Source: Nitrosococcus oceani ATCC 19707 (lineage in GTDB: Bacteria > Pseudomonadota > Gammaproteobacteria > Nitrosococcales > Nitrosococcaceae). Taken from it: a stretch of DNA of 32,000 nucleotides. Position numbers and translations under genes: made by a program. Position 1 is the stretch's first letter, and each line of letters begins with the position of its first letter. This document shows, one piece after another, positions 1 through 32,000 of this stretch. Below the pieces are notes generated by a model. That model saw nothing but the letters and a program-made list of their open reading frames with translations. It was not told the DNA's origin and made no database searches. The stretch lies in NCBI RefSeq assembly GCF_000012805.1, contig NC_007484.1:30001-62000 (forward strand), written 5' to 3'.

Positions 1-57
1 TACACCCAGAACAAGTCCCAAAGTTATTATTAGTAAATCACGTTTTGAGAAAGGCAT
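1..57 (-). CDS. N-terminus of a membrane/secreted protein; the gene runs off the left edge
   Basis: The minus-strand ATG (complement of cat at 55-57) has an AGGAG 7 nt upstream. It opens MPFSKRDLLIITLGLVLGV, a signal-peptide or TM-like stretch. Only 19 codons are visible. Confidence 0.3.
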   Translation of the reverse strand, partial: MPFSKRDLLIITLGLVLGV

Positions 58-468
58 GTATCGCTCCTGCGAGAAAGCGCTTAATCCAGACAGATAGAGG
101 ATATATTTCGGGAGCTAAATTTATAGCGCCCTCTAGTTTTGAGAATAGCTATTTTGTTTGCTAAAGTTGTATCTAGCATGATGTGTGATGGTCGTTCTAG
201 TAGTCATTTGACCGTTTAAATCAAGATGGTTTCATTAGTCGAGAACGTAATTAATGATTGGGCAATATTCCCTTGGATCTGGGAGTGAACTTCAAGGTAG
301 ATATGTGCCTACCAGCAGCCGTTGCTGCTGCCAGCTCAGGCTATTTTTCTCTAGTATCGTCCTAATCTCCGATTCTCTTAAAAAGCAGCTGGTTATATTC
401 TATAGTAGAGTTATGGCTGCTGCCCACTATATAATAGCTCCTCTGGCTATGAGCAATGTCCGAGAATT

Positions 469-2022
469 CTATGGAGATGATAATTCTATCAGACGATGTT
501 CGCTCATCTCGGGCGGTGGCTTAATATTCATCAGATAAAGCATGGTTGGGGTCACATCCGCAAGGCTACCATTTGCGCTGGCGATAGCAGCTCGCTCGCT
601 GACAAAGATAAAGGGAACCGCATTATGGGTATGGGCCGTGTGAGGTTGCTGATACTGCGCATTGTACATTTTTTCAGCATTACCATGATCAGCGGTAATG
701 ATCAACTCACCACCTGCAGACTGAAGAGCGGCCCATACCCGTCCTAGGCATTGATCAATAGTCTCAATCGCTTTGACCGTAGCGTTAAAATCCCCCGTGT
801 GTCCAACCATATCTGGATTGGCATAATTACAGATAATAACATCATACTTGTCGCTTTCGATTGCTTTTACAATATTATCTGTGACTTCCACCGCACTCAT
901 TTCTGGTTTTTGATCATATGTGTCAACTTGAGGCGAAGGAATAAGAATTCTATCTTCCCCCTCAAACGGCTGTTCCCTTCCTCCGTTGAAGAAAAAGGTA
1001 ACATGAGCATATTTTTCGGTCTCTGCAATTCGTAATTGATGCAGCCCCAATTTAGCGAGTACCTGGCCAAAGGTATTTTGGGGTTTCTCACTTGGGAATG
1101 CCACTGGAATATCAAATTCCTTGCTATATTCCGTGAGGCTTACAAACTGGGCTAATTTTGGCCAGTAGAGACGTTCAAAGCCGGTAAAATCAGGCTCAAT
1201 AAAGGCGCGCGTGATCTGCCGGGCACGGTCGGAGCGGAAATTCATAAATATGATGACATCTCCATCCTTTACTTGTACCGGTGCTTTACCGGAAGGCACT
1301 ATTCGAGTGGCCTGCACAAATTCATCGGTCTCGCCCCGTTCATAGGCCATGGCTAAAGCCTGTTTAGCACTTTCGGCCTCATACTCCGCCTGACCAGTAG
1401 CAATAAGATTATAGGCGGCCTGAATACGGGGCCAGCGATGATCCCGATCCATTCCATAATAACGGCCGATTAGGGAGGCAAAACGACCCTTGCCAAGCTC
1501 GGTAAATTTGGCCTGCATGGCTAGAATAGAGGCTTGGGCGCTCTTGGGAGCAGTGTCCCGGCCATCGAGAAAAGCATGTAAGTAAACTTCCTGGCAGCGA
1601 CGCTTTATTGCCAATTCTACCATGGCGTGAATATGGTCTTCGTGACAGTGAATTCCGCTAGGAGAGAGTAAACCCAAAATATGGATAGCTTTATCTGATT
1701 TAACAGCTCTATCAACAGCCTCGGTGAGCGTGTGGTTAGTAAAAAAAGAGCCCGTACGGAGTGCGCGATTGACTCGGGTATATTCTTGGTAGATGACACG
1801 CCCCGAACCTAAATTAAGATGGCCCACTTCAGAGTTACCCATTTGCTCATTGGGTAAGCCCACTTCAGCGCCAGAGGCGCGGATTATAGTATGGGGATAC
1901 CGATCCCATAGGGTATCCCAGATAGGTGTGTGGGCAGCGTGGATAGCATTAGAAGCCGTTTCTTCGCTATAACCCCATCCATCTAAGATGAGCAAGGCCA
2001 AAGGTCTAGGAGGTGTTGACAT
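469..2022 (-). CDS. gpmI: 2,3-bisphosphoglycerate-independent phosphoglycerate mutase
   Basis: 517-aa ORF. LILDGWGY at the N-terminus, NSEVGHLNLGSGR and C-terminal ITADHGNAE are hallmark iPGM motifs. It lies divergent from the yibN-grxC-secB-gpsA cluster, as in E. coli. Confidence 0.95.
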   Translation of the reverse strand: MSTPPRPLALLILDGWGYSEETASNAIHAAHTPIWDTLWDRYPHTIIRASGAEVGLPNEQMGNSEVGHLNLGSGRVIYQEYTRVNRALRTGSFFTNHTLTEAVDRAVKSDKAIHILGLLSPSGIHCHEDHIHAMVELAIKRRCQEVYLHAFLDGRDTAPKSAQASILAMQAKFTELGKGRFASLIGRYYGMDRDHRWPRIQAAYNLIATGQAEYEAESAKQALAMAYERGETDEFVQATRIVPSGKAPVQVKDGDVIIFMNFRSDRARQITRAFIEPDFTGFERLYWPKLAQFVSLTEYSKEFDIPVAFPSEKPQNTFGQVLAKLGLHQLRIAETEKYAHVTFFFNGGREQPFEGEDRILIPSPQVDTYDQKPEMSAVEVTDNIVKAIESDKYDVIICNYANPDMVGHTGDFNATVKAIETIDQCLGRVWAALQSAGGELIITADHGNAEKMYNAQYQQPHTAHTHNAVPFIFVSERAAIASANGSLADVTPTMLYLMNIKPPPEMSEHRLIELSSP

Positions 2023-2677
2023 AGCGGTTTCTTAAATACACCCTCAAATTTATGGCAAAAAATCCTTAGGTGGCAAATGATACATGGTTTTTTAATATCC
2101 GTGTATAATAGTCGGCTTTGGTAAATCAGCGATTTTGCCCAAATTTCAGGCACACAGGCATATAGAGTATATATAATAGATAGTAACTTACTTGTATGTT
2201 CCAAAGTGATACGCTAGATCCAGGGCGGCTCTACGGACATCGGTCTATTAGTTTTAAAGTTCTGAGGCTACTTTTTATTTTGCCAAAAGAAATCTTAACT
2301 TTGCCGAAGGGAAAAGGGGTTAGCCCGCATTCATGTAACGATGTTCTCGATCTCTTATTTTATCAAAAGCGGTACTAGTATGCCCGGTCGGGTAGGCTGG
2401 TAGGGAGCTAGTGACAGTATCAAGCAAACTCTAAGTGCCCTACAGGCGGTTTTCTTTTCTTAAAATCCTCGCCATTTTTTAAATAATGCAAGGCGTCCAA
2501 TGATAATGTCTGCCTTCTTTTAAGGTTATGCTCATTCCTTGTATTTCAATGATTGAAATGATTAAAGCAGGTTTTTTGCCATCCACGCCCCTGATACGAT
2601 GCGACTACAAAATCTCTTAGAGAATTTGCTGATCATCAAAGTCTGAGTAGCCGATAGTATAAAAACAGGATAATTAA

Positions 2678-3424
2678 ATGGATACCACTCGCCTTTTCGA
2701 ATTTCTTACCAACCACTGGACGTTGTCACTGTTGCTTGTAGTTATTTTGCTTGCATTGGTTATTGATCCACTGCTACGCCGGCTACGCGGGATTAGAATG
2801 GCGTCCGCGGTTGAAATTACGCGATTGATCAATCAGGAAAACGCTCAAGTCGTTGATATCCGGGAAGAGAAGGAATTTGAAAAAGAGCATATTCTTGATT
2901 CTTTGAACGTTCCTTTCTCTAAATTTTTTAAGCGTTTAGACGGTTTGGGAGATTTTAAGGGCCGTCCCTTGGTGGTGATATGGGGGATGGGGCAGCGAGC
3001 ATTGTATGTTGCTGGAAAGCTGAGTCGGCAAGGTCATAAGACTATTTATGTGCTCCATGGTGGAATCGAAGCTTGGAAGCAGGCAAATATGCCTTTGTTT
3101 AGTGGTAGCACTAAAATCAAAGCAAAGGCTCAGACCGAAGCACCTGCTCAAACCGAAGCACCTGCTCAAACCGAAGCACCTGCTCAAACCGAAGCACCTG
3201 CTCAAACCGAAGCACCCGCTCAAACCGAAGCACCCGCTCAAACCGAAGCACCCGCTCAAACCGAAGCACCCGCTCAAACCGAAGCACCCGCTCAAACCGA
3301 AGCACCCGCTCAGACCGATGCACCCGCTTGGACCGAAGCCGGCAATAAGCCTAGAATTAGCAAAAATACTAACGGCAACAAAAAGTCTAAGAGGCGCAAA
3401 AAGGCAAAGACTAGAAGGAGTTAA
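2678..3424 (+). CDS. Membrane-anchored rhodanese-domain protein (YibN-like) with a C-terminal repeat linker and basic tail
   Basis: AGGA sits 7 nt upstream of the ATG. There is an N-terminal TM helix (WTLSLLLVVILLALVI), then a rhodanese fold. The active-site loop reads IWGMGQR with no Cys, so the domain is probably non-catalytic. Its position upstream of grxC-secB-gpsA matches E. coli yibN. The C-terminal ~100 aa are (APAQTE)n plus NKKSKRRKKAKTRRS. Confidence 0.85.
   Translation: MDTTRLFEFLTNHWTLSLLLVVILLALVIDPLLRRLRGIRMASAVEITRLINQENAQVVDIREEKEFEKEHILDSLNVPFSKFFKRLDGLGDFKGRPLVVIWGMGQRALYVAGKLSRQGHKTIYVLHGGIEAWKQANMPLFSGSTKIKAKAQTEAPAQTEAPAQTEAPAQTEAPAQTEAPAQTEAPAQTEAPAQTEAPAQTEAPAQTEAPAQTDAPAWTEAGNKPRISKNTNGNKKSKRRKKAKTRRS
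3131..3328 (+). repeat. Tandem repeat: 11 head-to-tail copies of an 18-bp unit (caRaccgaWgcaccYgct), in frame within the rhodanese gene
   Basis: Unit boundaries counted directly: 3131, 3149, 3167, 3185, 3203, 3221, 3239, 3257, 3275, 3293, 3311. Units 1-4 carry cacctgct and units 5-11 carry cacccgct. A degenerate partial unit follows at 3329. Confidence 0.95.
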
Positions 3425-3427
3425 GCA

Positions 3428-3685
3428 GTGCCAAAAGTTGTCATGTATGCCACCCTATGGTGCCCTTACTGTATTGGGGCCCGGCGCTTGTTGGATAGTA
3501 AGGGAATTGATTATACAGAGATACGCGTTGATCTTGAGCCGGAGCAGCGGGCCGTTATGATTAATAAAAGCCACCGTCGAACGGTACCCCAGATATTTAT
3601 TAATGATCAACCTATTGGTGGCTATGATGAGTTAGCGCAACTAGAACGGGCAAGGGAACTTGATGTCCTACTAGGGCTTGCTTGA
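3428..3685 (+). CDS. grxC: Glutaredoxin 3
   Basis: 85 aa with a GTG start 7 nt after AGGAG. Contains the CPYC active site and the TVPQIFI..GG motif, collinear with E. coli Grx3. Confidence 0.9.
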   Translation: MPKVVMYATLWCPYCIGARRLLDSKGIDYTEIRVDLEPEQRAVMINKSHRRTVPQIFINDQPIGGYDELAQLERARELDVLLGLA

Positions 3686-3750
3686 GATTAGGCAATAAGT
3701 CTGGGGGAGACATTTATTTTAGGTATAAGCTATTTTGATAGGATGGACTA

Positions 3751-4245
3751 ATGGCAGAAGACAGTACAAACCAACAAACCAGCGAGCAAGGCCAGCAAGC
3801 CCAATTCGCTATCCAAAAAATTTATGTTAAAGATCTTTCTTTCGAAACGCCTAATTCTCCTCATATCTTTAACCAGGAACAGGAATGGAAGCCTGAGTTC
3901 AATCTTCAACTTAGTAATAAGAATCAACGTATCGCTGAAAATGTACATGAGGTGGTATTGTCGCTTACTGTGACGGCCAAGCTTGGTGACCAAACGGCCT
4001 TTCTTGTTGAGGTTCACCAAGCAGGTATTTTTATGCTCAATGGTTATGGTGAGGAGAGCCTAGGATCTTTGCTGGGTAGTTATTGTCCTAACATTTTATT
4101 TCCTTTTGCCCGGGAGGTGGTCGCGGATCTAGTGACGAAGGGCGGCTTTCCACCACTACTCTTGGCTCCGGTCAATTTTGATGCACTCTATGCGCAACAG
4201 CAGCAACAGCGTCAATCAGCCGGGGCGGCTGAAGTCCGCCATTAA
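3751..4245 (+). CDS. secB: Protein-export chaperone SecB
   Basis: 164 aa. [36 protein letters not shown] and [10 protein letters not shown] are near-identical to E. coli SecB blocks. Confidence 0.95.
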
Positions 4246-4255
4246 ATTTTAATTA

Positions 4256-5290
4256 ATGGCTCTACCCGTGGCGCTTCAAAATGATAAGGAAAATTTAAGA
4301 ACCTTAGTGGTAGGGGGTGGTTCCTGGGGTACTGCTTTAGCCATTTTGCTAGCTCGTAATCGGGTACCTACTCTACTATGGGCGCGGGATTTGGCACAGG
4401 TGTCCGCCATGATCATTACTCGCCGGAATGATCGTTACTTACCCCAGGTACCTTTTCCTCCCTCTCTAGAACCTATTACTGACTTAGAGGGAGCTTTATC
4501 CCAAACGAAGCAGGTGCTTGTAGCAGTACCAAGCTGTGGTTTTCGGCCAATATTAGAGCGTTTAGCTGGACATTTATCCAGCCACGTTCCTCTAATCTGG
4601 GCAACCAAGGGTTTGGAGCCGGGCACTGGCCGGCTGTTGCATGAGGTGGTGCTGGAACTCTTAGGTTCTGGGTGGCCTATGGCGGTGATGTCAGGGCCTA
4701 CTTTTGCTCATGAAGTAGTTGCAGGGCTGCCCACCGCAGTGACGGTAGCCGCTACCGAATCAGAGATTGCTACCTGTTTTGCCCGCAGCCTTCATGGAGA
4801 TACCTTTCGAGTTTATACTAGCGATGACTTAATCGGTGTGCAATTAGGTGGAGCGGTAAAAAATGTGCTTGCCATTGCCGCTGGCATTAGCGACGGCTTG
4901 GGATTTGGTGCAAATACTCGAGCAGCTTTAATTACCCGTGGGCTTACTGAGTTGGTGCGTTTTGCCCTTGCCTGGGGGGGGCAGAGGGAAACCTTAATGG
5001 GGTTATCAGGATTAGGTGATTTAGTATTGACATGCACTGATGATCAATCTCGTAACCGGCGCCTTGGCCTAGCTTTAGCCCAGGGAAAACGATTGGACGA
5101 AGCTTTAACGCTTATTGGCCAAGCAGTGGAGGGAGCAGCTGCCGCCAAAGTCGTGGTGGCAAGAGCCAAACAACTTGCAGTCGAGATGCCTATTGCAGAG
5201 CAAGTCTACCAGGTATTGTACGCTGGACGGCACCCTCGGCAGGCAGTTGAGGTTCTTTGTCGCCGGGAACAAAAACCTGAATATGCATAA
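4256..5290 (+). CDS. gpsA: NAD(P)H-dependent glycerol-3-phosphate dehydrogenase
   Basis: 344 aa with a GGGSWGTALA Rossmann motif and GAVKNVLAIAAGISDGLGFGANTRAALITRGL. Follows secB as in E. coli. Confidence 0.95.
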   Translation: MALPVALQNDKENLRTLVVGGGSWGTALAILLARNRVPTLLWARDLAQVSAMIITRRNDRYLPQVPFPPSLEPITDLEGALSQTKQVLVAVPSCGFRPILERLAGHLSSHVPLIWATKGLEPGTGRLLHEVVLELLGSGWPMAVMSGPTFAHEVVAGLPTAVTVAATESEIATCFARSLHGDTFRVYTSDDLIGVQLGGAVKNVLAIAAGISDGLGFGANTRAALITRGLTELVRFALAWGGQRETLMGLSGLGDLVLTCTDDQSRNRRLGLALAQGKRLDEALTLIGQAVEGAAAAKVVVARAKQLAVEMPIAEQVYQVLYAGRHPRQAVEVLCRREQKPEYA

Positions 5291-6278
5291 ATGGGATATT
5301 TTCTTAATGAAAAGCGATAATTGCTGCCAATTCTTGTGGTTAAAATTATCTTTTATTTGCTTCCTTATTTTATGCTTAATAGCTTGCGGTGGTGATTCAG
5401 CAATCAAAGAGGAAGCTGGTGGCAGCAAAGAAGGCTCCATTCTTTGGCAGGCAGGCGAGCAATACGTCCGTCTCACCTCCAGCGATGGCGCGGTAGGTAA
5501 TCAGCATCCAGCAGCGGTGACTCCAGAAGAGATGCGTATTGTTCTGGAGTCACTTTTTGTTCCCGAGCGGCGTTTTATCACGAAAAAACTAAACCCTATT
5601 TTTTCGCCAGCAGAGGTTCAAGTACTTAGTACGGCCTTGAGCCAAGGTTTGGCTTTAGCCCGGCCCAATCAAGATATTACCTTTGTGAGTATTGGCACTC
5701 ATCAGGGGACCTTTGCCAAGGTCCGTAAAGCCAATACGGGACGGGTCTTTTTTAGAGATGGTAAGCTCAATATTATTTTTGGGATGCTTCATGATGAAGT
5801 CCGTGACCAGGATCGCCAGACGGGTGAAGAGATTGATCGGCGCTTGCACCCCTTTGTGGTCGGTTCCCGTCTTTTTGAGACGAAGCTTCCTAATGTTATA
5901 GCTTTGGGAGAGGGTAAAGCATTTTACTTAGACCCGGAGAGTGGTGAAGAACGAGAGGATTGGTTAGTGTTAGATATTCCCACTCTCGTTACCAACGCCA
6001 AGGTCGATCCTAATATTCCAGGGGAGCAACAGGTTGATTCGTCACTGGCAGAGAATATTAAGCGCAGTAAGCAGGAGACTCAAAATCTCAAGGAAGATCT
6101 TGTTAAGGTCAAAGAAGTCTTATTTGAGCTTAAGGAAGAGTTGCTAGAGCTCCAGCAGGGAGGTGGTTACGCTACGATTGAGGCGCGCCTTCAATCATTG
6201 AAGAATCTTTATGATAATGAACTCATTAGCAGTGATGAATACCGCGCCAAGCGTCAAGGATTACTGAATGAGTTATAG
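5283..6278 (+). CDS. Putative lipoprotein with a C-terminal SHOCT-like domain
   Basis: The track ORF 5115-6278 overlaps gpsA for 170 nt, so an internal ATG at 5283 or 5307 is more plausible. The signal peptide has a lipobox, LIAC-GG. The C-terminus NLYDNELISSDEYRAKRQGLLNEL resembles SHOCT. Confidence 0.65.
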   Translation: MHKWDIFLMKSDNCCQFLWLKLSFICFLILCLIACGGDSAIKEEAGGSKEGSILWQAGEQYVRLTSSDGAVGNQHPAAVTPEEMRIVLESLFVPERRFITKKLNPIFSPAEVQVLSTALSQGLALARPNQDITFVSIGTHQGTFAKVRKANTGRVFFRDGKLNIIFGMLHDEVRDQDRQTGEEIDRRLHPFVVGSRLFETKLPNVIALGEGKAFYLDPESGEEREDWLVLDIPTLVTNAKVDPNIPGEQQVDSSLAENIKRSKQETQNLKEDLVKVKEVLFELKEELLELQQGGGYATIEARLQSLKNLYDNELISSDEYRAKRQGLLNEL

Positions 6279-7454
6279 GCGGGCCCGCCGATCCCGCAAA
6301 TTAAAACCTAATAGGGGCTGGTTAATTTCCCGGGTTAGGGCGAGGGCCTTAAAAAGTTCACCCATCTCGCTGGGGAGAACAAGGCGCTTGATCTGTTGGC
6401 TGGTTTCCAAAGCCTGCTTCTCCCCTGCTGCGATTTCGGTCGCAGCTAGTTTATCCAAACCGCAGGCCAGCAAGAAATCGGCTTGCGTACAATACCCGGC
6501 CACCCTAAGCCCACTACTATGGCCTGCTTCGGCAAGAGCAGTAAAATCCACATGGGTAGTGATATCTTGTAACCCCGCCATGATTAGTGGATTGGGATGG
6601 GCCTGGTGGCGATAATGGCACATCAGAGTGCCCATCATTCGCTCTGGATGATAGTACTCATGCCGAGGAAAGCCATAGTCAATGATGAGGAGCATCCCCT
6701 TCCGCAATCGATGGGCGATTTCAGTAGTCCAGCCTTCCATAGCTAAATTAATTTCAGATTCGTAGCTATTTACATGTTTAAGAAGCAGGCGTATTTTGGC
6801 AATGCGATCTTTCAGGAGGGGATGACTTAAAGGGCCTTTTTTCCAGACAAACTTGCCTTTCTCGTAGCCTACGTAGCGTTCCCAGTCGTACCCGTTTTCA
6901 AGCTGGAAGCAGTGCGTAGGCATGGCATCGCACACCTCATTAGCTAGAATAAAGCCGTCAATTCTGTCGGGTAGTCGATCTAGCCAACTTACTCTTGAGG
7001 CGAGGAGGGGTACTCGCTGGTAGAGTGTTTCCTGTTGGCGATGACGCAAATCGGCACTAAGTTCCAAGATAAAATACCGTTCCGGTAGATTACCGCTAAG
7101 GTTTAGTTCACTAAGTAAATCCGCAGCTAGGCGGCCTGATCCAGCCCCAAATTCTAAAATATCGCCTGTTCCAAGCAGCTCAAATATCTGCTGACATTGG
7201 CGAGAGATGCAGCGGGCAAAAAGAGGGGATAGCTCCGGAGCGGTAATAAAATCGCCGAAAGTACCTAGCTTATGGAGACCCGCCATGTAATAACCTAAAC
7301 CCGGCGTATAAAGCGCTAGTTCCATAAAGCGAGCAAAGGGGATTTGGCCGCCTGCTTGCTCAATGGTCGTTTGGATCACGTTTTCCAATTTTTGGCTATG
7401 AGCCAAGGCTATCGGCTCAGGGTGGGGAAAAAAATCTTTTTGAACGCGGCGCAT
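6273..7454 (-). CDS. Class I SAM-dependent methyltransferase, MidA/NDUFAF7 (DUF185) family
   Basis: 393 aa. FITAPELSPLFA, ILEFGAGSGRLAADLL (SAM motif I) and ILANEVCDAMP are typical of the family. Confidence 0.8.
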   Translation of the reverse strand: MRRVQKDFFPHPEPIALAHSQKLENVIQTTIEQAGGQIPFARFMELALYTPGLGYYMAGLHKLGTFGDFITAPELSPLFARCISRQCQQIFELLGTGDILEFGAGSGRLAADLLSELNLSGNLPERYFILELSADLRHRQQETLYQRVPLLASRVSWLDRLPDRIDGFILANEVCDAMPTHCFQLENGYDWERYVGYEKGKFVWKKGPLSHPLLKDRIAKIRLLLKHVNSYESEINLAMEGWTTEIAHRLRKGMLLIIDYGFPRHEYYHPERMMGTLMCHYRHQAHPNPLIMAGLQDITTHVDFTALAEAGHSSGLRVAGYCTQADFLLACGLDKLAATEIAAGEKQALETSQQIKRLVLPSEMGELFKALALTREINQPLLGFNLRDRRARL

Positions 7455-7543
7455 AGGTTATGGAGAATAGAGTTACTATTTAGTTTTGTTTGTCTCTAGG
7501 CTTTTTTCTAGGTGGATCGTGAGCCGTCAGGTAGAACAACAGC

Positions 7544-8032
7544 TTATAGCTCTAACTCAACTGGCCATAAACGGTTTAAAGGTTTATCGAACGCAGCCCA
7601 GAGATCAGCATAACGTTTGCTTAGCACGGGGTGAGGTAAGTGGGGCGCAATTTCTGCAAGGGGTTGTAGGACAAAGGCATAATCAAGTGTATCATCCCGT
7701 GGTACTTGGAGACCCGGCTCATCAATCACTAAGTTATCATAAAGCAGAAGATCCAGATCGAGAGCCCGTGGACCAAAGCGGGGACCGTCGCGTTTGCGGC
7801 CACAGGCATGTTCAATCTCGTGGAGCGCACGGGTGATAATTCGAGGCGCTTCATCTGTATCGAATCCAACGACTAAATTGTAAAAATTATCGCCTTGAAA
7901 TCCCACCGCCTCGCTTTCAAATACCCGTGAAATGATAAGGGGTCCATAGCTGCAGCGCAGCGCATTGACTCCAGCACGAATATTATTCTCTCGGTTGATA
8001 TTGCTGCCAATGCTGATATATGCGCGGGCCAT
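7544..8032 (-). CDS. folK: 2-amino-4-hydroxy-6-hydroxymethyldihydropteridine diphosphokinase
   Basis: 162 aa. AYISIGSNI, GPRALDLDLLLY and the LQVPRDD/LxxPHP-type motifs. Lies directly downstream of folB. Confidence 0.9.
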   Translation of the reverse strand: MARAYISIGSNINRENNIRAGVNALRCSYGPLIISRVFESEAVGFQGDNFYNLVVGFDTDEAPRIITRALHEIEHACGRKRDGPRFGPRALDLDLLLYDNLVIDEPGLQVPRDDTLDYAFVLQPLAEIAPHLPHPVLSKRYADLWAAFDKPLNRLWPVELEL

Positions 8033-8037
8033 AATGT

Positions 8038-8415
8038 TCAGGGGTGTGAAGTCATTTCTGGCTCTGGTTGGCGCCGTTCGATAATGATTCCTACCCCTTG
8101 AGCGCCGCGTATGGCACCTTGCTTATCTACTTTAAGACGTAGCCATGAAACGCCAAATTCAGTCAGGATAATCTGTGCCGCCTGTTCCGCCAGTGTTTCC
8201 ACTAATAAAAATTCACTATTGCTGACAAAATTTATTAGCCGTTTAGCAATAGCTTTGTAGTCAAGCGCATCCTCGATATTATCGCTGGCTGCGGCTTTAG
8301 CTACATTCGTAGCCATTTCCAAATCTAGACAGACCGTCTGTTTGATTCGGCGTTCCCAGTCATAAATACCAATGATGGTATCAATACGTAAGTCGTTTAA
8401 ATAAACGATATCCAT
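8038..8415 (-). CDS. folB: Dihydroneopterin aldolase
   Basis: 125 aa. LRIDTIIGIYDWERRIKQ and ALDYKAIAKRL are characteristic FolB blocks. Confidence 0.9.
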   Translation of the reverse strand: MDIVYLNDLRIDTIIGIYDWERRIKQTVCLDLEMATNVAKAAASDNIEDALDYKAIAKRLINFVSNSEFLLVETLAEQAAQIILTEFGVSWLRLKVDKQGAIRGAQGVGIIIERRQPEPEMTSHP

Positions 8416-8532
8416 TGGATTTAATGCTTAAATAGTAGTATAAGCCGATGATACAGAGTATCAATATAATAAGCAGCTTTAGTTTATTAGAGAGCCTTTA
8501 GGGTTTCAGCCAAAAAAGCAGTTAATCATAAC

Positions 8533-9126
8533 ATGTTGACCATTTTAGTTCTGGTGATAGGGGGCTATTTTGTAGGTTCCCTTTCTAGCGCCATTATCGT
8601 GGCACGATTGGCAGGTTTGGGGGATCCACGGACTCAGGGATCGGGAAATCCTGGCGCAACCAATATCTTGCGTTTAGGCAGTAAGCGACTTGCGGGGATA
8701 GTTCTCCTGGGAGATGCGCTGAAGGGTTTTTTGCCTGTATGGCTAGCACAGGAAGTCGGTGCTAATGCCTGGGCGGTCGCGGGTGTAGGATTAGCAGCTT
8801 TTTGGGGCCATCTCTATCCTGTGTTTTTCGGGTTTCGTGGTGGCAAGGGAGTAGCTACCGGGTTGGGAGTTTTGTTAGGATTTTCCTGGTCCCTTGCCCT
8901 AGCAGTGCTAGGAATTTGGTTATCAATATTTTGGTGTTGGCGAATTTCATCTCTTTCGGCATTGTGCGCTGCTATACTTGCTCCTTTTTTGGCTTGGTGG
9001 CTGGTACCGGATTCTGCAATCCGATTCGCTGTTGTCCTTCTAGCAATATTTTTACTCTGGCGTCACCAAGATAATATCCGCCGTTTGCTTAGTGGCCAGG
9101 AAGATCGCGCGAGTAAACAGAATTAA
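8533..9126 (+). CDS. plsY: Glycerol-3-phosphate acyltransferase PlsY
   Basis: 197 aa, polytopic. Contains GSGNPGATN and FRGGKGVAT motifs. Confidence 0.95.
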
Positions 9127-10130
9127 ATTTCCGGCAGCGTATCTAAGGGCCATCTTGCCCGAACGCTAAATCCGGAGCTGGTTTGTTCTCCTGCTAGCAG
9201 GCGCTGACAGCCTGCAAAAGCGATCATTGCCCCGTTATCAGTACAAAAAGCTAATCGCGGGTAATAAACTTGGACATTTTCTTGGGTTCCCATGGCTTTA
9301 AGTCGCTGTCGAAGTGCTTGGTTGGCGCTAACCCCGCCGGCAACGACCAGGCGGTTGAGTCCTGTTTGTTGCAGGGCCCGCCGACATTTGACAGTAAGGG
9401 TGTCTACGACGGCATCTTGAAAGGCCCGGGCAATATCGGCGGCAGCTTCAGAGCCATTTTTATGCAGGGTATTGAGAGCATAGGTTTTTAACCCACTAAA
9501 GCTAAAGTTTAACCCTGGGCGGTCGAGCATAGGGCGCGGGAAATAAAAACGGTCAGGATTTCCCTGTTCAGCAAGTTTAGCCAGGGCGGGTCCCCCTGGA
9601 TACCCGAGTTGAAGCAGCTTCGCCGTCTTATCAAAAGCTTCCCCAACCGCGTCATCCAGGGACTCTCCGAGTATCCGATAAGCGCCGATACGGTTGACCG
9701 TAACCAGCATGGTATGGCCACCGGAAATAAGGAGGGCGCAAAAGGGGAAACCGGGGGGATTGGGTTCTAATAGAGGGGAGAGTAAATGTCCTTCCATGTG
9801 ATGGACAGCGATTGCCGGTTTGCCCAAAGCCCAGGCCAAGCTACGACCCACGGCAGCACCGACTAATAAAGCGCCGATTAACCCTGGACCTCCCGTATAG
9901 GCAACGCCATCAATGTCCTCCTTGTTAAGGCCAGCCTGGTTTAACACCTTGCGAAGCAGAGGCAGTAATTTGCGAATGTGATCTCGAGAGGCTAATTCTG
10001 GAACGACCCCACCGTAGCCTGCATGTAGTTTTGCCTGACTATGGAGGATATCGGCCAATAGTCCCTGTTTACTGTCAAAAACGGCTACCCCTGTTTCATC
10101 GCAGGAAGTTTCTATTCCAAGTACGCGCAC
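9123..10130 (-). CDS. tsaD: tRNA N6-adenosine threonylcarbamoyltransferase
   Basis: 335 aa. [25 protein letters not shown] and [10 protein letters not shown]. Adjacent to rpsU as in E. coli (ygjD). Confidence 0.95.
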
Positions 10131-10547
10131 AAGTTTACGATTGGAGTTTCGCCATGACTCATTTCAATTTTGTTCCTACAAAAACCTCATCAGCCTGGAA
10201 AATTCGCGCTTCAATGGGTGCCTGGGGCTGGCCACGACTTAGCGCGCAAGGCCCTCGGTTGGGTATTACCCTCCACGCGCATCACTTCCCCTCCTACCGA
10301 GGGTAGGTCGCGCTCTTGGCAACAGGGAAAATATACCGTGAATTGTTGGCGAAACACAAGCCATGTCGGCCCTCGCGCTCGATGCGCCGCTTCACTTCGC
10401 ACTCTCGCTGGGGGGCGTTCATCATCCATGGAGAACCCCAAGGCTAGAAATAATTAAATTAGCAATTCCCTTTTGCATTTTCTACCCATTATCCGTAGAA
10501 TCCCCGAACTTTAACCTATTTTTTAGTAGATTAACAGAGGAGACTAT

Positions 10548-10763
10548 ATGCCAAGCGTACGACTAAAAGAAAATGAGCCTTTTGATGTAGCCATCCGCCG
10601 ATTCAAGCGGACTTGCGAGAAGGCCGGCGTTCTGTCGGAGGTTCGCCGCCGGGAATTCTACGAAAAGCCTACGGCTGTTCGCAAGCGTAAAGCGGCCGCC
10701 GCCGTTAAGCGTTCAATGAAAAAATTAGCGCGAGAACGGGCTCGCCGCACCCGGCTCTATTAA
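10548..10763 (+). CDS. rpsU: 30S ribosomal protein S21
   Basis: 71 aa. [29 protein letters not shown] is near-identical to known S21. Confidence 0.95.
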
Positions 10764-10800
10764 ATTTATTTTGCTTGCAGGGTATAATTGAGGAATTTTT

Positions 10801-11271
10801 ATGGTTGCTGATGGGAGTCCACTTAAGGCGCGTTTGCAGGAAGAAGTGAAGATTGCCATGCGAGCCAAGGATAAGGCTCGGTTGGGAATTTTGCGGATGG
10901 TAATGGCGGCCCTCAAGCAATTTGAAGTGGATACTCGCAAGCCTCTAGATGATGCGCAAGTTATTGCGTTGCTGGATAAAATGCTGAAGCAACGGCGTGA
11001 GTCCTTGGCGCAATATGAGGCTGCGGGAAGGACGGATTTGGCTGAAAAGGAGCGCTTTGAGGAAGAAGTGATTCAGAGTTATATGCCAACGCCGCTTAGC
11101 GAAGTTGAAGTCGAGCAGCTCATCGAAGAAGCGATCAGCCAGTGTCAGGCAACCACAGCCAGGGATATGGGAAAAGTGATGGCGCTACTTAAGCCAAATT
11201 TACAAGGCCGCGCCGATATGGCGGTGGCCAGCGCCAAGGTTAAGGCGCGATTAGAAGCAATATCCAGTTAA
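10801..11271 (+). CDS. GatB/YqeY domain-containing protein
   Basis: 156 aa. LKARLQEEVKIAMRAKDK.RLGILRMVMAALK is the YqeY signature. It sits between rpsU and dnaG, a common arrangement. Confidence 0.85.
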   Translation: MVADGSPLKARLQEEVKIAMRAKDKARLGILRMVMAALKQFEVDTRKPLDDAQVIALLDKMLKQRRESLAQYEAAGRTDLAEKERFEEEVIQSYMPTPLSEVEVEQLIEEAISQCQATTARDMGKVMALLKPNLQGRADMAVASAKVKARLEAISS

Positions 11272-11383
11272 ATTTAAATTAATTCCCTCGACAATTTTTG
11301 AATGCTCCGCTATTTTTTAGTAGAGAGGCACCGTTTTGCCGCTCTATATGCGCCTATTTCCATGCCTAGGTAATTGGATGCCT

Positions 11384-13102
11384 ATGGGAGAGCGGATCCC
11401 GCAAGAATTTATTGATGAACTGGTGGCTCGTACGGATATCGTGGAATTAATTGATTCCCGTGTTCCTTTGCGTAAAGCAAGCCACAATTATGTGGCTTGC
11501 TGCCCTTTTCACAATGAAAAGACCCCGTCTTTTACGGTGAGTCCCCAGAAACAGTTCTATTATTGCTTTGGTTGCAGTGTTCATGGGACGGCCATTGGTT
11601 TTTTGATGGCGTTCGACCGCCTTAGTTTTATCGAGGCGGTAGAAGAACTGGCGCAACGAGCGGGAATGATGGTTCCCCAAAGCTCGAAGCAACAAGACTA
11701 CTACAATCGGCACCAAGGCTTATATGAAGTACTGGCCTGTGCCGCCGAGTTTTATCAGCAGCAGCTGGAGGCTAGTGCCTATCAAGGGCAGGTTAAGGCT
11801 TATTTGCGGGAACGAGGTCTAAGTGGCCCTATTATTGCCGAATTTGGACTAGGTTTTGCTCCGCCCCGCTGGAATGCTTTATTACATTATACCCGGCCCT
11901 CCCTTAAATCTTACCTTCAGGCAGCGGGTTTAACGATCAGCAAAGGCGAGGATCGTTACTATGATCGGTTTCGAGATCGTTTAATATTCCCCATTCATGA
12001 TTATCGGGGCCGGGTAATTGGTTTCGGCGGCCGTCTTTTGGGTGATGGCTCTCCAAAATATCTTAATTCACCTGAAACAGCGTTGTTTCATAAAGGACGA
12101 GAGCTTTATGGCTTGTATCAGGTACGAAAGTCCCTCCACCGCTGCGATAGGTTGTTGGTGGTGGAAGGATACATGGATGTTTTGGCCCTAGCAGAGCATA
12201 AAATTCGCTATGCAGTCGCGACTTTAGGGACAGCAACGACTTCGGATCATTTGACTCGCTTGTTCCGGATAACGCCAGCGGTCATATTTTGCTTTGATGG
12301 CGATCGGGCAGGTTACCAAGCAGCCTGGCGGGCGCTAGAAACGGCACTGCCTTTGCTTAGTCAAGGGCGACAGGTACAGTTTATGTTTTTACCCCAAGGG
12401 GAAGATCCCGATACTATGGTACGTGCTGAGGGGCAGACGGCTTTTGAAGCGCGCTTGGCAGAGGCCGTGCCGCTATCTGATTTTTTGTTAAATAATTTGC
12501 GGCAGAAGGTTAATCTTAGCAGTGTGGATGGATGCGCGCGTTTGGTGGAACTTGCCCGACCCCTCCTAGCTCGTATCCCACCGGGAGTTTATCAAGATAT
12601 GCTGCTTGCGCGTCTAGCGGAACTCGCCCAGATAGAGCAGACAACGCTTATTCGCCACTTGAGTCCAGGAAAGAAACCTACGGCGGTGCCTCTTCGGCGA
12701 TTGGAGCAAGGTGCCGCGTCTCCAACACGACGGGCAGTAGCCATTTTGCTTCAACGGCCTAAGATGATTCAATGGGTAGATAAGAATTTATCTCTTAGGG
12801 GACTAGAAGGTGCAGGGGCAGAATTACTTCAGAAACTAGTTGATTTATTGCAAAACAATCCACATCTAAATACGGCTGCCCTCCTTGAACGCTGGCGGGA
12901 TTCAGAAATGGGCCGGTATCTGGAGCAATTAGCCGGCTGGGAGTTGCTTTTGACTGACGAGGATATGGTATTGGAGTTACAAGCTGCTTTAGAGCGTTTG
13001 CAGGTACAGGGGGCAGAGCAGCGGATAATAACTCTTTCCAATCAGCCTTCCTTGACGGGAGCAGAGCAACGAGAGTTGCTTGCTCTGCTGGCGGAAAAAT
13101 AA
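11384..13102 (+). CDS. dnaG: DNA primase
   Basis: The start is set at MGERIPQEFIDELVARTDIVELI, which aligns with E. coli MAGRIPRVFINDLLARTDIV. CCPFHNEKTPSFTV..CFGC zinc finger and EGYMDV Toprim motif. The track start at 11336 adds a non-homologous extension. Confidence 0.93.
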   Translation: MGERIPQEFIDELVARTDIVELIDSRVPLRKASHNYVACCPFHNEKTPSFTVSPQKQFYYCFGCSVHGTAIGFLMAFDRLSFIEAVEELAQRAGMMVPQSSKQQDYYNRHQGLYEVLACAAEFYQQQLEASAYQGQVKAYLRERGLSGPIIAEFGLGFAPPRWNALLHYTRPSLKSYLQAAGLTISKGEDRYYDRFRDRLIFPIHDYRGRVIGFGGRLLGDGSPKYLNSPETALFHKGRELYGLYQVRKSLHRCDRLLVVEGYMDVLALAEHKIRYAVATLGTATTSDHLTRLFRITPAVIFCFDGDRAGYQAAWRALETALPLLSQGRQVQFMFLPQGEDPDTMVRAEGQTAFEARLAEAVPLSDFLLNNLRQKVNLSSVDGCARLVELARPLLARIPPGVYQDMLLARLAELAQIEQTTLIRHLSPGKKPTAVPLRRLEQGAASPTRRAVAILLQRPKMIQWVDKNLSLRGLEGAGAELLQKLVDLLQNNPHLNTAALLERWRDSEMGRYLEQLAGWELLLTDEDMVLELQAALERLQVQGAEQRIITLSNQPSLTGAEQRELLALLAEK

Positions 13103-13223
13103 ATCTATCGGATATATTTAATCTATCCTGGATATTAAAGGCGTCAATAGCGTATAATAAGAAGATTTGGTTTTCGGTTTATCCGGTAGCTTTTTTTGGG
13201 CCATTAATTGTATGTTGAAAATT

Positions 13224-15020
13224 ATGGAACAAGATCGTCAGTCACAATTGAAACTTTTGATCGCAAGGGGTAAGGATCGGGGTTATCTATCCTATAGCGA
13301 GGTAAACGATCACCTGCCCGACGACGTGATCGATCCGGAGCAAATTGAAGACATTATTACAATGTTCAACGATATGGGTATCTCCGTGCATGAGGATATG
13401 GCGGAAGCCGATGCCCTAGCAATTATGGATACCGCCGTTGCCGACGATGAGGTGGCTGAGGAGGCTGCTGCTGCTCTGGTCTCGGTGGATGGAGAGTTTG
13501 CCCGAACTTCGGATCCGGTCCGTATGTATATGCGGGAAATGGGCAGCGTTGAGCTTTTGACTCGGGAAGGGGAGATCAGCATCGCTAAGCGAATCGAAGA
13601 GGGAATGCGGCAAGTTTATACCGCTCTTTCTCGTTTTCCAGGCAGCGTGGCTGAATTATTGTGTCAATACGAAAAAGTGGAGGCGGATGAAATCCGCTTG
13701 GCTGATGTGATTTCCGGGTTTCAGGAATCAGAGGAAGCGGATTTAAAGGAATCTGCTGCAGAAGAAGCTTCCGTCTCTTCCGAAGGTAGCACGGAGGAGG
13801 AAGAAAGTGATAATGGCCTTGATCTAGATAGAGTCCGGGAACAGTTTACTCAACTACGGGAGTTGTATGAGCGGTATCAGGCGGCTGATCTCAAGGATAA
13901 TGATAGAGCGCTAGCTGAACTGAGCGAGTGCTTTCTTCAGCTTAAGCTTGTGCCTCGTTTATCTCAACGGTTGATAGAAAATCTTCGCGGAGTAGTGGCA
14001 GAAATTCGTGTGCTTGAACGGAGCATCATGAAAATTGCGGTGAATTCGGCTCAGATGCCCCGCAAAGATTTTCTGTCTTCGTTCCAGAAACAAGAAACCA
14101 ACCTAAACTGGGTAGAAAAGCATATCCGGGCAAAAAAGCATTATTCTTCCGTACTCAGAAAACAAGGGGACGCAATTCAGAAAGCCCAAGAAAAGCTCAT
14201 AGTCTTAGAGCAAAGGGCCGGTATGAGTATTACCCAGATTAAGGAGATTAACCGTTCCCTATCTATTGGAGAAGCACGGGCCCGGCGGGCTAAAAAAGAG
14301 ATGGTCGAGGCTAATTTGCGCTTGGTCATTTCGATTGCCAAAAAATATACCAACCGTGGTCTCCAGTTTCTGGATCTGATCCAGGAAGGCAACATTGGTC
14401 TCATGAAGGCCGTTGATAAATTTGAATACCGCCGTGGTTACAAGTTTTCTACCTATGCGACTTGGTGGATACGGCAGGCAATTACCCGTTCTATCGCTGA
14501 TCAGGCTCGGACCATCCGTATTCCGGTACATATGATTGAAACCATCAATAAGCTCAACCGCGTTTCTCGTCAGATGCTACAAGAGATGGGTCGAGAGCCA
14601 ACCCCCGATGAGTTGGCAGAACGGGTGGAGATGCCAAAAGATAAAGTGCGGAAGGTCCTTAAGATTGCCAGGGAACCCATCTCCATGGAAACGCCTATTG
14701 GTGACGATGAGGATTCCCATTTAGGGGATTTTGTCGAGGACGCTGCTGTCATATCTCCGCCTGATTCGGCGATCTTCTCCGGGCTGAGGGAAACTACACA
14801 GTTAATATTAGCCGGTTTAACTCCCCGCGAGGCTAAAGTGCTGCGGATGCGTTTTGGGATTGATATGAATACGGATCATACCTTGGAAGAAGTAGGTAAG
14901 CAGTTTGATGTAACCCGGGAGAGAATTCGGCAGATTGAGGCTAAGGCTCTACGTAAATTGCGCCATCCTTCCCGTTCGGAGCAGCTTCGTAGTTTTTTGG
15001 ATATAGAAAATAACAACTAA
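13224..15020 (+). CDS. rpoD: RNA polymerase sigma factor RpoD (sigma-70)
   Basis: The start is set at [13 protein letters not shown]. Contains an acidic region 1.1/NCR, region 2 ([41 protein letters not shown]) and region 4 ([30 protein letters not shown]). Confidence 0.95.
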
Positions 15021-15035
15021 CGGAAGTTTTTATTG

Positions 15036-15111
15036 GGGCCTATAGCTCAGTCGGTAGAGCAGGGGACTCATAATCCCTTGGTCGCAGGTTCGAGTCCTGC
15101 TGGGCCCACCA
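15036..15111 (+). tRNA. tRNA with anticodon CAU: elongator Met or lysidine-modified Ile2 (ileX-like)
   Basis: A hand-folded 76-nt cloverleaf: acceptor GGGCCTA/TGGGCCC, D arm GCTC/GAGC, anticodon arm GGGGA-CTCATAA-TCCCT, T arm GCAGG-TTCGAGT-CCTGC, and an encoded CCA. The anticodon stem and variable loop resemble E. coli ileX, which also lies near rpoD. The identity cannot be settled by eye. Confidence 0.9.
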
Positions 15112-15523
15112 AATAAACCAAAGGCTTGCATAAATTTAATCTTTTTCTTTTGTGTTATGGGACACTGTTGGGGCATTCAGTAGTAGCAACTCCCTTAATA
15201 ATCCACTCTCGTTTTCCTCTCTAGCATTCTTTCTTTCTCTTTGAAAATAACCCTTTTGGGATGAAAGTGTCCCATGAGTGTCCATTTTTATTTTACACCC
15301 ACTAAATTTTATTAAAAAAACAAATATATACATATATAAGCCAGGGGATATGATGTCCTTTGTTGTTTTTTGTGGTGGTTTGTTATTAGGGTATAGCCAT
15401 TAATTTACAGGGTAAAAATAATATCCTTAAGGTTTTAACAACTTGGTATGGAGTTGTCCGGACTATGGTTGCATATCTGTTCCTGCCAGATAGGATCTCC
15501 TCTGTAGCTTAGAGAGGGTAATC

Positions 15524-16606
15524 ATCGCTACCATCGAAACACGCCACACTAAAGAGGGTAAAGTTGCCTATCGGGTCAAAATCCGATTAAAGGGACATCC
15601 TCCCCAGACAGCTACTTTCGAACGTAAGTCCGACGCTAAGCGTTGGACCCAACAAACCGAAGCTGCTATCCGTGAAGGCCGTCACTTTAAGACGGTAAAG
15701 GCTACACGCCATACACTCGGCGAACTCATTGACCGTTATATTCGAGACATTCTCCCCCGCAAGCCTAAAAGCCAGGTTAAGCAAACGCTACAACTGAGGT
15801 GGTGGAAAGAGCAGCTCGGCCATCTTCTGCTTGCAGATGTCACCCTGGCATTGATTGCGGAGTGCCGAGACAAGCTGGCAAGCGGAAATATTACCCGGTA
15901 CAACCAAAAAAACTCGGGAGGTCAGCGCAGCCCGGGGAGCGTCAATCGTTATCTGGCCGCGTTGAGTCATACCTTTACCATCGCGGTTAAAGAGTGGGGT
16001 TGGCTAGAAGACAGCCCTATGGGGCGTATTTCCAAACTGAAGGAGCCAAGAGGACGGGTGCGTTTCCTTTCGGACAGTGAGAGGGAAAGGCTGCTGAAAG
16101 CCTGCCGAGGGAGTTCTAATTCCTTTCTTTATCCGGCCGTGGTATTGGCCTTATCCACTGGTGCAAGGCGGATGGAGATCATGGCGTTGCGCTGGCGCAA
16201 TGTAGACTTGCAGCGAGGTCTAATCAGCCTTCATGAAACAAAAAACGGAGAGCGTCGAGCTTTACCTTTAGCAGGCCATGCTTTGGATTGCGTTAAACGC
16301 TTAAGCAAAGTACGCCAAATTGACACTGATTTGCTGTTTCCCAGCAACCACAATCCCCAGCAGCCCCTCGATTTGCGAAAGCCATGGGAAATTGCTTTAA
16401 AGCAAGCCGGCATTGAAGATTTTCGCTGGCATGACTTACGCCATAGTGCCGCTTCTTATCTTGCCATGAATGGGGCCACACTCGCTGAAATTGCCGAGGT
16501 ATTGGGCCATAAGACCCTCCAGATGGTAAAGCGTTATGCACATTTTTCGGAAACTCACACCGCCCGCGTAGTCGCAAGCATGAATGCCAAGATATTTGGG
16601 GAGTAA
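15524..16606 (+). CDS. int: Tyrosine site-specific integrase (phage integrase family) with no canonical start codon
   Basis: The frame is open from 15494. The homologous N-terminus (I)ATIETRHTKEGKVAYRVKIRLKGHP begins at ATC 15524, downstream of AGAGAGGG. The first ATG/GTG/TTG in frame is TTG 15851, which would delete the arm-binding and SAM-like domain. The catalytic residues are present: TGARRMEI, HDLRHSAAS, GHKTLQMVKRYAH. Confidence 0.85.
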   Translation: MATIETRHTKEGKVAYRVKIRLKGHPPQTATFERKSDAKRWTQQTEAAIREGRHFKTVKATRHTLGELIDRYIRDILPRKPKSQVKQTLQLRWWKEQLGHLLLADVTLALIAECRDKLASGNITRYNQKNSGGQRSPGSVNRYLAALSHTFTIAVKEWGWLEDSPMGRISKLKEPRGRVRFLSDSERERLLKACRGSSNSFLYPAVVLALSTGARRMEIMALRWRNVDLQRGLISLHETKNGERRALPLAGHALDCVKRLSKVRQIDTDLLFPSNHNPQQPLDLRKPWEIALKQAGIEDFRWHDLRHSAASYLAMNGATLAEIAEVLGHKTLQMVKRYAHFSETHTARVVASMNAKIFGE

Positions 16607-16608
16607 GA

Positions 16609-17358
16609 ATGTCAAATTCAATTGGGAGGCCACTACCAAACTGCCGCCATCTTCGATCCTTACCTCTCCCGAGCATAGCTCAGTATTGGGCGATCGAAAC
16701 AGGAACCAATCCTAGCGATAACCTTCGTGATCTGGCCTTCGCCGTACATTGTTGGCTATTGTGTGAGAAGGAATTTAGATCAGCTTATCGTAAATCAGGT
16801 GATCCTAAATTTCTTGAGGCCGTTCTTCCCAATAACAAAGAAAAGTTGGAACAGATCGGAGAAGCCTTAAAAAAGCTTTACCTGGATAATATCCTTGATG
16901 CGCAGATTGAGCAAACTCTTGCTGCAATTACAATTTATGCCGAGGATATAAAGGATTGGTGCCAACGCAATCACCGGCCGTTGCCCCGGTTCTGGTTTCC
17001 CCTTTCTGAGGCTGCAGCTAGCCATGAGTCCGGTTCATATCAGCCATCACCGAAAAAGTTGATAGCCGAAGCAGAGGAAGTTGGTAAAAATCTCTCAGGG
17101 GTACTAAAAGCAAGCGATAAAATGCCCGTGGATCCTCCCAGGAAGCGATCATTAATTATTCCAAGCACTGCAAATCAATATAATACTAAAGATAAAAAAT
17201 CTTACCTGAATATCGAACTTGTGAGGCGAACATACGATCACCTATGTGAAACTCAAAAAGATAGGCATTTAGCTCCCAAGGAAGAATTGGCATTTGTTAT
17301 TAATAAGCCCGCTCACTTTGATACTGACAAAATTATAGAGCTATATCTAAATTTATAG
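16609..17358 (+). CDS. Hypothetical protein (AT-rich island cargo); 3' end replaced by the IS630 insertion
   Basis: The ATG lies 2 nt after the int stop. 249 aa with no motif I recognise. The last 7 codons (ELYLNL-stop) lie inside the IS left end. Confidence 0.6.
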   Translation: MSNSIGRPLPNCRHLRSLPLPSIAQYWAIETGTNPSDNLRDLAFAVHCWLLCEKEFRSAYRKSGDPKFLEAVLPNNKEKLEQIGEALKKLYLDNILDAQIEQTLAAITIYAEDIKDWCQRNHRPLPRFWFPLSEAAASHESGSYQPSPKKLIAEAEEVGKNLSGVLKASDKMPVDPPRKRSLIIPSTANQYNTKDKKSYLNIELVRRTYDHLCETQKDRHLAPKEELAFVINKPAHFDTDKIIELYLNL

Positions 17359-17395
17359 ATATTGAGACATTTGTGTTATATTCATTCATACTGTT

Positions 17396-17731
17396 GTGAC
17401 GAGATGTTCAATTGATTTGCGCAAACGAGTAATCGATTTTGTAAGGGGCGGTGGAAGCAAGGCGGAAGCGGCCCGGAGATTTCAGGTAGGCCGCGCGAGC
17501 ATTTATCGCTGGTTGTCGCAGGATGATGCGCTGTGTTACGAGCGTCCCGGCCCTCGCCGTTCACACAAGCTGGACTGGGAGGCTTTACGGGTCCATGTGG
17601 AAGACAAGGCTGATCTCACCTATAAAGAACGCGCCCGGCATTTTGGCGTTTCGTATTACTGTATTTGGCATGCGATGCACAAAATGGGGTTAACCCGTAA
17701 AAAAAATGACGGGGTACACGCAGCGCTGTAA
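17396..17731 (+). CDS. IS630-family transposase, N-terminal HTH part (orfA)
   Basis: 111 aa with a GTG start. RKRVIDFVRGGGSKAEAARRFQVGRASIYRW and TYKERARHFGVSYYCIWHAMHKMGLTRKK are the paired HTH motifs of IS630/Tc1 transposases. Confidence 0.85.
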   Translation: MTRCSIDLRKRVIDFVRGGGSKAEAARRFQVGRASIYRWLSQDDALCYERPGPRRSHKLDWEALRVHVEDKADLTYKERARHFGVSYYCIWHAMHKMGLTRKKNDGVHAAL

Positions 17732-18230
17732 TATGAAAAGAAAGAGCTTTCTTCGTCTTCGTGAACGCTATCGCCGCCGCGGCAAAAGATTTGTCTATCT
17801 TGATGAAAGCGGTTTTGAGCCGGAGGTTTCCCGTCGTTACGCTTACGCTCCAAAGGGGCGGCGTGTTTATGGTCTGATCTCCGGTCATCGCAGACCGCGA
17901 ACCTCTTTATTGGCCGCCCGTATGGATGAAGGCTTTGAAGCGCCGTTTCTATTTGAGGGAACCTGTAACACGGCTGTGTTCAATGCATGGCTGGAAAAAG
18001 AGCTTTGCCCCTTGCTCAACAGCAACCACATTGTCATCATGGATAATGCTCCGTTCCACAAAGCCGTTTCTTCACGTGAAATCATCAAAAAAACAGGGGC
18101 GGGAATTTTATTCCTCCCCCCTTATTCCCCTGACTTTAACCCCATAGAAAAAGACTTCGGAAATATCAAAAAAATCAGAGAATACAACGAACACGAAACC
18201 CTTGAGAATATCGTTGCAGCGTATCAGTAA
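17706..18230 (+). CDS. IS630-family transposase, DDE catalytic part (orfB)
   Basis: 174 aa. FVYLDESGF, IVIMDNAPFHK and ILFLPPYSPDFNPIEKDF match the DDE blocks of IS630. It overlaps orfA at the A8 tract 17699-17706. Confidence 0.85.
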   Translation: MTGYTQRCNMKRKSFLRLRERYRRRGKRFVYLDESGFEPEVSRRYAYAPKGRRVYGLISGHRRPRTSLLAARMDEGFEAPFLFEGTCNTAVFNAWLEKELCPLLNSNHIVIMDNAPFHKAVSSREIIKKTGAGILFLPPYSPDFNPIEKDFGNIKKIREYNEHETLENIVAAYQ

Positions 18231-18247
18231 TTATAGATTTAGCTATA

Positions 18248-18394
18248 GATAAGCGATTTGGTAGTGTTGCTGAGCAGCTACGTGAAGTAAATCATTTTGA
18301 ATGGAAAACCAAGGCGGGAAGTATAAGCAGAATGAGTCTAAAATCCATCCAAGAGTGTATAAGAAAGTACAAACGAGAACTTAATATATATTGA
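18248..18394 (+). pseudogene. Displaced 3' fragment of the cargo gene 16609-17337
   Basis: Removing 17338-18247 (the IS plus one TA) joins ...DKII to DKRFGSVAEQLREVNHFEWKTKAGSISRMSLKSIQECIRKYKRELNIY-stop in frame. I translated this codon by codon. Confidence 0.5.
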
Positions 18395-18775
18395 ATATAC
18401 TTTCTTAATTTTTACCCCATCCCTCTCGCCTGAATTAAGCATCTTCATATAAACCGATTCAGGTAAATTTTTATCCATTCCGCAGCAGAATTGGGGTTAC
18501 TGAGTAGAGAATGTTAAAACCCCTTTGATGTCCTACTATGAATCTTCATACGCCTACTTTTCCGGATTATCGATAATCAGGAATTTTAATGCACTAAATT
18601 TAACCATTAGTTTGATGTAAAAAGAAATTCCTTTGTTCTCCTGATTATAAAATTTCCCTCTGGTTCACTCTTAATTGGGGAATTGAGCTGCTTTAATAAC
18701 GCTCCATAACAAGCGGCATCTCGCCGCACAAATAAGGCAATTAGGATGTGAATAAAGCAATCGGGAGATGAATAA

Positions 18776-19048
18776 TTGACTATCAGTAACAAAGTCCGCC
18801 ACCTTCTCACAGTGGGACAATTCAGCGAGAAGAATCCGGCCTTCCCTGAAGCCAGTTTGCGTTATCTAATTTTTAGGTCGGAAGACCGGGAGAACAGCAA
18901 AGGGGAAGTCATCCCAGGCAATGGATTCTCTCCAGCGATTGTTCGTGTTGGAAGGAAGGTGCTTATCGATGAGGAGAAATTTTTCGAGTGCATTGATGAG
19001 CAAAACGGGCAATCTACGATGAGACAGAAAGGGGGTGGAGATGTATGA
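18776..19048 (+). CDS. Excisionase/AlpA-like small DNA-binding protein
   Basis: 90 aa with a TTG start about 10 nt after GGGAG. LLTVGQFSEKNPAF.EASLRYLIF ... AIVRVGRKVLIDEEKFFECI resembles the Xis/HTH_17 layout. Its position ahead of the replication genes fits a satellite or ICE regulatory module. Confidence 0.5.
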   Translation: MTISNKVRHLLTVGQFSEKNPAFPEASLRYLIFRSEDRENSKGEVIPGNGFSPAIVRVGRKVLIDEEKFFECIDEQNGQSTMRQKGGGDV

Positions 19049-19229
19049 CTTGGCCCCTTTTCCAAAAGATCACCTGGAGCGTGTTTGTTGCAGTAGCTGC
19101 GGCATATCCTCCCAGCGGCTTGCCTCCGTCAATGGCGTGTGGCTATGCCATCAATGTTTGGGTTGGATCAGGAGATATGAGCATATTCAAAAAGCCCGTG
19201 CCTGGTTCCAGGAGGCGGACATTGAGTAA
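19041..19229 (+). CDS. Small Zn-ribbon protein (CxxC...CxxC)
   Basis: The ATG at 19041 follows GGGGGTGGAG and overlaps the upstream stop (ATGTATGA). The protein has CSSC and CHQC pairs. Function unknown. Confidence 0.4.
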   Translation: MYDLAPFPKDHLERVCCSSCGISSQRLASVNGVWLCHQCLGWIRRYEHIQKARAWFQEADIE

Positions 19230-19437
19230 GTTGCCCACTTTTGCGAAGGTCCCTATCAAGGTGGTAGGGACATCTCAACTCACTCTACGAGAATTCCGCG
19301 TCCTGGTAGCCTTGTACGCTTTTGCCGATCAAAAGGGGCGGTGCTGGCCCTCCCGGCAGCGGCTGAGTGAACTGACCGGAATCCGCCCCGAGCATATTTC
19401 CCGCGCCACCAGCGCCCTGAAAAAAAAAGGTGGTTGA
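19177..19437 (+). CDS. Winged-helix/HTH protein; 5' half of a split replication-associated gene
   Basis: LTLREFRVLVALYAFADQKGRCWPSRQRLSELTGIRPEHISRATSALKKK is a typical wHTH. An alternative start is TTG 19222, 6 nt after GGAGG. The ORF terminates just after the A9 tract at 19420-19428. Confidence 0.65.
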   Translation: MSIFKKPVPGSRRRTLSKLPTFAKVPIKVVGTSQLTLREFRVLVALYAFADQKGRCWPSRQRLSELTGIRPEHISRATSALKKKGG

Positions 19438-20033
19438 AAAAGACAGGCAATGGGGGACGGTCCCAATCTAGCCGCTATCAATTGCCGCTTGCGCAGGATA
19501 AAGCACTTCCCCTGGCGCCTGAAAACGGTGCCCACAGGGGCGGGGTTTCCCCGCCAAAACGGTGCCAGGCGCGGCAATTAAACGGTGCTGCCCAAGGCAC
19601 GGGCATAGAACAGACCAGGGAACAGACCAATTTATATACGGCACCGGCCGATGCCGCAGGCACGAAAAGCGGATTGAAAGGAGATGATTTTCCCCGTCAA
19701 GAAACAGCGCCGAGGGCGGTTGAGGCTTATCTGACAAAACAGGGCAAGCGGCTCCAAGGACAGGCGCTGCGGCGCTTTGAGATTTTTTGGCAGGTCTTCG
19801 ACTACCGCCGGGGCAAAGCCGAGGCGGCTGATGCCTGGTGGAAGCTCGAGCCCATGGACCCTGGGCTTCTCAAGGCTATTATTGCCGGGGCCCAGCGGGA
19901 AGCGTCCGAGCGCCCCGCCAAGCTCGAAAAGGGGTTGACCCCGAAGATGGCCCAAGGCTGGCTTTCCGGGCGGCGCTGGGAAGATGCACCGCCTCGGCGT
20001 AGTGCCCCCACCAAACCGAAGCTAGTGGTCTAG
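19434..20033 (+). CDS. 3' half of the split replication-associated gene (hypothetical)
   Basis: This is the -1 frame relative to 19177-19437. It continues (R)WLKKTGNGGRSQSSRYQL, the expected continuation of this wHTH family. The C-terminus reads FEIFWQVFDYRRGKAEAADAWWKL...GWLSGRRWED. Confidence 0.55.
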   Translation: MKKTGNGGRSQSSRYQLPLAQDKALPLAPENGAHRGGVSPPKRCQARQLNGAAQGTGIEQTREQTNLYTAPADAAGTKSGLKGDDFPRQETAPRAVEAYLTKQGKRLQGQALRRFEIFWQVFDYRRGKAEAADAWWKLEPMDPGLLKAIIAGAQREASERPAKLEKGLTPKMAQGWLSGRRWEDAPPRRSAPTKPKLVV

Positions 20034-20042
20034 GAGGTAGCT

Positions 20043-21848
20043 ATGGACAAAACATTTTCCGATTTTGGGATTGATGTGCCGCCCGCCGCTTCCGGGCAAC
20101 TCAGTCTCACCTGCCCCCAGTGCTCCGCTCAACGCAAGAAAAAACGTGCCAAGTGCTTAAGCGTCAATGTCGAGAAAGGGGCGTGGATATGCCACCATTG
20201 TAGCTGGCGAGGGGGGCTTTCCCAGCGGGAGCAGTCCAATCGCACTCTGTACTGGCGACGCCCCGATTACCGACAGCCGGCGCCCTTTTCCCCGGGAGCC
20301 CTGCCTGAAGATATCCAGCGCTGGTTTGCCAAACGGGGGATTACCCCCGCGGTCCTTGAGCGCAATCATATCGCGACCAAAAAGGTGTATATGCCCCAGC
20401 TGGAGAGGTGGGTGAGCGCGATCGCCTTTCCTTACTACCGGGGCGAGACGCTCATCAACGCCAAGTACCGGGATGGGAGGAAACACTTCCGCCTGGAGGC
20501 CGGGGCCGAGCGCATTTTGTATGGACTTAACGACTTGGAGCAGACTACCCTCATTGTGGAAGGGGAGATGGATAAACTGGCGTTAGAGGTAGCCGGTTTT
20601 CGCAATGTGGTCAGCGTCCCCGATGGCGCCCCCCCACCCCAGGCTAAGGATTATGCCCGCAAATTTGAGTTTCTGCAGGCGGATGAAGAAGCGCTTAAGA
20701 CGGTCAAGACGTGGGTAATCGCAGTCGACAATGACGCACCCGGGCAGTATTTGGCCGAGGAACTCTCCCGTCGCTTCGGGCGAGAAAAATGTAAGCGGGT
20801 CCTCTGGCCTGAAGCGTGCAAGGATGCCAATGAGGTGTTGCTGAAGCGGGGACCTGAGGTGCTCACCGATTGCATCAAAAATGCCCAGCCTTATCCTCTC
20901 GCCGGGGTGTTGACGGTCAGCCACCTCAGCGAAGACATCGATTTTCTCTATACCCATGGGCTCAAGCGGGGGATGTCAACCGGCTGGCCCTCTGTGGATA
21001 TATGTTACACCGTCAAGCCTGGGGAGTTGACGGTGGTGACGGGTGTCCCCAACAGTGGGAAATCCAATTGGCTGGACTGCTTAGCCCTGAATCTTGCCCA
21101 GCAGGGCTGGCGCTTTGGTGTCTTCAGCCCCGAGAACCAGCCAGTGGGCCACCATATGGCGCGGATGATAGAAAAGTGGGCCGGTAAGCCGTTCAATAAA
21201 GGGTCTATTGCCCGACTGAGCCGGTCCACGCTGGCGCAGGGAAAGGACTGGGTGCATGAGCACTTTTATTGGATTCTCCCAGAGGATGACCAGGATTGGA
21301 CCGTCGAGCACGTTCTGGACCGTGCCAGGGCGCTGGTGCTGCGGTATGGGATTAAGGGGCTCCTGCTCGACCCCTGGAATGAGTTTGAGCATCTGCGTGC
21401 GCCCAATGTCACGGAGACGGAGTATATCTCGTTGGTTTTAAAGCGGGTGCGGCAATTCGCCCGTTATTACCAGGTCCATGTGTGGATAGTGGCCCATCCG
21501 GCAAAGCTCTTCCGGGGCAAGAACGATCAATATCCCGTGCCCACGCTCTATGACATCTCAGGCTCGGCTAACTGGCGCAATAAGGCCGATAATGGCCTCG
21601 TGATTTGGCGCGATCTTGGCGACCCTAAAAAAGATTTGGTGGAGATTCATATCCAAAAGATTCGCTTTCGGGAGGTGGGAAGATTGGGCGCAGTGCGGCT
21701 GCGTTTTGACCCTGTGACGGCAGTGTACCGGGAGCCTGAACCCGATGATGAAGCGGCCTTCCCCCCTGCGGATGGAGCTGATAAGGCGGATGAGCAAGCG
21801 TATCTGGACAGTCTGTACGCCGAGTATGAGGCCCAGGGCGGAAAATAG
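20043..21848 (+). CDS. Bifunctional primase-helicase (T7 gp4/Twinkle-like)
   Basis: 601 aa with AGGAGG upstream. N-terminal Zn finger CPQC...CHHC, Toprim (LIVEGEMDKLAL, AVDNDAPG), then a DnaB/RecA-type NTPase (GVPNSGKSNW Walker A, LLLDPWNE Walker B). Confidence 0.85.
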   Translation: MDKTFSDFGIDVPPAASGQLSLTCPQCSAQRKKKRAKCLSVNVEKGAWICHHCSWRGGLSQREQSNRTLYWRRPDYRQPAPFSPGALPEDIQRWFAKRGITPAVLERNHIATKKVYMPQLERWVSAIAFPYYRGETLINAKYRDGRKHFRLEAGAERILYGLNDLEQTTLIVEGEMDKLALEVAGFRNVVSVPDGAPPPQAKDYARKFEFLQADEEALKTVKTWVIAVDNDAPGQYLAEELSRRFGREKCKRVLWPEACKDANEVLLKRGPEVLTDCIKNAQPYPLAGVLTVSHLSEDIDFLYTHGLKRGMSTGWPSVDICYTVKPGELTVVTGVPNSGKSNWLDCLALNLAQQGWRFGVFSPENQPVGHHMARMIEKWAGKPFNKGSIARLSRSTLAQGKDWVHEHFYWILPEDDQDWTVEHVLDRARALVLRYGIKGLLLDPWNEFEHLRAPNVTETEYISLVLKRVRQFARYYQVHVWIVAHPAKLFRGKNDQYPVPTLYDISGSANWRNKADNGLVIWRDLGDPKKDLVEIHIQKIRFREVGRLGAVRLRFDPVTAVYREPEPDDEAAFPPADGADKADEQAYLDSLYAEYEAQGGK

Positions 21849-21908
21849 GCCGGGGAGATAACGGTAAAAAAGCCCAGCAAGCGTGCGTCCCTGCCGGAAG
21901 GGCCTCGG

Positions 21909-22556
21909 TTAATCGTGTCGCTTAGGCCCGTGGGCGGGTTCCCCGGCGGCCTTTTCCTGCTCCTGTTGCAGGGCAATGCGGCCCATGGGCGTGCTGAGCG
22001 GGGCGCCTGAGATTTCTTCGAGCAAATGGGAGAGTTCGCCTTGGACCTTCACCTCCCGTTGCTCTTTAAACATGCCCAATTGCTTATCGAGTTGCTCCAA
22101 GGCATCGAGCTTATTCCAGAGCTTGATTTTGTAAACGTAAAGGGGCGCCGTCTTCTTTTCGTCTTTCATCACGACCACATCCACCGCGGCAATGGCCGCC
22201 GCGATATGCTTGGGCAGGGCGTCCATGGGTTTGAGCCGCCCCTGTCCATCAAACAAGGCGCGGATGTCTGAAAACCCGACCTGGGCCAACTCTTTCAGAA
22301 CCTGGACCTCTTTAACGTCCGCCTCGGCTTCGGCCGCCTGGCGCTTGGATTGCAGGTAGGCCGCTACCCCCGGGTTTCGAAGAAGCCGTGAGCTTTGGAC
22401 TTTCGCCGTGCTCAAGGCCGCCCGGGGGAAAGCTTGCCGGTAGCAGGCCAGGGCATTGCCCCGCACCTTCTCGGGGCCGGCCCGGTACAAATCCGCGAAC
22501 ACTTGCTGACCTGGCGTTAAGCCATCTTCATTACGGGGATATCGGGCTTGGCGCAT
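21909..22556 (-). CDS. terS: Phage terminase small subunit (P27/Terminase_2-like)
   Basis: LTPGQQVFADLY, NALACYRQAF, AKVQSSRLLRNPGVAAYL and VLKELAQVGFSD match TerS blocks. The start is set at ATG 22556, 6 nt after GAGGAG. The track start at 22706 adds a non-homologous extension. Confidence 0.75.
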   Translation of the reverse strand: MRQARYPRNEDGLTPGQQVFADLYRAGPEKVRGNALACYRQAFPRAALSTAKVQSSRLLRNPGVAAYLQSKRQAAEAEADVKEVQVLKELAQVGFSDIRALFDGQGRLKPMDALPKHIAAAIAAVDVVVMKDEKKTAPLYVYKIKLWNKLDALEQLDKQLGMFKEQREVKVQGELSHLLEEISGAPLSTPMGRIALQQEQEKAAGEPAHGPKRHD

Positions 22557-22829
22557 TTTCATCTCCTCACTCCGTACGCAACGGTGCCGCTGCTCCACCG
22601 CCCGGCGGGTTGGTTCATCGCCTGCCCATGATGGAAGCCACTTGCCTTTGCCACCCAACCATCCCCACAACCTGGGTTCCAGCGACCCACGTGCTAAAGC
22701 ATACATGACCTTTATTCATGTATCACTGGTTAAATATAAATAATTTTTCATCATTTGGCCGAAGCAAAGCCAACGGCTTTCAAGTGCTCATTTTCTATGC
22801 CTTTCTAGGCAAAGGAGCTTTTCAAGGAG

Positions 22830-23064
22830 ATGGTGATACCATCAAGATATGCGATAGCCGATGTGATGGGGAGAATGAGAAGTCAATCGTCGTCCATTCT
22901 GCGAAAAAAGTTTGACGGGCTCTCAAAAGTTCTATTGGAAGGAAAACATTGTCTGGTCGCCGGGCTACTTCGTCAGCAGCGTAGGGATTGATGAGAATAC
23001 CATCAAACGTTACGTAGAACGTCAGGGATGCCGGGATTCGGGCCAATTCCGTGAGGAGTTGTAA
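22830..23064 (+). pseudogene. IS200/IS605-family tnpA (Y1 transposase) relic; C-terminal portion with one frameshift
   Basis: Frame 0 reads IPSRYAIADVMGRMRSQSSSILRKKF. Frame 1 reads YWKENIVWSPGYFVSSVGIDENTIKRYVERQ-stop at 23064. Together these match the C-terminal half of IS200 TnpA. The N-terminal HUH region is absent. Confidence 0.6.
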
Positions 23065-23065
23065 T

Positions 23066-23112
23066 CGCCGCGAAGCGGCGGCAAAGCCATAGGACCGCGG
23101 GTTTACCCGTGG
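23066..23112 (+). repeat. Two short hairpins directly 3' of the tnpA relic
   Basis: cgccgc-gaa-gcggcg (23066-23080) has a 6-bp stem. ccgcggg-ttta-cccgtgg (23095-23112) has a 7-bp stem with one G-T pair. This is consistent with an IS200/IS605 subterminal hairpin or a REP-like element. Confidence 0.4.
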
Positions 23113-23558
23113 GTATCTATGTTCTTTATCGACTTTTATAGCTTGATACTTTAAAGATCCTGCCGTCCGAGCAAGGCTTTCAGTGTTTCTAAAGCCTCCT
23201 CAACACAATTTTTACGATCAATTTAGTTACTTGGCTAATGGGCTACATCACCAACTCCTCAAGCCTTCACTTTTCCCGATGGGCTATCAACTTACCCTGG
23301 TGAATGAGTCCATCTAATTATCAAGAACTGGTATAGAATCGGTACTTTTTCCTCAGTGCTGTGCCGAGATTTCCCAAGAATTGACTACCCATCAACGCGC
23401 CATTAGGCTCCTATTCTTCGCTCAGCCGCAAAAGCTGTCTCAATACAGAATTTTTAGAATAACAGTAGGTTGATCTTGCCAGGGCATTTTACACATTGAT
23501 GTTCTGTGGGTGCGGCCGATAAATCCGATAAAACGGATATTGAGCAAAAGAAACGACC

Positions 23559-27892
<4,334 letters not shown>

Positions 27893-27898
27893 CCACGA

Positions 27899-29566
27899 AT
27901 GAACACGAATAAACACGAAATAGAGGCATTGATCCAGCGAGGCGAGAGTGTTTCTCTAGAGTTCAAAAGTGACCTGAAGCGCCTGCCGGATCGGGAGCTT
28001 GTGGCGGCTGTGGTTTCTTTAGCAAATACGGACGGCGGCGATCTATTGCTCGGCGTGGAGGATGACGGCACGGTTACCGGTTTGCATGCAAGTCACCTGA
28101 ATGTTTTAGGTATCCCGCCTCTCATTGCAAATAAGACGAATCCTGCTATTTCGGTTCGCGTGGAAAAGTGCGAGTCAACGGGAAAGTCCATTGCCCGGAT
28201 CAGGGTGCCGAAGTCCCAGCAACTGGTATCCACTTCCGACGGCTTTTTGGTACGCCGACGCCTGAAGTTCGATGGAACACCGGAAGCAGTACCTTTCTAT
28301 CCCCACGAATTTATTCAACGCCAGTCGTCCCTGGGCCTCGTCGATCCCTCAGCCATGGTACTTGAGGAAGTAGACTCGGGTCAGCTCGATCCGCTTCAGC
28401 GCCTGCGTATCCGTAGTGCCATAAAAAAGTATGGTGGGGAGCAATCCCTGCTTGCTCTAGCTGATGACGAACTGGACGGCGCACTTGGGCTTTGTCGTGA
28501 ATCGAATGGCGCTAGACACCCCACCATGACCGGGTTACTGGTATTGGGAACGGAAGAACTCCTGCGAGCCCATGTGCCCGCCTATGAGGTCGCCTTTCAG
28601 GTGCTTCAGAGAACCGATGTCAAGGTCAACGAGTTCTTTCGGAAACCGCTTCTGGAAACCTTTGAAGAAGTGGACCCCCTCTTCAAGGTCCGGGTTGAGG
28701 AAGAAGAAATTCAGGTTGGCCTTTTCCGGGTACCTGTACCCAATTATGATCGCCGCGCCTTTCGTGAGGCTTTTGTGAATGCGCTGGTTCACCGTGATTT
28801 CAGCAGGCTCGGTGCGGTGCATGTCAAAATCACTGATGATGGTCTCACTATCAGCAACCCGGGTGGTTTCGTCGAGGGGGTGAGACTGGATAACCTGCTC
28901 GTAGTCGATCCTCGTTCCCGTAATCCCCTCCTCGCCGATGTGATTAAGCGGATCGGCCTGGCCGAGCGCACCGGGCGTGGCATCGACCGCATTTACGAGG
29001 GCATGCTCCGCTACGGACGCCCCGCGCCTGATTACTCAATGTCCGATGAATTCACGGTTTCAGTACAGATGGTGAATGCTGCTGCCGATCTCGATTTCCT
29101 CAAGATGGTGGTCGAGCAGGAGGATAAGCTTGGCAACATGCCGATTGACTCCCTGATCATACTCTCCCGCCTTCGGGAAGAGCGACGACTAACCACTGCG
29201 GACCTGGCCCCATCCGTCCAGAAATCAGAAACCAACGTGAGGATAACCCTGGAGAAGCTGGTTGAAACCGGATTTCTGGAGCCGCATGGCACCGGCAGGG
29301 GGCGGACCTATACCCTCAGCGCTGCCCTGTACCGTAAGGCAGGAAAGAAATCGGAATACATCCGCCAGGCCGGTTTTGCGCCCATCCAGCAAGAGCAAAT
29401 GGTGCTGAAATACATTGATGCGCACGGTTCCATCAAACGAGCAGATGCCGCTGATTTATGCCGGATCAGCCCATTTCAAGCCACGCGTTTGCTTAAACGG
29501 ATGGAAAAGAATGACTTAGTAAAGCCTGTTGGGCAGGGAAGAGGGACGCGTTATGAGCGAAAATAG
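27899..29566 (+). CDS. Schlafen/AlbA_2 + HATPase_c_4 + tandem wHTH protein (COG2865-type, RecG-like putative regulator)
   Basis: 555 aa. The N-terminus ESVSLEFKSDL...ELVAAVVSLANTDGGDLLLGVEDDGTVTGL is the AlbA_2/Schlafen box. FREAFVNALVHRDFS...ISNPGGF...SRNPLLADVIKRIGLAERTGRGIDRI is HATPase_c_4. Two C-terminal wHTH copies each end in GxGRGxxY. Confidence 0.8.
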   Translation: MNTNKHEIEALIQRGESVSLEFKSDLKRLPDRELVAAVVSLANTDGGDLLLGVEDDGTVTGLHASHLNVLGIPPLIANKTNPAISVRVEKCESTGKSIARIRVPKSQQLVSTSDGFLVRRRLKFDGTPEAVPFYPHEFIQRQSSLGLVDPSAMVLEEVDSGQLDPLQRLRIRSAIKKYGGEQSLLALADDELDGALGLCRESNGARHPTMTGLLVLGTEELLRAHVPAYEVAFQVLQRTDVKVNEFFRKPLLETFEEVDPLFKVRVEEEEIQVGLFRVPVPNYDRRAFREAFVNALVHRDFSRLGAVHVKITDDGLTISNPGGFVEGVRLDNLLVVDPRSRNPLLADVIKRIGLAERTGRGIDRIYEGMLRYGRPAPDYSMSDEFTVSVQMVNAAADLDFLKMVVEQEDKLGNMPIDSLIILSRLREERRLTTADLAPSVQKSETNVRITLEKLVETGFLEPHGTGRGRTYTLSAALYRKAGKKSEYIRQAGFAPIQQEQMVLKYIDAHGSIKRADAADLCRISPFQATRLLKRMEKNDLVKPVGQGRGTRYERK

Positions 29567-29575
29567 CGAAAATAC

Positions 29576-29626
29576 GAGCGATTGCGTGCGCCGCTCGCAA
29601 AATACGAGCGGCGCACGCAATCGCTC
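29576..29626. repeat. Perfect 22-bp inverted repeat with a 7-nt loop; possible terminator or relic recombination site
   Basis: The left arm is gagcgattgcgtgcgccgctcg (29576-29597). The loop is caaaata. The right arm is cgagcggcgcacgcaatcgctc (29605-29626). It begins 10 nt after the stop of 27899-29566. No U-tract follows. Confidence 0.85.
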
Positions 29627-29695
29627 ATATTTATGCTCGGTGAGAATATTTTATGCGTAGGCCGGCGATGGATGTGGCCATGCCGCCAGCCTTGC

Positions 29696-29992
29696 ATGGA
29701 TTTTAATCGGCTTGTAGCCGCCATCCCGCAGGCCCATGACGAATTGGCCAAGCAAGCCTGCCAGGCGGTCTATGGAGAAAAGGTACTGTCGGAACTGACT
29801 GCCCGACTGAGCGACATTCCGCCTATCGGCATTCTACTCTGCACCGACAAGAATCACGCCCTGGCTGAGTATGCCCGGGCAGGCATGGACAACAGCCTTT
29901 TTGTCTCCAAGTACCTGCTGGAACTGCCAAAGAAAGAAGAAATGCAGGCATTCATCAAGAGACAGGTAAAAGAAATTGGAGATGTTGGATGA
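29696..29992 (+). pseudogene. Internally deleted DUF1016/YhcG-family (PDDEXK nuclease) relic
   Basis: MDFNRLVAAIPQAHDELAKQA.QAV and YGEKVLSELTARLS resemble the YhcG N-terminal domain. IGILLCTDKNHALAEYA...FVSKYLLELPKKEEM resembles the extreme C-terminus. The nuclease core between them is missing. The stop overlaps the pglXI ATG (ATGA). Confidence 0.5.
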
Positions 29993-32000
29993 AACCAAAA
30001 CAAGAAAGCCTGTTCCAGACCAGACTGGTTCCCGCCGAAGCGGGCTCCGGCAGGCTATTCGACGAAGAACTGGTGGCTGGTTCGGATGGGCCTGTAAAGT
30101 GTCTTGGTCTTGAGTTTGAAAACGACGAAGCCCGTCGCACCCACTTTACCGAGGAGCTGCGCAAGAAGCTGCAGGACCCGGAGTTCCGCAAGATCGAAGG
30201 TTTTCCCATCGGCAGCGACGAGGACATCCTGAACCTGAGTGATCCGCCATATTACACCGCCTGCCCGAACCCATGGATCGCCGACTTCATCACCGAGTGG
30301 GAGGCGCAAAAGCCGGAACAGCCCGAAGGCTATCACTATCACCGTGAGCCTTTTGCCGCCGATGTCAGCGAAGGAAAAAACGACCCGATTTACAATGCCC
30401 ACTCTTATCATACCAAAGTGCCGCACAAGGCAATCATGCGGTACATCCTCCACTACACGGAGCCAGGAGACATCGTTTTTGACGGCTTCTGTGGTACTGG
30501 CATGACAGGAGTGGCCGCGCAGATGTGTGGCGACCGTGAAGTGGTCATGTCGCTCGGCTACCAGTTGAAGCCGGACGGGACCATTTTGCAGGAAGAGATG
30601 GACGAAGATGGCAAAAAGGTTTGGCGACCATTTTCAAAACTGGGCGTCCGCAGAGCCGTACTGAACGACCTTTCACCGGCGGCGACGTTCCTTGCGCATA
30701 ACTACAACCTTTATGTTGATACGGCATCATTTGAAAATGAAGCTAAGAAATTCATCAAAATAATCGAGCGAGAATGTGGATGGATGTATGAAACAACTCA
30801 TACAGACGGGGTGACCAAGGCGAAAGTGAACTACACAATCTGGTCAGATGTATTTGTCTGTCCTGATTGCACTAATGAGATTGTATTCTGGGATGTTGCA
30901 GTCGACAAAGAATCTGAGACAGTAAACGATGAGTTTCAATGTCCTAATTGCCAGACCAGCTTAACAAAGCGCAATATGGACCGTGCTTGGGTTACCACTT
31001 ATGACCGATTCTTGGGAGAGACGATTCGGCAGGCCAAGCAGATACCTGCTTTGATCAATTATAGCGTTGGTGGGAAACGATATGAGAAGAAACCTGACGA
31101 GGGTGACTTCGCAATTTTGGAGAAGATAGAAAACGAAGGATTAGACGGATGGTTTCCCATCAATCGCATGATTGAGGGGCATGAGTCTAGGAGAAATGAT
31201 CCGGTTGGTATCACGCACACTCATCACTTTTATTCACCTCGAAATCTATCAGTGATGTCGAAGATTTTGGATTTGGCTGACAAATCTGAATTTACTCCCT
31301 TCAAATTCGGTTTTCTGAATACCTCTTGGCACGCCACGCAGATGAGGCAATACAACCCAGGTGGCGGGCACAGACCTAGAACGGGTACTTTGTATATGCC
31401 TTCCATCCATAGTGAAGGTAACATGATTCCCGTTTACAAGAAAAAGCTGAACCAGCTTGTTCAGTTTTATAAAGTCAAGTCTCATCGAAATAGGGTTGCC
31501 ATTATTCAGACCATGTCGTCTACGGTGGAATCATCTATCGAAGCGGGTTTGGACTATGTATTCATTGATCCGCCTTTCGGCGCAAATCTGAACTACTCAG
31601 AACTAAATTCAATATGGGAGGCATGGCTTAAAGTAAGTACGAATAATGCCGAGGAGGCAATTGAGAATAGGTCACAGAACAAGGGGATTGATGAATACCG
31701 ATCTCTTATGACTCAGTGCTTTCGACAGGCATACAACCAATTGAAACCTGGGCGCTGGATGACTGTAGAGTTTTCTAATACAAGCGCTGGTATTTGGAAC
31801 AATATTCAGACGGCAATATCAGACGCTGGATTTATTGTCGCGAATGTCTCTGTTCTAAATAAAAAGCAGGGGTCGATAATGGCTTACACTACCCCCACTG
31901 CTGTCAAACAAGACCTCGTTATCTCAGCCTACAAACCCAACGGCGGTTTTGAAGAGCGCTTTCAGAAAGAGGCGCAAACCGAAGAAGGTGTGTGGGATTT
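29989..32000 (+). CDS. pglXI: BREX type 3 DNA methyltransferase PglXI (N6_N4_Mtase family); 3' end beyond the window
   Basis: The frame is open from ATG 29989 to the window end, translated fully by hand. LSDPPYYTACPNPW, SAM motif I (IVFDGFCGTGMTG), a Zn-ribbon in the variable region (CPDC...CPNC) and catalytic motif IV (VFIDPPFG). Confidence 0.8.
   Translation, partial: MKPKQESLFQTRLVPAEAGSGRLFDEELVAGSDGPVKCLGLEFENDEARRTHFTEELRKKLQDPEFRKIEGFPIGSDEDILNLSDPPYYTACPNPWIADFITEWEAQKPEQPEGYHYHREPFAADVSEGKNDPIYNAHSYHTKVPHKAIMRYILHYTEPGDIVFDGFCGTGMTGVAAQMCGDREVVMSLGYQLKPDGTILQEEMDEDGKKVWRPFSKLGVRRAVLNDLSPAATFLAHNYNLYVDTASFENEAKKFIKIIERECGWMYETTHTDGVTKAKVNYTIWSDVFVCPDCTNEIVFWDVAVDKESETVNDEFQCPNCQTSLTKRNMDRAWVTTYDRFLGETIRQAKQIPALINYSVGGKRYEKKPDEGDFAILEKIENEGLDGWFPINRMIEGHESRRNDPVGITHTHHFYSPRNLSVMSKILDLADKSEFTPFKFGFLNTSWHATQMRQYNPGGGHRPRTGTLYMPSIHSEGNMIPVYKKKLNQLVQFYKVKSHRNRVAIIQTMSSTVESSIEAGLDYVFIDPPFGANLNYSELNSIWEAWLKVSTNNAEEAIENRSQNKGIDEYRSLMTQCFRQAYNQLKPGRWMTVEFSNTSAGIWNNIQTAISDAGFIVANVSVLNKKQGSIMAYTTPTAVKQDLVISAYKPNGGFEERFQKEAQTEEGVWD

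What the first reader, a model, noticed from the sequence alone, without database searches (positions are those of the whole stretch)
27899..29566. Schlafen/AlbA_2-HATPase_c_4-wHTH gene embedded between brxC and pglXI: candidate BREX-associated sensor, regulator or stand-alone defence gene
- A 555-aa protein starts 7 nt after the brxC stop, on the same strand and with the same high-GC composition as brxC.
- It occupies a slot that is empty in the canonical type 3 layout.
- Other BREX loci are known to host embedded extra genes, for example the WYL regulator BrxR, the GmrSD-type BrxU, and PARIS in enterobacterial BREX.
- As far as I know, COG2865/Schlafen-box proteins have no established role in BREX.
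- The architecture is a nucleic-acid-binding Schlafen box, a GHKL-like ATPase remnant and two wHTH domains. This fits either an ATP-dependent transcriptional switch for the methyltransferase operon or an independent effector.
Basis: partly seen in the sequence, partly recalled or inferred. Interest (0 to 1): 0.7.

Follow-up and report, generated by a model that had tools for sequence, protein, structure and literature searches.

The report
Schlafen-ATPase gene embedded in BREX
This is an intact gene for a Schlafen-type RNA-cutting enzyme fused to an ATP switch and two DNA-binding heads, wedged into a BREX anti-phage locus; the pairing was reported in 2026, but its last DNA-binding head appears matched to a DNA repeat array placed right after its own stop codon.

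Summary
ORF 27899-29566 (+) encodes 555 aa: SLFN_AlbA_2, HATPase_c_4 and two winged-helix (wHTH) domains. It starts 6 nt after the brxC stop, in a type 3 BREX locus on a tRNA-Met island of Nitrosococcus oceani.

- The ATPase is not a remnant. Its N-box (E290, N294) and lid are invariant in 127 relatives, as is the Schlafen nuclease motif (E16, E21, K23).
- The BREX link is real but published: two 2026 papers report Schlafen-ATPase-DNA-binding proteins tightly linked to BREX.

Of 75 species-level relatives with upstream sequence, 38 sit 25 nt or less after brxC, in both type 1 and type 3 BREX. About 30 show no intact brxC upstream, in mixed neighbourhoods.

A feature I did not find in the papers searched:
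- 3-5 palindromic half-sites, phased about 10 bp apart, start 2-6 nt after the stop codon.
- The half-site sequence tracks only the last 34 residues (recognition helix and wing of the second wHTH).
- The two are swapped together as one cassette.

Best reading: an ATP-gated Schlafen RNase acting as a BREX accessory abortive-infection effector, whose C-terminal head binds its own 3' DNA array. No activity was tested here.

The parts
23559..24056 (+). brxF (BREX type 3 P-loop protein)
   Evidence: NCBIfam BREX_3_BrxF 7.7e-60; PADLOC BrxF 5e-68
24071..27892 (+). brxC (type 3, DUF6079)
   Evidence: Pfam DUF6079 1932 bits; PADLOC BrxC-PglY 2134 bits
27893..27898 (+). 6-nt spacer CCACGA. It is part of the leader AACCACGA-ATG that is shared by orthologues in type 1 and type 3 BREX contexts.
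27899..29566 (+). The gene in question: Schlafen nuclease - middle domain - GHKL ATPase - wHTH1 - wHTH2, 555 aa
   Evidence: 100% identical to a Nitrosococcus oceani ATCC 19707 protein. AF2 model pLDDT 86.6. Foldseek hit to 3LMM at 2.3e-31.
27899..28303 (+). Schlafen (AlbA_2) nuclease domain, residues 1-135. The motif E16-x4-E21-x-K23 lies at 27944-27967; the S-L-A-N43 box and G46-G47 follow.
   Evidence: Pfam PF04326. E16, E21, K23, D25, N43, G46, G47 are invariant in 56 and in 127 relatives. Foldseek hits to SLFN13/12/14/11/5 N-domains.
28751..29098 (+). GHKL (Bergerat) ATPase, residues about 285-400. N-box E290/N294/H298-R299-D300 at 28766-28798; G322; lid R341-D347; G359-x-G361.
   Evidence: Pfam PF13749. 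Invariance. The E-x3-N spacing matches RzAgo E314/N318, described in bioRxiv 10.64898/2026.05.29.728809.
29141..29338 (+). wHTH1, residues about 415-480. Conserved; does not track the downstream DNA type.
29381..29563 (+). wHTH2, residues 495-555 (DIP2311-like_C). The variable cassette is residues 522-555 (29462-29563): recognition helix 525-537 plus the wing.
29567..29660 (.). Array of palindromic half-sites starting just after the stop codon. AAATACGAGCG at 29570-29580 (+) and 29600-29610 (+); AAATATGAGCG at 29622-29632 (-). In this genome the array forms a 33-nt-arm inverted repeat, 29565-29597 / 29605-29637.
   Evidence: (RNA MFE -55.7 kcal/mol, z -9.07)
29672..29992 (+). Decayed YhcG-type PDDEXK nuclease remnant; only N- and C-terminal fragments are left.
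   Evidence: Pfam YhcG_C 3.1e-10; PADLOC PDC-S02 1e-16. Gene call in L001. Full-length YhcG sits in the same slot in L133 and L137.
29989..32000 (+). pglXI (BREX type 3 methyltransferase), 5' part; runs off the window
   Evidence: PADLOC PglXI 1036 bits; Pfam N6_N4_Mtase; 947 aa in L001

Best explanation
The gene belongs to the BREX-associated Schlafen-GHKL ATPase-wHTH family ('Schlatpase' plus HTH).

Most likely mechanism:
- It is co-transcribed and probably translationally coupled with brxC.
- The product is an ATP-gated, oligomerisation-dependent Schlafen RNase, most likely a tRNase.
- It acts as an accessory, back-up abortive-infection layer of the BREX island. It is not a core BREX component.
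- The last 34 residues (recognition helix plus wing of wHTH2) read an array of 3-5 half-sites. The array is phased about 10 bp apart and begins 2-6 nt after the gene's own stop codon.
- I infer that this protein-DNA pair keeps the enzyme DNA-bound next to its gene, either silenced or positioned. In BREX loci it sits directly in front of pglX/pglXI.

Shown here: the domains, invariant catalytic and ATP-binding motifs, conserved synteny, the array, and co-variation and co-swapping of the array with the reader head.

Inferred: RNase activity, ATP gating, DNA binding, and the biological role.
For: Effector competence:
- E16/E21/K23, N43 and G46-G47 are invariant in relatives at 53-88% identity.
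- The fold matches the SLFN13/12/14/11/5 nuclease domains and full-length 3LMM.
- Homologous domains cleave tRNA in RorSlfn5, Cash and RzAgo (PMC13462974).

ATP switch:
- The GHKL N-box E290/N294, the lid and the G-boxes are invariant, and this is the most conserved domain.
- In RzAgo, ATP binding by the same Pfam domain drives the tetramerisation that builds the active Schlafen site.

BREX link:
- 38 of 75 evaluable species-level relatives start 25 nt or less after brxC: 26 after type 1 BrxC and 12 after type 3 BrxC. These two BrxC types share only weak N-terminal similarity, and the methyltransferases are of different families.
- 7 more have brxC within 0.7-5.3 kb.
- Five further loci keep a brxC 3' remnant directly upstream (L017, L030, L036, L063, L089; read by eye).
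- A second Schlafen-GHKL clade (Fic-like_C tail) occupies the same slot in 17 of 75 sampled type 3 loci.
- The association is also published.

Cis array:
- 51 of 67 non-redundant loci have 2 or more palindromes within 140 nt of the stop, against 12% of loci when their sequences are shuffled. Paired bases are 20.2 against 10.7, Wilcoxon p 3.6e-7.
- Half-sites are phased at about 2, 12, 22, 32 and 42 nt after the stop.
- The array type tracks residues 522-555 only: ARI 0.46, against about 0 for the Slfn, GHKL and wHTH1 domains. Partial Mantel r 0.30, p 0.001.
- L012 and L013 are 97.8% identical over gene nt 1-1570. They then differ from codon about 523 to past the array, and match again beyond it.
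- The half-site AAATACGAGCG is kept between proteins only about 63-67% identical to the window protein, including Chlamydiae.
Against: - No biochemical or genetic test of this architecture was found in the papers searched. In Perez Taboada et al., only 2 of 7 tested enterobacterial pSlfns protected. Both protective ones had other architectures, and the architectures of the five that did not protect were not checked.
- About 30 of 75 relatives show no intact brxC upstream in mixed neighbourhoods, including housekeeping genes and transposases. BREX is therefore not required.
- The same slot also hosts unrelated genes: 23S_rRNA_IVP, YhcG, HATPase_c and SfsA. Part of the association may simply reflect an insertion hot spot.
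- Co-variation of the reader head and the array could come from physical linkage alone, since they are adjacent.
- A binding array placed 3' of the ORF has no established precedent that I can cite.
- The samples are the best 80 pattern-selected loci, not a census.
Confidence: 0.5

Rival explanations
1. Stand-alone defence gene that is only parked in a BREX insertion hot spot. It works by itself (sensor plus effector in one chain) and has no functional coupling to BrxC or PglX.
For: - About 30 of 75 relatives show no intact brxC upstream. Some sit near Wadjet, SbcCD-like, type I/III RM, DISARM, Dsr1 or MADS genes; others sit near housekeeping genes.
- The brxC|pglXI slot holds unrelated cargo in many type 3 loci: IVP in about 14, YhcG in 2, HATPase_c in 2, SfsA in 1.
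- The cis array travels with the gene outside BREX.
- Single-chain pSlfns can defend on their own.
Against: - The gene start is fixed 9-13 nt after the brxC stop in two BREX types whose BrxC proteins share only weak similarity, with a shared leader AACCACGA.
- Two divergent Schlafen-GHKL clades converge on the same slot.
- There is no own promoter space in BREX contexts, so expression is tied to brxC.
Confidence: 0.25
2. Primarily a transcription factor: an ATP-dependent switch whose wHTH binds the array in front of pglXI and gates read-through or initiation of the methyltransferase-helicase-PglZ genes. This would be analogous in role to BrxR.
For: - Two wHTH domains are present.
- The array lies between the gene and pglX/pglXI in BREX loci.
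- In the window the array forms a terminator-like hairpin on both strands.
- The 3LMM family is named 'transcriptional regulator DIP2311-like' in Pfam.
Against: - The nuclease motif is invariant across 127 relatives, which a pure regulator would not need.
- The array is present with the same architecture where no pglX follows (L051, L052, L059, L069, L080).
- No copies of the half-site occur at the brxF or brxA promoter regions or elsewhere in 10-kb flanks: 7 stray hits in about 900 kb.
- The Fic-like_C clade in the same slot has no array.
Confidence: 0.15
3. Selfish addiction or mobile cassette. The RNase is held harmless only while its cognate DNA array is present. Loss of the locus releases it and kills the cell, which stabilises the island.
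For: - Gene, leader and array move as one unit between type 1 BREX, type 3 BREX and other contexts.
- The reader head and array are exchanged together.
- The locus lies on an integrase-bearing tRNA-Met island.
Against: - This is entirely inferential. No recombinase or attC-like signature was seen.
- No close homologue occurs in 72,556 plasmids at E 1e-30 or better.
- The cassette is more simply explained as specificity diversification.
Confidence: 0.1

Closest known systems
BREX-associated Schlafen RNase - minimal histidine kinase - wHTH proteins (PMC12839542, NAR 2026; cluster 2 of PMC13462974, Nat Commun 2026)
   Same: Same domain order, embedded in or adjacent to BREX core genes, and proposed there as back-up suicidal endoRNases. 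The window gene fits that description in every tested respect.
   Different: Those papers give a catalogue only. I found no mention of the fixed position after brxC, of the two clades, or of the 3' half-site array and reader-head cassette. No experiments are reported.
SLFN-pAgo RzAgo and its 'Schlatpase' supradomain (bioRxiv 10.64898/2026.05.29.728809)
   Same: PF04326 plus PF13749 at the N-terminus, with the E-x4-(D/E)-x-K motif, a SAFAN-like box and a GHKL E-x3-N motif. PADLOC pAgo and Aga models hit residues 155-396. That work shows ATP-driven tetramerisation and tRNA cleavage.
   Different: The sensor there is an Argonaute core with guide RNA. Here it is two wHTH domains and, by inference, a fixed chromosomal DNA array.
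RorSlfn5 and other pSlfns (Perez Taboada et al., bioRxiv 10.1101/2025.07.24.666596; Nat Microbiol 2026)
   Same: Schlafen nuclease effector fused to a variable C-terminal sensor. The HisKinase-HTH fusion is listed as 19.2% of pSlfns. 69.6% of pSlfns lie within 10 kb of defence genes.
   Different: The characterised member uses an Ig-like domain that senses a T5 tail chaperone. The HisKinase-HTH class was not characterised mechanistically.
DIP2311 of Corynebacterium diphtheriae (PDB 3LMM)
   Same: Full-length sequence and fold homologue: phmmer 1.5e-19 over residues 36-552; Foldseek 2.3e-31, TM 0.51.
   Different: About 20% identity. It is a structural-genomics entry without known function. Its genomic context was not examined.
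BrxR (WYL-wHTH regulator of type 1 BREX)
   Same: A DNA-binding protein encoded within BREX loci that recognises inverted repeats.
   Different: It has no WYL domain here. BrxR lies upstream of brxA and binds its own promoter, and it carries no nuclease or ATPase.
Human SLFN11/13/14
   Same: The nuclease fold and catalytic motif; antiviral tRNA or rRNA cleavage.
   Different: The eukaryotic proteins have a two-lobed Schlafen core and a C-terminal helicase. The bacterial domain corresponds to one lobe.

Membership tests
Prokaryotic Schlafen nuclease (PF04326, pSlfn) | Profile match above the curated threshold | tested here: met
   53.8 bits against a cutoff of 25.3, residues 16-119
Prokaryotic Schlafen nuclease (PF04326, pSlfn) | Catalytic E-x4-(E/D)-x-K motif and Schlafen box (SAFAN-like) followed by a Gly-rich core | tested here: met
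   E16-SVSL-E21-F-K23, S40-L-A-N43 and G46-G47. E16, E21, K23, N43, G46 and G47 are invariant in 127 relatives.
Prokaryotic Schlafen nuclease (PF04326, pSlfn) | Schlafen nuclease fold | tested here: met
   AF2 pLDDT about 90 for residues 11-130. Foldseek hits at E of about 1e-4 to 2e-3 to SLFN13 5yd0, SLFN12 7lre, SLFN14 9nyy, SLFN11 7fex and SLFN5 7cux.
Prokaryotic Schlafen nuclease (PF04326, pSlfn) | Metal-dependent tRNA/RNA cleavage | not testable with these tools
   Needs biochemistry
Schlatpase supradomain (SLFN + GHKL PF13749) | PF13749 domain C-terminal to PF04326 in one chain | tested here: met
   69.8 bits, residues 306-387
Schlatpase supradomain (SLFN + GHKL PF13749) | Intact Bergerat ATP site (N-box Glu and Asn, G-boxes, lid) | tested here: met
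   E290, N294, H298, R299, G322, R341, D347, G359 and G361 are invariant. The equivalence to RzAgo E314/N318 rests on motif spacing only.
Schlatpase supradomain (SLFN + GHKL PF13749) | ATP-driven dimer or tetramer assembly that activates the nuclease | not testable with these tools
   Shown only for RzAgo
BREX type 3 locus | brxF, brxC (DUF6079), pglXI, brxHII, pglZ and brxA in one cluster | tested here: inconclusive
   brxF, brxC and pglXI are identified in the window. A SNF2-type helicase (BrxHII position) and PglZ are identified in L001 downstream. The ORF after PglZ is cut by the locus end and has no family hit, so brxA itself was not confirmed.
BREX core component | Present in all or nearly all loci of the type | tested here: not met
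   brxC is followed directly by pglXI in 35 of 75 sampled type 3 loci. Only 1 of 75 carries an intact close orthologue of this gene, and one more keeps a remnant.
BREX-associated Schlafen-HisK-wHTH accessory genes (PMC12839542) | [quoted passage not shown] | tested here: met
BrxR-type BREX regulators | wHTH-WYL-WCX architecture, encoded upstream of brxA | tested here: not met
   No WYL hit. The position is after brxC.
Type III toxin-antitoxin-like RNA repeats / structured 3' UTR | Selection on RNA pairing of the sense strand (G-U tolerated, A-C not) | tested here: not met
   Mismatches in the stems are 38 G-T type against 38 A-C type. Sense versus antisense MFE gives p 0.125.

The most novel reading that the evidence does not exclude
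The last 34 residues (the reader head of wHTH2) and the phased half-site array just after the stop codon form a co-diversifying protein-DNA lock. The lock holds a Schlafen tRNase inactive on the chromosome beside its own gene, so the array acts as a DNA 'antitoxin' or tether. Release would license ATP-driven assembly and tRNA cleavage. Possible release triggers are BREX-sensed infection, phage attack on host DNA, or competition by phage factors. Swapping the head and array together resets the lock's specificity, either to escape phage decoys or to avoid cross-talk between paralogues.
Probability: 0.25. Interest if true: 0.8.

Novelty: new member of a known kind. Interest (0 to 1): 0.5.

Why it matters
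BREX still lacks an agreed killing or exclusion mechanism, and accessory effectors may explain part of its phenotypes. Schlafen-GHKL-HTH proteins are among the commonest prokaryotic Schlafen architectures: HisKinase-HTH makes up 19.2% of pSlfns, and I found 11,799 50%-identity clusters related to this protein. I found no report of what activates them.

If the C-terminal head really reads the array next to its own gene, the system becomes directly testable with defined DNA. Suitable experiments are EMSA, head swaps and array deletion. It would also add a new way of keeping an abortive-infection nuclease silent. If it does not, this is one more catalogued BREX accessory gene.

Tried and rejected
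- **RNA-level reading of the 3' repeats** (structured 3' UTR, or a type III-TA-like RNA antitoxin). Not supported. G-T and A-C mismatches in the stems are 38 against 38, and sense versus antisense MFE gives p 0.125.
- **Plain intrinsic terminator.** The window hairpin is terminator-like on both strands. Most orthologous arrays lack U-tracts.
- **attC-like recombination site.** The R'/R'' consensus did not fit by eye, so I dropped it.
- **Operator copies at BREX promoters.** None found: the locus-specific 9-mers occur 7 times outside the 300 nt after the stop, in about 900 kb. The half-site count in the window is at chance level apart from the three array copies.
- **Array as a general property of Schlafen-GHKL-HTH genes.** Rejected. 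The Fic-like_C clade has none.
- **Sigma-70 promoter scan of 22600-30400.** 0 sites against 3.5 expected, which is uninformative. No inverted repeats were found upstream of brxF.
- **First AF2 model from a shallow alignment.** Poor (pLDDT 65). It was replaced by a model from a 127-sequence alignment (pLDDT 86.6).
- **Plasmid and phage collections.** No plasmid match at E 1e-30 or better. Phage-labelled contigs gave only weak partial GHKL/HTH matches.
- **Conserved neighbours in the non-BREX loci.** None found; neighbours do not cluster.
Full report
**1. The observation**

ORF 27899-29566 (+) is real: ATG start, 555 aa. It begins 6 nt after the TAA of brxC at 27890-27892.

Pfam finds four domain hits:
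- SLFN_AlbA_2, residues 16-119, 53.8 bits.
- HATPase_c_4, residues 306-387, 69.8 bits.
- Two winged-helix regions, 421-476 and 500-553. The second matches DIP2311-like_C.

The flanking genes are BrxF, a DUF6079-type BrxC and PglXI. Beyond the window the same contig continues in this order: PglXI, a 290-aa HATPase_c protein, a 124-aa ORF, a PIN protein, the SNF2-type helicase BrxHII, PglZ, and a 255-aa ORF cut by the locus end.

The protein is 100% identical to one from Nitrosococcus oceani ATCC 19707. The window holds gpmI, gpsA, tsaD, dnaG, rpoD and tRNA-Met (15036-15111). These are followed by an integrase, IS630 fragments, a primase-helicase and a small terminase, and then BREX. GC rises from 0.40-0.50 to 0.53-0.62. 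BREX therefore sits on a horizontally acquired island at tRNA-Met.

**2. The protein**

A 127-sequence alignment gave an AlphaFold2 model with mean pLDDT 86.6. Foldseek places it with two groups:
- Full-length DIP2311 (3LMM), E 2.3e-31, TM 0.51.
- The nuclease domains of SLFN13, 12, 14, 11 and 5, through the N-terminal domain.

phmmer also finds 3LMM over residues 36-552.

In 56 orthologue-clade sequences, and again in 127 sequences at 53-88% identity, the following are invariant or nearly so:
- The Schlafen motif E16-x4-E21-x-K23, plus D25, N43, G46 and G47.
- The GHKL N-box R289-E290...N294...H298-R299. F288 and D300 are invariant in the 56-sequence set and at least 90% conserved in the 127-sequence set.
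- G322, the lid R341-D347, and G359-x-G361.

The GHKL region is the most conserved part of the protein (mean 0.81). wHTH2 is the least conserved (0.58).

The E-x3-N spacing is that of RzAgo E314/N318. In RzAgo, ATP binding by this domain drives a tetramer that builds the active Schlafen site, which then cleaves tRNA. The Pfam model simply covers only the C-terminal half of the fold.

**3. What is already known**

[quoted passage not shown] It calls them back-up suicidal effectors.
- PMC13462974 describes a cluster of Schlafen-ATPase-DNA-binding proteins tightly associated with BREX.
- Perez Taboada et al. list HisKinase-HTH fusions as 19.2% of prokaryotic Schlafens. They show defence for two other architectures.
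- Kuzmenko et al. name the SLFN+GHKL pair 'Schlatpase'.

I found no experiment on the Schlatpase-HTH architecture, nor on its role in BREX.

**4. Context of relatives**

A scan of one genome per GTDB species returned 80 loci at 53-87% identity. They come from at least 15 phyla, including Chlamydiae, Chlorobi, Spirochaetes, Chloroflexi and Synergistota.

I classified neighbours by tblastn with reference BREX proteins. Among the 75 loci with usable upstream sequence:
- 38 have brxC ending 25 nt or less before the start codon: 26 of type 1 and 12 of type 3.
- 7 more have brxC 0.7-5.3 kb upstream.
- pglX or pglXI usually follows within 100-450 nt.

All six distinct orthologue loci looked up individually showed the same order, in type 1 (brxA-brxB-brxC-X-pglX...pglZ-brxL) and in type 3. 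The short leader AACCACGA-ATG is shared between type 1 and type 3 contexts. Five 'no brxC' loci still carry a brxC 3' remnant directly upstream (L017, L030, L036, L063, L089).

The remaining roughly 30 loci are heterogeneous, with no recurring neighbour. Some lie next to Wadjet, SbcCD-like, RM, DISARM, Dsr1 or MADS genes. Others lie next to transposases or housekeeping genes.

**5. Occupancy of the slot in type 3 BREX**

A metagenome scan with a BrxC C-terminal alignment gave 80 loci, of which 75 had downstream sequence. The brxC|pglXI slot contained:

| Slot content | Loci (of 75) |
|---|---|
| Empty (brxC followed directly by pglXI) | 35 |
| 128-156-aa 23S_rRNA_IVP four-helix protein as sole occupant | about 14 |
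| Second Schlafen clade: SLFN_AlbA_2-HATPase_c_4-Fic-like_C (22-31% identical to the target) | 17 |
| Close orthologue of the target | 1, plus 1 remnant |
| Full-length YhcG | 2 |
| HATPase_c protein | 2 |
| SfsA | 1 |

Three of the loci counted under other rows (L136, L161, L165) carry an IVP gene as well. The slot is thus an accessory-gene hot spot. Schlafen-GHKL genes of two clades fill about a quarter of the sampled loci. Both samples are the best 80 pattern-selected hits, not a census.

**6. The 3' array**

In the window the stop codon is followed by a 33-nt-arm inverted repeat (29565-29637). Its RNA MFE is -55.7 kcal/mol, z -9.07. It contains AAATACGAGCG at 29570 and 29600 (+), and a one-mismatch copy at 29622 (-).

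Across orthologues, the 50-60 nt after the stop carry 3-5 half-sites in alternating orientation, starting 2-6 nt after the stop. Typical positions are about 2, 12, 22, 32 and 42, which is one helical turn apart.
- 51 of 67 non-redundant loci have 2 or more palindromes, against 12% of loci when their sequences are shuffled (p 3.6e-7).
- Mismatches in the arms are strand-symmetric: 38 G-T type against 38 A-C type. This argues for DNA-level sites rather than RNA-level selection.
- The arrays occur in BREX and in non-BREX loci alike, and are essentially absent from the 10-kb flanks.
- The Fic-like_C clade has none.

**7. Co-variation with the reader head**

The half-site sequence falls into types that match the sequence of residues 522-555:

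| Type | Half-site | Residues 522-555 |
|---|---|---|
| A | ATACGAGCG | ISPFQATRLLK...GQGKGTxYER |
| B | TATACACG | PQAY(H/R)LLK...GERRHAxYTR |
| C | TTATGAGCC | TKDQAAKLL...HGERRGSYYD |
| D | TATGCGCC | DQAYKLL...IGDRKGAxYERK |
| E | ATATGCTC | DRNQAYRLL...GEHKGAVYER |

- wHTH1 and the N-terminal domains do not track the type. ARI is 0.46 for residues 522-555, and between -0.03 and -0.05 for the Slfn, GHKL and wHTH1 domains.
- The partial Mantel correlation of array similarity with wHTH2 identity, given N-terminal identity, is r 0.30, p 0.001.
- L012 (Kiritimatiellia) and L013 (Verrucomicrobia) are 97.8% identical over nt 1-1570 of the gene. They lose homology from codon about 523 to beyond the array, and regain it in the pglXI leader. 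The head and the array are therefore exchanged as one cassette.
- In the model, residues 525-537 form the third (recognition) helix, and 541-554 form the wing of a confident wHTH.
- Type A sites persist between proteins only about 63-67% identical to the window protein. This argues for selection on the motif.

Physical linkage alone could still produce part of this signal.

**8. Interpretation**

The invariant nuclease and ATP sites argue for an active, ATP-gated Schlafen RNase, by analogy with RzAgo, RorSlfn5 and Cash. Three observations argue for a functional tie to BREX expression: the fixed position after brxC in two BREX types, the absence of space for its own promoter, and the convergence of two clades on the same slot. 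Against this, a third of relatives lack BREX, which shows the protein can act alone.

The head and array pair is best read as a cognate protein-DNA interaction. I cannot decide whether it sequesters the enzyme, positions it, or gates read-through into pglX.

- A pure regulator reading is weakened by the invariant nuclease, and by arrays in loci without pglX.
- A pure hot-spot reading is weakened by the exact junction and the shared leader.

**9. Verdict**

The finding is real and correctly located, and its family and BREX association are already published. This instance is a new member of a known kind. The 3' array and swappable reader head are a lead I did not find in the literature searched. 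They give a concrete experimental handle.

Noticed in passing
window 29672-29992 (+): Decayed YhcG/DUF1016 PDDEXK nuclease gene between the Schlafen gene and pglXI (PADLOC candidate system PDC-S02). Only N- and C-terminal fragments are left. Full-length YhcG fills the same slot in L133 and L137, and sits between pglX and pglZ in L008.
   Followed up: partly
window 15036-22706: BREX lies on an island next to tRNA-Met (15036-15111). The island carries a tyrosine integrase (15851-16606), IS630 transposase fragments (17396-18230), an HTH_36 protein, a Toprim/DnaB_C primase-helicase (20043-21848) and a small terminase (21909-22706, minus strand). This is a satellite- or PICI-like module, with a GC jump to 0.54-0.62.
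   Followed up: partly
L001 14615-16420 (downstream of the window, same genome): A second accessory slot between pglXI and brxHII holds a trio: a 290-aa HATPase_c protein, a 124-aa ORF and a 198-aa PIN protein. All three recur at 70-93% identity in L096 and L145; in L147 the ORF and the PIN protein are kept but only a short fragment of the HATPase_c gene remains. In other loci this slot holds a 435-aa Schlafen-GHKL protein without HTH (L005) or AAA_15/21-type ATPases (L011).
   Followed up: partly
L092, L096, L104, L111, L119 and about 10 more (brxC|pglXI slot): A 128-156-aa 23S_rRNA_IVP (PF05635) four-helix-bundle protein is the commonest single occupant of the brxC|pglXI slot in the sampled type 3 BREX loci.
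   Followed up: partly
L094, L100, L102, L127, L129, L147, L157, L161, L169 and others: A distinct clade, SLFN_AlbA_2-HATPase_c_4-Fic-like_C (500-620 aa, 22-31% identical to the target), sits directly after type 3 brxC in 17 of 75 loci. It has no downstream repeat array.
   Followed up: partly
L011, L013, L017, L025, L035, L042, L070 (just 5' of the pglX/pglXI start): A conserved leader made of 2-6 direct repeats of (A)TTC(C)GTG followed by GGTTCAAAAGGA precedes the methyltransferase start codon in both type 1 and type 3 loci. It may be a shared promoter, RBS or second binding element. It is absent from the window, where the YhcG remnant lies instead.
   Followed up: no
L012 vs L013: A Kiritimatiellia MAG and a Verrucomicrobia MAG carry genes whose first 1570 nt are 97.8% identical (residues 1-490 identical). 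This indicates very recent transfer across lineages of the PVC group. The whole type 3 cassette is also 72-92% identical to that of N. oceani, apart from PglXI (55-76%).
   Followed up: partly
window 27899-29566, residues 155-396: PADLOC models of pAgo-associated proteins (Aga_SIR2-PNTD1-PNTD2, 4.7e-14) and of pAgo itself (4.6e-9) hit the middle domain plus the GHKL region. This is consistent with the Schlatpase module being shared with SLFN-pAgos and APAZ partners.
   Followed up: no
window 22600-30400: No sigma-70-like promoter match was found anywhere across brxF-brxC-Schlafen-pglXI (0 found, 3.5 expected from shuffles).
   Followed up: no
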